From: a virus | Reading direction: 5' to 3' (one strand) | DNA length: 64,000 nucleotides | Virus record (IMG/VR): IMGVR_UViG_3300025138_000015 | Shown here: positions 1 through 64,000 of the stretch, one piece after another | Layout: each line of letters opens with the position of its first letter | Position numbering within the stretch: the stretch's first letter is position 1 | The notes under the pieces: generated by a model | What the model was told of the DNA's origin: nothing | What the model saw: the letters and a program-made list of their open reading frames with translations, nothing else | Databases searched by the model: none | Translations under genes and position numbers: made by a program

Positions 1-1494
1 ACCCTCTTTCTTTATTTGAGAGTCGATGATTTTGATATCTTCCTCTGTTTGATGCAACACATACTTTCTGATGTATTCATCTGAGAAGTATTTACCGACA
101 TATTCACTCATTTGTCCTAGAGTGTCCATTCGTTCTCTTAATACTTCTGCATCTTTTAATTCTGTAAAGTGGTTGTCTGTTGCCCAATCGTATTGAATAA
201 AATCTTTAATCTTATCAAACTCTTCTGAACTTACAATCTCTTTCAAAATTAATTGAGTTCTCAACATATCGTTGAATACTCTTGCAAATTTCTTTTGAAG
301 TCTATTAGTAAACTTATTAAACTTCAATTCGTCTCTCGTAATCTCTGATGATTTACCCATGTTGAAACCATTATCTGATTCCATACGAGAGATAGGTACA
401 TTCAATGCACGATATAGTTTCTTTTTAAAGTATTCTATATCTGCAATGTCATCTAAATTCTGACCACCTGGAAGTGTAGATATCTCTGTTCCTCTACCAC
501 CTTCTCTTCTCGGTAACCAAAAGTCTTCCATCATTGACATGTGTTTTCTGTCGTCTTTGATTTCACCTGTCTGAGCATTATAAACAAGTTTATTTCTATA
601 CTTGTTCATTACATCTGACAAATACTGTTCTGCTTTTGCCTTTGGCAAGTTACCAACATCGATGTAGAAGATTCTTCTTTCTGGTGCTCTTGATATCCTA
701 TAGATAACAAGTGCATCTTCTATCATTGACAACTGATTTGCAGTCTTCATTGCCTTATGTAGATACCCAACTACAACATTTTTAGTGTAGTCTAATAGAC
801 CTGAAGTAGTATAACATACTGCCTCTGGTGCAATCTTGACGGTGTTTCCTTCTCCAGAACCACTCTTGTCAAAACCTCTATCGTTGAAAAGATAAAACTC
901 TTCAACCTTTGTAATCTTTTCAACATTCGTTTTATTGTCTCTGTCTTTCTCAATATTACGAACTTTCTTAATCTTTATAGGGTCAATATTCCTAATGTCG
1001 ATGATACCTGCTTTAGGTCTTTTTGAGTCCACAACTTTATGAAAGTAGACTCTACCATCGATGTACCATTTTCTGAATAATTCATGAGAGTTCTGATTGA
1101 ATCTCATTATGTTTAGGATGTGATAAAACTCGTCTTGCACCTTACTTTTGATGCTATCAGAGAGTTTTGCATCTCTGAGGTCGAGTGATACTATCCTATC
1201 CGAAGTATCAGAAGTAATACACTCATTTACTATATCTTCAATTGCTGAGTCACACTCAGGTATTAAAGATATTTCACGGTATCTTTTAATGAGTTCTGAC
1301 TCATTTTTGACACCACCTTCCATGTCGATATATGACCCATAAGCACCACCTGTAATAAAACCACCTGGTTGGGTTTGTATAACTGGTGTGCCATCGTCAT
1401 CGACTGGCGGTACGAAAGAGACTGCTTTTTTATCAATCTCTAACGCTCTTAACTCGTCTCTTTTACGAGTGATTTCGAACCCGAATATTTCCAT
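1..1494 (-). CDS. gp20: Portal vertex protein gp20 (3' end runs off the window)
   Basis: Manual translation from ATG at 1494: MEIFGFEITRK...YREISLIPECDSAIEDIVNE..., later RAPERRIFYIDVGNLPKAKAEQYL and EDFWLPRREGGRGTEISTLPGGQNL; follows gp19 as in T4. Confidence 0.95.
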   Translation of the reverse strand, partial: MEIFGFEITRKRDELRALEIDKKAVSFVPPVDDDGTPVIQTQPGGFITGGAYGSYIDMEGGVKNESELIKRYREISLIPECDSAIEDIVNECITSDTSDRIVSLDLRDAKLSDSIKSKVQDEFYHILNIMRFNQNSHELFRKWYIDGRVYFHKVVDSKRPKAGIIDIRNIDPIKIKKVRNIEKDRDNKTNVEKITKVEEFYLFNDRGFDKSGSGEGNTVKIAPEAVCYTTSGLLDYTKNVVVGYLHKAMKTANQLSMIEDALVIYRISRAPERRIFYIDVGNLPKAKAEQYLSDVMNKYRNKLVYNAQTGEIKDDRKHMSMMEDFWLPRREGGRGTEISTLPGGQNLDDIADIEYFKKKLYRALNVPISRMESDNGFNMGKSSEITRDELKFNKFTNRLQKKFARVFNDMLRTQLILKEIVSSEEFDKIKDFIQYDWATDNHFTELKDAEVLRERMDTLGQMSEYVGKYFSDEYIRKYVLHQTEEDIKIIDSQIKKEG

Positions 1495-1499
1495 ACTAT

Positions 1500-1507
1500 T
1501 ATTTATA
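1500..1507 (-). promoter_or_regulatory. T4-type late promoter TATAAATA for gp20
   Basis: Exact consensus 5 nt upstream of the ATG. Confidence 0.8.
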
Positions 1508-1535
1508 ACACCCTTTTAGGTGCTAATTTCACTTA

Positions 1536-2033
1536 TTAAACTACTCTTTCCCAATGGGAAAAAGCGAATACTGCATCAAAAGTCTCTATTGCATCACCTG
1601 TATCGTAATCTAATGCGATTGGACCGATTGACTTAGGATACATGTTAAAAAATTCATATCTTGCTAGAACTCCGTCTGCTTTATCTAACTGTTCTACGAA
1701 TGCTCTATCAACCATATAATCTAATGTTGATGAACCTCTTGAATCAGAAGTTCCAGCAATCTCATTCATATGAGATTCTAAACCTGTTCTAACTTCAAAG
1801 TTAACATCATTAATTATGGTTACAGTCCAATCTTCGAAAGTTCTGTCACCAGGTAATTTTAATGTATTACCCATATGTTTAACAGAGATATCTCCGAATG
1901 CTGAACCTGGCATACTAGCAGCCTTAGCTAAAAACTCTATTTTGTTTCCTACTCTTGGGATAAAGACTTTGAATCGGTTAGCTCTTGGGCCGCCTCCGAT
2001 TAAGTTTGCTTTAAATTGGTCTATTGTTGCCAT
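1536..2033 (-). CDS. gp19: Tail tube protein gp19
   Basis: GGGPRANRF, LPGDRTFEDWTVTIINDVNF, IETFDAVFAFSHW; between gp18 and gp20. Confidence 0.93.
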   Translation of the reverse strand: MATIDQFKANLIGGGPRANRFKVFIPRVGNKIEFLAKAASMPGSAFGDISVKHMGNTLKLPGDRTFEDWTVTIINDVNFEVRTGLESHMNEIAGTSDSRGSSTLDYMVDRAFVEQLDKADGVLARYEFFNMYPKSIGPIALDYDTGDAIETFDAVFAFSHWERVV

Positions 2034-2045
2034 TCTTTACTCTCC

Positions 2046-4037
2046 TTAAACTGCTGAATAGATTTCACTAAACTCTACACCACTTCTCGCAGCTACAAAG
2101 TTCAATGTAATAAAGTTAATTGAACGAGCAGGTTTTACAAAGATTGAACAAACGAATTCGTTTCTGTCAATCACTGTATCAGTGTTATTTGTTTCGTCAC
2201 AAATAACTGAGAAGTCTACTAATCCTCTTCTGTTTTTTACATCTCTTAGGAAAGGTTCAACAGCACTTCTAAATTGTGCTCTTGTAAATGCATCGTTGAA
2301 CTCAAACAATTGTGCTTGAGCAGCCGCTGCTATTGCTTTCTCTAATACTATGAATAATCTTCTAACATTGATTCTATCGAATGCAGAAGGTGTTGTTAAT
2401 GCTGTTTTGTCACCAAATAGTACAGTACCTTGTCCAGGGAATGTGACTATTGGATTAATTCTTGCACGATATAGGTCATCTCTACTTCCTTGTTTCGGAT
2501 TGAAAGCAAGTTTAGTGATACCTAAGTATTGTCCTCTGCTGAATCCAGCAGGTGAGAACCATGGGTCTCTTAACAAGTCTGACCTTGCCATGATACCTGC
2601 AGTGTGTCCGTTGCCTGGAACCCAACAATACTTGTCATTGAATCTATCGTAAGAATATACCCAACCTGAATCTAACACTGCATATGATGAAGATGTGACA
2701 TTTGAAAAGTCTGCTTTAACATTTGCTACTTGTGTTGATTCTGAAGAAACATCAACGATTGATGTTTTTCTTGGTGAACATATGAACATGCAATCTTTTC
2801 TTGTTGTTGCAAGTAATATACCTTGATTCACTATTGTATTATGGTCTGCAACTGTATCTTGGTCTGTTCCACTTCCGTTATCAGTTCTTGTTGAACCACA
2901 TATTAAGAATGAAATGTCTACTGTATCTGCATCTGAGAAATGTGTGTCCCATGCACCATACTTTTGACCTGCAGTAGGACTTCTTCCGTCTACACCTGCA
3001 GATAGTGAATAGTTCACTGGTAATAATGGTCTTAAAAATGCAGCTGCAACTGATTGTGCATGAGTTCTATCTACTGTAGAACCATTAATGATTGTTGATT
3101 TATGACCTGACCACCATACCCATTCGGAATCTCTTGCAATTACATTCTTGTAGTAATTACTTCTTCCTGTTGAGTCTTTAGCGTCTGAAGCACAAGAAAC
3201 ATATCCGTGAGTCTCTAGGACTCCGTTAACTGTTCCTGATATTTCTCCATCTTCGTCTATGACAACGATGTGCATTTCATCTGCAGTTCCTGAAACCGCT
3301 GATTGAGCTGCTGAAATACCTGGTGCAGAATCAAACAAGTTATGGAATTCCCAATATCTATCGATATTAGAACCACTTGATTGAGCTACTAATAAACCTG
3401 TGCCAGCTGGTTGATTCAATGCAACAATAGTTATAGATGTTCCGTCTGGTTTTGATATAACTCTGTAGAAGTTATTATCACCTTGGAACTGAACCTGGTC
3501 TCTTATGTTGAATACTGATGAATCGGCAACTGAAATTATAGTTTGTCCGACTGCTTCTGTTCCACCTACAGTGGTAACTGAGTCGTTATAATATGCGTTC
3601 GCTGACGCACATACGGAAACTTTGACTGAGTTTCCTAAAGAACCTGCATATCTCGCTACCCAATCTCCGACTGTGCCGGACTGAGTTCCACCTTTATAGG
3701 TGCTTTCGTACTCGCCATCATTCTTTAGTAGTTGAGATGCACCACCTAAAGCATTTGCTGATGCTAAAGATGTTGTGTTAATTCTAACTACTCTTAGTGA
3801 TGAACCATACTTCAAGAATGCTTCTGCTGAATAAAAGTCTTCAGCTCCAGCATCGGTATTTGCAGGTGACGAAAACTCATCTATCAAACCCTTACTATCT
3901 GAAACTGTTTTTACTTCATCAACAGGTCCCCACTTAAATTGACCTGCAAAAGCACCAGTAGTGCTTGAAACTGCAGGCACAACATTTGTTAAGTCTATCT
4001 CTGAGACTTGAACTCCTGGTGATACTTGAAATGCCAT
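2046..4037 (-). CDS. gp18: Tail sheath protein gp18
   Basis: MAFQVSPGVQVSEIDLT, PWFSPAG, FDRINVRRLF, KPARSINFITLNFVA. Confidence 0.97.
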   Translation of the reverse strand: MAFQVSPGVQVSEIDLTNVVPAVSSTTGAFAGQFKWGPVDEVKTVSDSKGLIDEFSSPANTDAGAEDFYSAEAFLKYGSSLRVVRINTTSLASANALGGASQLLKNDGEYESTYKGGTQSGTVGDWVARYAGSLGNSVKVSVCASANAYYNDSVTTVGGTEAVGQTIISVADSSVFNIRDQVQFQGDNNFYRVISKPDGTSITIVALNQPAGTGLLVAQSSGSNIDRYWEFHNLFDSAPGISAAQSAVSGTADEMHIVVIDEDGEISGTVNGVLETHGYVSCASDAKDSTGRSNYYKNVIARDSEWVWWSGHKSTIINGSTVDRTHAQSVAAAFLRPLLPVNYSLSAGVDGRSPTAGQKYGAWDTHFSDADTVDISFLICGSTRTDNGSGTDQDTVADHNTIVNQGILLATTRKDCMFICSPRKTSIVDVSSESTQVANVKADFSNVTSSSYAVLDSGWVYSYDRFNDKYCWVPGNGHTAGIMARSDLLRDPWFSPAGFSRGQYLGITKLAFNPKQGSRDDLYRARINPIVTFPGQGTVLFGDKTALTTPSAFDRINVRRLFIVLEKAIAAAAQAQLFEFNDAFTRAQFRSAVEPFLRDVKNRRGLVDFSVICDETNNTDTVIDRNEFVCSIFVKPARSINFITLNFVAARSGVEFSEIYSAV

Positions 4038-4074
4038 ACTTTTCTCCTGTTAATGTAAAAAGTGTTTACTAGAT

Positions 4075-4082
4075 TATTTATA
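4075..4082 (-). promoter_or_regulatory. Late promoter TATAAATA for gp18/gp19
   Basis: Exact consensus in the intergenic gap, followed by AGGAG RBS. Confidence 0.75.
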
Positions 4083-4134
4083 AGTTTAAATAACCCAATG
4101 AATGCTTCCGTTTACATTCTATACATGTATTTAG

Positions 4135-5715
4135 TTAATCTAAAAACCATCTATCTCCATCAGCATCGACAAAGGATTCAGTATTGTTCTGTCCTGTATC
4201 GAATACACCTGCTGGTAATATATCGTCTTCTATTTGTTTTTGTTGTTCTGCGTATAATAGTTCTTTAACTTGTCTATCAGTTAAATGGTAAAAGTGTTCT
4301 GTTGTCACAAACCATGAGAATAACACTAGATTCATAACCATATCGTCATGAAACCCTCTATCTGCCTCAAAACTAGTACCTTTACTTATAAAAGTCATGA
4401 GTTCGGTGATACCTTCTCTATCACATATTGTCATTCGGTTCTCTTCTAATAACTCTTTTAATGTCGAACAACCTATTCTTTTAATTCTTTTAGTCATTGT
4501 CACACCGATATCTTCTGCTTTACTCATACCTTGAACAAAGACATTTGGATATTCTATATCATAATGTAGTTGTGTTGCAACCATTCCACCCTCTGCATTG
4601 TTCTCAATGATTACTAATGATTCATTATAGGGTGTAGTATACTTTGCAATTAGGTCTGGAAATAACATAGGAGATATCATATTATCTCTATAGGTACAAA
4701 CCTGTCTGAATGGTTTCACTGATATATCCATAATAGTAAATGTAGAATAGTCTATTCCACGACCTTTGGAGACATCAACAGTAGTAATATATGTGTGTCC
4801 TTCTTTAGGTTTCTCATATACTTTAACACCATCTCTGTTCCAATCTGGTTCTTTTGCCATTAAACCCAATAATGTATTAGAATTTATAAGAGTATTACCT
4901 GTTCCTAAGAATGAGTTTCCATACTCTTGTTCAAATTGTGCTTCTGATGTGTTTGCAATAGTCTCTTTCTTCCATTCTTCATCTCTTCCTGGTACATCGA
5001 ACCAGTTAATAAGAAAGTGTTTATATTCAGATTGTTTATGAACGGCACTTTCATATATCTTATAGAACATATTACCAACACCGTTTGCAGTAGATGTAAT
5101 GATAACCTTAGAATCTTTACCAGATGTGACAACAGGATATGTTGCAGTATAGAATGTCTCTGCATCATCAACGAAGGCAAACTCATCAAGATACAAGAGG
5201 TTAATAGACAATCCACGGATACTGGAACTGGAAGTTGCCGCAGCGACTACTTTTGAGTCGTTTGCAAATTCTATGGACCCTTTGTTAAGTATTTTTACTC
5301 CAGGTTGTAGGAAAAAGGGAACACTTTCCAACATGGTTACCATTCTTGCAATCATTTCTCTTGCAATTGCACCTTTGTTTGCCAAAACAGCAACAGTGAC
5401 TTCTGGATTAAAGAGTAAAAACCATAATAGATACGCACAAGATGTGATTGATTTACCACTCTGACGAGATGCAAGAACGATATTAAAACGATTTGAGTTG
5501 TAGTGTTCGATGAGTCTGTCTTGGTACCCACGAAGTTTAAAGGGTACCATACCCTCATCTAGTGATATAATTTGTGTATAGTTCTCAATAAAATGACAAG
5601 GGTCTTGTGAACATTTCACATACTCTTGCATTTCTTGGTCGGAATACTTAGTTTCAATACCTGACCTTTTGACTAAAGTGTTACCTAAGTAACCTTCGTT
5701 TTTAGGTTGTACCAT
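4135..5715 (-). CDS. gp17: Terminase large subunit gp17
   Basis: Walker A SRQSGKS, Walker B LYLDEFAF, IITSTANG, nuclease VDVSKGRGIDYS and HDDMVM. Confidence 0.97.
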   Translation of the reverse strand: MVQPKNEGYLGNTLVKRSGIETKYSDQEMQEYVKCSQDPCHFIENYTQIISLDEGMVPFKLRGYQDRLIEHYNSNRFNIVLASRQSGKSITSCAYLLWFLLFNPEVTVAVLANKGAIAREMIARMVTMLESVPFFLQPGVKILNKGSIEFANDSKVVAAATSSSSIRGLSINLLYLDEFAFVDDAETFYTATYPVVTSGKDSKVIITSTANGVGNMFYKIYESAVHKQSEYKHFLINWFDVPGRDEEWKKETIANTSEAQFEQEYGNSFLGTGNTLINSNTLLGLMAKEPDWNRDGVKVYEKPKEGHTYITTVDVSKGRGIDYSTFTIMDISVKPFRQVCTYRDNMISPMLFPDLIAKYTTPYNESLVIIENNAEGGMVATQLHYDIEYPNVFVQGMSKAEDIGVTMTKRIKRIGCSTLKELLEENRMTICDREGITELMTFISKGTSFEADRGFHDDMVMNLVLFSWFVTTEHFYHLTDRQVKELLYAEQQKQIEDDILPAGVFDTGQNNTESFVDADGDRWFLD

Positions 5716-6463
5716 GTTTTAAACCCCAATGAGATATAGGCAGATGATTTGATAATTCATGTTTGCCATCAAATGTAAAAATCCAACCCAAATAATTCCA
5801 TGTTTCAATTGACTTGTAGTATGTTAAAAATTCCAAGTTTCCTTCCCATATTATCTTTTTATAATGAAAATTATTTCTATACATCAAATTTTCTTTTATA
5901 TCAGGATAGTAATCTTGTAAGAACTGTTTAGAATATTTGGAATGTTTATCATAACCTATATCTTCGTATTCACAAGTTGACTCTCCTCTGATATCTGATA
6001 GTTGCACTTTATTTGGATATAGTTTATCTATAAAGTTATGTCTTGTTGCGTATTCAACTAAGTCCAGTATGTGTCCAACATCTAACTCTTTATCTTCTTC
6101 TTTATAAAAGTTTTTAAGAAATCGTTTTTCATCCCAAAGTTCTGATGTTAACCATTCATGCAAGTAGATATCACATTCTGGTAATTCTGTTTCTAGTAAA
6201 TCACCATGAATATACTCTACTGTATCTCCTAGAATCTCTTTCATTCTATCTATAAGTTCAGACCGTCTCTCTAAGGCATATACTTTCTTTGCACCATACT
6301 TGACTGCAAGATAACATAGTATGCCTGAACCAGCACCCAAATCTATGACTATTTTATCTTTAACATTCTCTGATATCCAATTCTCATATGATGTATTTCT
6401 TTGAGAGTCGGTGAAGCAATATGCGGTTTTAAAGAACTCCACATCTTTTGGTGGTTTAATCAT
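5702..6463 (-). CDS. Class I SAM-dependent methyltransferase, protein arginine methyltransferase (PRMT)-like
   Basis: Motif I VIDLGAGSG, post-I VYALE, CDIYLHEWLTSELWDE (double-E-loop-like), C-terminal SHW. Confidence 0.75.
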   Translation of the reverse strand: MIKPPKDVEFFKTAYCFTDSQRNTSYENWISENVKDKIVIDLGAGSGILCYLAVKYGAKKVYALERRSELIDRMKEILGDTVEYIHGDLLETELPECDIYLHEWLTSELWDEKRFLKNFYKEEDKELDVGHILDLVEYATRHNFIDKLYPNKVQLSDIRGESTCEYEDIGYDKHSKYSKQFLQDYYPDIKENLMYRNNFHYKKIIWEGNLEFLTYYKSIETWNYLGWIFTFDGKHELSNHLPISHWGLKHGTT

Positions 6464-6466
6464 AAT

Positions 6467-6862
6467 CTATTTGTTTTTCTTTAAGAACTTCTGTAATTCT
6501 GCAGTTGACCCAACATATAAATGATTGTGTTGGTCTCTAATTTTTTCATCATTGTCTTCAAGTTTTCTAAGTTTCTGTTGAACATCGAGAAGCTTCTCTG
6601 CAGTCTCACCAACTGTTTTAATTAATTGGCCTGCAACTTCATATGCACGAGGATTCTCAGTCTCTTTACAGACATCTAAGATTCCTTCGATTGCATCTTG
6701 TCCTCTTTCAACAAGACCGTACAAGTTTTCTCTAGTGTATTTGTAATCAGTCTCAATGTTTTGAGACCTTTCTTTAGGAATTACCACTGCAGTGGTTTCT
6801 TTTTTAATCGAAGATTGAATGTCTAAAACATCATCTAGTTTTTTATCTATATCTTTTGGCAT
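6467..6862 (-). CDS. gp16: Terminase small subunit gp16
   Basis: PRAYEVAGQLIK and LYVGSTAELQKFL motifs; position between gp15 and gp17. Confidence 0.92.
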   Translation of the reverse strand: MPKDIDKKLDDVLDIQSSIKKETTAVVIPKERSQNIETDYKYTRENLYGLVERGQDAIEGILDVCKETENPRAYEVAGQLIKTVGETAEKLLDVQQKLRKLEDNDEKIRDQHNHLYVGSTAELQKFLKKNK

Positions 6863-6864
6863 AA

Positions 6865-7911
6865 TTAAGCATCACTTGTAAGGTCCTCTGAATATGTGGT
6901 AGAACCTCCGTCATCATAAAAATTCACTGTTTCTGCAACTACGAATGTATCACCTGGGTCTACTGAACCAACGAATAACAACTTCGTATTTGCATCAATA
7001 GTAATTGCATTACTCACTACTATTGATAATTTATTACTTGCAACCGATGTAATGGTAGGATTTGTTGTTAGGTTTGTACCAAACACTTCATCACTTGCAC
7101 TTATCTTACTATTTATGGCACTTGGGAAAGTGACTGTGGTTGAGTTAGATACAGCATTTGCAACTTCATCGAAAGCAGGTTCGTAATGTTTAACTTCTTT
7201 TACAAGACCTGAACTTTGAATTTGTGTTGTAGTGAAACCAACATTATCATCTGAGTTAATGTAATCTCTTTCAATAACATTTTTAATAATCTTACCAGTA
7301 TAAACAGGACCGAAGAAGTATAATTTCATATCAAAGTCTAATGAATACTCAATGAATCTCCTTTCTTCAAATCCACTCTCATAGTTATCTTCGAATGCTA
7401 CAGTTTTGAGTGTGATTGGTACATCTCTATAATCAGTCATAGAGTCAATCATTTTCATTGTGACTGTATACTCTGGTTGAAAATAGGGTATAATTTGTTC
7501 TACAATTTGTAATGCATCGTTCATGTTCTTAGTCATAATACTAAGTTTAAAACCTAATGTATATGGTGCAGGATTATATTGAAATCCTCTATTAACACCA
7601 TCTGATTCTAAGGAACTTTTCTGACTTCTAATTAACTTGTTTTGTTGTCTCGTTGCATCATATTCTATACTAGATAATTCAAACGCCATTCTAGGAAATG
7701 TCATACCTGTAATATTGCCATCTCGTTCTTTCGGGTCTACATTTATTCTCTCTAACCATTTCTGTTTTGGACCATATGATATAGGAACTATCTGTTGACC
7801 TACAACAGTACCATCTGCTTTTATCTTTTTAAGAGTTATGTTATTGAATAATGTTCCAAAAATAGATACACTTCTTTTAATTGTTTCATTATAAAAATAT
7901 GTACCGAACAT
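6865..7911 (-). CDS. gp15: Tail sheath stabiliser/completion protein gp15
   Basis: YFYNETIKRSVSIFGTLFNNI, VPISYGPKQKW, QIVEQIIPYFQP. Confidence 0.92.
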   Translation of the reverse strand: MFGTYFYNETIKRSVSIFGTLFNNITLKKIKADGTVVGQQIVPISYGPKQKWLERINVDPKERDGNITGMTFPRMAFELSSIEYDATRQQNKLIRSQKSSLESDGVNRGFQYNPAPYTLGFKLSIMTKNMNDALQIVEQIIPYFQPEYTVTMKMIDSMTDYRDVPITLKTVAFEDNYESGFEERRFIEYSLDFDMKLYFFGPVYTGKIIKNVIERDYINSDDNVGFTTTQIQSSGLVKEVKHYEPAFDEVANAVSNSTTVTFPSAINSKISASDEVFGTNLTTNPTITSVASNKLSIVVSNAITIDANTKLLFVGSVDPGDTFVVAETVNFYDDGGSTTYSEDLTSDA

Positions 7912-8765
7912 TATGTGACCTCACCGAAAGGATTGGTTTCTGAGAAGTCTAGGTAACCATCTGCACTAGTCTCTAAGTCTGCATTATCGGCACCTGTACC
8001 ATCATTCATTGTTAGAATATCTCTAATACTTGCAACTGTATAAGATGCATTGTTAACGGCACCAACTATCGTGTCACCAACCTGAATCGTTGTGGTGATG
8101 TCTTTAACTGTAAGTAGATGTGTAGATGCTTTCCAAGATGTTACCTCTCCAATGGTTGTACCACCAATGGATATTGATTCATTCGCTGCATAGTCACCTG
8201 AACCAGAAGAATCTAATGTTAATTGAATTGTATATGCTTGTTGGTCTTCAACGATATCAATTGCATCAATTTCTGTATCGAAGTCTTCTCCTGAGTATTC
8301 AAACAATGTACATTTGAGTTTGAAAACAAATAGTTTACCTATTTGATAGAAAGGATTTTGGTCTTCTACATATCTAATTTCAAACATAGAACCTGACATA
8401 GGAAAATATACTAAATCTCCTTCGTTAGGTCTAAGTGATGAAACTAAATTTGAATCTAATGATATGAATCTTTCCCAGGTTCTAAGTGAAAGTGTGAAGG
8501 TACATTCTTCTTGTGTTTGAATACCAAACTTAGAGAATAAATCCTCACCTTCAAACCCCTCAACATTATCCAAGTACATCTCTACTGAATAAGCATCTCC
8601 GAATTTTGATTGAACATCTTCTCCTAGAATAGAATCTTCTTCGACTATTTCTCTAGGCAGATAGTATGTTTCATGACCATAGAATCTAAGTGACTCAACA
8701 ACTAAATCCTCGTATAGGTGTTGTTCAGTATTAACTGCATGGTTAAAAAATACATTTGTTGGCAT
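7911..8765 (-). CDS. gp14: Neck protein gp14
   Basis: LVVESLRFYG, YYLPRE, RPNEGDLVYFP, FYQIGK, DFSETNPFGE. Confidence 0.93.
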   Translation of the reverse strand: MPTNVFFNHAVNTEQHLYEDLVVESLRFYGHETYYLPREIVEEDSILGEDVQSKFGDAYSVEMYLDNVEGFEGEDLFSKFGIQTQEECTFTLSLRTWERFISLDSNLVSSLRPNEGDLVYFPMSGSMFEIRYVEDQNPFYQIGKLFVFKLKCTLFEYSGEDFDTEIDAIDIVEDQQAYTIQLTLDSSGSGDYAANESISIGGTTIGEVTSWKASTHLLTVKDITTTIQVGDTIVGAVNNASYTVASIRDILTMNDGTGADNADLETSADGYLDFSETNPFGEVT

Positions 8766-8769
8766 AATA

Positions 8770-9585
8770 TTATCCCATTAAGTCAATTGGCATCATATCA
8801 AAATTCAACCTTGACTCTTCTTCTAATCGTGTAATCTCTTCTTGTGCTTCAGTCTTCATCTGAGTTGCATCTAATGTCACACCACCTGGTAATGCAACAC
8901 CTGAGAACTTAGATAAGTTTTCTCCCCATTGATACTTGACTAATGCAGTTGCATATTTCTTCAACCACATATCATTATATATGTCGGTAAAGTTTGTAGG
9001 GTCTATCTTTCTATAACATTCCACAATGATATACTCATCTGCACTTACATTTGAAGTGTCCATATCTAAGTATAGTCTGTTCTGATGAGTATTATATCTT
9101 ATTGGTGTTTGTCCAACCAGTAAATCATCTAACATACTAATGTGTTGTTGAACCATTGAATAGTTTAGAATGCTTGTTGATGTTAAATCTTGCATATCAT
9201 TAAGTCTCATTTGATATCTAAGGTCAAACATATTTAAATTGTGTTTATCATTGAATGGGAATATGTTCATAACAGCAAGAACAAACTCTGGAAGAACGAT
9301 ATAATTCTGTTGTTCTTTAAATGAAGTGTTTGAATAATCGTGTGTTCCTGCAGGATTCGATGTCATACTTGTATCAGTCTTCATCTGAGTTAGATTAGAA
9401 GATGTAAGTTGATGTTTTAGATATGTTTTAATAGAACCATCGTAATGATACTCATGAAAGTATTGTAGTGCCTCATCTATTCTATCATCAAACTGGTCGT
9501 CATCAACATTGATTTCTAAAACAGGCGCACCAAGTCTTCTTTTGATGTATTCTTTGAAGGTTGCTTTGCTATTTGGTTTTGCCAT
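8770..9585 (-). CDS. gp13: Neck protein gp13
   Basis: RRLGAPVLEINV, WLKKYATALVKYQWGENLSKF, LPGGVTLD. Confidence 0.93.
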   Translation of the reverse strand: MAKPNSKATFKEYIKRRLGAPVLEINVDDDQFDDRIDEALQYFHEYHYDGSIKTYLKHQLTSSNLTQMKTDTSMTSNPAGTHDYSNTSFKEQQNYIVLPEFVLAVMNIFPFNDKHNLNMFDLRYQMRLNDMQDLTSTSILNYSMVQQHISMLDDLLVGQTPIRYNTHQNRLYLDMDTSNVSADEYIIVECYRKIDPTNFTDIYNDMWLKKYATALVKYQWGENLSKFSGVALPGGVTLDATQMKTEAQEEITRLEEESRLNFDMMPIDLMG

Positions 9586-9613
9586 AGTAATATTCCATTT
9601 TAAGGTCTACTAC

Positions 9614-9621
9614 TATTTATA
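9614..9621 (-). promoter_or_regulatory. Late promoter TATAAATA for the gp13 operon
   Basis: Exact consensus upstream of gp13. Confidence 0.75.
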
Positions 9622-9627
9622 CAGATT

Positions 9628-9888
9628 CTATTCTTGGAAATAGGTTTTACTCTGGAGTCTATCTATCTTCTCATCAATTCTTTGAAGTTGTCTAGCAAGT
9701 CTTTCCATGTCTTGTTCAATCTCTTGCCTGGTGACATAGTCTCTAGCAACCTCTTCTCGTGTTTTGTTAACTAGAATATCAAGTCTTTTCTGTTCTGAGA
9801 GAACTGACCTTACAAGAAACCCTAACGGTGCTAATACTACCGTTATAAGTATATTCCAAATTACATGTGCGTCGATTATTAATTCCAT
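9628..9888 (-). CDS. Small protein with N-terminal TM helix and coiled coil (holin-like/hypothetical)
   Basis: Hydrophobic IWNILITVVLAPLGFLV followed by heptad-like charged region; CATAAATA promoter at 9894-9901. Confidence 0.6.
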   Translation of the reverse strand: MELIIDAHVIWNILITVVLAPLGFLVRSVLSEQKRLDILVNKTREEVARDYVTRQEIEQDMERLARQLQRIDEKIDRLQSKTYFQE

Positions 9889-9906
9889 ACAGTTATTTAT
9901 GGAATA

Positions 9907-10629
9907 TCACTGTTCTAAAGTCGACACCTGAAGAATTTTTCCATCTAAAGTTATATCAAATAGAGTTTCATCCCAACGGAAACCCTCAATTTCTTCTACT
10001 TTATTGTCACCTTTGAATTTATAACCCATATTAAATGATATACTATATCTATCTCTATCTGTAGTATTTGGTTCGACCATGTGAGTTAAACCACTAGGAA
10101 AGATATACAACATTCCTGTCTTAGGTTGAAAGTGTTCGTTATCATTGAATCTAGGAGAATTAGGAAAATCACCCATAACTCTTGATGTATCTGACATTGC
10201 AATAAAATCACCTTCATCACCTTGTGCATCTATGTAAAAAGCACCTGACATCCAACAACCATTGTGTTTATGTGGTTTGTTCCAAGCACCCTTATCATTG
10301 ATATTTGCCCATGAGTTATGCATATCGACTACATGACCTTTATGTCTTTCTAACCCCCAAAAAGGCCAAACCTCTTCATAGAGAGTGTCTTTTATACATG
10401 ACATCAATTTCATAAATGCTGGATTGGTATCACAACCATCATTTGATTGCCAACCTGTATCTGCATTTGATATCTTTCTACCTTTAGGGTCGTTTGACCT
10501 CATTTCATCCACCGTTCTTTTAAGTAGAGTCATATAATTATCGTCAAGTGCATTATATTGTGGGTCTAATAAATCTCTTATAAAGACCATTTGTGGGGCA
10601 ATAAACTTAACTGGCATCTTTGTCTCCAA
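9907..10629 (-). CDS. Putative 2OG-Fe(II) oxygenase (TIGR02466 / 2OG-FeII_Oxy_5-like)
   Basis: WANIN..GAWNKPHKH, SGAFY, IFPSGLTHMVEPN, RYSISFN. Confidence 0.85.
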   Translation of the reverse strand: METKMPVKFIAPQMVFIRDLLDPQYNALDDNYMTLLKRTVDEMRSNDPKGRKISNADTGWQSNDGCDTNPAFMKLMSCIKDTLYEEVWPFWGLERHKGHVVDMHNSWANINDKGAWNKPHKHNGCWMSGAFYIDAQGDEGDFIAMSDTSRVMGDFPNSPRFNDNEHFQPKTGMLYIFPSGLTHMVEPNTTDRDRYSISFNMGYKFKGDNKVEEIEGFRWDETLFDITLDGKILQVSTLEQ

Positions 10630-11611
10630 AGTCCATCTCTAGTTGTATTTCGTTTGATTCTTCACTGACATGCATAGGGCATTCAGGTGGTATTTCTAAT
10701 TTGTTTTCTGCATTACCAAATAGTTTGCTTTTAGAAACATGCATACCTAGTTTTCTATAAGGTCCTAAACCACCCTCTTCTAATAGATTCGATTCATTTA
10801 TGGCTGCTTGAACTGATTTCGATGTAATTGAACCATCATTTCTAACATCTTGAAGCTTCTTTTTCTTTTTATTCCTATCTTCTTTCAGTTCTCTATATTC
10901 TAAGTGTAAAGTGGTTGTTTGTTCGTCTCTGTCTTTATATGGAGATGTGATATCTGACATATTATCTATAAAAGCTTTCGGGTCTTTAATCTGTGCCGAT
11001 GAAGACCACTCCTCTCTTCTAAATGGAATTACCTGAACAATTGGTGTTCCTTTTGGTATAATAAATGAATGGTTAACTTTGGGATAGAATATAATTTGTG
11101 CATTGTCCATGTTTAGATTAAACTTATCAGTATCAATTATACCTGGCCAAACACTAAAATGTTGATTCTGGTGTAAGAATGGGTCTAAGTAAAGTGTAGA
11201 ATAACCATCAGGTGTTTTTATATTCCAAGGATTTCTAAATTTAAATGCATCTTTTACTGGAAGTCCAGACATTTTCTCTGGTTCCATAGCATTCCCAAAT
11301 TGTGTGTCTGGATGACTTGTTGAACCTATTTTCTTTTGTTCATAAGACCAAGCAGTCGATTGGGTTCCGTCATCAGAATTTAAATCTTGACCTACTTGAA
11401 CTACGATATCTGTTTCTGCAACTAGATAATACCCCATAGTCAACCAATCCTGCATAGCAGGACATGCTCTGATAGTCTGTTGTTTGTCACCTCTAACTAT
11501 CTCATTAATTCTCATCTTTTTCCACCATTCAGGTTGAACTTTAGATGCAAGAATAGGTTTACTATGTTTAACGGTATTAGGGTTGTATGATGTAAATTCA
11601 ATTGTTGGCAT
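10607..11611 (-). CDS. Conserved phage protein, DUF6065-like (dUTPase-like beta fold suspected)
   Basis: CPAMQD..GY, PWNIKTPDGYSTL, GIIDTD, IPKGTPIVQVIPFRRE; family call from memory. Confidence 0.55.
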   Translation of the reverse strand: MPTIEFTSYNPNTVKHSKPILASKVQPEWWKKMRINEIVRGDKQQTIRACPAMQDWLTMGYYLVAETDIVVQVGQDLNSDDGTQSTAWSYEQKKIGSTSHPDTQFGNAMEPEKMSGLPVKDAFKFRNPWNIKTPDGYSTLYLDPFLHQNQHFSVWPGIIDTDKFNLNMDNAQIIFYPKVNHSFIIPKGTPIVQVIPFRREEWSSSAQIKDPKAFIDNMSDITSPYKDRDEQTTTLHLEYRELKEDRNKKKKKLQDVRNDGSITSKSVQAAINESNLLEEGGLGPYRKLGMHVSKSKLFGNAENKLEIPPECPMHVSEESNEIQLEMDFGDKDAS

Positions 11612-12339
11612 TATAAAAGTGTACTCTTTCTTTTGAACTCTACTTCGGTGTATTTTAAATATCTGGTGTTTTGGTCTTTGACAAGTTCAATCTCATCTCC
11701 TCTCACCACTAAAGATTTTCTATCCATGTATCTTGCTGATTCATTCGGAGCATCTGCACCATGAGGTATTCTTCCATCAAATATGACAAGTCTATTAGGA
11801 ACAAACTCGACTTCGGCTACTTGATGTTTTTCAATATGTTCTTGTCTTCCGTCTAAACCTTGATGTGGTTTATCGAACATTCTCAATGTACCACCCCAAT
11901 TAGGATTCCAAAATGTATTTGGGTAATATAGAAATGATATATTCCATGCGTCATCATTTGGACAATCTTGATGTATTGTTCCTGGACAACCTTGTGATTG
12001 TGAATTAAGGCCTGCATATTGAAAACGAGTATATTTAAAACCAAACTCTGTTTCTAATCTTTCTATAAGATACTTTACGAAGAATGTGTCTATTGGTTCC
12101 ATATCTTGTTCTATTGCATAATTATCTCTAAAGAAAGATGCACCCCAAAAAGAATGGTGTGCAAGACCTGTAGGACTATTACTAGACACTTGATTTGTCT
12201 TAGACCACCAACTACTTGTTGTTATGAGTTTATCAAAGTGATGTTGAAGTTCAACTGATAACCAATCATCTAAGACATAGATATCCTTTAAAGGCATGTC
12301 CTGTATATGAAATGGTTTATCAATATGAACAACTTGCAT
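11611..12339 (-). CDS. 2OG-Fe(II) oxygenase, prolyl 4-hydroxylase-like (2OG-FeII_Oxy_3-like)
   Basis: HQD..., LYYPN..WNPNWGG, PNRLVIFDGRIPH, distal R. Confidence 0.85.
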   Translation of the reverse strand: MQVVHIDKPFHIQDMPLKDIYVLDDWLSVELQHHFDKLITTSSWWSKTNQVSSNSPTGLAHHSFWGASFFRDNYAIEQDMEPIDTFFVKYLIERLETEFGFKYTRFQYAGLNSQSQGCPGTIHQDCPNDDAWNISFLYYPNTFWNPNWGGTLRMFDKPHQGLDGRQEHIEKHQVAEVEFVPNRLVIFDGRIPHGADAPNESARYMDRKSLVVRGDEIELVKDQNTRYLKYTEVEFKRKSTLL

Positions 12340-12921
12340 TTAAGACTGTCCTAAATCCACATGTCCTGTTGCCATTGCAGCTGCTGGTATTTGTCTTCTA
12401 TAATGTTCGAAGTCTTTAAGTAATTCTTCTTTAGTGCTAAAGATTTCATCACGGATTTGAAAGTAAACATTGTGAGTATTATCAATATACTCTAAAACTC
12501 TTCTAGCATTTCCTCTTGCTGGATGGTTGGAACCTTCTCTGCCGGCAATTAGAACCATTTGCAAATCACGGAATCCATATAATTGAGCTACCTCTTCATG
12601 TTGTTCCCTAACAACAAAATTAAGTTTTTCAGCATATTGTGATTGAAGATTTATATCTTCTGGTGCTTCAGAGTTTGAAATATATTGTTCACACAATTCT
12701 TTCTCCATATCATTTAAAGCTACCTGTTCCTGGTCTTCGAATCTCTTTCCAGGAATCCATTCCATAATTTTCATTTCAATATCATCATAGACGACAACAT
12801 CAAATTCAAAACCTAATGCAGGTTTATCAACATTCTCGAATGTGTATTCAAGTCCGTTTGGTTTTCTTATATAAAGGTTCTTGTTTTCACAAAATACCAG
12901 TGCGTTCATTTGTTGATTCAT
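12340..12921 (-). CDS. Hypothetical protein within the enzyme cluster
   Basis: 193-aa ORF tightly packed between neighbours, GAGG RBS. Confidence 0.7.
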   Translation of the reverse strand: MNQQMNALVFCENKNLYIRKPNGLEYTFENVDKPALGFEFDVVVYDDIEMKIMEWIPGKRFEDQEQVALNDMEKELCEQYISNSEAPEDINLQSQYAEKLNFVVREQHEEVAQLYGFRDLQMVLIAGREGSNHPARGNARRVLEYIDNTHNVYFQIRDEIFSTKEELLKDFEHYRRQIPAAAMATGHVDLGQS

Positions 12922-12924
12922 AAT

Positions 12925-14559
12925 TTATCCTCTCTTTAAATTATTTAGGTTGTCTCTACGAGTCTTAATTTCCTCGTAATGAGATAGTCGTTTAATGTTA
13001 GATGTATCCATATTTTCTATCCAAGGACCACCTCTTGTATAATGATAACCAGAACAACCCCATTTGGTTTCCGGATTATCATATCCTTCAGTAAAGATGT
13101 AATGTTCAGGTATCTTACTCAATTTATCTGTCCATTCAAACTGATGCAACTGAGCACCTGTCCATGAATTAACAACATCTGGTGTTAGTTTCTTACAATC
13201 TTCATGACCATTGTTAAATATCATTAATGAAGACCATAATTTACATGGATAGTCTATGTTTATTTCACCATTAAACTTAACAGAATCATGTGCGTATTGT
13301 GGGTATTGAATACATGCAACAGCATTATCAGGATTTAAATAGTATAACATTGGTAATAGTGATTTTTCAAAAAGAATATCGTCATCAATAAACATACTAA
13401 AACCTTCATAATTCTCTAAGTAAGGTATTAAGAATCTACTGTATGTAAACGCAGTAGATTGATTCTTATACTCCCTATTATACTCTGGAATCTTTGAATA
13501 GTCAAGATACTTTATTTCAGGCATGAATTGATTTGTAGTATCACCTTGTGAGTATGTTGAACGAATACTCGATTCTATTGAGAACTTTGTTAAATCTTCA
13601 ATTTGTTTATGTGTAGAATCATAACCAATGTATATATTAAATGGTTTTCCTTTTGCAAGTTTATGCACCTTCCTGTTAAACTCATATACTTTAGGTCTGA
13701 AATCCCCCACATTTGCAAACTCACTATTGACTTCTATAACTCCACCTGTTATAATAAAAGATAAATTATCTTGTGTGATTCCTCTTTTTTTGAGTAAGTC
13801 TTTCCAATAATCTAAAAATTCATCAACTGTTGCTGGTTTTATTTCAGGAACTTTATTATGTGGGTCAAAGAAATGACATAACATACTAGGGTCTTGCATC
13901 TCTTCAATAACACCTGAACGAACAGAACCTGGATGAACAAAGAACTTAAATTTCTCATCACCATATGATGTGTCTTTTAAAATAACTCCTTGAATTGGTG
14001 CCCATAATCCTTCTTCGATTATACTTTGAGTTAACCAATGGGCTTTTGCTGAGTGATAGTAGGAACTATCCCACATATTCTTTAGATTTGTATTTGTTTT
14101 GTCATCTTCGTCAACACCTACTCCGTGAGATTGTATATATCTTTCTCCGTTTGGGTCTTCTTCAGTTCTTATCATGTTTGTATTCATTCCCATTGGAAAC
14201 ATTTCTGCTGTAGGACCACAAGTATAACCATGAGGTAAGAATTGATTGTATGTGAGAGAGTGGTGTTTTAGACCGTGCATTGTCACCATGTTGTTGTCTC
14301 TTCTATCTTGCATCACATCACCATATGTGAATAACTTTAGAGGAGGAACTTTACCTTCTTCGAAGATTTTCTTTAAAATTAGATAACAAGGATTATGTTC
14401 TTTCATAACCCTATTTACATTAAGACTTCCTAAATGATAGTGTGGATTTTTGTCTCTTATTGCAAAAGCACTTTCACAACCATCAAAGTCTATAGGTATA
14501 ATTGAGTCTACATCGTCAACTGTTTTAATGTCTGTAAAATCGGGATTATTTGATGCCAT
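12925..14559 (-). CDS. Fusion: N-terminal unknown (possible ParB/Srx-like) domain plus C-terminal GT-A glycosyltransferase
   Basis: C-term IYIGYD, STAFTYSRFLIPYL, FIDDD (DxD), WSSLMIFNN, LHQFEW, HYTRGGPW; N-term SIIEEGLWAPI...HPGSVR. Confidence 0.75.
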   Translation of the reverse strand: MASNNPDFTDIKTVDDVDSIIPIDFDGCESAFAIRDKNPHYHLGSLNVNRVMKEHNPCYLILKKIFEEGKVPPLKLFTYGDVMQDRRDNNMVTMHGLKHHSLTYNQFLPHGYTCGPTAEMFPMGMNTNMIRTEEDPNGERYIQSHGVGVDEDDKTNTNLKNMWDSSYYHSAKAHWLTQSIIEEGLWAPIQGVILKDTSYGDEKFKFFVHPGSVRSGVIEEMQDPSMLCHFFDPHNKVPEIKPATVDEFLDYWKDLLKKRGITQDNLSFIITGGVIEVNSEFANVGDFRPKVYEFNRKVHKLAKGKPFNIYIGYDSTHKQIEDLTKFSIESSIRSTYSQGDTTNQFMPEIKYLDYSKIPEYNREYKNQSTAFTYSRFLIPYLENYEGFSMFIDDDILFEKSLLPMLYYLNPDNAVACIQYPQYAHDSVKFNGEINIDYPCKLWSSLMIFNNGHEDCKKLTPDVVNSWTGAQLHQFEWTDKLSKIPEHYIFTEGYDNPETKWGCSGYHYTRGGPWIENMDTSNIKRLSHYEEIKTRRDNLNNLKRG

Positions 14560-14560
14560 A

Positions 14561-14598
14561 AAATATCTGTATTAGTTTAATTAATACAGATATTTAGG
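14561..14598 (-). promoter_or_regulatory. Perfect 14-bp inverted repeat abutting the glycosyltransferase start, overlapping a CCTAAATA late-promoter variant
   Basis: aaatatctgtatta (14561-14574) / taatacagatattt (14582-14595). Confidence 0.6.
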
Positions 14599-14605
14599 TG
14601 TTATT

Positions 14606-15388
14606 TTATGAAGAGACTGGAGATGCTGGCCAAGTTTGTGCTAAACTACCATCCCAACGAGCAACTGGTGTTTGACCTTGTGTTCCATATGTGAATGGAC
14701 TTCTGTTCTGATAAGTGAACGGAGTCTGACCTTGTCTTGCATATGTTCCAGGTTGTCTATTCTGATAAGTGAACGGAGTCTGACCTTGTCTTGAATATGT
14801 AGTAGGATTCTGATTAGAATATGTGAAAGGAGTTTGTCCTTGTCTTGCATATGTTCCAGGTTGCCTATTCTGATATGTTCCAGGTTGTCTTGCATTCGCA
14901 ATGTAAGGTTGCTGACCATTTACAGGATTCTGATAGATAGCAGGTTGTCTTGCATTCGCAATATAAGGTTGTTGACCATTTACAGGATTTCTGTAAGTAA
15001 ATGGACTTCTAGCATTCGCAATATATGGTTGCTGAGCATTTACAGGATTTCTGTAAGTAAATGGTTGTCTCGCATTGGCAATGTAAGGTTGTTGGGCAGA
15101 AACAGGGTTTCTGTATCCAGCAGGATACCTAGCATTGTAAGTAAACGGTTGCTGAGCATTACTAGGTGACTGAGCATTCGCAGGATACCTAGCATTATAA
15201 GTGAAAGGTGTTCTTGCATTACTAGGTGACTGTGCATTTGCAGGATATCTTGCATTATAAGTGAAAGGTGTTCTTGCATTATAAGTGAAAGGTGTTCTTG
15301 CACTATAAGTAAATGGGTTTCGACCACTTGCTATAAAAGGCTGCCTTGCATTTCCTATTGCAGGTGCATAATAGAATCCAATTGCCAT
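14606..15388 (-). CDS. Q/N/P/Y/R-rich tandem-repeat protein A2 (putative fibre-tip protein)
   Basis: Repeats PFTY, QQPYIANARQP, RQPGTYARQGQTPFTY; GAGGAG RBS. Confidence 0.8.
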   Translation of the reverse strand: MAIGFYYAPAIGNARQPFIASGRNPFTYSARTPFTYNARTPFTYNARYPANAQSPSNARTPFTYNARYPANAQSPSNAQQPFTYNARYPAGYRNPVSAQQPYIANARQPFTYRNPVNAQQPYIANARSPFTYRNPVNGQQPYIANARQPAIYQNPVNGQQPYIANARQPGTYQNRQPGTYARQGQTPFTYSNQNPTTYSRQGQTPFTYQNRQPGTYARQGQTPFTYQNRSPFTYGTQGQTPVARWDGSLAQTWPASPVSS

Positions 15389-16200
15389 GTTATTTAACTC
15401 CTCTTAATATATACATTATCTCGCCTCGAAGTTTGGCATGAAGCTATTGAAGCCGCCACCGTCACCGCCGCCGCCGAACGGTTGGTAATATGGATATGGT
15501 GCCAGATATAAGAATGGATATGTAAACGGATTCTGAGCATTACCTGAGAATGGTTGTTGTCCATTCGCAATGTACGGTTGTCTTGCATTCGCAATGTACG
15601 GTTGTCTTGCATTCGCAATATAAGGCACACGATATGTAAATGGATTTCTGTATGTAAATGGTTGTCTAGCATTAGCAATATAAGGAACACGATATGTAAA
15701 CGGATTCCTATATGTAAATGGACTTCTAGCATTTGCAATATAAGGCACCTGATAACCTACAGGATTTCTGTATGTAAATGGAGACCTTGCTTGATATGTA
15801 AATGGACTCTGACCGCTTACAGGATTTCTATATGTAAATGGACTTCTATTAGCATATGTAAATGGTTGCTGAGCATTTACAGGATTTCTGTATGTAAACG
15901 GAGACCTATTACTATATGTAAATGGATTTTGACTACTAGACGGATTTCTATATGTGAATGGTTGTCTATTCTGATATGTAAACGGTGTTTGACTATTCGC
16001 AATATACGGAGTCTGACTGTTCGCTATATAAGGATAAGGTTGTTGTGCATTCGCAATATAGGGTTGACCACCATTAGCAATATACGGATACGGTTGTTGT
16101 GCATTCGCAATATATGGGGTCTGACTGTTTGCAATGTATGGGTAAGGTTGTTGTGCATTCGCAATGTATGGTTGTTGACCATTTGCAATATACGGATAGG
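14690..16200. repeat. Coding tandem repeats (24, 30, 54 and 60 bp units) in repeat proteins A1/A2
   Basis: 60-bp units visible at 14881-15240; recurring gcattcgcaat and atatgtaaatgg. Confidence 0.85.
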
Positions 16201-16363
16201 GTGCTTGAACTATTGCCTGACCTGATGCATTATTCCAACCTGATGGAGTTTTTACATAAATCTGGTCAACATCTTTCCAAGTTGTTGAACTTGTCTTAAC
16301 CCATGCCCCTCTGGTTGAATTCCATCCAGCTGGGGTTTTAACCTTTTGATTACCTGTTACCAT
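15416..16363 (-). CDS. Tandem-repeat protein A1 with N-terminal Trp-rich VK-T-x-x-x-W attachment-like domain
   Basis: N-term KVKTPAGW / WVKTSSTTW / YVKTPSGW, then QQPYPYIANA and PFTYRNP repeats. Confidence 0.8.
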   Translation of the reverse strand: MVTGNQKVKTPAGWNSTRGAWVKTSSTTWKDVDQIYVKTPSGWNNASGQAIVQAPYPYIANGQQPYIANAQQPYPYIANSQTPYIANAQQPYPYIANGGQPYIANAQQPYPYIANSQTPYIANSQTPFTYQNRQPFTYRNPSSSQNPFTYSNRSPFTYRNPVNAQQPFTYANRSPFTYRNPVSGQSPFTYQARSPFTYRNPVGYQVPYIANARSPFTYRNPFTYRVPYIANARQPFTYRNPFTYRVPYIANARQPYIANARQPYIANGQQPFSGNAQNPFTYPFLYLAPYPYYQPFGGGGDGGGFNSFMPNFEAR

Positions 16364-16381
16364 TTATTTCACCTTACTCGA

Positions 16382-18445
16382 TTAAGAGTAGTAAATCCAT
16401 AAGTCACCAACTGCACCATCTGAACCAGAAGGAGTTGAAGTTGACTGATATATATTTCTTGCTGTACCGCCACTATTTGTGGCATTCGTTATTGTTATTG
16501 CACCTGATGCTACTGTACCTAATGATACATTTGAACCACTCTCATATTTAGTATTCAATGCAGTTTGTAATCCGTCAACATTTGCAATTGTATGATTATG
16601 TGAATCATCAGCAACTGTTGCTGTTATTGATATGTTTGCACTTCCATTAAAACTTGCAGAACCCGATAGGTCTCCACCAAGTGATATTGTTCTTGCTGTC
16701 TCTAAGACTGTTGCTGAACCAGCATTTCCTGAAACTGTTCCAGTGACATTACCAGTTAGATTACCTTCGAATGTTGATGCAACAAAAGTTTCTGAACCTA
16801 CTGTCCATTTGTCATTTGTTTCATCCCAAACAAGAGTCTTAGCTGCAGAACCACCTCTAGTGACACTTATTCCTGAATCTTGTGTTGGTGAACCTGAAGT
16901 GAAGTCTGAGTTCAATGCAATAATGTTATCTGCAAGATTGATTGTTTCTGAATTAACTGTTGTAGTTGTTCCTGATACTGTTAAGTTACCTGAAACGGTT
17001 AGTGAATCACTAACTGCAACAACACCTGTTCCGTTTGCACTCAATGTTAGGTTAGTATCTGTACTTCTGGATTCGATTGAATCTACATCAATTGCGTTTG
17101 AGAATGATATTGCATTTCCGTCTGATGATGATACATTCTTACCTGCAGTAATTTGTACCGCACCTTTTAATTGAATTGCACCAGTTCCAGTAGGATTAAG
17201 TTCTACATCACCTGAACCACTTGTTTGAACTGATACATTTTGGTTTGCATCAGCAGAAACAGTAATTGTACCTGAATTATCAGATACTACTTGTTGTCCG
17301 TTAACATATAAAGACCCAGGTCCAACATAGATATCTCTCCATTGTTTCGAAGAAGAACCTAAGTCGTATGTGACATCGGCATTCGGTATGATATGACCTG
17401 ATAAATTACCACCACCTAGGAATGATTGAACTTGTGAGTCACCATAATCGTTAGAAAGTGTTAATGTACCCGCTGCATCGTCATATGTAGAAGTGATGTT
17501 TGTTCCACCAACTACTAAACCATTTACGATATCTTCTATTTCTTCTTCTGTTTTACCTGAAGATGCAATTGTTAAAGTTCCCGCTGCGTCATCATATGTT
17601 GTTGATATGTTTGTTCCTGCAACTAATAATGCATTAACTCTGTCGTCAACTCTTTCGTTTGTAAAGTAGAGGTTTGTATTTTCTGTTAGGTTTGCAGTTG
17701 TTGAACTAGACTCATCTAGTAATTTTTTCCATGCACCAGCATGAGCAAAATAACCTGCTCCAGTTCCGTGAACATGAGCAAACATACCATGGTATGTACT
17801 TGCACTAGGTAAGTCACTTTCTGCAGAGTATACATTTGAGTACATCATCTTACCTGTTGTAGTAATATTGAATGCTTGTGCATCTAAGTTACCACCAAGT
17901 TGTGGTGTTGTATCTTCAACTACATTATTGATTGAAACTGCTTCTGCTCTTGCATCTGTAAAGTAAAGGTTAGATGAACCTTCATTGACATCGTCTGTAT
18001 TACCTGAAAGTTCTGATAATGCGTCTTTACTTGCTACTTGTGAATCAACATATGCTTTAATAGACTGCTGTGATGCAGCGTGAGTTGCACTGCCTGAGGA
18101 CATATCATCTTCGTCTTTAAGGTCGATTGCAATGTCATTTGCATTTACAGTCATACCTGTTCCAGCACCGACTGCTAATGTTGCATCACCGGATGATGCA
18201 TCACCAGTAAGACCAGCACCTGCAATGATACCTGTGATATCACCTTGTTGTCCTGATACTGTTAATGTTCCATTGGCATCATCATATGTTAATGTGATTC
18301 CTGTTCCTGCTGTTAATAGAGAATTAACTCTATCGTCAATTGATTCTACAATTGCTGTACCTGTTAAAGCACCAGCACTAGTTATAACCTCTACTCCGCC
18401 TACAGATAGACCATTCTTAATATTAAAGTTCTTTTCACCTGCCAT
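16382..18445 (-). CDS. Tail fibre-like protein (687 aa)
   Basis: G/S/T-rich; TYDDAAGTLT repeats, NLYFTDAR, TVSGNLTVSGTTTTVNS; ends GAVGDLWIYYS. Confidence 0.8.
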   Translation of the reverse strand: MAGEKNFNIKNGLSVGGVEVITSAGALTGTAIVESIDDRVNSLLTAGTGITLTYDDANGTLTVSGQQGDITGIIAGAGLTGDASSGDATLAVGAGTGMTVNANDIAIDLKDEDDMSSGSATHAASQQSIKAYVDSQVASKDALSELSGNTDDVNEGSSNLYFTDARAEAVSINNVVEDTTPQLGGNLDAQAFNITTTGKMMYSNVYSAESDLPSASTYHGMFAHVHGTGAGYFAHAGAWKKLLDESSSTTANLTENTNLYFTNERVDDRVNALLVAGTNISTTYDDAAGTLTIASSGKTEEEIEDIVNGLVVGGTNITSTYDDAAGTLTLSNDYGDSQVQSFLGGGNLSGHIIPNADVTYDLGSSSKQWRDIYVGPGSLYVNGQQVVSDNSGTITVSADANQNVSVQTSGSGDVELNPTGTGAIQLKGAVQITAGKNVSSSDGNAISFSNAIDVDSIESRSTDTNLTLSANGTGVVAVSDSLTVSGNLTVSGTTTTVNSETINLADNIIALNSDFTSGSPTQDSGISVTRGGSAAKTLVWDETNDKWTVGSETFVASTFEGNLTGNVTGTVSGNAGSATVLETARTISLGGDLSGSASFNGSANISITATVADDSHNHTIANVDGLQTALNTKYESGSNVSLGTVASGAITITNATNSGGTARNIYQSTSTPSGSDGAVGDLWIYYS

Positions 18446-18705
18446 TAGAATGACCCTCCGTTAACACCTGGTAAACTGAGTTCACCATTCGATGAGTTAT
18501 AACTTAGATTTGTTTCGCCTGATGCAAGTGAAATAGCTGTTCTAGCTCTTGCATTAGTAAAGTATTGATTCGTTGAACCTTCTGAAAGATTATCCGTATC
18601 TAATTCTGAAATCGCTGATGCGACAAGTTTTCCAGATGATGAAATAATTTCAGTGGTACCGACGGTAATCCCATACTCTACTACAAATGTGTTTTGTGTT
18701 GCCAT
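18445..18705 (-). CDS. Short fibre adaptor-like protein (86 aa)
   Basis: N-term like 687-aa fibre (FxxxxGxxVG), LSEGSTNQYFTNARAR, ends NGGSF; late promoter at 18745-18752. Confidence 0.7.
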   Translation of the reverse strand: MATQNTFVVEYGITVGTTEIISSSGKLVASAISELDTDNLSEGSTNQYFTNARARTAISLASGETNLSYNSSNGELSLPGVNGGSF

Positions 18706-18808
18706 ATTCGTTTGTCCTAGTCTAAGAATGTATTATTATACAGATATTTATAAGAAGTGAGTCCTCTCGGCACATACTTTTTTTAGATATCTACAATTTA
18801 TTTTTAGT

Positions 18809-19105
18809 CTATCCTGATTGATTTGCTTCGTTCCATGCTTTCTTAGCATTCTTTACTGTTGTTGTCCATACTGCTGTTGCTATGCCTTGAACTTCTGCGC
18901 TTTCACTTGATACATCTGTATCAGTATGTGTCCAAGTATTGTCCTCGTTCTTTGCAGAGGATACGCAATCTAATATGTTTCTATGAAAAGACCTATTTAT
19001 CTCTACACCATCTTCTTTGATAATTGTAGCAGTACGAATTTGTATATTTTTATATTCTCCGACAATTTCTATTTTGTCTTCTATTAATTCTTTTGTTAAT
19101 GCCAT
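18809..19105 (-). CDS. Small fibre-associated protein (possible assembly chaperone)
   Basis: EDKIEIVG...QIRTATIIKEDGVEINRSFHR, a type commonly found after marine phage fibre genes. Confidence 0.6.
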   Translation of the reverse strand: MALTKELIEDKIEIVGEYKNIQIRTATIIKEDGVEINRSFHRNILDCVSSAKNEDNTWTHTDTDVSSESAEVQGIATAVWTTTVKNAKKAWNEANQSG

Positions 19106-19148
19106 TTTATTTTTCCTTCTCCGTGCCTATCTCCGATAGACATAATTG

Positions 19149-20831
19149 TTATGTTGTTGTATAATGTCCATGTATGTTTAGTTCAATTGATGTAGAGTCC
19201 ATTGTATTATAAGTCCAATACGCTGTAGTTCCGCTGTTCAAGTAGACTCCTTGTAGACTAGTGCCATTTGTTCTAAAATGTGCTTTACCAATAGCTAATC
19301 CACCTAAATTTACACAATCTCCACCTATCGTTATAATTGCTCTTTGATTCGAATCACTTGCATCTAAAGATGTAAAGGGTAATCCACTAATATTCCAGTT
19401 TGAGCCAGGTAATGAAGCTAATGTTACAGCTATTTTTGCGTGTATATGACATATATTACCAATCTTTGTATATATACCGTACATTGTTGATGAGTTTGTT
19501 GTTACATTCTGAAGAACAGGAGTCCAAGTGCCTTCTTCGTAATCGTCAAGTGCATTAGCTGCTGCTGTATCTCCATTAAATGTAATACCACCACTTGTAA
19601 GGATTCTCATTTTTTCTGAATTATTTACAAAGAACTGCATATAGTTAGTATTGTGCTGATAGCTTATTCTTCCATGAGCAGTCGTACCATCTGAATGATT
19701 AAAAGCTAAATTGCCTTGATGTGTTGAACCTGATTGAATAGTAATACCATCATTTGCATCTCCATCACCTACTACTAATTTTTGGCCAAAAGCATATCCT
19801 GTTTGAGATGTTTGCCCTATAAGTACATCTCCATCTGCAAGAATACGCATTCTTTCTGTATTTCCACCAGCAAAGAACAGTAAATCAGCTTTATTTAAAG
19901 CTGTTCCATACCCTGCTATTCCTGCACCTTCTGTAGAAGTACCTGCAGTAAAATTAATTTTTGCACCATCTCCTACTGTAGTATTAGCATTTTTAAGACG
20001 AAGTCCAACTATAGAACCAGCACCATTTGATTCAACATGAAGTTTTGCAGTTGGTGATGCAGTGCCGATGCCAACTTCTGCAGAGTTGTTCACATGAATA
20101 ACATTTGTATCATCTTCTGATTGAATGATTGTAGTCGAACCACTTGTGACAATTCCGTCTGCACTTCCAGTTTTTACCCAAGTGTTGTTGTTAGTTGTTG
20201 CATTAGTACAAACATATACATCACCAGTGTCCTCTTCTATCCATATAGCACCTGCATATGGTGGATTGGTAGTTGCATTTGGTGTCGAACTTGATATAGT
20301 ACAATCTGATAATGAGTCTAAAGTTGCACTACCGAATGATAATGTACCACTTCCGTTTGTTTTAATTACTTGACCACTTGTACCATCTGATGTTGGGAAA
20401 ACAATCGAAGCACCTGTGATACTATTAGTTGCAGTGATAGTTGTTGCAGTTAAATCTCCTACGAGTATATCTGCAAGTGCATATCCTGTTCCTGTTATAT
20501 TAACAGTCGAACCAGGTTCTACTTCAAGACCATCAAATAATTTCCATGTGGAATCTGTTGCATCTCTGAATAGACCTGTAAATTCTGTAGCACCACTATC
20601 TGATAATCCGTCATCATAATTACCATAGAACCCAATGTCTAGTGTATCTGAACTTGTATTACCGTTTGCAAGTTCTAACATTGAATCAGCTACTGAAGTT
20701 ATTGAAGAATTAACTGTTACCGATGTACCGTTAACTGTTAAATTACCTGTAATGGTTGCATTACCATCAACTTGCAAATTACTTGCTGATTCTAATCCTA
20801 GGTCTGCATAAAATTGTGATTTTGTTGCCAT
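19149..20831 (-). CDS. Tail fibre protein (560 aa)
   Basis: GNLTVNGT, FPTSDGTSGQV, VGIGTASP, ERMRI/EKMRI repeats, ALDDYEEGTWTP C-terminal domain; late promoter at 20854-20861. Confidence 0.8.
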   Translation of the reverse strand: MATKSQFYADLGLESASNLQVDGNATITGNLTVNGTSVTVNSSITSVADSMLELANGNTSSDTLDIGFYGNYDDGLSDSGATEFTGLFRDATDSTWKLFDGLEVEPGSTVNITGTGYALADILVGDLTATTITATNSITGASIVFPTSDGTSGQVIKTNGSGTLSFGSATLDSLSDCTISSSTPNATTNPPYAGAIWIEEDTGDVYVCTNATTNNNTWVKTGSADGIVTSGSTTIIQSEDDTNVIHVNNSAEVGIGTASPTAKLHVESNGAGSIVGLRLKNANTTVGDGAKINFTAGTSTEGAGIAGYGTALNKADLLFFAGGNTERMRILADGDVLIGQTSQTGYAFGQKLVVGDGDANDGITIQSGSTHQGNLAFNHSDGTTAHGRISYQHNTNYMQFFVNNSEKMRILTSGGITFNGDTAAANALDDYEEGTWTPVLQNVTTNSSTMYGIYTKIGNICHIHAKIAVTLASLPGSNWNISGLPFTSLDASDSNQRAIITIGGDCVNLGGLAIGKAHFRTNGTSLQGVYLNSGTTAYWTYNTMDSTSIELNIHGHYTTT

Positions 20832-20880
20832 AAAAGAATCTCTTGTGTTATACTATTTATAACATTTGGGAAGTGGGAAT

Positions 20881-20909
20881 AAAAAAAAGGGGAACCGAAG
20901 TTCCCCTTT
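20881..20909 (-). terminator. Rho-independent terminator with cUUCGg tetraloop
   Basis: Minus strand GGGGAAC-TTCG-GTTCCCC followed by T8. Confidence 0.9.
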
Positions 20910-20929
20910 CCGTATAATATAAAGAAGTC

Positions 20930-21340
20930 TTACGCTGAAACTAATACTCTATGAATATTAATTACTGTAGAACTGCTTGACGCTGGAGTTATCCTTAATC
21001 TTGCATCTGTTCCAGAAATATCTGAATCAAATGATGCCAAATTGGCAGATTTAAGTGTACCATACTGTGTCATCGTCACATTACTTCCGTCATGTACCAA
21101 TACTATCTCTGTGGAATGGAAATCCGAACCACTTGACATTGCTACAATGTATCTCGCTGCTCTATAAGAAGCATGAGCAAAGGTATCTAAATTTACCTCT
21201 GTAGTTGCAGTTGTTGTCAAAGAACTTGAAGTCCTATGTTTAGTATCTAGTTCTTTAGAAGTAGTGATAACATCAGCAGATGAATCATAAGAGAAGACTC
21301 TTATTAACTCTGCGATTTTAAATGCATTTGTTTTAGCCAT
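20930..21340 (-). CDS. Virion structural/adaptor protein (136 aa)
   Basis: Domain ARY...HSTEIVLVHDG...QYG...RLRITP is paralogous to the C-terminus of the 275-aa neighbour. Confidence 0.7.
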   Translation of the reverse strand: MAKTNAFKIAELIRVFSYDSSADVITTSKELDTKHRTSSSLTTTATTEVNLDTFAHASYRAARYIVAMSSGSDFHSTEIVLVHDGSNVTMTQYGTLKSANLASFDSDISGTDARLRITPASSSSTVINIHRVLVSA

Positions 21341-21350
21341 TTTCTACTCC

Positions 21351-22178
21351 TTAACTATGTCTAATTTGGAAAGTATCCACTGTTGTGTTAGTGTTTGCAG
21401 GTGTAATGAGAAGTCTCATATTACCTGAGTTAACATCTGAACTCAAAGTGAAAAGTGAAGATGATGAAAAGACATCACCGTATTGTACAAAATATGCACT
21501 AGTACCATCATTTATCAATAGAACCTCAGCTGCGTGAGTTCCTGCTGATGCGTGAGTAGCATTAATTACATATTTAACCGCTTTATTCGCGACTGCGTTA
21601 GATGATAAGACCTGATTAGCAGTAGTTGCTGTCAATGCAGTAGCAGTAAAGAAACCTTCTACAAGGTTACTTGCCGCTGTGATTGCAACAACTTGAACAA
21701 CATCACCAGATAAGCCATTCTCAGCAAGTGTTATAACAGTCGAAGAGGTTGTAGTATAATCTGCACCACCTCCAACTAATTTAACACCGTTTATGAATAC
21801 CTGTTCTGAACCAGCTTGATAAACGAGAGAGTTTGAACTATCATCGTTTCCAGTGATTGATGTTGTAGTGCTTGATAATGTATATGTGAATATAACAATA
21901 CCACTACTAGGTTGGTCTGCCCAATCTAAAGCTCCTGAACCGTTAGTCTTTAAGACCTGATTCGAAGAACCATCATTAGTCGGGAATGAGAATGCGTCGT
22001 TAACAGTAAGAGTTGCTGGATTTGACCCAACTTCTACAACTGAAGCAGAACCATCGTTCTTTTCAGTATAGAATCTACCATGATAAGTGTTGACTGCTAA
22101 TTCACCTAGTGTTAAATCACTAGTTGCAGGCACACTGTTCTGAGTAGAACTTCTTTTAAATTGAATTACTGTTGCCAT
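21351..22178 (-). CDS. Fibre/adaptor protein with Mtd_N-like N-terminus (275 aa)
   Basis: MATVIQFKRS...LGELAVN; QVFINGVKL; C-term EVLLINDG...QYG domain. Confidence 0.7.
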   Translation of the reverse strand: MATVIQFKRSSTQNSVPATSDLTLGELAVNTYHGRFYTEKNDGSASVVEVGSNPATLTVNDAFSFPTNDGSSNQVLKTNGSGALDWADQPSSGIVIFTYTLSSTTTSITGNDDSSNSLVYQAGSEQVFINGVKLVGGGADYTTTSSTVITLAENGLSGDVVQVVAITAASNLVEGFFTATALTATTANQVLSSNAVANKAVKYVINATHASAGTHAAEVLLINDGTSAYFVQYGDVFSSSSLFTLSSDVNSGNMRLLITPANTNTTVDTFQIRHS

Positions 22179-22206
22179 CTGTATTCTCCGTTAGAATTAA
22201 GCGTTA

Positions 22207-23805
22207 TTAAAATGTTCCGCCATCTATAGCTGTGACTGTAACCGCACCACTAGATACTGTAAAGTTTGCAGAAGCAAAACTTGCAATACCTTTTGCTGAT
22301 GTAGTTGCGTCATTGATAGCTACATCTCCTGAACTTACAGTGAAGTAAGAACCTGAGAAACTTGCGATACCTTTATTGGAATCAGTTGCATCTTCTGCTG
22401 AAAGAGTGATAGCACCTGCACCATTACTGATGTCAAGTCCTTCTCCTGCAGTTAAAGTAGCAGCGTCAAATACTCCTGATGAAGTATCTCCAATTAATAA
22501 CTGACCATCTGTCGGAGCTGAACCTGCATAAGAGTCAATACTTCCACTTAGAGATGCGTTAGCAACTGTTAAGTTTCCGAATTTACCTGCCATAGCAGTT
22601 CCAGAGAATACTGATGAACTATCTGTTGCACTTGAAAGAGCAACAAAAGAACCGTCTGTATCATCCATACCAAAGAAACCAATTTTAGCACCACCGGAGT
22701 TGTACTTAAATTTGATACCTCTGTCTAGGTTATCGTCTGAACTATCTGAACCAAGTTCAAATACAGGGTCAGCGATATTTACTGTTGTCGAGTTTACTGT
22801 AGTTGTAGTACCATTAACTGTCAAGTTACCTGTGACTGTTAAGTTACCAGATGTTGTTAAAGTTGCAGTTGTAATATCGTCTGATATTAAGTTTCCTGAA
22901 ACTGTTAAGTTATTTGCAATTGTGACATCGTTAGGAAGACCAACTGTTATAGTTTGTCCACTTGCTGAAGTCTCAACTTCGTTTGCTGTACCTGTGACTG
23001 TTAATGATTGAGTGTCTAAATCAACTGTACCTGTTCCTGAAGAACCTGCAATGTTTAAGTCGTCATCTCTATCTAAACTATCTACATAGTCTTTAACAGC
23101 AGCTGAAGTAGGTATAGTAGTGTCGTTATCGTTTGAACCGATACCTTCTGCTTGTGTTACCCATAAAGCGTCTGCTAATTTATCTAAAGTCACTGCATCA
23201 TCAGCTATCATTGCTGTTTCAACTGCTGAGTTAGCAATTGTTAAAGCACCGTTTGCAGCTAATGTTGCATCTCCTGATACGCTAACATTGTCAAATGAAT
23301 CTGAACCGTCATGCACAAGAATTTGTGCTGAACTTGGTGAAGAAATATCTGAATCCGTTGCACCTGCTAATGTAGATGTTGTTGATAAGAATGATAAGTT
23401 TCCACTACCGTCAGTTGCAATTACTTGGTTAGCAGAACCGTCTGCTGTAGGTAAAGTAAAGGTTGTTGATGCGGCTAATGTATCGGCAGATTTTAATGCA
23501 ACGAAGTTCGTTCCATTATCACTGTCTTCCATTAGTTGAACACTAGCACCTGCTGTTGAACCATTACCAACTTTAAAGTTGGATGGTGTAGCAGAAGAAC
23601 CAGAAAGAATATCAGTATAATACTTACCACCAATCGCTTGGATTAGGGGTGTAGAGTTATCTGAGTCTACTGATTCAATGAATAGTTTCGCACCAGCACC
23701 TGAATTAGACCTATCCTGTACATACGCTAATTCACCTTCCGACAAATCTGAGATTGCTGGAGCTGAGACGCCTGTACTTCTTTTAATCTGAATTACTGTT
23801 GCCAT
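22207..23805 (-). CDS. Fibre protein with Mtd_N-like N-terminus and C-terminal IDGGTF (532 aa)
   Basis: MATVIQIKRS...EGELAY; LPTADGSANQV; GNLTVNGTTTTVNS; KGIASF repeats. Confidence 0.75.
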   Translation of the reverse strand: MATVIQIKRSTGVSAPAISDLSEGELAYVQDRSNSGAGAKLFIESVDSDNSTPLIQAIGGKYYTDILSGSSATPSNFKVGNGSTAGASVQLMEDSDNGTNFVALKSADTLAASTTFTLPTADGSANQVIATDGSGNLSFLSTTSTLAGATDSDISSPSSAQILVHDGSDSFDNVSVSGDATLAANGALTIANSAVETAMIADDAVTLDKLADALWVTQAEGIGSNDNDTTIPTSAAVKDYVDSLDRDDDLNIAGSSGTGTVDLDTQSLTVTGTANEVETSASGQTITVGLPNDVTIANNLTVSGNLISDDITTATLTTSGNLTVTGNLTVNGTTTTVNSTTVNIADPVFELGSDSSDDNLDRGIKFKYNSGGAKIGFFGMDDTDGSFVALSSATDSSSVFSGTAMAGKFGNLTVANASLSGSIDSYAGSAPTDGQLLIGDTSSGVFDAATLTAGEGLDISNGAGAITLSAEDATDSNKGIASFSGSYFTVSSGDVAINDATTSAKGIASFASANFTVSSGAVTVTAIDGGTF

Positions 23806-23841
23806 TTTTATTTTCCTATAAAAATTAAATTGTTATTGTTT

Positions 23842-23956
23842 GACCTGTCACTGTCGAGGTCGTGATTACATAATATATAAAAATTCTATCCTCTCACTAT
23901 GAGGGTCGATACCTTCACTGATTGGTATCCTTGATTTGTTTGTATAAGTATTTATA
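23842..23956 (-). promoter_or_regulatory. Late promoter (23949-23956) and leader with three AGUGA-loop hairpins
   Basis: Hairpins at 23908-23929, 23888-23906 and 23842-23861. Confidence 0.55.
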
Positions 23957-23959
23957 CAA

Positions 23960-24202
23960 TTAAAATGTTCCGCCGTCTATTGCAGTGGTTGTTGTCCATT
24001 TATCTGTAGATGCATCGTATGAAAGAAGTCCATCATCCGTTTCTGTTGCATTCACATCTGCAAGTTCATTGATTGACTTTGCAGATAAGTCTGCACTTCC
24101 ACCTGAACCAACTTGAACTTGTTTGGCACGAATGTTTCCTGTACCTCCGACTCTTCCTGAGATACCTGCAACTCTTGAAATTGTTCCTTTAATGTTCGAC
24201 AT
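23960..24202 (-). CDS. Short adaptor-like virion protein ending TAIDGGTF (80 aa)
   Basis: INELADVN..DDGLLSYD..KW; same C-terminal 8 aa as the 532-aa fibre. Confidence 0.7.
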   Translation of the reverse strand: MSNIKGTISRVAGISGRVGGTGNIRAKQVQVGSGGSADLSAKSINELADVNATETDDGLLSYDASTDKWTTTTAIDGGTF

Positions 24203-24204
24203 AA

Positions 24205-24540
24205 TTAACTCCGACTTACTCCTGGTGTCACTACTGCTTGTCCTTCAACGACTCTTGTGGTGACTCCACCAGGACTTGTAATATTTAAATCATATACATA
24301 TCGACCTGCTTCTAAAGAAGTGGTTTGAGTATCAGTTAAACTTAATGTGACTTGTCCATTCGATGCTGATATAGTACAATTGAATGCAACTGAGGTACTA
24401 GAAGAACTGTATGTTTTTCTTACCTGTGCAAGTGCAGAATATGAAGTCAAATCAAGGATATCTCCCGCTGCATCAGTCACATCTACTGTAATTGTGAAGT
24501 CGGTTCCTTGGTCAATATATAAATTTGCGATAATAGCCAT
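24205..24540 (-). CDS. Small Ig/BppU-N-like virion protein (111 aa)
   Basis: NLYIDQGTDF, DLTSYSALAQVRK, LSLTDTQT..L.AGRYVYDL; late promoter at 24546-24553. Confidence 0.7.
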   Translation of the reverse strand: MAIIANLYIDQGTDFTITVDVTDAAGDILDLTSYSALAQVRKTYSSSSTSVAFNCTISASNGQVTLSLTDTQTTSLEAGRYVYDLNITSPGGVTTRVVEGQAVVTPGVSRS

Positions 24541-24566
24541 ATAACTATTTATACGAAAAAAGAACT

Positions 24567-25283
24567 CTAGGAATTAGGTTCTGATAATTGTGCTGTGGGT
24601 TGAGTTTGATGTATCTTTTCTGCAGTTCCAGAATTATTTACATATACTTCTGATGCTTTTCTTAGAGTGCCATTATCATTGACATATACTTGTTTAACTT
24701 TTGCCAAAGGACCTATTGTTCTTGTACTTGGAAAAGGATTTTGATATGTGAATGGACTTCTGTTCTGATAAGTAAATGGTTGTCTATTCTGATATGTTCC
24801 AGGTTGCCTTGCATTCGCAATATAAGGTTGTTGATAACTTGTAGGATTTCTATATGTACCAGGTTGTCTATTACTATATGTAAATGGTGTTTGACCTTGT
24901 CTATCATAGGTGAAAGGTGTTCTTGCCTGATAAGTGAAAGGAGTTTGACCTTGTCTTGCATATGTGAATGGTTGTCTATTTTCATATGTGAAAGGTGTTC
25001 GACCTGTGGCATTTGCAATGTATGTACTAGGTTGTCTATTATTATATGTTCCAGGTTGTCTTGCATCCGCAATATATGGGTGTTGATATATCGCAGGTTG
25101 TCTATTATTATATTCTGCAGGTTGTCGTGCATTCGCAATATAAGGTTGTTGATATGTAAATGGATGCCTGTATGTAAAAGGTTGCCTTGCACTTGCCTGA
25201 TACGGAGTTTGAGCATTACTAGGTTGTCTTGCATTAGCAATATAAGGTTGTTGAACTATAACTGGCTGTTGTCCTGTTGGCAT
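24567..25283 (-). CDS. Tandem-repeat protein B2 with C-terminal VYVN domain
   Basis: QQPYIANARQP, PFTY, RQPGTY repeats; ends VKQVYVNDNG..SEVYVNNSG. Confidence 0.8.
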   Translation of the reverse strand: MPTGQQPVIVQQPYIANARQPSNAQTPYQASARQPFTYRHPFTYQQPYIANARQPAEYNNRQPAIYQHPYIADARQPGTYNNRQPSTYIANATGRTPFTYENRQPFTYARQGQTPFTYQARTPFTYDRQGQTPFTYSNRQPGTYRNPTSYQQPYIANARQPGTYQNRQPFTYQNRSPFTYQNPFPSTRTIGPLAKVKQVYVNDNGTLRKASEVYVNNSGTAEKIHQTQPTAQLSEPNS

Positions 25284-26683
25284 TATCTAAACCCCGCCTG
25301 TGTACCATAAGTAGACCTTAGATATATCTGACTTATATGACCTTGAACAGCACCACTGTTGCTACAAATAAAATGAGTATAGTAAGTTGTTTGACCAGTC
25401 TTACTAGCTTTAATAGTAAATATAACACCTTGTGCCTGTGTCATTCCAGTTTGTTGATTGGTATTTGACGCTGATGCTGCCATCCACATAAATTGTTTAG
25501 AACTCGATGATGAACCATTCCAAATACTATAATAAGTACCGGCAATTCTACCAGCTATTCCTGTTGCCGGTGTGACTGTATCAGAAGTACCTCCACTAGC
25601 AGTTTGACTCTGAACAGTATACTTAACATCAATATTCCATGAACTATCAATTACATTATTATTATTAAGTTCTGTTAAAGGCAAATATATGTAATAAGGA
25701 TTGTAACCATAATAATCTGCATATGCTGTGGAATTTCCACCTGAATATTCATAATATACTTTATTTTGTGTTGAACTATAACCAATAATAAACTGAGCAA
25801 AACATTGACCATGTGAATAACTAAAATTCTGAATTTGAGTAGTTTGCCATGCATAATTTGGTAATCCACTGGCCAATGGATTAGTTGGGTAAAGAGGATT
25901 ACTCGGTGAGAATGCAGAGTTTGGGCTCGTTGTCATATGTGGAGAATTAGAACCCCACCATTCGTTTGATGACATACCTACAGTTGTATTGCTAACAGTT
26001 GAAAAAGGAGCATTTGTAGGACTTAAATCTGTTGTTGTTTCAATATTTGCGGTTGCTGAACTTCCCCCACCCCAAACATCGTAAGTCACAGGAGTCCGAC
26101 TTGATACTGCCGTACTATGATTATATGTAAATGGATGTTGATATATCGCAGGTTGTCTATTATCATATGTAAACGGATTCTGACCATTACTAGGTTGTTG
26201 TGCATCAGGTGTTGCTCTTGCCTGATATGTAAATGGTGTTTGACTATTTGCAATATAAGGAGTTTGAGAATTACTTGGTTGTCTGTTTTGATATGTAAAC
26301 GGTGTTTGACTATTTGCTATATAAGGTGTCTGTGCGTTAGCAGTATATGTAAATGGGTATGGTTGTTGTGCTGATGCCTGATATGGATTTTGTCCATTTG
26401 CAATATACGGATAAGGTTGTTGTGCGTTTGCTATATAAGGTTGTCTTGCATTCGCAATATATGGATATGCCTGTTGAGCATTCGCAATGTAAGGTGTCTG
26501 ATTACTTGTAGGATTCCTGTATAGGGCAGGATTTCTATTACTATATGTAAATGGTGATTGACTATTTGCTATGTACGGTTGTTGTGCATTCGCAATGTAT
26601 GGTTGTTGTGCATTCGAAGGTTGTCTATCATTGAAAGACTGTTGAATGGTTGTACCAGTATTTACATAAATCTTGTCTGACAT
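25283..26683 (-). CDS. Repeat protein B1: N-terminal repeats plus C-terminal aromatic-rich globular domain (putative receptor-binding)
   Basis: MSDKIYVN, QQPYIANA/QTPFTY repeats over ~200 aa, then non-repetitive S/T/Y/W-rich domain. Confidence 0.78.
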   Translation of the reverse strand: MSDKIYVNTGTTIQQSFNDRQPSNAQQPYIANAQQPYIANSQSPFTYSNRNPALYRNPTSNQTPYIANAQQAYPYIANARQPYIANAQQPYPYIANGQNPYQASAQQPYPFTYTANAQTPYIANSQTPFTYQNRQPSNSQTPYIANSQTPFTYQARATPDAQQPSNGQNPFTYDNRQPAIYQHPFTYNHSTAVSSRTPVTYDVWGGGSSATANIETTTDLSPTNAPFSTVSNTTVGMSSNEWWGSNSPHMTTSPNSAFSPSNPLYPTNPLASGLPNYAWQTTQIQNFSYSHGQCFAQFIIGYSSTQNKVYYEYSGGNSTAYADYYGYNPYYIYLPLTELNNNNVIDSSWNIDVKYTVQSQTASGGTSDTVTPATGIAGRIAGTYYSIWNGSSSSSKQFMWMAASASNTNQQTGMTQAQGVIFTIKASKTGQTTYYTHFICSNSGAVQGHISQIYLRSTYGTQAGFR

Positions 26684-26687
26684 GATT

Positions 26688-28142
26688 CTATATCACAAAC
26701 CATAAGTGACCTGATGCTGTCGAACCAACTCCAGATGGAACTGTTCCTGTTATCGTTTTATCCATCACTACATTATCACCATCTATTTTAACACCTTCTG
26801 CTGTATTAACACTGATATTTATATCACCGTCCAAAGGATTTCCTGTGTTAGTATTATATGATTTGGCTAAACCTGCTTCGGCATTAATGATTGCATTAAC
26901 TCTATCATCTGTAAAATAGAAACTATTCGAACCTTCTGATACTGAGTCTGTTGTATTTGTAGGATTAACAGGTTCCCAATAATTATTACCAGCATCCCAT
27001 GCTAAAACTTGTCCAGCAGTTGGAGTAGTTGAATAATTAACATCTGATAGTGCTGAAACACCGTGATTAGTTATACTTGAAATTGTTCCTGTGACATTAC
27101 CAGTCACATTTCCGATTAAATCACCAGTCACATTGCCTGTCACTGCACCATTTAATGTTGTTGCAGTAATAGTTGTTGCATGTAAACTCTGATATCTTTT
27201 TGATGAAGAACCTAATGTTCTAGTATTATCTGAATTAGGCATTATATTTGTGTCTACAACACCATTGATTGATACTGTATCACTTGCATCACTTCCTAAG
27301 TCTACATTTCCTGTAAAACTTGCAGTTGTTCCTGTAATACCACCTGATGACAAAGTACCTACTGTTGCAGTTCCAGTGACTCCTAAGTCACCACCAATTG
27401 TTGCATCATCTGAGACTACTAAGTCATCTGATGATGATAAATGTTCTGCTGAAACTGTTCCTGAGAATGTTCCATTTACTGCACTTGTTAATGAACCACC
27501 TGATAATGATGCAGTTCCGTCTGTGACTGTTGGTGCAGTTAATACTTTACCTGTTGCAAGTGTTATGTCGTCTTCTGCATAAGTTCTACCTGCAAGTTGT
27601 AGATTAAATCCACCTTGTAGAGTTGTGGTAACAGATGAATTATCTCCTTGAAGTATAATACCATTTGAGTTAGTATTATAGATTGTGTTCTGTAATGTTT
27701 CTGTAAAGAATGAAAGTATTGCACTTGATGTTGCAGTTCCTTCAAAAGAACCTGTGTATGCATAGATTTGTATTAAATCATTAGCACTTGCCGCCGATAT
27801 CAATTGTATGTTATAATAGAAAGCACCTGCAAGTCCACCAACTTGCCAATCACTTTGTTCTTCTAATAAGACACCGTTTTTAAATACTTGAACTCTATTT
27901 CCTTTGTATTTAAGAATGTTCCCATTTGCATCTGCACCTGTGAATGTTTGTTGTCCTGCAGTTGCAGTGTATCTATATTTTCCAAAGTAGAATGCTTTGT
28001 CTTCAACTGCGTTAACAGCATCGACTAGATTTTCACCTAATGCAGGTCTTAATCCTGAAACCTCACCAACATCTACGGCAAGTTCATTATACTTCAGTCT
28101 AAATTCATCTATTGTGCTATAATTGTCTACTGTTTTAGCCAT
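26688..28142 (-). CDS. Fibre/structural protein (484 aa)
   Basis: TIDEFRLKYNEL N-term, VQVFKNGVLL, GNVTG repeats, ALSDVN, ends ASGHLWFVI. Confidence 0.75.
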   Translation of the reverse strand: MAKTVDNYSTIDEFRLKYNELAVDVGEVSGLRPALGENLVDAVNAVEDKAFYFGKYRYTATAGQQTFTGADANGNILKYKGNRVQVFKNGVLLEEQSDWQVGGLAGAFYYNIQLISAASANDLIQIYAYTGSFEGTATSSAILSFFTETLQNTIYNTNSNGIILQGDNSSVTTTLQGGFNLQLAGRTYAEDDITLATGKVLTAPTVTDGTASLSGGSLTSAVNGTFSGTVSAEHLSSSDDLVVSDDATIGGDLGVTGTATVGTLSSGGITGTTASFTGNVDLGSDASDTVSINGVVDTNIMPNSDNTRTLGSSSKRYQSLHATTITATTLNGAVTGNVTGDLIGNVTGNVTGTISSITNHGVSALSDVNYSTTPTAGQVLAWDAGNNYWEPVNPTNTTDSVSEGSNSFYFTDDRVNAIINAEAGLAKSYNTNTGNPLDGDINISVNTAEGVKIDGDNVVMDKTITGTVPSGVGSTASGHLWFVI

Positions 28143-28347
28143 TTAACTTTCCTAATATACCATGAAGTAGTTCTTTAATTTCACCTACCTCACTCTTTAA
28201 ATTATTTATCTCGTTTGCTTGGGTTTGAAAACGCATTTTTCTTTGTTTTGCAAGTTTCCATTGTTCAATATCTGTATTTACAATTGCGGATGATTCTTCG
28301 TCTCTTGCAAGATTAGAATGACCTTCAACTTGTGCATACTCATTCAT
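28135..28347 (-). CDS. Small conserved protein with C-terminal coiled coil
   Basis: VEGHSNLARDEESSAIVNTD...EINNLKSEVGEIKELL; likely start 28347. Confidence 0.7.
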   Translation of the reverse strand: MNEYAQVEGHSNLARDEESSAIVNTDIEQWKLAKQRKMRFQTQANEINNLKSEVGEIKELLHGILGKLNG

Positions 28348-28348
28348 A

Positions 28349-31300
28349 TTATGTTGCCAATGCAATACATCTTAATGCCGCTATTAACGGTATTTCTGAT
28401 GTATTTGTTCCTTGTCCTACAACTTTAACAGCAAATGCTGAGAACTCTGCAAGACCCTCTGCAGTATAATCATACTCTTTGAAGTTTCTTGCATCTGATT
28501 CAAGTGTAGTATCTGGAGAACCATCAGTGTTGAAATATTCCCAACCTAAATCATCCCAAGGAGATGACTCATCGTTCTTCAGAATTTTATACATAAATTT
28601 GATATCTGTTGTCACTGGTTTAAATAAATCTGCTGTGACTTTTACTGCAGTAGCAGGTGTTTTTAAGTTCACCTTTCTCGTACAATATACCATTACATTG
28701 TTATCACCTTCAGGTTCAGTAGATGAAACATATACTGTTCCTTCTGGTAATGAATTTGTAGTTGTATCAAGTTTCTTAGATGTTGCACTATCAATGTTAT
28801 TCAATCTATTCATAATACCAATAGCACCTAATGTTCCGACATCGATTACAGGTGATAAGTTAGGATTGAATGATTGTAATTGCAACTGAGCAGTAAATGA
28901 TTTTGTTCCACCATTGTGAGCAGATTCATTTACTGTAGATGAAACAACATGTGCATTACCAAAATGACTATTATCATTTAATGTTATAAATTCTGTTATT
29001 GATTTTTTAACATGATTTGTTCCACCTGCATTATATCCTTCTGGAGATTGCATTGGAGACATGTAAACACTTGAATATATTCTAGTGTTTTTAAACTGCA
29101 CATTTGGTATCATAGTATGCAAAGTATCAAAGTAATAGTTTCTTGTTGATGTTGCAACTGAACCACCACTTACTGTTGATGCTGGTGCAGTATAACCTGA
29201 TACGAAGTGATAAGAAGATACATCTGGTGTGACGCAGAATGAATCAATTCCAATTTCTTTGATTACAGTAAATGTTCCATTGATTGCATCTACTGGAATA
29301 CCACCAATTGTTTCACCGATTGATGCAACTCTAACAGTTAAGTCATGTGTTGATTCAAAATCTGTAAATGTTATTATATCACCAACGGCATGTCCTTGTC
29401 CTGGGTCTGATATTAATACACTTGATACTGCACTACTAGAGTTTGTAGTAATACTTACTACCATTCCTGTTCCTGTACCGTCTGTAGAATCTTGTGTGAC
29501 ACTAGAAGTTGTAGTTGATGCAGTTGGTGTTCCTGTTAAAGTATAATTATCAACTGTCAAGGCAGAACCTTTCTTATCACCAGTTAATCCTGCAAGGACT
29601 ACACTTGATGCAGTTGTATACATTCCATGTGAATAGTTGTATACTTTAACAAAGTTTTTACCTGACATTGCTTCTACTGGATTATTCTGTAGTTTATGTG
29701 TTGGCAATGCAGTATTATTAAATCTTAAATCTGGTGTTTTTGATACATCAAAGGAACATATTTTCATGTTAAACTTCATGTCATCTGTTTGTTCTGCAGT
29801 CCATGTTGATGCGTTTTGTGACAAGAACAATGAACCAGCATATGGTTGTCCTGAAATTGTTTCACCAGTTATGATATCTTTTTCACCCATTCTTGAAATG
29901 AATACTTCGTAATCATTTGAATTAGATAGTACCACATAACACATTTCAGCACCCTCTTCTATATAAACTGGTGATTCGAATGTAAATGTTGTTGCAACTG
30001 AACCATCTGAAGAGGTAGTAACCTCTCCTGGGTTTTTAGTCACTACTGAGAATGGTAATACTACTTGTCCTGGATATCCGTTTACCATGTTTCTGATTTC
30101 TACAGATACAGGTAAGTTCTCTGACTTAGTTGCAAAGTATAAATCAATAGATGACAAGAACATTCCACCTTGTGGTTCACACATAAATGATTGTGCTAAT
30201 GGGTCTTTCCAACCACCTCTTCCACCACCATCTAGTCTTGTGATGAATCTTCTATCAGTAATTAAATCTGGGAATCTCTCTAACTGAGGAGGTCGTATCG
30301 GTGCTTGAATAGGAAGGTCAGGTTCTTCTGCAGGTGGAACAAACGGAGAACTATCTGGTGGTGTTGTAGTACCTGGTGGTGTTGTATCTACTGGTATTTC
30401 TGGTGCGTTTGAATCCCATTCAGTAGCATTTATATTCTCACCTCTTCTTGTAAACTGTCTCTCACCTCTTGTTCTTTCTGTAATAACTCGACCATTTCTT
30501 GTAGAAACGATTTCTGTTTGTGAAGATTGTAATAATCCTTGTGCTTGATATATAACACTAGCAGAAGATGCTGGGTTAGACAAGTTGAATGATGATGAAG
30601 TAATCATCATCTCTCTCATTCCTGAAGGGAATCTTTGTGTACTATTATTAGGTAATTCAAAGTATGCACGACATCTTCCGTTTCCGTCTGTTTTAAGACT
30701 TGAAGTGACTGTTGTACCACCATCTTGTGAATATGATGCACTGTAAGGCCTTACATATTTGTTTACATCTAAATTATCAAAGAAGATATAATGATTTGAA
30801 CCTGGTTTTAAGTTTGTTGCATCTATCTCAATTGTTCTGGCACGCATGAAAGGTATCATTGATACTGATACGACTCTATCGTTTCTTGTTTCTACGAAGT
30901 CTTCAACAACACTTGTTGTGACACCTGTTCTTGTTTGTGTTTCAGGTGTTTCTGTAATTTCTCTTGTGACTTGTAAACCTGCAACCCATTCACCACCTTG
31001 TGCTGGGTCTCCTGACCATGAACCATTTGAAGTTGCTTGAACTTCTGAACTTACTTGTGATGGTTCACCTGCCCATGTTGTTTGCCAATTGTTCCAAACT
31101 GTACCTAATGCATTACCATTTCCGGCAATAACTGCATCGAAGTTTCCTTCTCTATTAACTCTAACTTCTGGTAGTTGTTCTGTATCTTGCCAGATATCAG
31201 TTCCAGGAGTTAGTTTAAGTTGTCCGTCAAACGCAAACACATGATATGGGTTAACATTTAATTGTCTTGATGCCTTATCTTGGTGTACATATGAAAATTC

Positions 31301-34300
31301 TGAAAAAGGTAATGTAATTAAATCACCTGTTTTAGTAAAGTTAGATGATGCATTTGTATCTAATTCAATGTCAAAGAATTGTGAATATGATTTAGGTCTC
31401 ATAGCACCTAATTTTGCATCAATAGATACATTATAGTCTGGATGATTTACATCACCAACTCTATGACCTCTGAAGTTGTCTACTAAGAAACCTGATTTAA
31501 ATCTATCAAATCCGTCTGCATCTAAAATTTGTTTTGTTTGTGTGTCTTTCTCTAATAGAGATAATGCAGTGATTCTTTCTAAGTTTGTGACCCTATTATT
31601 AATCTTGCCGATATCTTTCATTGTAAATCGTCTATGGTCATGTGACCTTACTCTGATATCTTTTAGACTATTTGTATAAGGTGGTAATCTTAATTCAAAC
31701 ATTTCTATTGCATCATCAATACCTTTCGGTTTAGTTGGTGTTAATGAAGGAATACCTGTTGCAACCATCATCTGACCTGTTTTATGCATGAATACTTTAT
31801 CAATTCTTCCTACATAGAAACTAATTGCACCTGTGACACTTGAACCATGTACAGGTGAATCTACTGCACTTGCACTAGATAATGTTATGTTTGTTCTACT
31901 TGATGCAAAAGAACGACCTAAATCATAAGAGAAAGGAGAGTATCTAGCACCATTTGTTGTGTCTGATAAGTCTAGTGGACTTGCAACATTGTGTTGTAAA
32001 TCTGTTTTGAATGTTGATTTAGCAAAAATTTGACCAACACTAGGTCTAAAGTCAACACAATCTGAAAGTTCAAATGTTCCGTCTGGTTCTAAACCACCCA
32101 AGTCAACTCTACTTGGAGAGTAAACAGGTATATCTTTGTAATCGATATTGCCATATGAGTTTACATCATAGAAATCACCAGCATTCGCTGCTGAGAAATA
32201 ATCAAAGACTACTAAGATGCTTCCTTGAGGAATAGGTTCACCACTTTTGAGTGTTAGTTTTGCTAAGTCATAGAAACCGTCTCTCTGACCATCGTCAAAG
32301 AAGTATCTACTTGTAATTTCTGGAGAACCAGTAGACACATTTGTTAATGTTGCAGTTGCACTTGATGTTTTACCGGCAATTACTTCAGTATCTACAAATC
32401 TTTGTTCTGTTAAGTAATAGAAATAACTTGTAGTTCCAGTACCATTTAATGTGACTAATACTGCTCTTGCATCTGATGTCTGGCCAACAATTACTTCATG
32501 TTCTGAAAAACTTCCTGATGTGACTGTTAATGTTGCATTAGGTGTTATAGGAGTATTATCAACTCCTTCAAATATACCTCTTATTCTAAATACATCTGAA
32601 ACACCAAGAGATATTTCTTTGTTGTCGTAATTAGTTCCATAGAAACCATTTCCAGAAGTATCATTACCACTAATTTTTAAACATCTATTTTTATGTAATG
32701 TTTTATCTCTGTTTACAGGACTATTAATATCAACTGTATATGTGACTTTTACTACTGCATCGTTATCATCTGAATGAAAACCACCGATTGTTAATGTGCC
32801 TGTTCCTGTAGTTTTTGTGTAATCTTCAACATTTAATAAGTCTCCAACTGCCTTTGCATTACCACCACTATTATTTCCTCTTTCAATAACTGCAATTGTT
32901 AAATCATCTGTATTAGGGTCAGCAGAATCAAAAGTTTCTCCTGAAGAAACACTAAGTTGAAAAGCACCTGCACTGACTGTGACTGTTTTTTGTCTTCTTA
33001 CTTTTACTTGGTCAGGTGTATGTGATGCAACCCAATCTCTAGGCCAACTGAATATATTTGCAGTTTGTTCTTGGTCAATAATTTTAACTCTTCGTCTTGT
33101 GACATTTCCTTGGAAAGAACCTGTAGATGGTGCTCCCACTAAAACAGCAGCCGTATTATCGGTGACTGATGCAACGACTAATTCTTCACCTGCTCCAGCA
33201 GGATTGTAAACAACATCTCCTTCTTTTAGTTCTCTTGTAAATGTTGTACCAAAACCTGTCAATGCAGTTGATGAATTTGTTAACTGTACTGTTCCTGTTA
33301 ATACAAAAGCTGAATTTGTTATTACATTAGCCGTAAAGTTTTCTCTACTTGTAGCCTGTGTTGTTTGAAAGATAGAACGAACTCTATCTATATTGTATGT
33401 TCTTACTGCGGTGATTGCTCCATTAGTTTTAGTTGAATCTGAAACACCTCTTGACCTAATACCCATTCCTACTTGGAAAGTTCCAACAACATCATGCAAC
33501 ATATAAAGATTATTTGTATTATCACAAATTGCTACTATACCAGTTGCTCCTGTTGGTACTCCATTATTAACCTGTTCAACTCTATCTCCTACTGAGACTT
33601 CGTTAGATGCAGATACACTATTGAAAGTCACTTGTGTGAACATCTTAATATCAAACATAGATAAATCGAATTGTGCATCATCACCATAGACATTATTTGA
33701 GTCTACACCTGAATTGTGTACAATATCTCTTACTCTTGCATACCCAATTGGGTTTCCACTATTCTTTGCCCCTTGACTTGCAACGACACTAGAAAATAAT
33801 TCACATGTTTGAAATGGGTCTTGAACATCTGTTCCAGATTCATTACCAAATTCAGGCAATGAATGTGCTTTTGTGACTCTTAATTTGTTTCCTAATCTTA
33901 TATTAGTATTTGTTGAAGGAAGTGTTGCTGTTGACCTTGCTTTTTCAAATGGTATTATAGAAGTACCGATTTTTTCTACTTCATAACCTTTAACATATGC
34001 TTTACCTGGAGATACTTGCATAACAAATTTGTCTTCTTTACCACCATTTATTGCTGTATAGAAACCTCTGTTAGTAGTATCGTCTAAATGTTCTCTCATT
34101 GATTGAGTGAATTGTTTTACAACAAAATCACCATTTGCATCAAATGTTCTTCGTGCAAGTGTATTTTCTATTTCGTTATACATAGGTCTATTGACATGTA
34201 ATTCAATAATACCTTGATTAACTCTTGTTAATTCGATGAAGTTTGTATCATCTGAAGTAGTTAATTTCTGTTTTGATAAAGTTAGTGCAATTTTAAATCT

Positions 34301-35068
34301 ATCTGCACCTGCAGCGTTTTCGTTTGATGTTCCTGTTGCATTATCTAATAGTGTTGAGTCTTCTGCAGAACCTACAAAGGTTTCTGTTATAGAAAGACCA
34401 ACTTTATAACTTGGTTTACCTGAATACTTTTCAAGTATTAATTCCTGTTTAGCAACTTTAAGAAAGAATCCTCTACTAAAGATGACACCTTCTGAAATGT
34501 TTGCTATCGAAGCACGACCATTTGGTTTTTCGTCTGATACTTCTACTTGAAAGTCGTTGTTGTTTGCACTCACATCTGTTGCATTACCTGATGAGTCTAA
34601 AGTCACAAGTTGCAGTTCTTCATTTGCTGTAAAGGCAAAATCATTTGTTGCATTTGTTCCTTGACTTAGGTAATATACAAATAGAGTCGCTTTATCATCT
34701 GTTGTTTCAGCAGATGAAGTGATAATCTTTGCAACTACACCTGATGTTTTACCTTGAATATGTAAACCATGTGTTGCAGTTCTGAATGTTTCTATGTTTG
34801 CATCACCACTTGCATTTGGATTGGCAGACTTGACCTTGACAAAGTATAATCCCATGTCAACATCACATTGACCACCCGATACTATAGAACCTTCTTTAAA
34901 GAAATGATTACCAAATCTTTCTACTTGATTTTGTAAAATAGATTGAGATTGGGTTAATTCTCTTGCTTGAAGTGGTCTACCTGCACGATAAAGAACCTTT
35001 TGAAAGTTCTTATCTTCGGAGTAGTCATCATAATAGGGTGATATATTTAAATCAGTTTTCTCTGCCAT
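28349..35068 (-). CDS. Large virion structural protein (2239 aa, DUF4815/VrlC-like)
   Basis: LNISPYYDDY, PLQARELTQSQSILQNQ, GADRFKI, LARRTFD, GKAYVKGYE, RFKSGFLVDNF, DPLAQSF. Confidence 0.8.
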   Translation of the reverse strand: MAEKTDLNISPYYDDYSEDKNFQKVLYRAGRPLQARELTQSQSILQNQVERFGNHFFKEGSIVSGGQCDVDMGLYFVKVKSANPNASGDANIETFRTATHGLHIQGKTSGVVAKIITSSAETTDDKATLFVYYLSQGTNATNDFAFTANEELQLVTLDSSGNATDVSANNNDFQVEVSDEKPNGRASIANISEGVIFSRGFFLKVAKQELILEKYSGKPSYKVGLSITETFVGSAEDSTLLDNATGTSNENAAGADRFKIALTLSKQKLTTSDDTNFIELTRVNQGIIELHVNRPMYNEIENTLARRTFDANGDFVVKQFTQSMREHLDDTTNRGFYTAINGGKEDKFVMQVSPGKAYVKGYEVEKIGTSIIPFEKARSTATLPSTNTNIRLGNKLRVTKAHSLPEFGNESGTDVQDPFQTCELFSSVVASQGAKNSGNPIGYARVRDIVHNSGVDSNNVYGDDAQFDLSMFDIKMFTQVTFNSVSASNEVSVGDRVEQVNNGVPTGATGIVAICDNTNNLYMLHDVVGTFQVGMGIRSRGVSDSTKTNGAITAVRTYNIDRVRSIFQTTQATSRENFTANVITNSAFVLTGTVQLTNSSTALTGFGTTFTRELKEGDVVYNPAGAGEELVVASVTDNTAAVLVGAPSTGSFQGNVTRRRVKIIDQEQTANIFSWPRDWVASHTPDQVKVRRQKTVTVSAGAFQLSVSSGETFDSADPNTDDLTIAVIERGNNSGGNAKAVGDLLNVEDYTKTTGTGTLTIGGFHSDDNDAVVKVTYTVDINSPVNRDKTLHKNRCLKISGNDTSGNGFYGTNYDNKEISLGVSDVFRIRGIFEGVDNTPITPNATLTVTSGSFSEHEVIVGQTSDARAVLVTLNGTGTTSYFYYLTEQRFVDTEVIAGKTSSATATLTNVSTGSPEITSRYFFDDGQRDGFYDLAKLTLKSGEPIPQGSILVVFDYFSAANAGDFYDVNSYGNIDYKDIPVYSPSRVDLGGLEPDGTFELSDCVDFRPSVGQIFAKSTFKTDLQHNVASPLDLSDTTNGARYSPFSYDLGRSFASSRTNITLSSASAVDSPVHGSSVTGAISFYVGRIDKVFMHKTGQMMVATGIPSLTPTKPKGIDDAIEMFELRLPPYTNSLKDIRVRSHDHRRFTMKDIGKINNRVTNLERITALSLLEKDTQTKQILDADGFDRFKSGFLVDNFRGHRVGDVNHPDYNVSIDAKLGAMRPKSYSQFFDIELDTNASSNFTKTGDLITLPFSEFSYVHQDKASRQLNVNPYHVFAFDGQLKLTPGTDIWQDTEQLPEVRVNREGNFDAVIAGNGNALGTVWNNWQTTWAGEPSQVSSEVQATSNGSWSGDPAQGGEWVAGLQVTREITETPETQTRTGVTTSVVEDFVETRNDRVVSVSMIPFMRARTIEIDATNLKPGSNHYIFFDNLDVNKYVRPYSASYSQDGGTTVTSSLKTDGNGRCRAYFELPNNSTQRFPSGMREMMITSSSFNLSNPASSASVIYQAQGLLQSSQTEIVSTRNGRVITERTRGERQFTRRGENINATEWDSNAPEIPVDTTPPGTTTPPDSSPFVPPAEEPDLPIQAPIRPPQLERFPDLITDRRFITRLDGGGRGGWKDPLAQSFMCEPQGGMFLSSIDLYFATKSENLPVSVEIRNMVNGYPGQVVLPFSVVTKNPGEVTTSSDGSVATTFTFESPVYIEEGAEMCYVVLSNSNDYEVFISRMGEKDIITGETISGQPYAGSLFLSQNASTWTAEQTDDMKFNMKICSFDVSKTPDLRFNNTALPTHKLQNNPVEAMSGKNFVKVYNYSHGMYTTASSVVLAGLTGDKKGSALTVDNYTLTGTPTASTTTSSVTQDSTDGTGTGMVVSITTNSSSAVSSVLISDPGQGHAVGDIITFTDFESTHDLTVRVASIGETIGGIPVDAINGTFTVIKEIGIDSFCVTPDVSSYHFVSGYTAPASTVSGGSVATSTRNYYFDTLHTMIPNVQFKNTRIYSSVYMSPMQSPEGYNAGGTNHVKKSITEFITLNDNSHFGNAHVVSSTVNESAHNGGTKSFTAQLQLQSFNPNLSPVIDVGTLGAIGIMNRLNNIDSATSKKLDTTTNSLPEGTVYVSSTEPEGDNNVMVYCTRKVNLKTPATAVKVTADLFKPVTTDIKFMYKILKNDESSPWDDLGWEYFNTDGSPDTTLESDARNFKEYDYTAEGLAEFSAFAVKVVGQGTNTSEIPLIAALRCIALAT

Positions 35069-35088
35069 TGTTTGTCCTAAATTTTAAA

Positions 35089-35110
35089 ATGGGAGTTCTT
35101 TAACTCCCAT
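35089..35110 (-). terminator. Probable intrinsic terminator/hairpin after gp8
   Basis: ATGGGAGTT-AAAG-AACTCCCAT then short T run. Confidence 0.6.
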
Positions 35111-35113
35111 AAA

Positions 35114-36580
35114 TTACATTTCGATAATCAGTTTGATATCTTCAATTTGGTCAGCCGCTCTAGTCACTGCACCTCTATTCTCAATATACATCATTCTACC
35201 AGTGTTTTTTGCAACTTCTGGATTCGCAGGAGCACCGTTGATAGTTCCTATTGAACCAGAACCTATCTTATAGATTGTTTCTGCATTTGCAAAGTTTACA
35301 TAACCACCCTCACTGTTTGCGTGGTGTAGATATGAAACAGAAGTTCCGGTAATTGAAACAACTCTCGCTGCCCCAACTCCAGCACCATCTGCTGATGCAT
35401 TAAAGATTATGTCATCTACTGATAATGAACCGATTGATGAAAGAGTCATAGTGTTATATGCTTTCATACTTGTTGCAGTAGACCTATTTGTTGTTCCAAA
35501 TGCAAATGGGTCTTGACATAGACCAATTCTTCTGAAATCGTTATCTGTTGGGAAGTCACCGCCACCCGCTGCAAATTCTAATCTTGAATTTACAATGATG
35601 AAGTTTCCGCCTAATTCTTCTACAGGGTCAGCACCATGTCCGAAAGGAGGTGAGATTACTGGAGTTGCAACTCCGCCTGAACCACTACCGATACTTGCTA
35701 TATTTGCAACATCAATTGATGCTCTCTTATATCCTGTTCCTCTTGTAGTCACATTGATTTCTCTTAAACCACCTGAAACTACTATTACTTGACATACTCC
35801 ACTTGAACCATCACCATCGATAGCAACATTACTATATGTTCCGTTAGTGTAACCAGAACCTGGATTGTCTACTTTAATATGCAAGACTGAACCATCAACA
35901 GCATTTGTCTCAACTTGATATTGTGAAGAACTATCGTTGTCTGCTGAGGAGTTCAGACCACCGTTTGTGTGAGTTCCAAAAATTTCTGTTTGAGCACCTA
36001 GTGTTTTAACTGGTATAAAGTCGTTAGTCACAAACTTAATTGTGTCTGATGCAGAAATAGTGTACATGTATTTCCAAAGATAAGGCATTCCGTCTGTTCC
36101 ACCTTCATCTGAAGCTGTTCCTTCAAATAGAACTGATACATCTGTTCCTGTAGGTTTGTTAATTGAACCCACAACAGTACCATTTTCATCTCTTCCTGTT
36201 CTAATACATTTATATACATGATACTCGTCTGTTAAGACATAGAATCTTGCTTCGTATAGATTGTTCTTAGATGTTGCAGGTGATAATTTTGTTGCACTGT
36301 AATCATGTGAATACTCATCATAAGTTGTTCCTGATGTCCAGTTATATCTTGTGATACCATGAGATACATCTGCTGGGTCAACTTTTTTAAGTGCCAACAT
36401 ATCTGCCCATGCATCTATTTCTTCACCAACTCCATTTGAAGGTGCTGGTGGGTTATTTTCGTCTGCCCAATCGTATGAACGACCTATGAAAACATATGTT
36501 GATGAATCTGCTTCACCAAAGTCTTCCTTAAACTGTCTCGCGTTATGAACACGAAACTTTTCTGTAATAATTGCTGCCAT
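35114..36580 (-). CDS. gp8: Baseplate wedge subunit gp8
   Basis: MAAIITEKFR, YVFIGRS, FYVLTDEYHVYKC, WKYMYTI, NDFRRIGL, IEDIKLIIE. Confidence 0.88.
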   Translation of the reverse strand: MAAIITEKFRVHNARQFKEDFGEADSSTYVFIGRSYDWADENNPPAPSNGVGEEIDAWADMLALKKVDPADVSHGITRYNWTSGTTYDEYSHDYSATKLSPATSKNNLYEARFYVLTDEYHVYKCIRTGRDENGTVVGSINKPTGTDVSVLFEGTASDEGGTDGMPYLWKYMYTISASDTIKFVTNDFIPVKTLGAQTEIFGTHTNGGLNSSADNDSSSQYQVETNAVDGSVLHIKVDNPGSGYTNGTYSNVAIDGDGSSGVCQVIVVSGGLREINVTTRGTGYKRASIDVANIASIGSGSGGVATPVISPPFGHGADPVEELGGNFIIVNSRLEFAAGGGDFPTDNDFRRIGLCQDPFAFGTTNRSTATSMKAYNTMTLSSIGSLSVDDIIFNASADGAGVGAARVVSITGTSVSYLHHANSEGGYVNFANAETIYKIGSGSIGTINGAPANPEVAKNTGRMMYIENRGAVTRAADQIEDIKLIIEM

Positions 36581-36623
36581 TTTTTTAATCTCCTCAGATT
36601 ATTTAACTTTTCTGTAATACTAT

Positions 36624-39600
36624 TTATGCAGTTGCCGACTTGACATATGCATTAAATGTTAAATTTGTTCGTAAATTTTTATGATTGTCATATTCAGATA
36701 CATAGAACTTGGGGTAATATGTTTCTAAATCTGATATTCTTAAACCCTCTCTAATGGATTCTTCCATTAATACACTACCCGAATTATCTTCCATTAAGAT
36801 GTCGTCATTATCCGTTTCATCTTTCATATGATAAGTTATTCGATAAGTGTTTTGTTCACTAATTGTATTTATAGTGTTAAATCGAGACCCTAAAGGAACG
36901 AAACTGACTATGCCATTTTCTGAGTTCTCTTCATCAATTAGTGTGTCTCCATCTTCCATACAGATTCTTTCATTCTCTTCTGTTCGAAGGTATTTTCCTG
37001 CCAACTCTATAGACCTTTCAGTCGTAAAGTAATGAACAGGTTCATCTGTAGTTGCACTTTCTAGTCTGAATATACTTCCGTCTTCCATTGTGAAGACATC
37101 ACCAAAGTCACCTTTGACTCGTGCATCTTTCTCGGGTTCCATTCTTACTACACAAACTTCTTCTTCTAATTCAATAAGTCCACCATCTTCAAGTATTAGT
37201 TGTTCATCGACTAGAGAACCAATTTGTATAATTTTACCTTTGTCTGCAGGTCTTCTTTCTGGACTTCTAACTAAATAATCGTGGTCTGAAGAATCTAATG
37301 ATAGAGATGTTGGTATACCGTCATGTGAACCTTTTGCATGATTTGTTATTCTCATAGCAAACGAATCAATAAAGGTTATGTTTATATGTCTTGACCTATG
37401 TGAACTGTCATAGAACTCTGAATGAGCACCTAAATCTTGTCCTGCTGGGTTTGTTGTGTCAACTGTATTTAATATACCATAAGTACCAATATTGATTCCT
37501 GGAATACCTGCTTCCATTAACTGCATCATAACACCTGAAGCAGTGACTTCACTGTCTGTAGTCCAAAGATTTACAACTCTTGTGGAATTTGCAAATGCAT
37601 TTGGAACTGCAATACCAACATCTAAGTTCATTATAAGTGTTGGTCTAAATCTAAACTGTTCGTCTGCAACTGTATTAATAGATGAGTTAATTGCAACTTC
37701 ACCAAAGAATATGTGTCCTGCTGGGTGAATTAAGTCCTTTAATACACTTCTCCAACTATTAATTGATTCTCCGACTTTAACTACATATGAATGTGTTTGA
37801 TAGTATAGACCATCTTGTATGTTTGATGCATCTGCATCTAATGTTCCTTTATCACCCAATAATGCTTCATTTACTGTTCCTTCTCCAGCAAATTTACCTC
37901 TTCCTGAAATTGGGTCTGATTTAAATACTGTAAACTTATCAACTGAATTGTATTTAACTACTTCACCTTCTAAGAATTCACCTGATAAATCAGTATATGT
38001 TAAAATTTGTCTACCTGTATTATAACTCACAACTTTTGCAGTTGTTCCTGAAGTTGCACCTGTTATAACTAAATCACGATTAAGTGTTGCAGTTGGGGTA
38101 GAGACCAACATAGGATAATGTGAATCTTTTGAAACAACACCATCTGAATCAAAGTTATAACCTTGACCTATGATATTAATTGATTCTGCACCACCAATTT
38201 CATCTGAATATGCAAGGAGTTTTGCACCTGTTCCTGATGAAACTACTTGTTTTCTGTTTACTCTTTGAACACCTGAGAGTGAACCTGTTATCTGTTCATT
38301 GTCCTGAAAAACACCTATATCTGTATGAGTTCTCTTTACAATAATTCTTTTATTTGGTATATCTAGTCTAACAACAGATGCAGTTGCATTTGATACTGAA
38401 CCTGTTATCACTTCATCAACTAAGAAGTCACTTACAGAATCAAAATACAAATAACCACCTGGAAATATTGTTGGTGCGGAAGTATATCCTACACCACCAT
38501 TTTTAATCTCAACAGCTCTGATTCGGCCGTCATCTGAAATAATTGACCCACCTGATTCATAAGCATTGTATGTTATTGGTTTTCCTTGTTCGGATAATAA
38601 TCTATTACTTTCAGTATAGATTTCTACCTTTTCACCACCAGATAGGGGTGTTCCAAATATGACTCTATCATTTTTTGCGATATAAACAGAACCATCACCT
38701 GGGTCTGTTTGTAATAAACCATCTTTATATACTTTTACTGTATGGTCATTGAAGAATACATATCTTCCATTTGTGTCTTTTATATTTGGTCCGCCAAATG
38801 TTGTTTGACCACCTATTGCCGTAAACTCAAATTGACCCCAAAGTGTGGCATTCTCTAATACAATTTCATCACCAGTTGCACCGATAACTCCTTCTGCACC
38901 ATTACCACCTGAATTGGTTTCATCAAATATGACTAAGTCTCCTGCCTCATAATTAATACCACCATTCTCAATAATAACTTCTTCAACTCCACCGTCTGAT
39001 AAACCATCAACTCTTGCAGAAGAGTCTACAACTCCTGCATCAGATTTACCTGCACCAAAAATTATGGTATCATTCATTGAATATAGAGAACCTATTGTAG
39101 ATTTCTCCATAAGAATACCAGAACCATCTTCTGCTAAGATAACGCCGTTATCATTATGTTCTATGTAAGTGGATGAACCACCATCTGTATTAATTGCAGT
39201 ATTAACGCCTGATATAGTTCCTGTATATGATGTAATACCATCTCTATCCAAAACTTGAACACTGGTGTTTTCTATAAATGTGCCGTAATGATTTCTGGAT
39301 ATACTACAAGAATAGACATCTGTAGCAAGTGTATTGATTCTTTCTATATTTGCTTCTGCAAGTATAGTTTTTCCGTCTACATCAAAATAAGTTATCTTAT
39401 CTGTTTCTGCAGGCACCTTTTCAGTAGGCATTTTAAGAACCAATCTTCTTTCTTCACTGTAATCAGATTCAGATATGTAAATTGTCTCTTTATCAGGATA
39501 TCTAACTTCAGCATCCTGAGCATATAAGAGTCTCATTAAGAATTTAATTGACTCTTCACTTCCTTTCTTCTGATACAAATCAGAAATGTTTTTGATTGTT

Positions 39601-40202
39601 AACCTTTTATTCTTTAACTTCGATAAGTCAATAGAAGGTAAGAAGTCTCTCTGGAAGTATTGTAGAAATTCTTCTGTTGTATGGTCGATATCAGAGTAAT
39701 CTAATAATCGATTGTTTGCAAGTATAGAGTTTTCTCTATATTTTTCAACAATTGCAGTTTGCAAACTATTTCTACCCTCAATAGTTTCATCTTTTGAGAA
39801 ACCATTTCCTGATATTGTAGAAATGTAAAGTTTGTTGCCATTGATGACATCTATTCTTGCAATAGAACCGTTATCTTTTCCGTAAATGTATTCACCAACT
39901 TCTAAAGGGTCAGCATTTGCATTCGGATTAGTTGCATTCGATTCATTAATAATTTTTGATGAGTCTTCATCGGGAGACGGTGAGACGGTCGCAACCTCTA
40001 CAAGTAGAGAGCCTTGACCGTCTTCTAAAGCAATACCGTCTAAATCGCTTTGTGATTTAAGAGTTAAACACTCTTTCTCTAAGAATTCAAAATATGCAGA
40101 TAAAAATGCCGTAAAGGCAGGTGCATCTTCTCTTACATGTTCTGGTAAGATTGTATGCAGTCTTTGTGTTATTTTATCTGATGATAATGATTCGTGAGAC
40201 AT
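36624..40202 (-). CDS. gp7: Baseplate wedge initiator gp7-like
   Basis: FLSAYFEFLE, LYQKKGSEESIKFLMRLLY, QDGLYYQTHSYVVK, HPAGHIFFGE; acidic LEDG repeats. Confidence 0.75.
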   Translation of the reverse strand: MSHESLSSDKITQRLHTILPEHVREDAPAFTAFLSAYFEFLEKECLTLKSQSDLDGIALEDGQGSLLVEVATVSPSPDEDSSKIINESNATNPNANADPLEVGEYIYGKDNGSIARIDVINGNKLYISTISGNGFSKDETIEGRNSLQTAIVEKYRENSILANNRLLDYSDIDHTTEEFLQYFQRDFLPSIDLSKLKNKRLTIKNISDLYQKKGSEESIKFLMRLLYAQDAEVRYPDKETIYISESDYSEERRLVLKMPTEKVPAETDKITYFDVDGKTILAEANIERINTLATDVYSCSISRNHYGTFIENTSVQVLDRDGITSYTGTISGVNTAINTDGGSSTYIEHNDNGVILAEDGSGILMEKSTIGSLYSMNDTIIFGAGKSDAGVVDSSARVDGLSDGGVEEVIIENGGINYEAGDLVIFDETNSGGNGAEGVIGATGDEIVLENATLWGQFEFTAIGGQTTFGGPNIKDTNGRYVFFNDHTVKVYKDGLLQTDPGDGSVYIAKNDRVIFGTPLSGGEKVEIYTESNRLLSEQGKPITYNAYESGGSIISDDGRIRAVEIKNGGVGYTSAPTIFPGGYLYFDSVSDFLVDEVITGSVSNATASVVRLDIPNKRIIVKRTHTDIGVFQDNEQITGSLSGVQRVNRKQVVSSGTGAKLLAYSDEIGGAESINIIGQGYNFDSDGVVSKDSHYPMLVSTPTATLNRDLVITGATSGTTAKVVSYNTGRQILTYTDLSGEFLEGEVVKYNSVDKFTVFKSDPISGRGKFAGEGTVNEALLGDKGTLDADASNIQDGLYYQTHSYVVKVGESINSWRSVLKDLIHPAGHIFFGEVAINSSINTVADEQFRFRPTLIMNLDVGIAVPNAFANSTRVVNLWTTDSEVTASGVMMQLMEAGIPGINIGTYGILNTVDTTNPAGQDLGAHSEFYDSSHRSRHINITFIDSFAMRITNHAKGSHDGIPTSLSLDSSDHDYLVRSPERRPADKGKIIQIGSLVDEQLILEDGGLIELEEEVCVVRMEPEKDARVKGDFGDVFTMEDGSIFRLESATTDEPVHYFTTERSIELAGKYLRTEENERICMEDGDTLIDEENSENGIVSFVPLGSRFNTINTISEQNTYRITYHMKDETDNDDILMEDNSGSVLMEESIREGLRISDLETYYPKFYVSEYDNHKNLRTNLTFNAYVKSATA

Positions 40203-40213
40203 TTAGTTTACTC

Positions 40214-40684
40214 TTATGTTAATGTACAACCGTTGTTAGCAACAACAAACCACTTTGCACCATTCCACATGCATACACAGCCTTCGCCTTGTGCATCAAG
40301 TGTAATTTGTTCTGTTCCATCGACTGAACCACCCCATGAAGCAACAGTAATAGCTGCTGAGCCACCACTGCCCATTCCAGAACAAGCAATTAACATTAAT
40401 TGACCAGTTTGTGTTCCAGCACCTAAATCGAAAACGATTTTTGAACTAAAACCACTACCATTTATAATGTTAGTAAATTGGTTTTGTAATGTTGAACTAG
40501 TTGCCGTATGTGTGACAATATCATCTACTGCTAAATGAGTAGGAATATTTTCAAACAATTGACCAATAGTCATTTTTTTGTTGACAGGTGTTCCACCTGG
40601 GTTGTCAACGATGTGTAGTAAATCATCAGCACCAATTGCTGAATCTGATACTGCTGATAATGCTGATATTTTTTTATCTGCCAT
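40214..40684 (-). CDS. Hypothetical virion protein (156 aa)
   Basis: MADKKISAL...DDLLHIVD; AGGAG RBS; between gp6 and gp7. Confidence 0.65.
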   Translation of the reverse strand: MADKKISALSAVSDSAIGADDLLHIVDNPGGTPVNKKMTIGQLFENIPTHLAVDDIVTHTATSSTLQNQFTNIINGSGFSSKIVFDLGAGTQTGQLMLIACSGMGSGGSAAITVASWGGSVDGTEQITLDAQGEGCVCMWNGAKWFVVANNGCTLT

Positions 40685-40764
40685 TTTATTTCTCCTTTTA
40701 TATAATCCAAATTAATGGGAAACTACTCGCGGGACTCGCGACCACTTTATTCATAACGAATACC

Positions 40765-42636
40765 TTAATATGTAGAACTAGATGTTGATTTAAAACCAAC
40801 CCCAGCACTACTCTCACCACTTGCGATGGTGTCTATTTCACCTTTAATCGTGACATCGGCAGAAGAGATATCTACTAGAGAACCTCTTGTTGCCACTACA
40901 TCGTAGCTGTCAGGAATAATTGTGAAATCAATCGTTGTATTGGTGTTTACTGTTGAGGTAACCATCAATGCATTGATTGTAATTTTACCTGTAGTGTAAT
41001 CTACTACACCTGCAGTAGTATCACTATAGATTCTTGTTGAACCAGATAGATAGTATCTTCTTAGATTACCATTACCATCGTCATCAAAATATTGTGTGTT
41101 TACAGAATCACCTGTAACCGTAAATCCTGTGGAATCCAAAATTCCACCTAAATCTTTGTTGTATGCTGTATTTGGATGATAGAAAGGGTTACCAAATTCA
41201 TTTATATAACCAATCTTTTTGTTTAGGGTCATATTTGAGGCTTTCTTCAACCTTATGTTTGTTATGTTAGATAAAATTGATGTATCTGTTGCATCAATGT
41301 CTTTTACTAAATTTGAATGTCTGAATATACTATCGAAGTTAGCAAGATTATCATTATCGTAAGTATTTATTGTTGTATTGACCAACTGTTCTAACTCACC
41401 TTTTGAAAGTGTTGTAAAGTTATTATTGTATTTGAATATTGTTGAGATAAGAATCTTAATAATTTCTGGATTTACAATCTCAGGTCTTACAGTAACCATA
41501 TTCAATCCATTTAGTTTTCTGACAACTTCTGCCTTCTCTACTTCTGTTAAGTAGTCTGAGTTTTTAGGTTTAATTGCAAGAAATACTTTTCCATATTCTG
41601 GTGGACTGTTATCTTCACCACCCCATACTGCAACTGCATCTGCATTCGGGTAATACTCACTGACTTTTGCTTTGTAGTCATTCAGTGTTACCAGTCTGTT
41701 CTGAGATGTAAAGAATTTGTTTGCTTTGAACTTAATTGATTCTATCGATTCTTTCTCTGCACCACCTGTTGATTTCGATGTGGTGGTAATAACGGAATCT
41801 GAGTAACCATTTATTGCAGTAATTTGTGAAAAGGTTTTTGCACCATCGGCATGGTCTGTATCAACTACTATATAAGTCACAGTGATTATATCACCGTCTA
41901 AGAGTTCTTTTCCTAATACACCATCACCAAAGTATACTTCTAAATAACCTTCTTCATTTTCTTGTGTGTAGTAAACTTTAGATGTTGTTGATATAGTTGA
42001 AATGTCTGTAGACAATGCATATGTTTCTGAAACACCAGCAGAATTAACTACTAATGATAATTTACTTCTATCAACTCTCTCGTTGGATAGAACAAACTTT
42101 GCATTCTTAATTTGTCTATCATAGACAAAAGAATCAACCATATATGTACCTTGTGATATCTCAACACCTGAATAGTTGAAAGTAGTACCATTTTGAGTTG
42201 GTTTATTTGTATCTGTAGTCACAAAGTCATATGATACACCATCAAAAACTGTACCAAAAATATGTCCTCTAGGAATAGTCATCTCTGAAAGTGTAGGAGA
42301 AGTTCCGTCTGCAAGAACAACATTGTTAAGTGCAATATCAACAATAGCAGATGACACCTTTTCAGATGCAGGTGTAAAACCTAAATCTTTTGCACGAGAT
42401 ACTACATTCTTTCTAATTTGAGCAGAATCTAAGAAGAGTTCTGACGCTGCAATATTAGTATTGACTGCACCAATATGTGATGAATATGCAAGTAAGTCAA
42501 TCAATGTTGACATTGTTGAACCTTCAAAGTTATAATCTTTTAACTTATCTTGTCCTTTAAGATACGCTTTTAAGTTATCTGAGATTGCATCAAAATCTAA
42601 TTCTGTAATATTTATTTGTGAACTCTTTGTTGCCAT
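40765..42636 (-). CDS. gp6: Baseplate wedge subunit gp6
   Basis: LDFDAI, DYNFEGS, FLDSAQIRKNVVSRAK, FGDGVLGK, QNRLVTLNDY, WGGEDN. Confidence 0.93.
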   Translation of the reverse strand: MATKSSQINITELDFDAISDNLKAYLKGQDKLKDYNFEGSTMSTLIDLLAYSSHIGAVNTNIAASELFLDSAQIRKNVVSRAKDLGFTPASEKVSSAIVDIALNNVVLADGTSPTLSEMTIPRGHIFGTVFDGVSYDFVTTDTNKPTQNGTTFNYSGVEISQGTYMVDSFVYDRQIKNAKFVLSNERVDRSKLSLVVNSAGVSETYALSTDISTISTTSKVYYTQENEEGYLEVYFGDGVLGKELLDGDIITVTYIVVDTDHADGAKTFSQITAINGYSDSVITTTSKSTGGAEKESIESIKFKANKFFTSQNRLVTLNDYKAKVSEYYPNADAVAVWGGEDNSPPEYGKVFLAIKPKNSDYLTEVEKAEVVRKLNGLNMVTVRPEIVNPEIIKILISTIFKYNNNFTTLSKGELEQLVNTTINTYDNDNLANFDSIFRHSNLVKDIDATDTSILSNITNIRLKKASNMTLNKKIGYINEFGNPFYHPNTAYNKDLGGILDSTGFTVTGDSVNTQYFDDDGNGNLRRYYLSGSTRIYSDTTAGVVDYTTGKITINALMVTSTVNTNTTIDFTIIPDSYDVVATRGSLVDISSADVTIKGEIDTIASGESSAGVGFKSTSSSTY

Positions 42637-43052
42637 TATCTTGCCCTTTTAAGTGTCATGTTGACTTCTTGATTCGGCATACCATTTAAAATCGTATAAT
42701 TAATTGTGATATGCAAATCATTATTTCTTTTTATTGTGAATTGAGGTATTACATTTGAAACTCTTGGTTCAAAATCCTCAATAACTTCTTTAATTTTCAT
42801 TTGTGCAGTTTTGACTCTTCTTTCGGTGTTAAGTGCAAACAATAAGTCTCTCATTCCACCAGCAAGAGCAGGTTTGAATGGTCTTTCATAGTAATTCGTC
42901 AACATGATATTCTTAATTGACTGTTTGATTGCATCTGAGTCTTTCTTAATTGTTATATCACCTGTTATAGGGTGTGCAGTAAAGTTCATGTCTAAATCTG
43001 CATAAACTTCCTTCGATGCTACATTCTTTCCTTGTGATTTTAAATCTGCCAT
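42636..43052 (-). CDS. gp25: Baseplate wedge subunit gp25
   Basis: AIKQSIKNIMLT..YERPF, FEPRV; late promoter at 43058-43065. Confidence 0.9.
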   Translation of the reverse strand: MADLKSQGKNVASKEVYADLDMNFTAHPITGDITIKKDSDAIKQSIKNIMLTNYYERPFKPALAGGMRDLLFALNTERRVKTAQMKIKEVIEDFEPRVSNVIPQFTIKRNNDLHITINYTILNGMPNQEVNMTLKRAR

Positions 43053-43069
43053 ATATCTATTTATACTCC

Positions 43070-44299
43070 CTATTTACCTTTCACTGAAGTATATTTACCT
43101 GCACTTGAACCACCTTTTACAGTCGTTTCATGTTTGTGGGTTGCAAGTGTTATTCCATTTCCAGCATCTGTTGATACATCACCAACTGCGTCAATTGTAG
43201 AATCATTTGTCTGAGCACCAGTGATATGAACTGTACCGTCAACTTTCAAGTTAGTGGTCATTGTTGTTTCAGGAGATGTAAAGGTAGTATTACCAACAAC
43301 ATCTGCATTTAATGTTCCTTGAATTTGTGCATCAACATTTCCTTTCAATACATTCATATTAACATTACCTGTATCAACTGTTATATTAACATTGCCGTGA
43401 CCAACTTGTAAGTCTGCATTACCGGCAATATACACTTTGTCGTCTTTAAGTATTGCAGTATAATTATTGTTTACAATTCTGGTGACTTCTGAACCGTCTG
43501 CATGAATCTCATGGAAAGTTCCTGACCTGTGATGAACATTTATTCTTTCTGATTTTGGGGTGTCATCGATTTCTAAAACATGGCCGGCCTCGGTTTGCAA
43601 AACCTTGTTGTAAGGATATACAGGTTTTGCTTGGACATCCACAAAATCTCCTAAAATCTTTTGTGTTGATGTGTGAAGCATGCCACCGTTAATTGCATGG
43701 TCTAAAATACCACCTCTTGAAATAGAAGATAAATCTGATTCATCAACATATAAAGGGTAGTAAGGCAACATGTCTGCAGTCAATTCCAATTCTGTTATTG
43801 TAGAACCTGTTGCATCATAGTTAATTACAATCTCTTTTGGGGTTTTTGGTGCAGTATCTAATGCAGTTGATAAACCGTGTGAACGATTTGGTGCTTGTTC
43901 AGGATTAGGTCCGTCTGGAGTATCTTTATACTCATCAACAGTTAGTCTTCGAGGGTCATTGAATCCCTTTTCAATATTTCTGTTTAGTAGTTCGTCTTTA
44001 GTTGTTTCTTTATATCCTTTTTGAGGAATACCGGCAGATACATGAGTAATTACAGGGTCTTGTCTAGTTTTACCATCTCTAAAGAATCCAAAAACTGTAG
44101 AACCTTCGATAAGTCCATGTTGAGTTCCTATTCCAGATAATCCTGCAGAAGTTGTTGGTAATAAAACTTGTGCCCACGGCAGGTCAGGTGTCGCAATGAA
44201 TTGTTTATTTTCTGAATGAATTCCATGTATTCTTACACGAACTCTTCCTACCTTTAAAGGGTCTTGTCTATCTTCAACTATTCCATAAAATGTTATCAT
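43070..44299 (-). CDS. gp5: Baseplate central spike gp5 (no lysozyme domain)
   Basis: GIVEDRQDPLKVGRVRVR OB-fold, LPWA, YPYNKV.TEAGH..EIDDTP..ERI..HRSGT, ends with THKH. Confidence 0.88.
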   Translation of the reverse strand: MITFYGIVEDRQDPLKVGRVRVRIHGIHSENKQFIATPDLPWAQVLLPTTSAGLSGIGTQHGLIEGSTVFGFFRDGKTRQDPVITHVSAGIPQKGYKETTKDELLNRNIEKGFNDPRRLTVDEYKDTPDGPNPEQAPNRSHGLSTALDTAPKTPKEIVINYDATGSTITELELTADMLPYYPLYVDESDLSSISRGGILDHAINGGMLHTSTQKILGDFVDVQAKPVYPYNKVLQTEAGHVLEIDDTPKSERINVHHRSGTFHEIHADGSEVTRIVNNNYTAILKDDKVYIAGNADLQVGHGNVNITVDTGNVNMNVLKGNVDAQIQGTLNADVVGNTTFTSPETTMTTNLKVDGTVHITGAQTNDSTIDAVGDVSTDAGNGITLATHKHETTVKGGSSAGKYTSVKGK

Positions 44300-45738
44300 G
44301 CTTCTCTCGGTGTCGCAGTATTGTCTAATGGTGTTGCAGTTTCTACCTTCTGCATGTAAGATTCTTTAACACATTCCATTGTCATTGTACCTGTTAATTC
44401 TGTTGGGTCACCAGTTATTTTTAAATCTGTTATAAGATATCTATCATCGTTTAATTTATCTGATGTATCTTGTTCTGAAGTTGGTTCGGCTGCAGGAAGT
44501 GATAGTTGAATAATTTGTCCCACATTCATATCAGTTCTTAAAGGAACAGTCACAACTATTCGATGTTGATTCAATATTTCAAAAAGTGCATTTCTTTCTA
44601 GTTTCGCATTGTCTCTAATTTCTTGTCCTCTGAAAAGTTCTTGAGCAGTCAAATCCTCATTGTCATCATATGAGTGTCTCATATCAGTTGCCTCAATGAA
44701 AAACGCGTTAAAATGCTGGTTTGGAGGTAAGTCAACATCTACCTCTGAATATGATGGTGGTTCTCCTTCACCTACAGAGTTTTCAACTGTAAATGTGTAT
44801 TCATATTCACCATTATGAATCATAGGATAACCAGATATATGTTTTCCTCTTTTAAATGTTTCTTCCATGTCATAAACTTCTTCTGATTCTAATTTACGCA
44901 AAGGGTCGTATACTTTCATATGAGATGCATAAGCACCTCTGACTGTACCTTTTAATGTATCAAACATTTGTGGTTTTCTATAAGAAAGAATCTGACTATT
45001 CAAACCACCAGGAGCATTTAAGTCCATATCTTCTGTTGGAGATGAGTTTCTTGGTTTCATACTGAATGAAACAGGAAATTCTTGTGCAAACATCTCATCA
45101 ATAGACTTAAATCTAAATCCACCATTCAATGTTTGAAAGAAGAACATACTGTTTCTGTAATTTGTATCACCACCCACATTTGCCTCTCTGACACAATAGT
45201 CTATGATGTTATTTGTAGTCCAATTAGGAACTATAAATTGGAAATTGTCTGGTTTGGTTTCTTCCCAATGGTCGAACTCTTCCATAGGTATCTTTGCTTC
45301 ATTTACAAGAACATTCTCTAACATGTCATCATAAGAACCTCTCAATGTTCTACTTAATCTAGTTCTTTGTAGATTAAACAATCTAGGTTCACATAAACTC
45401 AATACATATGCTTGAATCTTTTCTCCTTGTCTGGAAATATTGTCTGCTTTAAATACTCTGAATGTTTTATCAATACTATACATTGCATCTGCAGTATCAC
45501 CCATGCCTTCTTTCTGTTTGATTGATATACGAATGAATTCTTGTCCTGTAAAACGATAGTTCTTTAATAGATTAAGACCGTCAATAATACCCACAACACC
45601 TGATGAAAATTTTCTATGTATACTTTCAGATAATTCAAATTCACCAACAATTCCTGAGATATCTAAAGTCTCACCAAATTGATTGACTAGTGCTAGAGAT
45701 TCTACTAAGAATTCTCCTTGTCTTAAAGGTGCTCCCAT
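44296..45738 (-). CDS. Baseplate hub protein (gp27-like)
   Basis: Position between gp53 and gp5; FFFQTLNGGFRFKSI, RYLITDL. Confidence 0.6.
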   Translation of the reverse strand: MGAPLRQGEFLVESLALVNQFGETLDISGIVGEFELSESIHRKFSSGVVGIIDGLNLLKNYRFTGQEFIRISIKQKEGMGDTADAMYSIDKTFRVFKADNISRQGEKIQAYVLSLCEPRLFNLQRTRLSRTLRGSYDDMLENVLVNEAKIPMEEFDHWEETKPDNFQFIVPNWTTNNIIDYCVREANVGGDTNYRNSMFFFQTLNGGFRFKSIDEMFAQEFPVSFSMKPRNSSPTEDMDLNAPGGLNSQILSYRKPQMFDTLKGTVRGAYASHMKVYDPLRKLESEEVYDMEETFKRGKHISGYPMIHNGEYEYTFTVENSVGEGEPPSYSEVDVDLPPNQHFNAFFIEATDMRHSYDDNEDLTAQELFRGQEIRDNAKLERNALFEILNQHRIVVTVPLRTDMNVGQIIQLSLPAAEPTSEQDTSDKLNDDRYLITDLKITGDPTELTGTMTMECVKESYMQKVETATPLDNTATPREA

Positions 45739-46448
45739 TATGATGCCATTACTTTTTCAAATTCTGATACGACTCTTCGTATATACTCAGGTCTTATAAC
45801 TTTTATTTTTCTTGACTTCTCATTCTGTTCATAGTCATGTGTATAGTAAGTCACTGGTGTAAAACCTGTTGTTGAGGTGTTTCTTTTATGACCTTCTGAG
45901 TTGACATAATGGTCAACACCATCAGAACCGTTCTGAACGGATGATACCGTGAATGATTTACCACTCACTTTGCCTGTGACAACATCATTTGCATTCCAAG
46001 TTCCACCTACAACACCAATTCTATTGAATGTGGGTTGAACTGATATGACATTACCTTGTTGTGTTCCTGTTTCGATTATTTCTCCTAACAACCATTTGTT
46101 TGTTGAACTTACTATGTCTGATGAGTTAGTTGAAGTCAACCAATATTCAGGATACATTTCTTTAATATGGTTTTCAAATGTGACTTGGTCTTTATACCAT
46201 TGATAATAATTATCCATTTCATTGACCAAGAAAAATGTCCAATGTAAATCACTATCACCATATAATCTATCTGCAACAACATCTGGTCTTTCACCGTCTT
46301 GTATTTCATAGAATGTGTATGAGATTACACTGTTAACAGATTCCTGTTCTATTGTAGACTTTCTAAAGAAGTCTTTAATGGTAACAATCTTACCTGTTGA
46401 TAAAGTATATTGTATTTCTGGAAAGTTTTTAAATAATTGATTTGACAT
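45738..46448 (-). CDS. gp53: Baseplate wedge gp53
   Basis: FKNFPEIQY, DGERPDVVADRLYGD..LHW..LVN, NEKSRKIKVIRP. Confidence 0.88.
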   Translation of the reverse strand: MSNQLFKNFPEIQYTLSTGKIVTIKDFFRKSTIEQESVNSVISYTFYEIQDGERPDVVADRLYGDSDLHWTFFLVNEMDNYYQWYKDQVTFENHIKEMYPEYWLTSTNSSDIVSSTNKWLLGEIIETGTQQGNVISVQPTFNRIGVVGGTWNANDVVTGKVSGKSFTVSSVQNGSDGVDHYVNSEGHKRNTSTTGFTPVTYYTHDYEQNEKSRKIKVIRPEYIRRVVSEFEKVMAS

Positions 46449-46456
46449 ATTTTACC

Positions 46457-47626
46457 TTATGGATTTTTCTTGTTCTTCTTAGAATCTTTTATTGCTTGTT
46501 CACCGGCAGAACCTGCTTTTAAGTTTGCGTCTCTAGCATCTGCGTCTTGCGCATTTTCATCAATGATACTAGGCATAGATTTAAGACCTGATTCTGCACC
46601 CATTGAGTTTGCAGTAATTTCTTGATAAGATTCTTGTGTAAGTATTTTAAGTTCTTGAAATCCTAAGTCCATTTTAATACTTGTTGGTTGTCCTTCTTTG
46701 AAGAAAGTCATAGAAGTTGCATCTCCCTCATAGGTGACTTTACAACTCTGTAAAACCATAGGAAGATATCCATCAACCTTATTTGAAATAGGTCCTTCTA
46801 ACTCTGCTTTCCATGTATTGGGATAGTTAAAGAATCCCTCTGCATCTGATGACGCTGCACCTAATGCCGGATATGTATCAGGCAACATTGCAGTTTTAAA
46901 GTAATAGATAATATCATTTATCTGGTCTGCCTCTGCTTGAGAAGTTGGTGACATAGTATAAGAAAAGGATAGACTTCTAAAGTCAACACCCTCTAAGGAC
47001 ATTTCTTGCATAGGGTTTACTGCTTTACCTTGCATGATAAACATTGCATTACCAGTCATACTGTTTAAAAGTTTTGACGCTGCTTGTGATAGACCTTGAA
47101 TCATACCAGTAATAAATCCTGTTCCACCTTGTGCCGCTCCTCTTGCAAGTGAACCAACATCTTTTGCGGCATACTTAACAGAAGCTTCTTGTTCTAGTGT
47201 TAAAGGAATATGTAATGCAATCTGAACTTGTCCGTCTGCTGTATTCATAAGAGATGCTCTTTTTGTGTCTGCACCCATAACCATACCATCTGATTCTCTT
47301 CGTTGACGATTGATTCTTGCACGACTTGTGAATACTATGTAATTATCGTGTTGCTCTTCGAACGGATATTGAAGTTCAATTAGTTGTCCGTCTGGAGACT
47401 TCTTTGCTTTGTTCTTTGCTTTGTTGTTTGCATTCAAAGACTTCTGTAATGACGACTTTCTTTTCTCTAAAGTCTGTTTTGCAATTTCTGCCTGTGCTTC
47501 CAACTCGTTAGAGTTGATTACTGAGTTGTAGTTCAGTTGTGATAGTTTGGATTTGATTCCTTTTGCACTAGAAATAGCAGATTTTGCTTTATTTACTTTA
47601 CTTAAAATTTTGTTAATATTGGGCAT
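46457..47626 (-). CDS. gp48: Baseplate tail-tube cap gp48
   Basis: NPMQEMSLEGVDFRSLSFSYTMSP.S..EA..I..II..FK, LGFQEL. Confidence 0.8.
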   Translation of the reverse strand: MPNINKILSKVNKAKSAISSAKGIKSKLSQLNYNSVINSNELEAQAEIAKQTLEKRKSSLQKSLNANNKAKNKAKKSPDGQLIELQYPFEEQHDNYIVFTSRARINRQRRESDGMVMGADTKRASLMNTADGQVQIALHIPLTLEQEASVKYAAKDVGSLARGAAQGGTGFITGMIQGLSQAASKLLNSMTGNAMFIMQGKAVNPMQEMSLEGVDFRSLSFSYTMSPTSQAEADQINDIIYYFKTAMLPDTYPALGAASSDAEGFFNYPNTWKAELEGPISNKVDGYLPMVLQSCKVTYEGDATSMTFFKEGQPTSIKMDLGFQELKILTQESYQEITANSMGAESGLKSMPSIIDENAQDADARDANLKAGSAGEQAIKDSKKNKKNP

Positions 47627-47664
47627 ATAAATATCCTTAAACGAGTTATATACATCTATTTATG
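47626..47664. promoter_or_regulatory. Face-to-face late promoters: TATAAATA (+, 47626-47633) and CATAAATA (-, 47657-47664)
   Basis: Both motifs in and around the 35-bp gap between divergent gp48 and gp4. Confidence 0.65.
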
Positions 47665-48093
47665 TCATACAGTGGTAAGTTCAAACCAAAGAATTACAAA
47701 AAATACAAAGGAGACCCAACAAAAATCTTCTATCGTTCGCTATGGGAGCGAAGATTCATGGTTTATTGCGATAATAACGAAAATGTCATTGAATGGGGCA
47801 GTGAAGAAGTCATAATTCCTTATAAATCACCTTTAGACAAGAGAGTTCATCGTTATTTTCCCGATTTTTACATAAAATATGTAAATTCTGCTGGTCAAAC
47901 AGTAAGAGAAGTGATTGAAGTCAAACCAAAGAGACAATTACTGCCTCCGAAACCCCCAAAACGACAAACTAAGAGATATCTCAACGAAGTAGCTACATAT
48001 GCCGTAAATCAAGCTAAATTTAAAGCAGCGGAAGCATTTTGTAAAGAAAGAAGACTAAAATTTCGAATTTTAACTGAAGACCACCTTACATAA
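47662..48093 (+). CDS. gp4: Head completion protein gp4 (TnsA-like nuclease fold)
   Basis: YSGKFKPKN..KYKGDP, YRSLWE, WGSEE, HRYFPDF, EVKP. Confidence 0.92.
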   Translation: MSYSGKFKPKNYKKYKGDPTKIFYRSLWERRFMVYCDNNENVIEWGSEEVIIPYKSPLDKRVHRYFPDFYIKYVNSAGQTVREVIEVKPKRQLLPPKPPKRQTKRYLNEVATYAVNQAKFKAAEAFCKERRLKFRILTEDHLT

Positions 48094-48109
48094 TACATAA
48101 ATAGTATGT

Positions 48110-48685
48110 ATGTTAGACTTACTTGATAAAATTCAAAATGAATCTCCTTTGGAAAATGCTCAAAGAAGTAAAGAGAGTCTTGAATGGTTTAAAGGCAGAC
48201 TTAGAAAGATAAGACAACCAGTAAATAAACTACTAACTGATGATGATTTTCCTATAGTTAGTAGACCAGAGTTAGGCAGAATGTATATGTATCTTTATGA
48301 TGCAAAATACCAAGATTTGATGCCTTATTGGGATAAATTTCCACTCACTATTGTATTTGACTTACTTACAGACGGTTTTATGGGCATAAATTTACATTAC
48401 ATTGCACCAAGATATAGAACTGCATTACTTTTGAGTCTTTATGAGATTGCAGTTGATAACGATGACGATGAAGAACAAAGAGTTGCATTATCTTATCAAT
48501 TAATTAAGTCTGTTTCAGGTCTTAGATATGCAAAACCATGTGTAAAGAGATATCTTTACGGTCATGTCAACTCCAGAATAGCAGAAATTCCTATGGAGAA
48601 TTGGGACATGATGGCAATGTTGCCCTCACAAAAATTTAATGTAAACGCAAACACTGTATATGCAGAAAGTAGAGAGAAATTTTAA
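48110..48685 (+). CDS. gp2: DNA end protector gp2
   Basis: GRMYMYLYDAK, PYWDKFPL, GINLHY, KRYL; CATAAATA at 48096-48103. Confidence 0.9.
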   Translation: MLDLLDKIQNESPLENAQRSKESLEWFKGRLRKIRQPVNKLLTDDDFPIVSRPELGRMYMYLYDAKYQDLMPYWDKFPLTIVFDLLTDGFMGINLHYIAPRYRTALLLSLYEIAVDNDDDEEQRVALSYQLIKSVSGLRYAKPCVKRYLYGHVNSRIAEIPMENWDMMAMLPSQKFNVNANTVYAESREKF

Positions 48686-49368
48686 TGGATATTAATAAGA
48701 TAAAGGCCAATTTCGATTCAGGTGCGATGAACAATAGATTCGCAGTTAACATGTTCGGACCTGGTGGCATAAAGTTAGAAGGAGTTAGATGTGAAACTGC
48801 ATCACTTCCTGGTAGAAGTTTAACAACAAAAGATTTTGCAACGACAGGAACAATAACAAAAAAAGTCACACAAGTAAATAATACAAATGAAGTAGATTTC
48901 TCATTTGTGTGTGATTCAAGTTTCTTTGATAGATATATCATCGAGGCATGGCAATCTTCTATCTTCACTGCAGAAGACGGAAATAGTATCAAACCAATCT
49001 TTAATTATCCAAAAGATTATTATGGTACAATAGAAGTAGAACAATTTAGAAGAGATGATTCAATGGCATTAAGATACAAATTTCATGATGCATTTCCAGT
49101 CTCTTACGAACCAATGGCACTGTCAATGAGTGAAGGTGCCTTATTAAAATTTTCATGCAAATTTGCATTTAAAACATTTGATACTGAATATGGGGATGCC
49201 CCTCAACTTTCGGTACTAAATAAAGGAAGACGATATCTTGATTTAGCAAGAGAGAGTCTTACAGTTGCTAGTCGATACAACAACAAGTCTAAGGACTTTT
49301 TAGGGAAACTTAATAACTTAGATTCGGCGGGGTCAAGACTGAGCAATTTACTAGGTGGTGGCATCTAG
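48685..49368 (+). CDS. gp54: Baseplate tail-tube initiator gp54 (gp19 paralogue)
   Basis: NRFAV, CETASLPGRSL, YPKDYYG, DAFPVS. Confidence 0.75.
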   Translation: MDINKIKANFDSGAMNNRFAVNMFGPGGIKLEGVRCETASLPGRSLTTKDFATTGTITKKVTQVNNTNEVDFSFVCDSSFFDRYIIEAWQSSIFTAEDGNSIKPIFNYPKDYYGTIEVEQFRRDDSMALRYKFHDAFPVSYEPMALSMSEGALLKFSCKFAFKTFDTEYGDAPQLSVLNKGRRYLDLARESLTVASRYNNKSKDFLGKLNNLDSAGSRLSNLLGGGI

Positions 49369-49390
49369 TAATAACATTATGGAGTAAATT

Positions 49391-50092
49391 ATGGGATTAC
49401 CAATCCAATCAGCACCGACATATAAAACGGTGCTACCAAGTAATGGTCTTGAAATAAAGTTTCGACCTTTTCTTGTTAAAGAACAAAAGGTATTGATGTT
49501 GGCAAAAGAGGGTGATGATAAAACTGAATCCCTCGAAGCAGTCAAAAATATGATTAATGATGTTACCTTTGGAGAGATTGATGCGAATGATTTAGCAATG
49601 ATAGACCTTGAATGGTTGTTCATTCAAATTCGTACAAAATCTGTTGGTGAAAGTGCAACTGTTAAAATGAAATGTCTGGAAGATGACTGTTCAGGAACAG
49701 GTGAGGCTTTAATCAATTTCGAGGAAGTAGAAGTTAAGGGAGAAATTCTTGACAATACTATAATGGTTAGTGATGATGTTGGAGTAGTTTTGAGATTACT
49801 CAAAGTAGAAGATACTAAAAGTGTACAAGATATGCCTGAAAATGAGGTGATATTTTATCTATTGAATAAGTCTATAGATAGAATCTTTGATGCAGAAAGT
49901 GTCTATGAGAGAACTGATATTAGTGACGCGGATGTAGATGAGTTTATTGAAAACTTAACCTTTGCACAACTAGGATTATTATCGGAATACTTTGAGAAAA
50001 CTCCTAAACTAACGAAAGAAGTAAATTTCAAATGTGAAATTTGCGGAACTCAACAGAGTAGAGTTTTAGAAGGATTACAAAATTTTTTCTAA
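49391..50092 (+). CDS. gp26: Baseplate hub assembly protein gp26
   Basis: MGLP..PTY..LPS, FRPFLVKEQKVL, DLEWLFIQIR.KSVGE, CEICG, EGLQNFF. Confidence 0.9.
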   Translation: MGLPIQSAPTYKTVLPSNGLEIKFRPFLVKEQKVLMLAKEGDDKTESLEAVKNMINDVTFGEIDANDLAMIDLEWLFIQIRTKSVGESATVKMKCLEDDCSGTGEALINFEEVEVKGEILDNTIMVSDDVGVVLRLLKVEDTKSVQDMPENEVIFYLLNKSIDRIFDAESVYERTDISDADVDEFIENLTFAQLGLLSEYFEKTPKLTKEVNFKCEICGTQQSRVLEGLQNFF

Positions 50093-50271
50093 TAGCCCTT
50101 TCTCACGAGTCGGTGTATAACTATTATAACACCAACTTTCAGTTGATGCAACATCATAATTATCAATTATCAGAATTAGAAGATATGATGCCGTGGGAGA
50201 GGGAGATTTATACGAGTCTTCTCTTAAACTACTTAGAACAGGAAAAACAGAGACAGAAAAGTAAACAATAA
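50086..50271 (+). CDS. gp51: gp51 baseplate hub assembly catalyst (not in ORF track; start uncertain, possibly reached by -1 frameshift)
   Basis: Manual translation ALSHESVYNYYNTNFQLMQHHNYQLSELEDMMPWEREIYTSLLLNYLEQE..., stop at 50269-50271. Confidence 0.85.
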   Translation, partial: FLIALSHESVYNYYNTNFQLMQHHNYQLSELEDMMPWEREIYTSLLLNYLEQEKQRQKSKQ

Positions 50272-50313
50272 TCTTTATTATGTATGCCGTGATTAACAAT
50301 ATGGAGTTATAAA

Positions 50314-50694
50314 ATGGCAGAAGAACACAAAGACATGTCAAGCAATGAGGTGGAAATTGATTTAGATAAGTATATGGCACTTATCGAAAAACTTGACGCA
50401 CAAGAAGATGTAATCCGAGAAATGAAAGAAGATGCCATTAAGGCAAAACGCGGATTAGAACCACCAAAAAGAAAGTTTATAGATTTGTTCTTAGACGACA
50501 ATGATTTGAATGAGAAAGCAATCATCGGATTCATCTCATTCTTTTTAATGATGTGTTTCGGTATAACAGACTTAGTCACAGCACTAGTTTGGGATATAGA
50601 CTTAAAAGTCTCTGAAACAATCTATACATCATTTGTAGTAGTCACACTAGGTGCATTTGGAATATCAGAAGCTGGAAAAGCATTCGGTAAATAA
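50314..50694 (+). CDS. Membrane protein (coiled coil plus two TM segments)
   Basis: Hydrophobic AIIGFISFFLMMCFGI and IYTSFVVVTLGAFGI; GGAG RBS. Confidence 0.7.
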   Translation: MAEEHKDMSSNEVEIDLDKYMALIEKLDAQEDVIREMKEDAIKAKRGLEPPKRKFIDLFLDDNDLNEKAIIGFISFFLMMCFGITDLVTALVWDIDLKVSETIYTSFVVVTLGAFGISEAGKAFGK

Positions 50695-50705
50695 AGGAAA
50701 ATTAA

Positions 50706-52823
50706 ATGGCAGACGAAGAGATAAAAAAGGTTCGTAAACAGATTTTAGACGAACTCAAAGACGCCCAAAAGAAAGAGAAAAAAATTCGTGCAGAGTTTAA
50801 TACAGAACTTGAAGAGTCTACTGTAGGAACAACTAAAGAATTTAAGAATGTTATCTCTAGTCTCGCTAAAACAAGACCAGAGGCAGCTAAAATTGTTTCT
50901 GAGTTTAAAGGTTTGTCTGCCGACACATTTAAAGGTGCCGTTCTTAATAGAGACCTTATTAAAGGTATGTCTGCTGCGACTGAAATGGCAGAAAAGGGTT
51001 GGAGTAATCTAACCGAAGAACAACAAGACATTCTATCAGATGTATTTGGTGGACAAGTTGCAAGAATGCAAGGTCTTGAACGAGAAGAAGAGAAATTTAC
51101 TAACCTTAGAAAAGAGGCCTTAATAAAACAAGGACAAACTCAACAAAAGATTACCGACTTAGATAAAGTAATGGCAGATGAGAAATCTTCTGCTCTTTCC
51201 GATGCAATGAAAGCAGTAAAAGATGCAGAAAAGAAAGCAGCGGAAAATGAAACAAAATCACAAGACTTTAAACTACAGGCAAAAATAGAACAGGCTAAAA
51301 ATGCTCTTGCAGACGAAGAATCAAACCAAGAAAAGATATTAAAAGAAAAATACAAAGGTCAACAAGAACTATTGTCTAAAGAAATGAAGGACAAAACTTT
51401 CTTTGTTGACCAACATGAAGAATCATTGTCTTCAATTGCACAACACCAAGAGAATGCTTCAAAAGAACTTAAAGCATCTATTGATAAATCTAAAGAAGAA
51501 CAGATGCAAGGCCTTTCAAATTTCTCTGATGGTTTTAAAGAACTTGTTGGTTTTGATATCATGGGAACATTCGATGGTGCAACTAAGAAGTTAAATGCAC
51601 TAGGTAAAGTTTTCGGTGGAGATGGAGTCTTAGGTGATAAGATTATGGGCAATCTCGGAAGAGTAATGCAAGATGCAGGAAAAGGAATTGGAAAAGCTGC
51701 AGGAAGTCTTAAAAAATCTTTGGGTTCTATGCTTTCAGGAGGCATGACGGCTCTTCGAGGTGCTTTCACGGCCATAGGTACAGGACTCGCAGCAGCGGGA
51801 ACTGCCTTAATGACAACACTGACCGCATTCGCTGCTGGTGCCGCTGCATTCATAGGTGGTTTAGCTATGACCGCAGGTGGTCTATTACTTGCCGCTGCAC
51901 CGTACATACTTGCAGGTATAGCTATTGTTGGTTTAGTCATGGCAGGTATGAAACTATATGAAGAGTCTGAAGGATTCAAGGCAGCGGTCGATACAGTTAT
52001 AGATTACTTCATAGATATTAAAGACTCTATCTTTACAATCTTTGGTGGATTCTTTGACTTCTTTAAAGGTCTATTTACAGGAGACTTCGACCTAATGTTC
52101 TCTGGTCTAAAAGATTCATTTGGTGGATTATGGGATTTAATAAAGGCACCATTTAAAGCAATCGGTAACTTCTTTAAGAATGTATTCGGTATTGACATTG
52201 GTAAGTTTATAAAAGACATGGCAAAGAAACTGTTACCAGATTGGGCAGTCAATCTGATATTCGGCAAAGATGATGAAGCACCGGCAGAAGAAGAACCTTT
52301 AAAGGAAAGAGATAAGTCTAAAGAAGCACTACAAGAACAAAATTTGGCCAGTGCTGAAGAATCTGGATTGTATGAAAAGGTTGGAATGTTTGGTAAGAGT
52401 CAAGTAAACAAAGACATGATTATCACTGCACCTAATAATCAGTTGAACGCCATTCTTTCTGATGATGATATTGCCGATGAGTCTAAAGAACTAATTCAAA
52501 AAGAACTAGAGGCAAGAAAATCAATCATTGCAGATTATAACGAAGCTAAAACAGCTCTTGCAAATGGTGAGACAAACTTAGCAGACGGTTCTGATGCAAG
52601 TCTAGTTATGGAATTTGCAGAAGACGATATGGCAAAGAGACGAGGTGATGATATCGAACAAGCAACACAAGATGCAAAACCAAATATAAATGCGGCCGCA
52701 GAGGCAGTTGCTTCAGTTGTTCAACAGAATAATAATAACTCTTCTACTAATGTTTTAGTTCGTAAGGATACTGCTAGAGACGAGAACGATAGATATTATA
52801 ACGATATGGTTGGTGACTTTTAA
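50706..52823 (+). CDS. Tape-measure-like protein (gp29 position)
   Basis: Long helical/coiled-coil protein with Ala/Gly-rich TM region and F/W-periodic repeats; follows gp26/gp51. Confidence 0.7.
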   Translation: MADEEIKKVRKQILDELKDAQKKEKKIRAEFNTELEESTVGTTKEFKNVISSLAKTRPEAAKIVSEFKGLSADTFKGAVLNRDLIKGMSAATEMAEKGWSNLTEEQQDILSDVFGGQVARMQGLEREEEKFTNLRKEALIKQGQTQQKITDLDKVMADEKSSALSDAMKAVKDAEKKAAENETKSQDFKLQAKIEQAKNALADEESNQEKILKEKYKGQQELLSKEMKDKTFFVDQHEESLSSIAQHQENASKELKASIDKSKEEQMQGLSNFSDGFKELVGFDIMGTFDGATKKLNALGKVFGGDGVLGDKIMGNLGRVMQDAGKGIGKAAGSLKKSLGSMLSGGMTALRGAFTAIGTGLAAAGTALMTTLTAFAAGAAAFIGGLAMTAGGLLLAAAPYILAGIAIVGLVMAGMKLYEESEGFKAAVDTVIDYFIDIKDSIFTIFGGFFDFFKGLFTGDFDLMFSGLKDSFGGLWDLIKAPFKAIGNFFKNVFGIDIGKFIKDMAKKLLPDWAVNLIFGKDDEAPAEEEPLKERDKSKEALQEQNLASAEESGLYEKVGMFGKSQVNKDMIITAPNNQLNAILSDDDIADESKELIQKELEARKSIIADYNEAKTALANGETNLADGSDASLVMEFAEDDMAKRRGDDIEQATQDAKPNINAAAEAVASVVQQNNNNSSTNVLVRKDTARDENDRYYNDMVGDF

Positions 52824-53023
52824 GAGTCTTTGGAATACTTTTCTTTCCTTGGTATAATCTTAGTTTTGTCTTTATGCATCTGAGTAGATGCGTGTGAAGG
52901 TGTTTCTTTTCTAGCTTTTACTTCTGGTTTCTTTTTACCAAATGCGAGTTCCCAACCGTCAGCATAGGCATCTTCGTTAGAGTTCCTTCTCTTAGAACCT
53001 TTTCCCCCATGCCACTCATTCAT
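52820..53023 (-). CDS. Small basic hypothetical protein
   Basis: WHGGKGSKRR...HKDKTK..PRKEKY; translationally coupled to bS21. Confidence 0.6.
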   Translation of the reverse strand: MNEWHGGKGSKRRNSNEDAYADGWELAFGKKKPEVKARKETPSHASTQMHKDKTKIIPRKEKYSKDS

Positions 53024-53256
53024 TATCTTGGTCTATAACCTTTTTGTGAAGCCCTTTTTGCATCAAGTTTCTTTCGTCTTTTGATGTCCTGATTTCTTTG
53101 ATTCTTTGTATCGTTAGGTTTTTCATGATATTGTCTATCACGAACCTCTTGAACTATACCTGCCCTCTCACATTCTTTCTTAAATCTCCTAAGCATTCTA
53201 TCGAAAGGTTCTTCCTGTCGATTCTTAGGGTTGATTTTTGGTCTCACTTCTGGCAT
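53023..53256 (-). CDS. rpsU: Ribosomal protein bS21
   Basis: [32 protein letters not shown] matches the bS21 core; AGGAG RBS. Confidence 0.9.
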
Positions 53257-53274
53257 AATTCTCCTGTTTTAAAT

Positions 53275-53440
53275 AAGTGCATAGTCGCCCCACGCTTTAC
53301 AGCATCCCGCTCTATACCGATTATTCCGCTATTAGCCAATAATCTTTCCCTTACTTGGTGCCCCCATTTCTGTCCACGGTCCAAGTCTGCCCTTGTTCTT
53401 GCATCACTCATACATAATATAAACACAAGGGCACCCAACT
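53275..53440 (-). ncRNA. Candidate structured RNA between gp32 and rpsU
   Basis: GC-richer intergenic region with several stems and an alternative pairing. Confidence 0.4.
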
Positions 53441-53446
53441 CAAAGA

Positions 53447-54346
53447 TTAACTGTCTTCAGCTAATCTTTTGAAGTAATCCATCGCGTCGTCGCCGTCACT
53501 TGTTTGTTCAGTTGACGATTCTGCTGATGCGATTACAGGTTCAGTTGCAACACTTTCAGTGTTTACATTTCCCCAAGGCACTTCCTCTTGGTCTTCTGCA
53601 ATACTTTCTGCTGTGCTACCTGATACTGCACCTGATAGACCTAACACTCTATCAAGTTTCTCTTTGAGTTCGTCATAAGACTTGAACTCGTCTGGAGAGA
53701 TTACTTCACTTAAAGAATGAACTTGACTAAATGTAGAGTTAATCATTGCTTCATCACCTAACGGAGATGTAGAGTCGAACTCTGATTTGTCGTAGTTCCA
53801 GTAACCATCAACTTTTCTGATTTTGATTTTAAAGTTTGCACCTTCGGTCATATCAAATGGGTTGATTGCACTTTCATCTTCAAATGCTGGAGAGATTGCT
53901 TCTTTGAGTTGTTCAAAGATTTTCTTTCCAAATCTGTATTTGAAAACTCTACCTTCATTGTCTGGATTTTTAGGGTCTGAAACAACATAGACATTTGAGA
54001 CATAGTGAAGTCTACGCTTCTGCTTTCTCGCACTTTCTTTGTTTGCTTCAATACCTGTATTCCATAATGTAGTATTGTATTCAGACACAGGGTCTTTTTT
54101 ATTAAGAGTCGTTAGAGACTTCTCAATATACCACCCACCAGGTCCTTGAAATCCGTGGTCCCAATATGAAACCCATGGCATTTCTTCGCCTTCTGGAGTT
54201 GGTAAAAAACGAACTACTGCATAACCGTTACCTGATTTATCAAGTTCTGGTTTCCACATAGTATCGTCATTAAAGGATTTTTTCTCACCTTGAGCTGGTG
54301 ATGCGGTTTCCATGGCCGCTCTGAGCTTATCTAATGATGCTGACAT
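53447..54346 (-). CDS. gp32: Single-stranded DNA-binding protein gp32
   Basis: WKPELDKSGNGYAVVRFLP, HGFQGPGGWYIE, GKKIF, GANFKIKIRKV.GY.NYD.SEF, acidic tail. Confidence 0.96.
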   Translation of the reverse strand: MSASLDKLRAAMETASPAQGEKKSFNDDTMWKPELDKSGNGYAVVRFLPTPEGEEMPWVSYWDHGFQGPGGWYIEKSLTTLNKKDPVSEYNTTLWNTGIEANKESARKQKRRLHYVSNVYVVSDPKNPDNEGRVFKYRFGKKIFEQLKEAISPAFEDESAINPFDMTEGANFKIKIRKVDGYWNYDKSEFDSTSPLGDEAMINSTFSQVHSLSEVISPDEFKSYDELKEKLDRVLGLSGAVSGSTAESIAEDQEEVPWGNVNTESVATEPVIASAESSTEQTSDGDDAMDYFKRLAEDS

Positions 54347-54423
54347 TGTATTCTCCTATTATATTCGTATAACATTGTATTTGCATTTTATTAAACAGTA
54401 CAAACCTATGCACTGCCTAGTCC

Positions 54424-54452
54424 ATTATAAGACTTACATAGTGTCCTGTCAA
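54424..54452 (-). promoter_or_regulatory. Consensus sigma70 promoter for gp32
   Basis: TTGACA-N17-TATAAT, exact. Confidence 0.85.
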
Positions 54453-54487
54453 CCAGGTTTTCTGTAAAACTTATAAAGTCCTGGGTA

Positions 54488-54495
54488 TATTTATA
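54488..54495 (-). promoter_or_regulatory. Late promoter TATAAATA for gp32/rpsU, inside palindrome 54482-54499
   Basis: TGGGTATA-AA-TATACCCA. Confidence 0.7.
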
Positions 54496-54508
54496 CCCAA
54501 AATTGGTA

Positions 54509-55099
54509 CTACTCACACAAATCTATTAGTAATGATTTGTATTTCACTCGGTTGAATTCCACGAATGATTTGTATTTGTTTATTTTGACATGAATTCCAG
54601 GATAAATGATTCTCTCTGATATCAATCTATCCCAATCTTTAGTGAATCCTATAATACCATCCATTATACAGATTGTTTCTAAAGATACTTTCTTTGCCAT
54701 AAACTCTTTTAAAAGAATAGGGTGTTGTCCGTTTTTAACTTCTAACACCTTCTGAATCTTCCTTTTACGAAGTAAATCGCTTACTTCGGTTTCGAATAGA
54801 TAAGATAACTTTTGATTATTCTTTTTCCATTCTTTGTAAACTTTAACACACTCATCACTCAATAAGTCTCCTGCCCACAAATCTTTTTTAGAAAGGTTTG
54901 CAATATAGAAATCTTGTAGTTCGTGTTTGTATGTTCTAAACAGTTTACCAAAATGATATCTGTCCTTTCGTTTGAGAAAGGACTTTATATCTGCTTTGAC
55001 TTTGCCATTATACTTAACAAAGTCATAGTCGTTAGAATAGAAGTGTAATTTTATACCAAGGTATAAAGTGTATGCATCATATCCTTCACGACTCGTCAT
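54509..55099 (-). CDS. gp59: Helicase loader gp59
   Basis: YLGIKLHF..YDF.KYNGK, FLKRKDRYHF, HP, SLETI; adjacent to gp32/gp33. Confidence 0.88.
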   Translation of the reverse strand: MTSREGYDAYTLYLGIKLHFYSNDYDFVKYNGKVKADIKSFLKRKDRYHFGKLFRTYKHELQDFYIANLSKKDLWAGDLLSDECVKVYKEWKKNNQKLSYLFETEVSDLLRKRKIQKVLEVKNGQHPILLKEFMAKKVSLETICIMDGIIGFTKDWDRLISERIIYPGIHVKINKYKSFVEFNRVKYKSLLIDLCE

Positions 55100-55407
55100 T
55101 AAGTAATGATTTTCTTTTCAGGTGGTGTTTGAATTAATGGTTCTTCTTTACCAATATTCGCAACTGCAGTTTGATGTGCCTCTGCTACCATTTCATTACA
55201 CTCTGATACGAATACATAAGTTTGTACAACCATAGATTCAGGATTTTCTTTTCCTGTCACTGCGACTCCTTTAGCAAACCCCATACCACCTTCTGGATTC
55301 TTAACAATCATTTTCGGATTTTTAAGAGTCAATGGTTCAGTCTTTGCAAGTTCCCCTACATACTCTCCAGTAAAAGTCACAACGGTGACTACATCTCCTT
55401 TTTTCAT
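55099..55407 (-). CDS. Hypothetical protein, possible Sm-like beta barrel
   Basis: VVTVVTFTGEYVGEL..LTLKNP; AGGAG RBS. Confidence 0.55.
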   Translation of the reverse strand: MKKGDVVTVVTFTGEYVGELAKTEPLTLKNPKMIVKNPEGGMGFAKGVAVTGKENPESMVVQTYVFVSECNEMVAEAHQTAVANIGKEEPLIQTPPEKKIIT

Positions 55408-55418
55408 AATATCTCCTA

Positions 55419-55661
55419 TTATTTTTTAGTGTCAAAGAAACCTGATAAGGTTGCTTGACTATTAGTTCCACGATTTACCATATTTAAACCTGTTGCCTCT
55501 GCTTCTAACTTCTCCTTTAAAGGTGGAGATAAAAGTCTTTTGGCACTTTCAGGTTCTAATTGGTTCTCTTCACATACTTTAAGTATAGCAGACATTACAT
55601 CTGATTTACCATAACGGCATATCTTCTCTACTTTTTCTGTAAATTCTTTTTTTGATATCAT
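55419..55661 (-). CDS. gp33: Late transcription coactivator gp33
   Basis: AILKVCEEN.LEPE...L.S..LKEKLEAEA..LN. Confidence 0.85.
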   Translation of the reverse strand: MISKKEFTEKVEKICRYGKSDVMSAILKVCEENQLEPESAKRLLSPPLKEKLEAEATGLNMVNRGTNSQATLSGFFDTKK

Positions 55662-55928
55662 CTAAATTTCTCCAACTTCGTAAGTGGTATCGAAACCACC
55701 TTTTCTCATAGTCCACATATCTTCGTATGAGTCAAGTGTATCTAAATCACAAATAAGGTCATTGATTGCATTTTGTTTATCGTCTGAAAGTTCTTCAATC
55801 TCATCTTCAAGGAAAGACATGAACTCTTCTTCTGTGACTCCAATCTCTGTCAACATTTCTGTTTCAACTTCCTTTTGATTAGCAATCTTAGTTTGATGCC
55901 ATTCGTTTTCTATAAATCTAATTCCCAT
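55662..55928 (-). CDS. Acidic hypothetical protein
   Basis: 88-aa ORF with GGAG RBS. Confidence 0.6.
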   Translation of the reverse strand: MGIRFIENEWHQTKIANQKEVETEMLTEIGVTEEEFMSFLEDEIEELSDDKQNAINDLICDLDTLDSYEDMWTMRKGGFDTTYEVGEI

Positions 55929-55929
55929 T

Positions 55930-56610
55930 TTATACTCCGTATATGTTTTTATATTGTTTTCTTAATTGAACTAAATCATCAATGTAGTCTAAAGGATTAC
56001 ATGAGAATAATTGAAAAGCATTAAGACCTTCTACTGCTACTAGAGCAACACATTCTTGTACTGCCTGTCCTGTCAACTCTTCTACCATAAGTGCATATGC
56101 AGTCATTTGAATAAACCATGGTTTTGCCATGTACTCTTCTTTATACTTACCACTTGTTTTGAAATCTATAATACATAATTGTTCATCTAAGATACCGACA
56201 CAATCAACACGACCTGCCATTTCCAGATTTGGTGAGAACAAAGGTGCCTCTAAAGCAAGAGGTATAATTTCATCTAATACAGGTTGCATTGCATTGAACA
56301 TGCCTCGTTGTAAATCATTCTCTATAACAATATCTTTCTCAGCACGAAGATAGTCTTCTACTAATTGATGAAAGTTTGTTCCTCGTTTTGTTGCTGATGC
56401 TGTAATCTTGTTTGCAGTCTCTTCACCAACTCGTTTTCTCCAGAGTTTGATGTGTTCTCTATTTAAAAGACCTGTGACTGTTGTGACTGAAGGATACTTT
56501 GCTTCCATACCCTCGAACTGATACATTCTTTTACCGTCTTCACTTACAGTCTTTGCTTGTAGATTTTCTAAATCTGTTATTTCTATAAAATTTTGCATTT
56601 GTTTATACAT
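55930..56610 (-). CDS. PD-(D/E)XK exonuclease (Cas4/RecB-like, common in T4-like phages); start approximate
   Basis: YPSVTTV, RGTNFH, AGRVDC, IIDFKTS, QMTAYA. Confidence 0.85.
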   Translation of the reverse strand: MYKQMQNFIEITDLENLQAKTVSEDGKRMYQFEGMEAKYPSVTTVTGLLNREHIKLWRKRVGEETANKITASATKRGTNFHQLVEDYLRAEKDIVIENDLQRGMFNAMQPVLDEIIPLALEAPLFSPNLEMAGRVDCVGILDEQLCIIDFKTSGKYKEEYMAKPWFIQMTAYALMVEELTGQAVQECVALVAVEGLNAFQLFSCNPLDYIDDLVQLRKQYKNIYGV

Positions 56611-56617
56611 TATACTA

Positions 56618-56950
56618 CTACTTGTTGTTTTTGGATAGGCGGTTTTTAGTTTGTAAGTCAACATGTTTATTGACTATCTCTCTGGTCTTAATATCTTTTG
56701 CATCTTGTACACCAGCAATCTTATCTGCCATTGGTGAGAGTTTATGACCAGATGCAACTTTATGTAATACTTCTTTAAACCCTCCGTCAACTTTAACACG
56801 GTCTCCGTGGCCACCAACAATACTAGGAGTTCCAAGTATCTTTTGTAATAGGTGTGGATTGTCTAATTTGAATTGGTCGAGTTTGGTGTAAGACATGTTA
56901 TGTTCTTCTATTTCACCAGTCTCATTATTTAAAAAATCATATAAGGGCAT
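56618..56950 (-). CDS. FmdB-like small protein
   Basis: MPLYDF.N.ETGE...NPHL, DGGFKEVL. Confidence 0.65.
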   Translation of the reverse strand: MPLYDFLNNETGEIEEHNMSYTKLDQFKLDNPHLLQKILGTPSIVGGHGDRVKVDGGFKEVLHKVASGHKLSPMADKIAGVQDAKDIKTREIVNKHVDLQTKNRLSKNNK

Positions 56951-56952
56951 AA

Positions 56953-57489
56953 TTATCTCATCATAAAATGTGGAATATCTCGTTGAGTCCACTTTGCGAA
57001 ATCTTTTTTGTATTCGCGGTAGTATTTATGATAGGCCTCAATAGAGTTTCCTGGAACTTTGACATCTTCAGGCATACATTGAGGTGGTTCTGACCAAGTA
57101 CCTAATGTGATATTATCAGGTAAACAATTAAGAATGTTTCTAAGTTTAGTATCAGTTAGGTGTTCTCTCTCATATCTGTATGTGTATTCGTCACACAATG
57201 CAGTAAACATATCGAATGCATATTGATATTGAATTGCATTCTCACGCACCCACCTGGTAGAGGGATGATTGATATGTGATGCCTTGTATAAGATATCTTC
57301 TCTATCGTAATCTAATCTCCACCTTTGAATTCTACGACCACTAGATGCATCAGTGTATTGTTCACCGTCTAACATTCTATGTGCAGTGGATAACATTTGT
57401 GCATACTCGATAATCATCTTAACTACATGTTTATCACAATGTAGTTTTGCACTGACTTCGGGTTCTTCGTGTAAGTAAAATAAATTCAT
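56953..57489 (-). CDS. Pyrimidine-dimer DNA glycosylase (DenV)-family protein
   Basis: MNLFYL, HCDKHVVKMIIEYAQMLSTAH, YKASHINHPSTRW, EYTYRY, PQCMP. Confidence 0.75.
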   Translation of the reverse strand: MNLFYLHEEPEVSAKLHCDKHVVKMIIEYAQMLSTAHRMLDGEQYTDASSGRRIQRWRLDYDREDILYKASHINHPSTRWVRENAIQYQYAFDMFTALCDEYTYRYEREHLTDTKLRNILNCLPDNITLGTWSEPPQCMPEDVKVPGNSIEAYHKYYREYKKDFAKWTQRDIPHFMMR

Positions 57490-57791
57490 AGTTCCTTGAT
57501 TTCTTGTAGAATAGATTCTACATTATCCCATGCAAGGTGTCCAACGACATCTTGTGTTATAGGAGTATGGTATGTTATTTCACCTGTTTTGTCAACCGTG
57601 AAATCTAAGACTGCAAGTTCCCATAATCCATTCTGACCACCATAACTGAAATCGTGTTTCACTACAGAGGCACCATAATCATTGCTGAACTTATAACGAT
57701 GTTGAACACCATTATTAATATAGTCCGTGTTTAAGAGAAACTCTCTATGTCGTTTATGACCATGAACTTTGTCTATCGGTTTATCATACAT
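57486..57791 (-). CDS. Hypothetical phage protein
   Basis: YKFSNDYGASVV...SYGG..GLWELAVL. Confidence 0.65.
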   Translation of the reverse strand: MYDKPIDKVHGHKRHREFLLNTDYINNGVQHRYKFSNDYGASVVKHDFSYGGQNGLWELAVLDFTVDKTGEITYHTPITQDVVGHLAWDNVESILQEIKEL

Positions 57792-58153
57792 TATACTAAC
57801 TCCTTAATAATACTAACTAACACATTACCGTATTGTGCAAACCAACCTTGTTCTTCTGTTAGTGCAATACCATATTGGTCTGCAATCAGTATTGCAGTGT
57901 CGGTACCTAAGAATAGATTTCCTGCAAGTGTAAAACCTGCAACACTAATCAATAGAATCAGGTGGTCATTTGTTTTAAAACTATGAATCATATATCCTAA
58001 ACAACCAATCATTATCGCTGATAGACTATAAATCTCCATGTGAAAGTTCCCACTCATTGCAAGTGTAAGACCGGCAAATACAAATACTGTGGAGACTATT
58101 TTAAGTCCAGTCAACATTGCATTTGTTATTTTAGTTTTAGTTCTCTTAGTCAT
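57791..58153 (-). CDS. Hypothetical membrane protein
   Basis: Three hydrophobic segments; AGGAG RBS. Confidence 0.65.
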   Translation of the reverse strand: MTKRTKTKITNAMLTGLKIVSTVFVFAGLTLAMSGNFHMEIYSLSAIMIGCLGYMIHSFKTNDHLILLISVAGFTLAGNLFLGTDTAILIADQYGIALTEEQGWFAQYGNVLVSIIKELV

Positions 58154-58156
58154 AAT

Positions 58157-58312
58157 TTACTCCTTTATGTCTCTCAACCAATCCCTATAATGAACTGGAT
58201 TTTCTGTTACCTTTAAATACTCTTGGTACTCTTCTTTGTTTTCTTTTGACTTTGTCATAGCAGTAACCCAACCGTCTGAGTTATCTTGCCATGTCTTAGT
58301 ATTTTCTGTCAT
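58157..58312 (-). CDS. Small hypothetical protein
   Basis: MTENTKTWQDNSDGW...; start moved to downstream ATG. Confidence 0.5.
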   Translation of the reverse strand: MTENTKTWQDNSDGWVTAMTKSKENKEEYQEYLKVTENPVHYRDWLRDIKE

Positions 58313-58372
58313 AAACCTAATATGAAAGCCAAAGGGATAAAAATATATAAACCCCAAATTAATTTTTCTACT

Positions 58373-58540
58373 CTATCGAATTGTTCTTTTGTCGGCATGT
58401 TTTTCTCCTTCGTCTTCATCAAATGGACAACCATTGTGTCCTATCATTGATTTGTTTTTTTGTTCTTCTCTCCATCTTAGGAAGTCTATTGCAACCTCTT
58501 TTGATGTATGTGTAAGTGTTGATATCTTTTGTCTTTTCAT
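58373..58540 (-). CDS. Small hypothetical protein
   Basis: ATGA overlap with the hydrolase stop codon. Confidence 0.45.
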   Translation of the reverse strand: MKRQKISTLTHTSKEVAIDFLRWREEQKNKSMIGHNGCPFDEDEGEKHADKRTIR

Positions 58541-59052
58541 TTGTAAAATATGTGATGTGTTATTTGAACTGTTTCGTTTAAGGTATCTGCCCAATACGGC
58601 TCAACCCATAAGTTGTGGTAATGTGTTGCACCCTCTGTAATGTCTGGATACTTACCCATAAGAACATCTTGTGCAACTATATAAGATTCGTAAAATGTAT
58701 CAGTGTCTAAAGGTTCGTCTGATTTACCATCACAGAACCAACTAAACTGACATTGATTCCTAATCGGAATCATATTGCCCTTCCAGTTCTCTTTGTACTT
58801 CGCATCATATACAACACCACACACATTTTCTGGATATGCACTATGTTCCATTCTGTTAAGAACAACATGTGCAACTGCAACTTTACCTGCAAGGGGTTGA
58901 TTGCCTGCCTCGAAGTAAATGTTTTTTGCGAGACAAACATTCTCACCGTTCTCATCTGAGGCATGAAGAAGACTAGGCATTAACATGATGAACATAAGTA
59001 ATGCACCAAATCCCATACCAATTAAAAAAGCTCTGTAAGTATCACTCATCAT
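58537..59052 (-). CDS. Cell wall hydrolase (SleB / Hydrolase_2 family)
   Basis: CLAKNIYFEA, AVAHVVLNR, CQFSWFCDG, GATHYH, HIFYK; N-terminal signal/TM. Confidence 0.9.
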   Translation of the reverse strand: MMSDTYRAFLIGMGFGALLMFIMLMPSLLHASDENGENVCLAKNIYFEAGNQPLAGKVAVAHVVLNRMEHSAYPENVCGVVYDAKYKENWKGNMIPIRNQCQFSWFCDGKSDEPLDTDTFYESYIVAQDVLMGKYPDITEGATHYHNLWVEPYWADTLNETVQITHHIFYK

Positions 59053-59152
59053 TTTTCTCCCAAGGAAAGGGTTTGTTAATATGCAACCCTATAAAAATCA
59101 TACTAAACATAATCACACATAGTAAGAAACCTCCTAAAAATCCTATTTCCAT
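59042..59152 (-). CDS. Small membrane peptide
   Basis: MEIGFLGGFLLCVIMFSMIFIGL... Confidence 0.45.
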   Translation of the reverse strand: MEIGFLGGFLLCVIMFSMIFIGLHINKPFPWEKNDE

Positions 59153-59153
59153 A

Positions 59154-59360
59154 TTAACACCCACTGGTTGTGTGTGCATATGCATCGGGACAATCTTTGA
59201 CTCCACACATACATTCGTCTTCGAACATATCACCTTGATTTGGGTTCATGTCTTGTGCGTTAGTTGTTCCGTAAGTTGCAAGATTATAAACATCATCTGC
59301 TGATAACTTACCCTCTGTACATTGTGCAATTAGTTTTGCACTTTCGTAATTAAGCGACAT
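59154..59360 (-). CDS. Small hypothetical protein with C-x-C-x4-C-x4-H motif
   Basis: CMCGVKDCPDAYAH; GGAG RBS before ATG 59360. Confidence 0.55.
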   Translation of the reverse strand: MSLNYESAKLIAQCTEGKLSADDVYNLATYGTTNAQDMNPNQGDMFEDECMCGVKDCPDAYAHTTSGC

Positions 59361-59739
59361 ATCTTTCTCCGTTATGGTTCTCACCGTTTCTATTAAAGTT
59401 ATCAAGTATCATGTCAACAACATCTGTTGCCCATATTGATTTACCACCAACATGCCATTGATACTCTTCAGTAGGAATTCTACCGTCTTTCCAATTATAA
59501 ATTGTGACTGTCTCATAGTTCCAGTCGTCATAGTCAATCTCATCAACATTATTTGCATCGTACCATTTGGTATCTAAGTACCACTCACAATTGACTTTGT
59601 CATATGGGTCTGCACTTGTGAATGTTGGTGGACCTAAAACTTGACACAACCTGTCATAGGTTGTTGTCTTATATCCTTGCAATGAAGTCCCACCTGATGT
59701 CATATCAGGAGAACACACTTCGTAATCTTTTATTATCAT
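59350..59739 (-). CDS. Hypothetical early protein
   Basis: GTSLQGY...LGPP...KV..EW...TIYNWK...WHVGG; downstream of the repeated promoter. Confidence 0.7.
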   Translation of the reverse strand: MIIKDYEVCSPDMTSGGTSLQGYKTTTYDRLCQVLGPPTFTSADPYDKVNCEWYLDTKWYDANNVDEIDYDDWNYETVTIYNWKDGRIPTEEYQWHVGGKSIWATDVVDMILDNFNRNGENHNGERYVA

Positions 59740-59744
59740 ATTAA

Positions 59745-59797
59745 GTCTCCTTTTTCACTATAGGTATATGGTATCAAAAAGTGATACGCATTGTCAA
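59745..59797 (-). repeat. 53-bp promoter+RBS repeat, copy 1
   Basis: TTGACA-N18-TACCAT with internal GTATCA/TGATAC hairpin and AAGGAG; one mismatch to copy 2. Confidence 0.85.
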
Positions 59798-59800
59798 GCC

Positions 59801-59995
59801 CTATCTTGGATAAATTGTAAATGTTGTTGCATACTCTTTGATGCAATGATGAGGTGTTCTATTGTAAACACCTGGTATTGATTTGCCTCTGTACCTAATC
59901 CTCGAAGGATTATTCTTTAGAAAGTCTAAAACGAATTTGTGGTTCCTTACATTCATAGGAAGATTGGCATATTTAATATCGTATAAATTATCCAT
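59801..59995 (-). CDS. Small hypothetical protein
   Basis: MDNLYDIKY...RIRYRG; GGAGG RBS. Confidence 0.55.
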   Translation of the reverse strand: MDNLYDIKYANLPMNVRNHKFVLDFLKNNPSRIRYRGKSIPGVYNRTPHHCIKEYATTFTIYPR

Positions 59996-60372
59996 TAAAC
60001 AAACCCTCCGTCTCTCTTTGTTCCTGCAATTGCACCTGAACAATAACCAGGTCCGTACATGAATCTATCACCTAATTTAAGAACAGGATAACCATCTACG
60101 AGATTACCTCTTGCTTTGTTTAGAGCAGGAGTTCCCCACCCAGCAGCGAGAAGAACATCTCCTTCTTTGAAATTTGGATTTGATTTGTTGATGAAGCCCC
60201 ATACAGAACCACCACCACCATTTGAATCATCATAAGATACTATTTTAATATACTTACGACCTGCTTTAGCAACATAATAAGCACCATCTTCGGCACAATG
60301 AGGCCACCTTTCACATTTAAGTTCAGTCAATTCTGCACAAAGTTGGTCTACATATTCGTTTAAGTCTTTCAT
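59995..60372 (-). CDS. Hypothetical early protein
   Basis: GRKYIKIV...SVWGFI...GDVL.AA.W..PA...RGN. Confidence 0.7.
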   Translation of the reverse strand: MKDLNEYVDQLCAELTELKCERWPHCAEDGAYYVAKAGRKYIKIVSYDDSNGGGGSVWGFINKSNPNFKEGDVLLAAGWGTPALNKARGNLVDGYPVLKLGDRFMYGPGYCSGAIAGTKRDGGFV

Positions 60373-60376
60373 AATT

Positions 60377-60429
60377 GTCTCCTTTTTCATTATAGGTATA
60401 TGGTATCAAAAAGTGATACGCATTGTCAA
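60377..60429 (-). repeat. 53-bp promoter+RBS repeat, copy 2
   Basis: Near-identical to 59745-59797. Confidence 0.85.
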
Positions 60430-60518
60430 CCCTATAAGAATAGAACTACATATGCACATGTGAAACATAGACCGATAAATCCAATTATCATCATTCTGTC
60501 GTCATTCATATATTTCTC

Positions 60519-60695
60519 CTAAATTTCGTATGGCAAATAGTCTTCTACTATCTCTTTGACTTTCTTTTCAGAGTACCAAAGACCACTGAACATTGATTCA
60601 GTTCCATCTTCCCATTGAACATAGTATCTCTTATAACCGAATGGTCTATCTGAAAAGATTCTAATATTTCCGTATGATTCTACTAATACTCTCAT
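60519..60695 (-). CDS. Small hypothetical protein (58 aa, not in ORF track)
   Basis: Manual translation MRVLVESYGNIRIFSDRPFGYKRYYVQW...; ATGA overlap with upstream stop. Confidence 0.55.
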   Translation of the reverse strand: MRVLVESYGNIRIFSDRPFGYKRYYVQWEDGTESMFSGLWYSEKKVKEIVEDYLPYEI

Positions 60696-60922
60696 GCAAG
60701 TAACCCCTCATTTAAATCTAAGAACTCTAAAATTATTTCTCGTTCTGACTTCTTTAAGTCTTTTATTTCTTGGAGACCCCAAGTAGTTCCGATAGTCGTG
60801 AGTCTATTGCCAGCAACAACACAAGTATTCCACTTTGCATCATCTTTAGCAAACACTTTATTCTCTTCTGCCTGTGTTATCATTTCTCGACCTAGTTTGA
60901 CTAACTTCATTGTTTCGTCCAT
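60692..60922 (-). CDS. Hypothetical early protein
   Basis: AGGAG RBS; promoter upstream. Confidence 0.6.
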   Translation of the reverse strand: MDETMKLVKLGREMITQAEENKVFAKDDAKWNTCVVAGNRLTTIGTTWGLQEIKDLKKSEREIILEFLDLNEGLLA

Positions 60923-60954
60923 GTTATACTCCTGTATTGTTATTAACAGTGTCT

Positions 60955-60984
60955 AGTATACTAAAAAGTGTAGGGTAATGTAAA
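60955..60984 (-). promoter_or_regulatory. Sigma70-like early promoter
   Basis: TTTACA-N18-TATACT with the CACTTTTT spacer shared with the 53-bp repeats. Confidence 0.6.
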
Positions 60985-60990
60985 GCGGTT

Positions 60991-61239
60991 TTATAAACTC
61001 TTTTGAATGTCGTCTAATTCTTGGAGTTTCTTATTGATAATTTCCACTCTGTTAGGCCAGTAGATGTAATCCTTATCTGAATCCTTTGCAAGATTCTCTA
61101 ACAGTGGTCTTACAAAGTTATCCAATTTGTTGATTACATCCGTTGCAGTTGTAGTCTTCTCAATTATCTTTGTATCAATGGCCGCAAGTTCGTCTGCATC
61201 CATCGCTGTAAATCCGAAATCGTTATATTCTGTACTCAT
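60991..61239 (-). CDS. Conserved hypothetical protein
   Basis: DFGFTA...PLLENLAKD.DKDYIYWPNR; ACTAAATA 5 nt upstream of ATG 61239. Confidence 0.7.
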   Translation of the reverse strand: MSTEYNDFGFTAMDADELAAIDTKIIEKTTTATDVINKLDNFVRPLLENLAKDSDKDYIYWPNRVEIINKKLQELDDIQKSL

Positions 61240-61243
61240 AGTA

Positions 61244-62170
61244 TTATTTAGTAAAGATGAACTCACTTAATTTGGATAAAGTTTCACCATATTGACCATG
61301 TGTATTCTGTCCTAAGAGATTGCAAAACTCTATTTGTTTTAACTCTATGTTATCAGAGTTAAGAATAGTATCAACTCTATTTGTCATAGAACAAAATTCA
61401 TACACTAGTGATTCAGATTTCTCTCCAATTTGTTTTTTAATTTCTTCTCTTGTGATTTTTTCTGCATCAAAATTATAATACTCTGTTCCATAGATTGAAT
61501 GAAACCAACATGCCTTTATAACATCTTCACTGAACTCATGCTCTTGAGCAATCTTTCCAGTGGTGAGTAAGTGTTCGAAAAAAGTTCCTCCACTGTGTTC
61601 TGCATTCTTTGTTTGTTGATAGAGATAATCTAAACATGGTGTGGTGTAATTTAGGTCAAAGTATTTAAACACTAACACTCTTCTGATATTACCGAATGTT
61701 TTACTTAGAGGTCTTGCGGCATGTAATAAACTAGAATTAAATATGAATACTCTTCCCTCTTTTGGTAATACTGATTTTATAATTTCATCATTCTCAAATA
61801 TAACAGTCTCACCACCCCAATTGATATCCCATTCTTCATTCAAATATATGATTGCTGTCTTTTGAGGAATATTTGAATTTTTAGAATCTACATGTGCCGC
61901 TGCATCATTACCAAAACAATAACCATTAATGTATGCTCGTTGAATACCCCAACCATCCATGTCTAATTCTTGGTGTATTTTTTCTAAAATTGGTGACCAC
62001 ATTTCAACAGACCTCATATCAAAATAAGTATCAAATCCGGCATCACATATGTTGTGATTCCAATGTAAGAATTCTTTTGTGTCGACATTCGAAGGCCAAC
62101 CATAGTGAAAGGGTAGAGATTGTTGTGACACTCCTCTGACCAAGTCATTTGAAACCTGTTTAACAATCAT
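61244..62170 (-). CDS. 2OG-Fe(II) oxygenase fused to a DUF6817-like domain
   Basis: HVD, IIYLN.EW..NWGGET, IFNSSLLHAA, R; C-term HSGGTFFEHL...FHSIYGT. Confidence 0.78.
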   Translation of the reverse strand: MIVKQVSNDLVRGVSQQSLPFHYGWPSNVDTKEFLHWNHNICDAGFDTYFDMRSVEMWSPILEKIHQELDMDGWGIQRAYINGYCFGNDAAAHVDSKNSNIPQKTAIIYLNEEWDINWGGETVIFENDEIIKSVLPKEGRVFIFNSSLLHAARPLSKTFGNIRRVLVFKYFDLNYTTPCLDYLYQQTKNAEHSGGTFFEHLLTTGKIAQEHEFSEDVIKACWFHSIYGTEYYNFDAEKITREEIKKQIGEKSESLVYEFCSMTNRVDTILNSDNIELKQIEFCNLLGQNTHGQYGETLSKLSEFIFTK

Positions 62171-62748
62171 TAACTGAATCTCTTCATATCTCTTAGAGTT
62201 TCTTTATCACTTTGTATGTTCTGATAATTAGCATGTGCCTGAAGTGTAATCTCTGGAATCTCATACTGTGGAAAAGATGTAATTAGTTTGTGAATTAGAC
62301 CTGCAACATCTTGGTGTTTAACACTCGGTAGATTATCATCATTAAGTAATCCTAAATTAAGTGTGGTCATTTTGTATCTCTTCTTAGAGTTGTACTGGTA
62401 ATTATTTGCAAGGTGATTGAGTTGTGCTTTCTCACTTGCATACACATAACCTTTTGATATGTTTGGTTGACTTGCACGACTGGAGATATTGATAATGAAT
62501 TTTGTTTTCTCACCTTCCCAGGCTTCGTGTGCAATCGATAGAATCTCTGATTGGTCTTGATGTGCAAGATTGATTAGAACATCACAAGGTTTGTATCCTC
62601 TGAACACCCAACAATCTGCCCCATTCATTGTAATATCTTCACAACGAATTGGTGATACCTCTATTGTATTACCTTGATAAGGTGTTGCTTCAAGTGTGTC
62701 TTTAATAATCTTTGCAAGACCACTAGTTCCTGTTATTGCTATTCTCAT
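62170..62748 (-). CDS. Short-chain dehydrogenase-like Rossmann protein
   Basis: IAITGTSGLA, INLAH, IINISS, YASEK (YxxxK). Confidence 0.75.
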   Translation of the reverse strand: MRIAITGTSGLAKIIKDTLEATPYQGNTIEVSPIRCEDITMNGADCWVFRGYKPCDVLINLAHQDQSEILSIAHEAWEGEKTKFIINISSRASQPNISKGYVYASEKAQLNHLANNYQYNSKKRYKMTTLNLGLLNDDNLPSVKHQDVAGLIHKLITSFPQYEIPEITLQAHANYQNIQSDKETLRDMKRFS

Positions 62749-63658
62749 AATACTCCTTAACTATATCAAATGATTGTTTACCAAATAGTGAACCATCAAC
62801 ACTACATTTATTACAAGGGGACATACTTCTATTTCCCTTTATTAATTTCTTACGAATCTTTGTCATAGGTTTACTAAACCACACATCATGTAATGTGGAA
62901 TGCATCAAGTTACCTACGACATGTTCTCTGCCCCAATCGTTAGAACAAAACAATACATCTCCGTTCCAATCAACAAACATCTTGTAGAAAGGATAGTGAC
63001 ACACTTTGCCCTTTAGATTCTCTATGGTGTCGTCTTCTATTCCAACCCAATCCATAACTCCACTTCTATTGTTTAGAATAAGTCCGTGGGTTTCGAAATC
63101 ACCCCAATGCATACGATACTTGTATTTGTTTTCTGGAATATATTTCATGACTTCATCAAAGTGTTCCATTTGTTCCACTCCGTCATAAAGATTAATGTAA
63201 AGTAAATCCAATCCACTAAACTCGAACAACTCTTCTGCATATTCTCTAGTAAGTTTATCACCGTTAGTATTACATTCTATTGTTGCATAAGGAACTGTAC
63301 TTCTAAATGTATGTACGATTTCTCTGAATCTTGGGTTGAGTAGATTCTCTCCGTAACCACTTAAAGATATCTTACCTCTGAATCCATTCTCATGTAATTC
63401 CTTTCCAATGAGTTCTGCACCCTTAGGTGTCATGTGTAAGTTTCTATTTGGAAAGACTTCAGGATTTGCACGAGGACAAAACGAACATGTTCTGTTGCAC
63501 AACTCTGTAGTGTTAACTTCGACTGTAAGAATAGAACTGAGTTCATTCAGTTGGTCTTGGTCTTGTCGACTCCAATGTCTCTTTTCTTGTTCTCTTCTAT
63601 GTTCCAAGAAATCATATTGGTCTACTGCCTGAATAGGAATGTTTCTTTTATCCGACAT
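62723..63658 (-). CDS. Radical SAM enzyme with SPASM/twitch domain
   Basis: CNRTCSFC; GYGENLL; NTNG; CHYPF...CSNDW...VGN...CNKC. Confidence 0.9.
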   Translation of the reverse strand: MSDKRNIPIQAVDQYDFLEHRREQEKRHWSRQDQDQLNELSSILTVEVNTTELCNRTCSFCPRANPEVFPNRNLHMTPKGAELIGKELHENGFRGKISLSGYGENLLNPRFREIVHTFRSTVPYATIECNTNGDKLTREYAEELFEFSGLDLLYINLYDGVEQMEHFDEVMKYIPENKYKYRMHWGDFETHGLILNNRSGVMDWVGIEDDTIENLKGKVCHYPFYKMFVDWNGDVLFCSNDWGREHVVGNLMHSTLHDVWFSKPMTKIRKKLIKGNRSMSPCNKCSVDGSLFGKQSFDIVKEYYENSNNRN

Positions 63659-64000
63659 GTACTTCTATGTACCTTTCAGTATCTAGTCCTGATTCTTTAA
63701 CAAATTGAAATTCAACAACATCTTCGTCTTCTAAATTACACCAATCTTGTGGTAGTAAAATAAATTGTGGGTCGTCTTCTTGATTGATGAGACAAGACCT
63801 AGGGTCTCCATTCTCTTTGTAGTTGTAGAGTTGAACTTCTAATGCCTCTAATGTATTACCTATTCGTGGACAAGGATAAGAGATTGCACTAATGTAAAAG
63901 TTCTCTTTCTTTTTACTGTCCAACTTTTTAAATAGATATACGGATTGTCTGAACTGTAAACCAAGAAAGATTGTTTGGTCTTCTGGCAGATTGAACCTGA
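63648..64000 (-). CDS. Hypothetical protein (5' end outside the window)
   Basis: Frame stays open from 63923 to the window edge. Confidence 0.6.
   Translation of the reverse strand, partial: RFNLPEDQTIFLGLQFRQSVYLFKKLDSKKKENFYISAISYPCPRIGNTLEALEVQLYNYKENGDPRSCLINQEDDPQFILLPQDWCNLEDEDVVEFQFVKESGLDTERYIEVHVG

Follow-up and report, generated by a model that had tools for sequence, protein, structure and literature searches.

Mirror-matched proline-repeat proteins and an adjoining oxygenase and glycosyltransferase gene run in an uncultured marine T4-like phage

In the Mimivirus collagen system, where L230 is a lysyl hydroxylase/glucosyltransferase, a hydroxylase and a GT-A sugar transferase act on virus-encoded repetitive fibre proteins, a combination that resembles the gene content of the locus described here. 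The substrates there are collagen Gly-X-Y triple helices bearing hydroxylysine, whereas the phage repeat family has no Gly-X-Y pattern and almost no Lys. In the protist pathway of Skp1 hydroxyproline glycosylation a cytoplasmic enzyme of the P4H type (PhyA) is likewise joined by a GT8-fold enzyme, but the target is a single Pro on one protein, to which several transferases, starting with a GT60 enzyme, attach five sugars; the phage cassette has no GT60. The chlorovirus PBCV-1 encodes a P4H-type 2OG oxygenase along with its own short Pro-repeat proteins (Eriksson et al. 1999, cited in PMC9301287), and the idea that a virus hydroxylates its own proteins has been put forward (PMC9301287). PBCV-1 is a eukaryotic virus with units of the (PAPK)n type and, as described there, activity on peptides was demonstrated; ours is a bacteriophage locus with one-Pro octads and a putative mirror-matched two-arm fibre.

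Phage sugar transferases are reported to decorate the phage's own structural proteins in mycobacteriophage virions (Freeman et al. 2023, cited in PMC12801897), and PBCV-1 A64R (PDB 2p6w) is a viral capsid glycosyltransferase; as described, these systems differ from ours in that the targets are capsid and tail-tube proteins and hydroxylases are not involved. The host recognition cluster of pelagimyophages, marine T4-like relatives of this phage, occupies the same place as our locus, between baseplate/fibre and neck genes, and is rich in GT8 genes, which Zaragoza-Solas et al. 2020 took to be modifiers of the host O-chain (PMC7029224). Passages of that paper on the host recognition cluster mention neither repeat proteins nor a fixed five-gene run, and the word "oxygenase" is absent from its main text.

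Paired repeat proteins in the late structural region

The DNA analysed here, which we call the window, is a 64,000-nucleotide stretch of an uncultured marine T4-like phage of the pelagimyophage-like T4 type (IMG/VR record IMGVR_UViG_3300025138_000015). All genes between 9907 and 16363 lie on the minus strand. An earlier note on this DNA had placed two repeat proteins immediately upstream of five tightly spaced genes in the late structural region, and both coordinates and content agree with that description; the run is flanked by the neck genes gp13/gp14/gp15 and by tail-fibre genes (matches to PHROGs for tail-fibre families). The larger protein, G (315 aa; 15416..16363, minus strand), and the smaller, F (260 aa; 14606..15388, minus strand), consist of octapeptide repeats with units such as PFTYxxRx and PYIANAxQ, and in Tandem Repeats Finder the two genes show periods of 24, 54, 60 and 120 nt along their length. 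G runs from a conserved 50-aa N-terminal domain through 4x18, 6x20 and 4x8 residues to a Gly-rich tail, and F read from C to N has 4x18, 6x20 and 5x8 residues. As claimed before, F contains a single Asp and lacks Cys, Glu, His and Lys (R+K = 22 vs D+E = 1), and the cationic character extends across the repeat family, with median net charges of +21 for the G type and +23 for the F type.

The repeats go far beyond chance. We found more than 220 related stretches in IMG/VR contigs, and only 136 matches to the family among 1.84 billion representatives. Spacing from Pro to Pro is nearly always even, with the octad dominant and odd spacings below 1%. Among 44 unique pairs, whose repeats span 154 to 475 residues, the repeat lengths of G and F correlate with r = 0.92 and differ by a median of 8 residues, and reversed F aligns better to G than forward F in all 44. 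In a divergent lineage G and F form a single 808-aa chain, encoded by at least 24 contigs that are ~155 kb long.

The ends of the two proteins evolve differently. The N-terminal 50 aa of G show a mean column identity of 79% (41 sequences) vs about 50% for the cassette enzymes, and the C-terminal end of F is conserved (WPATPVSS type). The C-terminal end of G is hypervariable among relatives and may be a short tail, a Hint domain or a globular domain. Immediately ahead of the pair lies the fibre protein H (687 aa; 16382..18445, minus strand), a member of tail-fibre families in PHROGs; its last ~35 residues are conserved, and its C-terminal motif, GDLW-I/V-L/Y-YS, is kept in 45/45 unique orthologues.

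The even register and the mirror-matching rule between partners point to an ordered, two-arm antiparallel fibre, and the mirror match, the one-chain fusion, the conserved attachment ends and the variable tips together argue that these proteins are fibre arms. We therefore consider it very probable that the repeat proteins are parts of the virion fibre, a reading also supported by their place in the late structural module, with tail-fibre genes on one side and gp13 on the other. The two members of a pair most likely close up on each other to make a thin tail fibre. At the phage-proximal end, the conserved N-terminal domain of G would lie beside the conserved C-terminal end of F, adjoining the C-terminus of H, and the variable C-terminal end of G with the N-terminus of F would form the distal tip. 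Octads with Pro at position 1 followed by alternating residues would give an extended beta-type rod, Arg-rich and nearly devoid of acidic residues and Lys. We infer the physical pairing of G with F, the attachment to H and every modification step considered below.

The earlier picture of a loose, sticky multivalent substrate is not supported, given the strict even register and the mirror rule. Repeats that lack a fixed structure altogether, serving as a disordered cationic Tyr-rich glue or as condensate-forming tails, would suit the low-complexity composition, with its abundance of P, Q, N, Y and R, and a search by sequence found no solved relative of the repeats. Disordered linkers, however, would not be expected to match their partners block by block in mirror order, to co-vary with them in length at r = 0.92 or to hold odd Pro spacings below 1%, and we regard this explanation as unlikely. 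The earlier note had also raised the alternative that the repeats are precursors of the multicore RiPP kind, tailored and then cut into small peptides. Near-identical repeat units do adjoin tailoring-type enzymes, but the family consists of proteins of 206-808 aa with conserved docking domains at their ends and variable tip domains, partner lengths co-vary, there is neither a leader peptide nor a cleavage motif between units, and the conserved block has no protease or exporter. The RiPP alternative is, in our estimate, extremely improbable.

The fibre reading extends to a second repeat pair in the window. A second fibre protein (484 aa, ending GHLWFVI; 26688..28142, minus strand) precedes r466 (466 aa; 25283..26683, minus strand) and its mirror partner r238 (238 aa; 24567..25283, minus strand), and the same gene order is found in relatives. 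The proline spacing of r466 mirrors that of r238 when r238 is read backwards; r466 ends in a ~240-aa C-terminal domain that has no repeats and is a candidate for the distal tip, and the C-terminal end of r238 carries conserved YVN motifs. In the divergent lineage the r466 and r238 types are fused as a 636-aa protein, P0258. Like G and F, r466 and r238 would be the paired arms of a long antiparallel fibre in matched register. This pair lies ~10 kb away from the enzyme cassette, and the earlier note had made no tie between it and the enzyme question.

In the needle of T4 gp37 each chain goes out and back, whereas here the out-and-back arms would be separate proteins whose unit types complement each other. 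The C-terminal triple beta-helix of T4 gp5, with octapeptide units VxGxxxxx, resembles the repeats in its eight-residue period, its kink residue and its side chains alternating in and out (PMC3004832), but neither gp5 nor gp37 has any sequence likeness to them. The window's own G has no Hint domain; 13 of 57 unique G-type relatives carry one of ~155 aa after the poly-Gly end, akin to the bacterial intein-like (BIL)/Hint autoprocessing domains. All of these domains have Cys1, the block-B His and a terminal His-Asn, and none has Cys, Ser or Thr in the next position, so they would not be expected to splice canonically.

The enzyme run E-D-C-B-A

The first gene of the run, E (544 aa; 12925..14559, minus strand), encodes a two-domain enzyme whose C-domain (residues 304-544) is a GT-A glycosyltransferase of the GT8 type, in which D392-x-D394 is invariant. 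The Pfam score for Glyco_transf_8 (23.6 bits) falls slightly below the 24.3 cut-off; the earlier reading of E as a GT-A glycosyltransferase is supported, and its catalytic motif is intact. The top fold match of its structure model (pLDDT 87) is the LPS enzyme LgtC (Z 16.1), and further matches include the GT8 protein-glycan enzymes GlyE (Z 14.9), the Skp1 alpha-galactosyltransferase (PDB 6mw8; Z 14.6, rmsd 2.9 over 189 residues), glycogenin (Z 13.9) and PBCV-1 A64R (Z 11.8), as well as Mimivirus R699 (PDB 9dyt; Z 10.0). The N-domain (residues 1-300) is found only in ~56 protein clusters, nearly all of them two-domain proteins of ~500-550 aa. D (193 aa; 12340..12921, minus strand) is conserved with the cassette in 60/60 loci; it has no Pfam or PHROG family and no match among cultured phages, and its nearest Atlas clusters are viral proteins without an assigned family.

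Both oxygenases proposed earlier are borne out. C (242 aa; 11611..12339, minus strand) matches 2OG-FeII_Oxy_3 (PF13640, 33.5 bits), keeps H123-x-D125, H193 and R207-x-S209 invariant in 46 sequences, and has a prolyl 4-hydroxylase as its best solved relative by profile (E 3e-4), with PHD2 and Tpa1 also among the nearest, so its prolyl-hydroxylase type stands. A (9907..10629, minus strand; translation probably begins at the ATG at 10617) matches 2OG-FeII_Oxy_5 (PF13759, 70 bits) with H120, H122, H183 and R194-x-S196 invariant, and its nearest solved chains are the uncharacterised proteins 3bvc and 2rg4. B (334 aa; 10607..11611, minus strand) belongs to phrog_7084, and its label as DUF6065-like is unconfirmed because it has no Pfam match even at E <= 10. 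Haloarchaeal tailed viruses have homologues of B, as do a few cyanophages.

The cassette could instead serve DNA or nucleotide modification, with a base hydroxylated, a sugar added by the GT-A domain and B acting as a dUTPase-like protein, for which base J and glucosyl-hmC are parallels. DNA hypermodification by a phage oxygenase plus a glycosyltransferase is reported to exist (bioRxiv 10.1101/2023.12.21.572611), and the modelled N-terminal beta domain of B does resemble dUTPases (Foldseek E 4e-4). That resemblance is weak, with a TM by query of about 0.25 and a model whose pLDDT is 59 overall and about 75 over residues 1-210, ahead of a poorly modelled tail. In addition, A and C are of the 2OG-FeII_Oxy_5 and prolyl-hydroxylase types, neither of them Tet/JBP, and the cassette lies in the structural module behind late-promoter-like motifs. 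We consider modification of DNA quite unlikely.

Conservation, late motifs and possible substrates

Of the unique loci that cover the whole stretch between F and gp13, 60/60 have all five cassette genes, closely packed into 4.6-6.0 kb. Loci with the most distant homologues of E (34-38% identity) also have the five genes with repeat genes adjoining, and the divergent 155-kb lineage keeps all five. The co-occurrence proposed earlier as a check on gene neighbourhoods is thus complete; however, all loci share one phage lineage, so it represents a single evolutionary event and not independent evidence.

T4-type late-promoter motifs TATAAATA lie on the minus strand at 18745..18752, upstream of an 86-aa gene and fibre H, and at 9614..9621, upstream of gp13 at the downstream end of the cassette unit; the latter position has the motif in 41/50 unique loci. 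Between F and E, a hairpin (14561-14595, minus strand; -14.6 kcal/mol, z -6.2) stops 2 nt short of the start codon of E, and a late-promoter-like CTAAATA (14591-14597, minus strand) overlaps its 5' arm. Most loci have a hairpin or terminator at this place with differing sequences, and 42 of the 46 unique sequences preceding E carry TAAATA at a distance of ~32 nt from the gene. Judging from these motifs, the cassette genes look late-expressed, and E-D-C-B-A may form its own late transcription unit, inherited together with the repeat fibres.

We suggest that C and E at least would work in the cytoplasm ahead of assembly, modifying freshly synthesised fibre proteins of the virion, and that the repeat arms are their prime candidate substrates; regularly spaced Pro (or Asn/Arg) would be hydroxylated and then O-glycosylated. 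The evidence that the cassette acts on the repeat proteins is circumstantial, and we regard this action as plausible, at rather less than even odds. Taken as a whole, fibre arms with a late cassette that modifies the fibre is the explanation we favour, and we hold it tentatively.

The fibre arms may equally be real and the five enzymes unrelated to them, accessory genes of a host recognition cluster that were fixed early in the lineage, a serious possibility to which we also give somewhat under an even chance. Their targets would then be the host envelope (O-chain/LPS, blocking superinfection), other host or phage proteins, or small molecules, in keeping with the host-surface role assigned to the GT8-rich pelagimyophage clusters (PMC7029224) and with LgtC as the closest fold to E. 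Marine phages commonly carry genes for 2OG-FeII_Oxy_5 and P4H-like proteins (PHROG families 81 and 274), the use of viral P4H has been termed cryptic (PMC9301287), and B is present in haloarchaeal viruses. Unrelated genes, an ABC ATPase and a 430-aa protein, are inserted in the cassette at some loci. At the same site beside gp13, Pelagibacter phage Mosig has a different oxygenase/pigment set, with six 2OG-type genes, a heme oxygenase and pcyA, and a PFTY/PYIAN protein looked for in Mosig was not found, so the site collects such genes even without the repeats. Against this, the content of a true hot spot varies and the cassette is invariant in all 60 loci, the E N-domain and D have been found solely beside repeat genes, and the late-promoter-like motif puts expression at the time of virion assembly.

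Several further observations touch on modification of the fibre. B has no likeness to any protein-modifying enzyme, and its haloarchaeal homologues come from viruses not known to carry such repeats. The second repeat pair stands at a distance from the cassette, and Pro and Tyr in a tightly packed beta fibre may be purely structural.

Mirror-matched repeat proteins among the tail genes

The window comes from an uncultured, T4-like marine myovirus and represents its late structural region. PHROG matches include the portal, tail sheath, large and small terminase subunits, sheath stabiliser (gp15), head closure (gp14) and adaptor (gp13), and the sheath protein shares 49% identity with its counterpart in Pelagibacter phage Mosig and 47% with the one in HTVC008M. 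The G+C content is ~35%. A search for near-identical DNA found no match to the region in any cultured phage, and a protein search returned no cultured-phage match for the repeat protein G or the cassette protein D, with the caveat that the low-complexity filter may hide G.

Two repeat proteins encoded on the minus strand, G (15416-16363, 315 aa) and F (14606-15388, 260 aa), follow the gene for a 687-aa tail-fibre protein, H (16382-18445). An earlier note had described this pair from the sequence, and the description was borne out: the units include PFTYxxRx and PYIANAxQ, and F contains a single Asp and no Cys, Glu, His or Lys, as had been claimed. The underlying DNA of G and F has periods of 24, 54, 60 and 120 nt. 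The window holds a second such locus, where a 484-aa fibre gene (26688-28142) is followed by r466 (25283-26683), a 466-aa repeat protein whose C-terminal ~240 aa form a non-repeat domain, and r238 (24567-25283), a 238-aa repeat protein. We found more than 220 related repeat stretches in IMG/VR, and the family is narrow, with 136 matches among 1.84 billion representatives; it is cationic throughout, with Arg preferred over Lys. A sequence search of the PDB gave no match for G. Six weak long matches from the search with F (P0251, P0259, P0260, P0270, P0280 and P0257) were set aside as unrelated low-complexity proteins.

The repeat proteins of the IMG/VR loci fall into four orthologous groups that are told apart by their conserved ends. 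The G type carries an N-terminal 50-aa domain with 79% mean column identity, the F type a C-terminal WPATPVSS-like sequence, the r466 type an N-terminal ..EIYVNTG.. sequence, and the r238 type C-terminal YVN motifs. The opposite, C-terminal end of G is hypervariable: in the window it is a short Gly-rich tail, and among relatives it may be such a tail, a globular domain of ~150 aa or a Hint domain. The fibre protein H ends in GDLW-(I/V)-(L/Y)-YS in every case.

The repeats are highly ordered. Across 172 unique repeat proteins, the spacing between Pro-led units is almost always even (2, 6, 8, 10, 12 and so on), a spacing of eight dominates, and odd spacings make up less than 1%. Residues alternate after the Pro in the 2331 octads counted, where Pro occupies position 1 by construction, since units were cut at Pro. 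The window G follows the pattern 4x(2,8,8), 6x(8,6,6), 4x8, and F, when read from C to N, follows 4x(10,8), 6x(8,6,6), 5x8, so that G and the reversed F agree as 4x18, 6x20 and 4-5x8 residues. This mirror rule, by which pair partners match in Pro spacing once one protein is read backwards, is obeyed equally by r466 and r238. The repeat regions of 44 unique adjacent G-F pairs are between 154 and 475 residues long, their lengths are correlated between partners (r = 0.92, median difference 8 residues), and the reversed F was a better alignment partner for G than the forward F in all 44. The mean alignment score of G was 1.44 with reversed F, compared with 0.59 for forward F and 0.85 for reversed F taken from other loci.

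A sister lineage with ~155-kb contigs, in which the glycosyltransferase-like protein E is 38% identical to that of the window, encodes the two partners as one chain. Its 808-aa protein (L162:6662-9088), found in identical form on at least 24 contigs, runs from a G-type N-terminus through PxTY-type octads, a ~85-aa non-repeat middle and PNIRN-type octads to an F-type C-terminus. The second pair is likewise fused in a 636-aa protein (P0258, L159:10001-11911), and both chains have PxTY-type octads in the first half and PNIRN-type octads in the second, separated by the non-repeat middle. On one 155-kb contig (L160:15448-18949), neither the short fibre gene nor the fused repeat gene is intact, with two small genes on the opposite strand and the repeat gene reduced to a 355-aa C-terminal part.

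G, F, r466 and r238 each have the build of a tail fibre, in which a shaft that differs in length connects a conserved attachment end with a variable distal end, and they are encoded among tail genes. We consider it very probable that the repeat proteins are ordered fibre arms. Taken together, the mirror match, the length correlation and the fused form argue that one protein of a pair runs outward and its partner runs back, as the two arms of a single antiparallel structure. In such a structure, the conserved ends, namely the N-terminus of G and the C-terminus of F, would lie side by side at the attachment site, and the variable ends would be placed at the distal tip. A complex prediction of three copies of the C-terminal 130 aa of H with three copies of the N-terminal 62 aa of G returned a score of 0.27 (mark 0.32), which speaks neither for nor against this contact. 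The octapeptide beta-helix of T4 gp5 (gp5C; PMC3004832) offers a likeness in its eight-residue period, kink residue and alternating residues; however, the mirror rule argues for hetero-pairing of two arms instead of three intertwined identical chains of the gp5C type. The earlier note had also raised the alternative that the repeats are cut into modified peptides, and had pointed to multicore RiPP precursors as having the same layout of repeats next to tailoring enzymes. We rejected the RiPP reading, because the proteins are 206-808 aa long with conserved terminal domains and the conserved gene block contains no protease or exporter. The repeat pairs are an undescribed fibre design of two complementary in-register arms, either split or fused, which is of interest regardless of the neighboring enzymes.

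Enzymes of the downstream cassette

Downstream of F is the tight run of five genes that had been noticed from the sequence: E (12925-14559), D (12340-12921), C (11611-12339), B (10607-11611) and A (9907-10629), all on the minus strand and either separated by 0-4 nt or overlapping. Both 2OG-Fe(II) oxygenase assignments were upheld. C, named as the prolyl-hydroxylase type, matches PF13640 (2OG-FeII_Oxy_3) with 33.5 bits against a cut-off of 27, and its iron triad (H123-x-D125 and H193) and 2-oxoglutarate anchor (R207-x-S209) are invariant in 46 sequences. The nearest solved relatives by profile are the prolyl 4-hydroxylase 6t8m (E 3e-4), followed by PHD2 and Tpa1 (E ~0.1), and the likeness to these relatives suggests that C may be a peptidyl-proline hydroxylase. 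A matches PF13759 (2OG-FeII_Oxy_5) with 70.2 bits against a cut-off of 27, and H120, H122, H183 and R194-x-S196 are invariant; the only structures it matches, 3bvc and 2rg4, are uncharacterised. We know of no 2OG-FeII_Oxy_5 member with a known substrate.

The proposal that E is a GT-A glycosyltransferase is upheld by fold and by its D-x-D motif, although its match to the Pfam family Glyco_transf_8 (PF01501, 23.6 bits) falls narrowly under the 24.3 cut-off. In the model of E (pLDDT 87), residues 304-544 form a GT8-type GT-A domain, and D392-x-D394, the metal/nucleotide-sugar motif, is invariant in 53 sequences. Fold matches include LgtC (Z 16.1), the GT8 protein 3tzt (15.9), GlyE (14.9), the Skp1 galactosyltransferase (14.6), UGGT (14.3), glycogenin (13.9) and PBCV-1 A64R (11.8). 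As both LPS enzymes and protein-glycan enzymes are among them, the acceptor cannot be told from the fold. For the N-terminal domain (residues 1-300), a feature comparison with the Atlas and a profile search of the PDB gave no match, and the domain occurs only in ~56 clusters, nearly all of which are two-domain proteins of ~500-550 aa. Whole-model fold searches of E were dominated by matches to the glycosyltransferase domain, and the two-domain shape recurs in one unnamed viral Atlas cluster of 453 aa (TM 0.62/0.73).

The description of B as DUF6065-like could not be confirmed, as no Pfam match was obtained at E <= 10 and only phrog_7084 matched. The N-terminal domain of B is modelled moderately well, and the model weakly resembles dUTPases. 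Homologues of B occur in haloarchaeal tailed viruses and a few cyanophages; those nearest among cultured viruses are from HF1, HF2 and the HRTV/HCTV series (~30% identity over 200 aa), which is odd for a marine phage gene. D gave no Pfam match, no relatives outside the group, and only unnamed viral clusters in the Atlas.

Conservation and expression signals of the locus

The earlier note had asked if the repeats and these enzymes co-occur as gene neighbors. The order N-M-L-K-I-H-G-F-E-D-C-B-A-p86-gp13-gp14-gp15, where p86 is an 86-aa gene, is held in all loci with enough flank, and E, D, C, B and A are all present in each of the 60 unique loci spanning F to gp13, with an E-to-gp13 distance of 4.6-6.0 kb. 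Median identity to the window is 71% for gp13, 63% for C, 51% for E, 50% for D, 49% for A and 46% for B. The most distant homologues of E (34-38%) keep the order fibre-repeat-E-D-C-B-A-gp13 and the repeat family is narrow, and therefore E, D and the repeats share one distribution. The co-occurrence is thus complete, but all of these loci belong to a single lineage and the shared distribution amounts to one event.

Several observations count against a dedicated link between cassette and repeats. Foreign genes lie within the cassette in some loci, among them an ABC-transporter ATPase between E and D (L066:14457-15086) and a 430-aa protein between B and A (L012:9323-10615), and the second repeat pair of the window is ~10 kb from the cassette. 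A reading of the 430-aa insert as an ATP-grasp enzyme found no Pfam support. At the corresponding site next to gp13 in Mosig (L151:7187-14293) there are six 2OG-oxygenase-type genes, two of them annotated as ferrochelatase and endonuclease V, then heme oxygenase and pcyA. A 517-aa fibre-like protein with a long Gly-rich C-terminal half precedes these oxygenase genes, and no PFTY/PYIAN protein was found in Mosig. Also weighing against the link, pelagimyophage GT8 genes are interpreted in published work (PMC7029224) as modifiers of the host O-chain. A foreign gene outside the cassette, encoding a 71-aa PP-binding (carrier) protein, is found between gp14 and gp15 in one relative (L154:15711-15926).

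In the sister lineage, a gene for a 288-aa Zeta-toxin/AAA_33 kinase-like protein (L162:9108-9974, Pfam E 6e-8) lies between the fused repeat gene and E. Zeta toxins phosphorylate UDP-sugars, which would fit a sugar-handling cassette.

The T4 late motif TATAAATA is found upstream of the portal, sheath and gp13 genes, an 86-aa gene before H and other late genes, and 11 of its 12 copies in the window are on the coding strand. The exact motif is rare upstream of E (1/40), where TAAATA, mostly as (A/C)CTAAATA, occurs ~32 nt before the ATG in 42 of 46 unique upstream sequences. The same word is found upstream of p86 (45/48), G (25/46) and D (11/46), and not upstream of B or H. As a bare word CTAAATA is not enriched in the window (9 found, 16 expected), and its weight therefore rests on positional conservation across loci. 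Overlapping this conserved motif is a perfect 14-bp hairpin between F and E (14561-14597, minus strand; -14.6 kcal/mol, z -6.2), which stops 2 nt short of the E start codon; the F-E hairpins of other loci are of unrelated sequence, and several are typical terminators. Read-through RNA would bury the start of E in the hairpin, whereas RNA begun at CTAAATA would not. From the motifs we infer that E-D-C-B-A may be its own late unit, set apart from the abundant fibre genes.

A possible route to modified fibres

We regard action of the cassette on the repeat proteins as plausible, somewhat short of an even chance. In this scheme, the Pro residues (or Asn/Arg) that recur at regular spacing in the mirror-matched arms would be hydroxylated by C, and perhaps also by A, and the two-domain GT8 enzyme E would then add sugar. 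PBCV-1, Mimivirus and mycobacteriophages provide precedents for virus-encoded hydroxylases and sugar transferases that act on repetitive or structural proteins of the virus itself. If true, the cassette would be a bacteriophage counterpart to the hydroxyproline glycosylation of collagen, extensin and Skp1. That the five genes serve as a DNA-modification unit is unlikely.

Relatives of G raise the possibility of further processing. Of 57 unique G-type proteins, 13 carry a Hint domain of ~155 aa after the poly-Gly end, as does one r466-type protein, in the form GGGG followed by CF.AGT ... VHN plus 3-15 residues (L071:1022-2239, L152:6515-8545, L063:1788-3020 and others). The distribution is sporadic, and the window G is without the domain. 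In 14 aligned Hint domains Cys1, the block-B His and the C-terminal His-Asn are invariant; the +1 residue is G, F, I, M, R or K and in none Cys, Ser or Thr, so that the domain fits BIL-like autoprocessing and not a canonical intein. Pfam matches to the Hint clan are mostly under curated cut-offs, with only Hom_end_hint, in the L066 protein, above. The domain, self-cleaving by class, would sit at the distal tip beside the N-terminus of F in the antiparallel model. There, a thioester at the poly-Gly end of G would trim the distal tip or, alternatively, join the end of G covalently to the neighboring F N-terminus, which would recreate post-translationally the single chain that the sister lineage encodes directly. 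We are doubtful that the cassette is the phage's own fibre-maturation pathway in this extended sense, including Hint-mediated tip trimming or G-F joining in relatives.

Genes for prolyl-hydroxylase-type and other 2OG oxygenases are among the commonest 'auxiliary' genes in marine viromes, and their use has openly been called cryptic (PMC9301287). This lineage gives a concrete, testable substrate candidate in abundant, trypsin-friendly repeat proteins that are always beside one prolyl-hydroxylase-type oxygenase, a second oxygenase and a sugar transferase. If the link is true, the 'metabolic' label of many phage oxygenases would have to give way to a role in virion maturation, and hydroxylated or glycosylated fibres would come into play when phages of ocean bacteria recognise their hosts.

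Two other genes of the region are recorded here. Between the terminase genes is a 253-aa methyltransferase-like gene (5702-6463, minus strand) whose Pfam matches are all to generic methyltransferase families (RrnaAD, PrmA, Methyltransf_25) and which is missing at the corresponding place in L152, L154 and L162. We found no link between it and the repeats, which, being Arg-rich, may be its obvious candidate substrate. The p86 gene (9628-9888, minus strand), conserved between the cassette and gp13, encodes an 86-aa protein whose N-terminal stretch is hydrophobic and whose tail is helical and charged.
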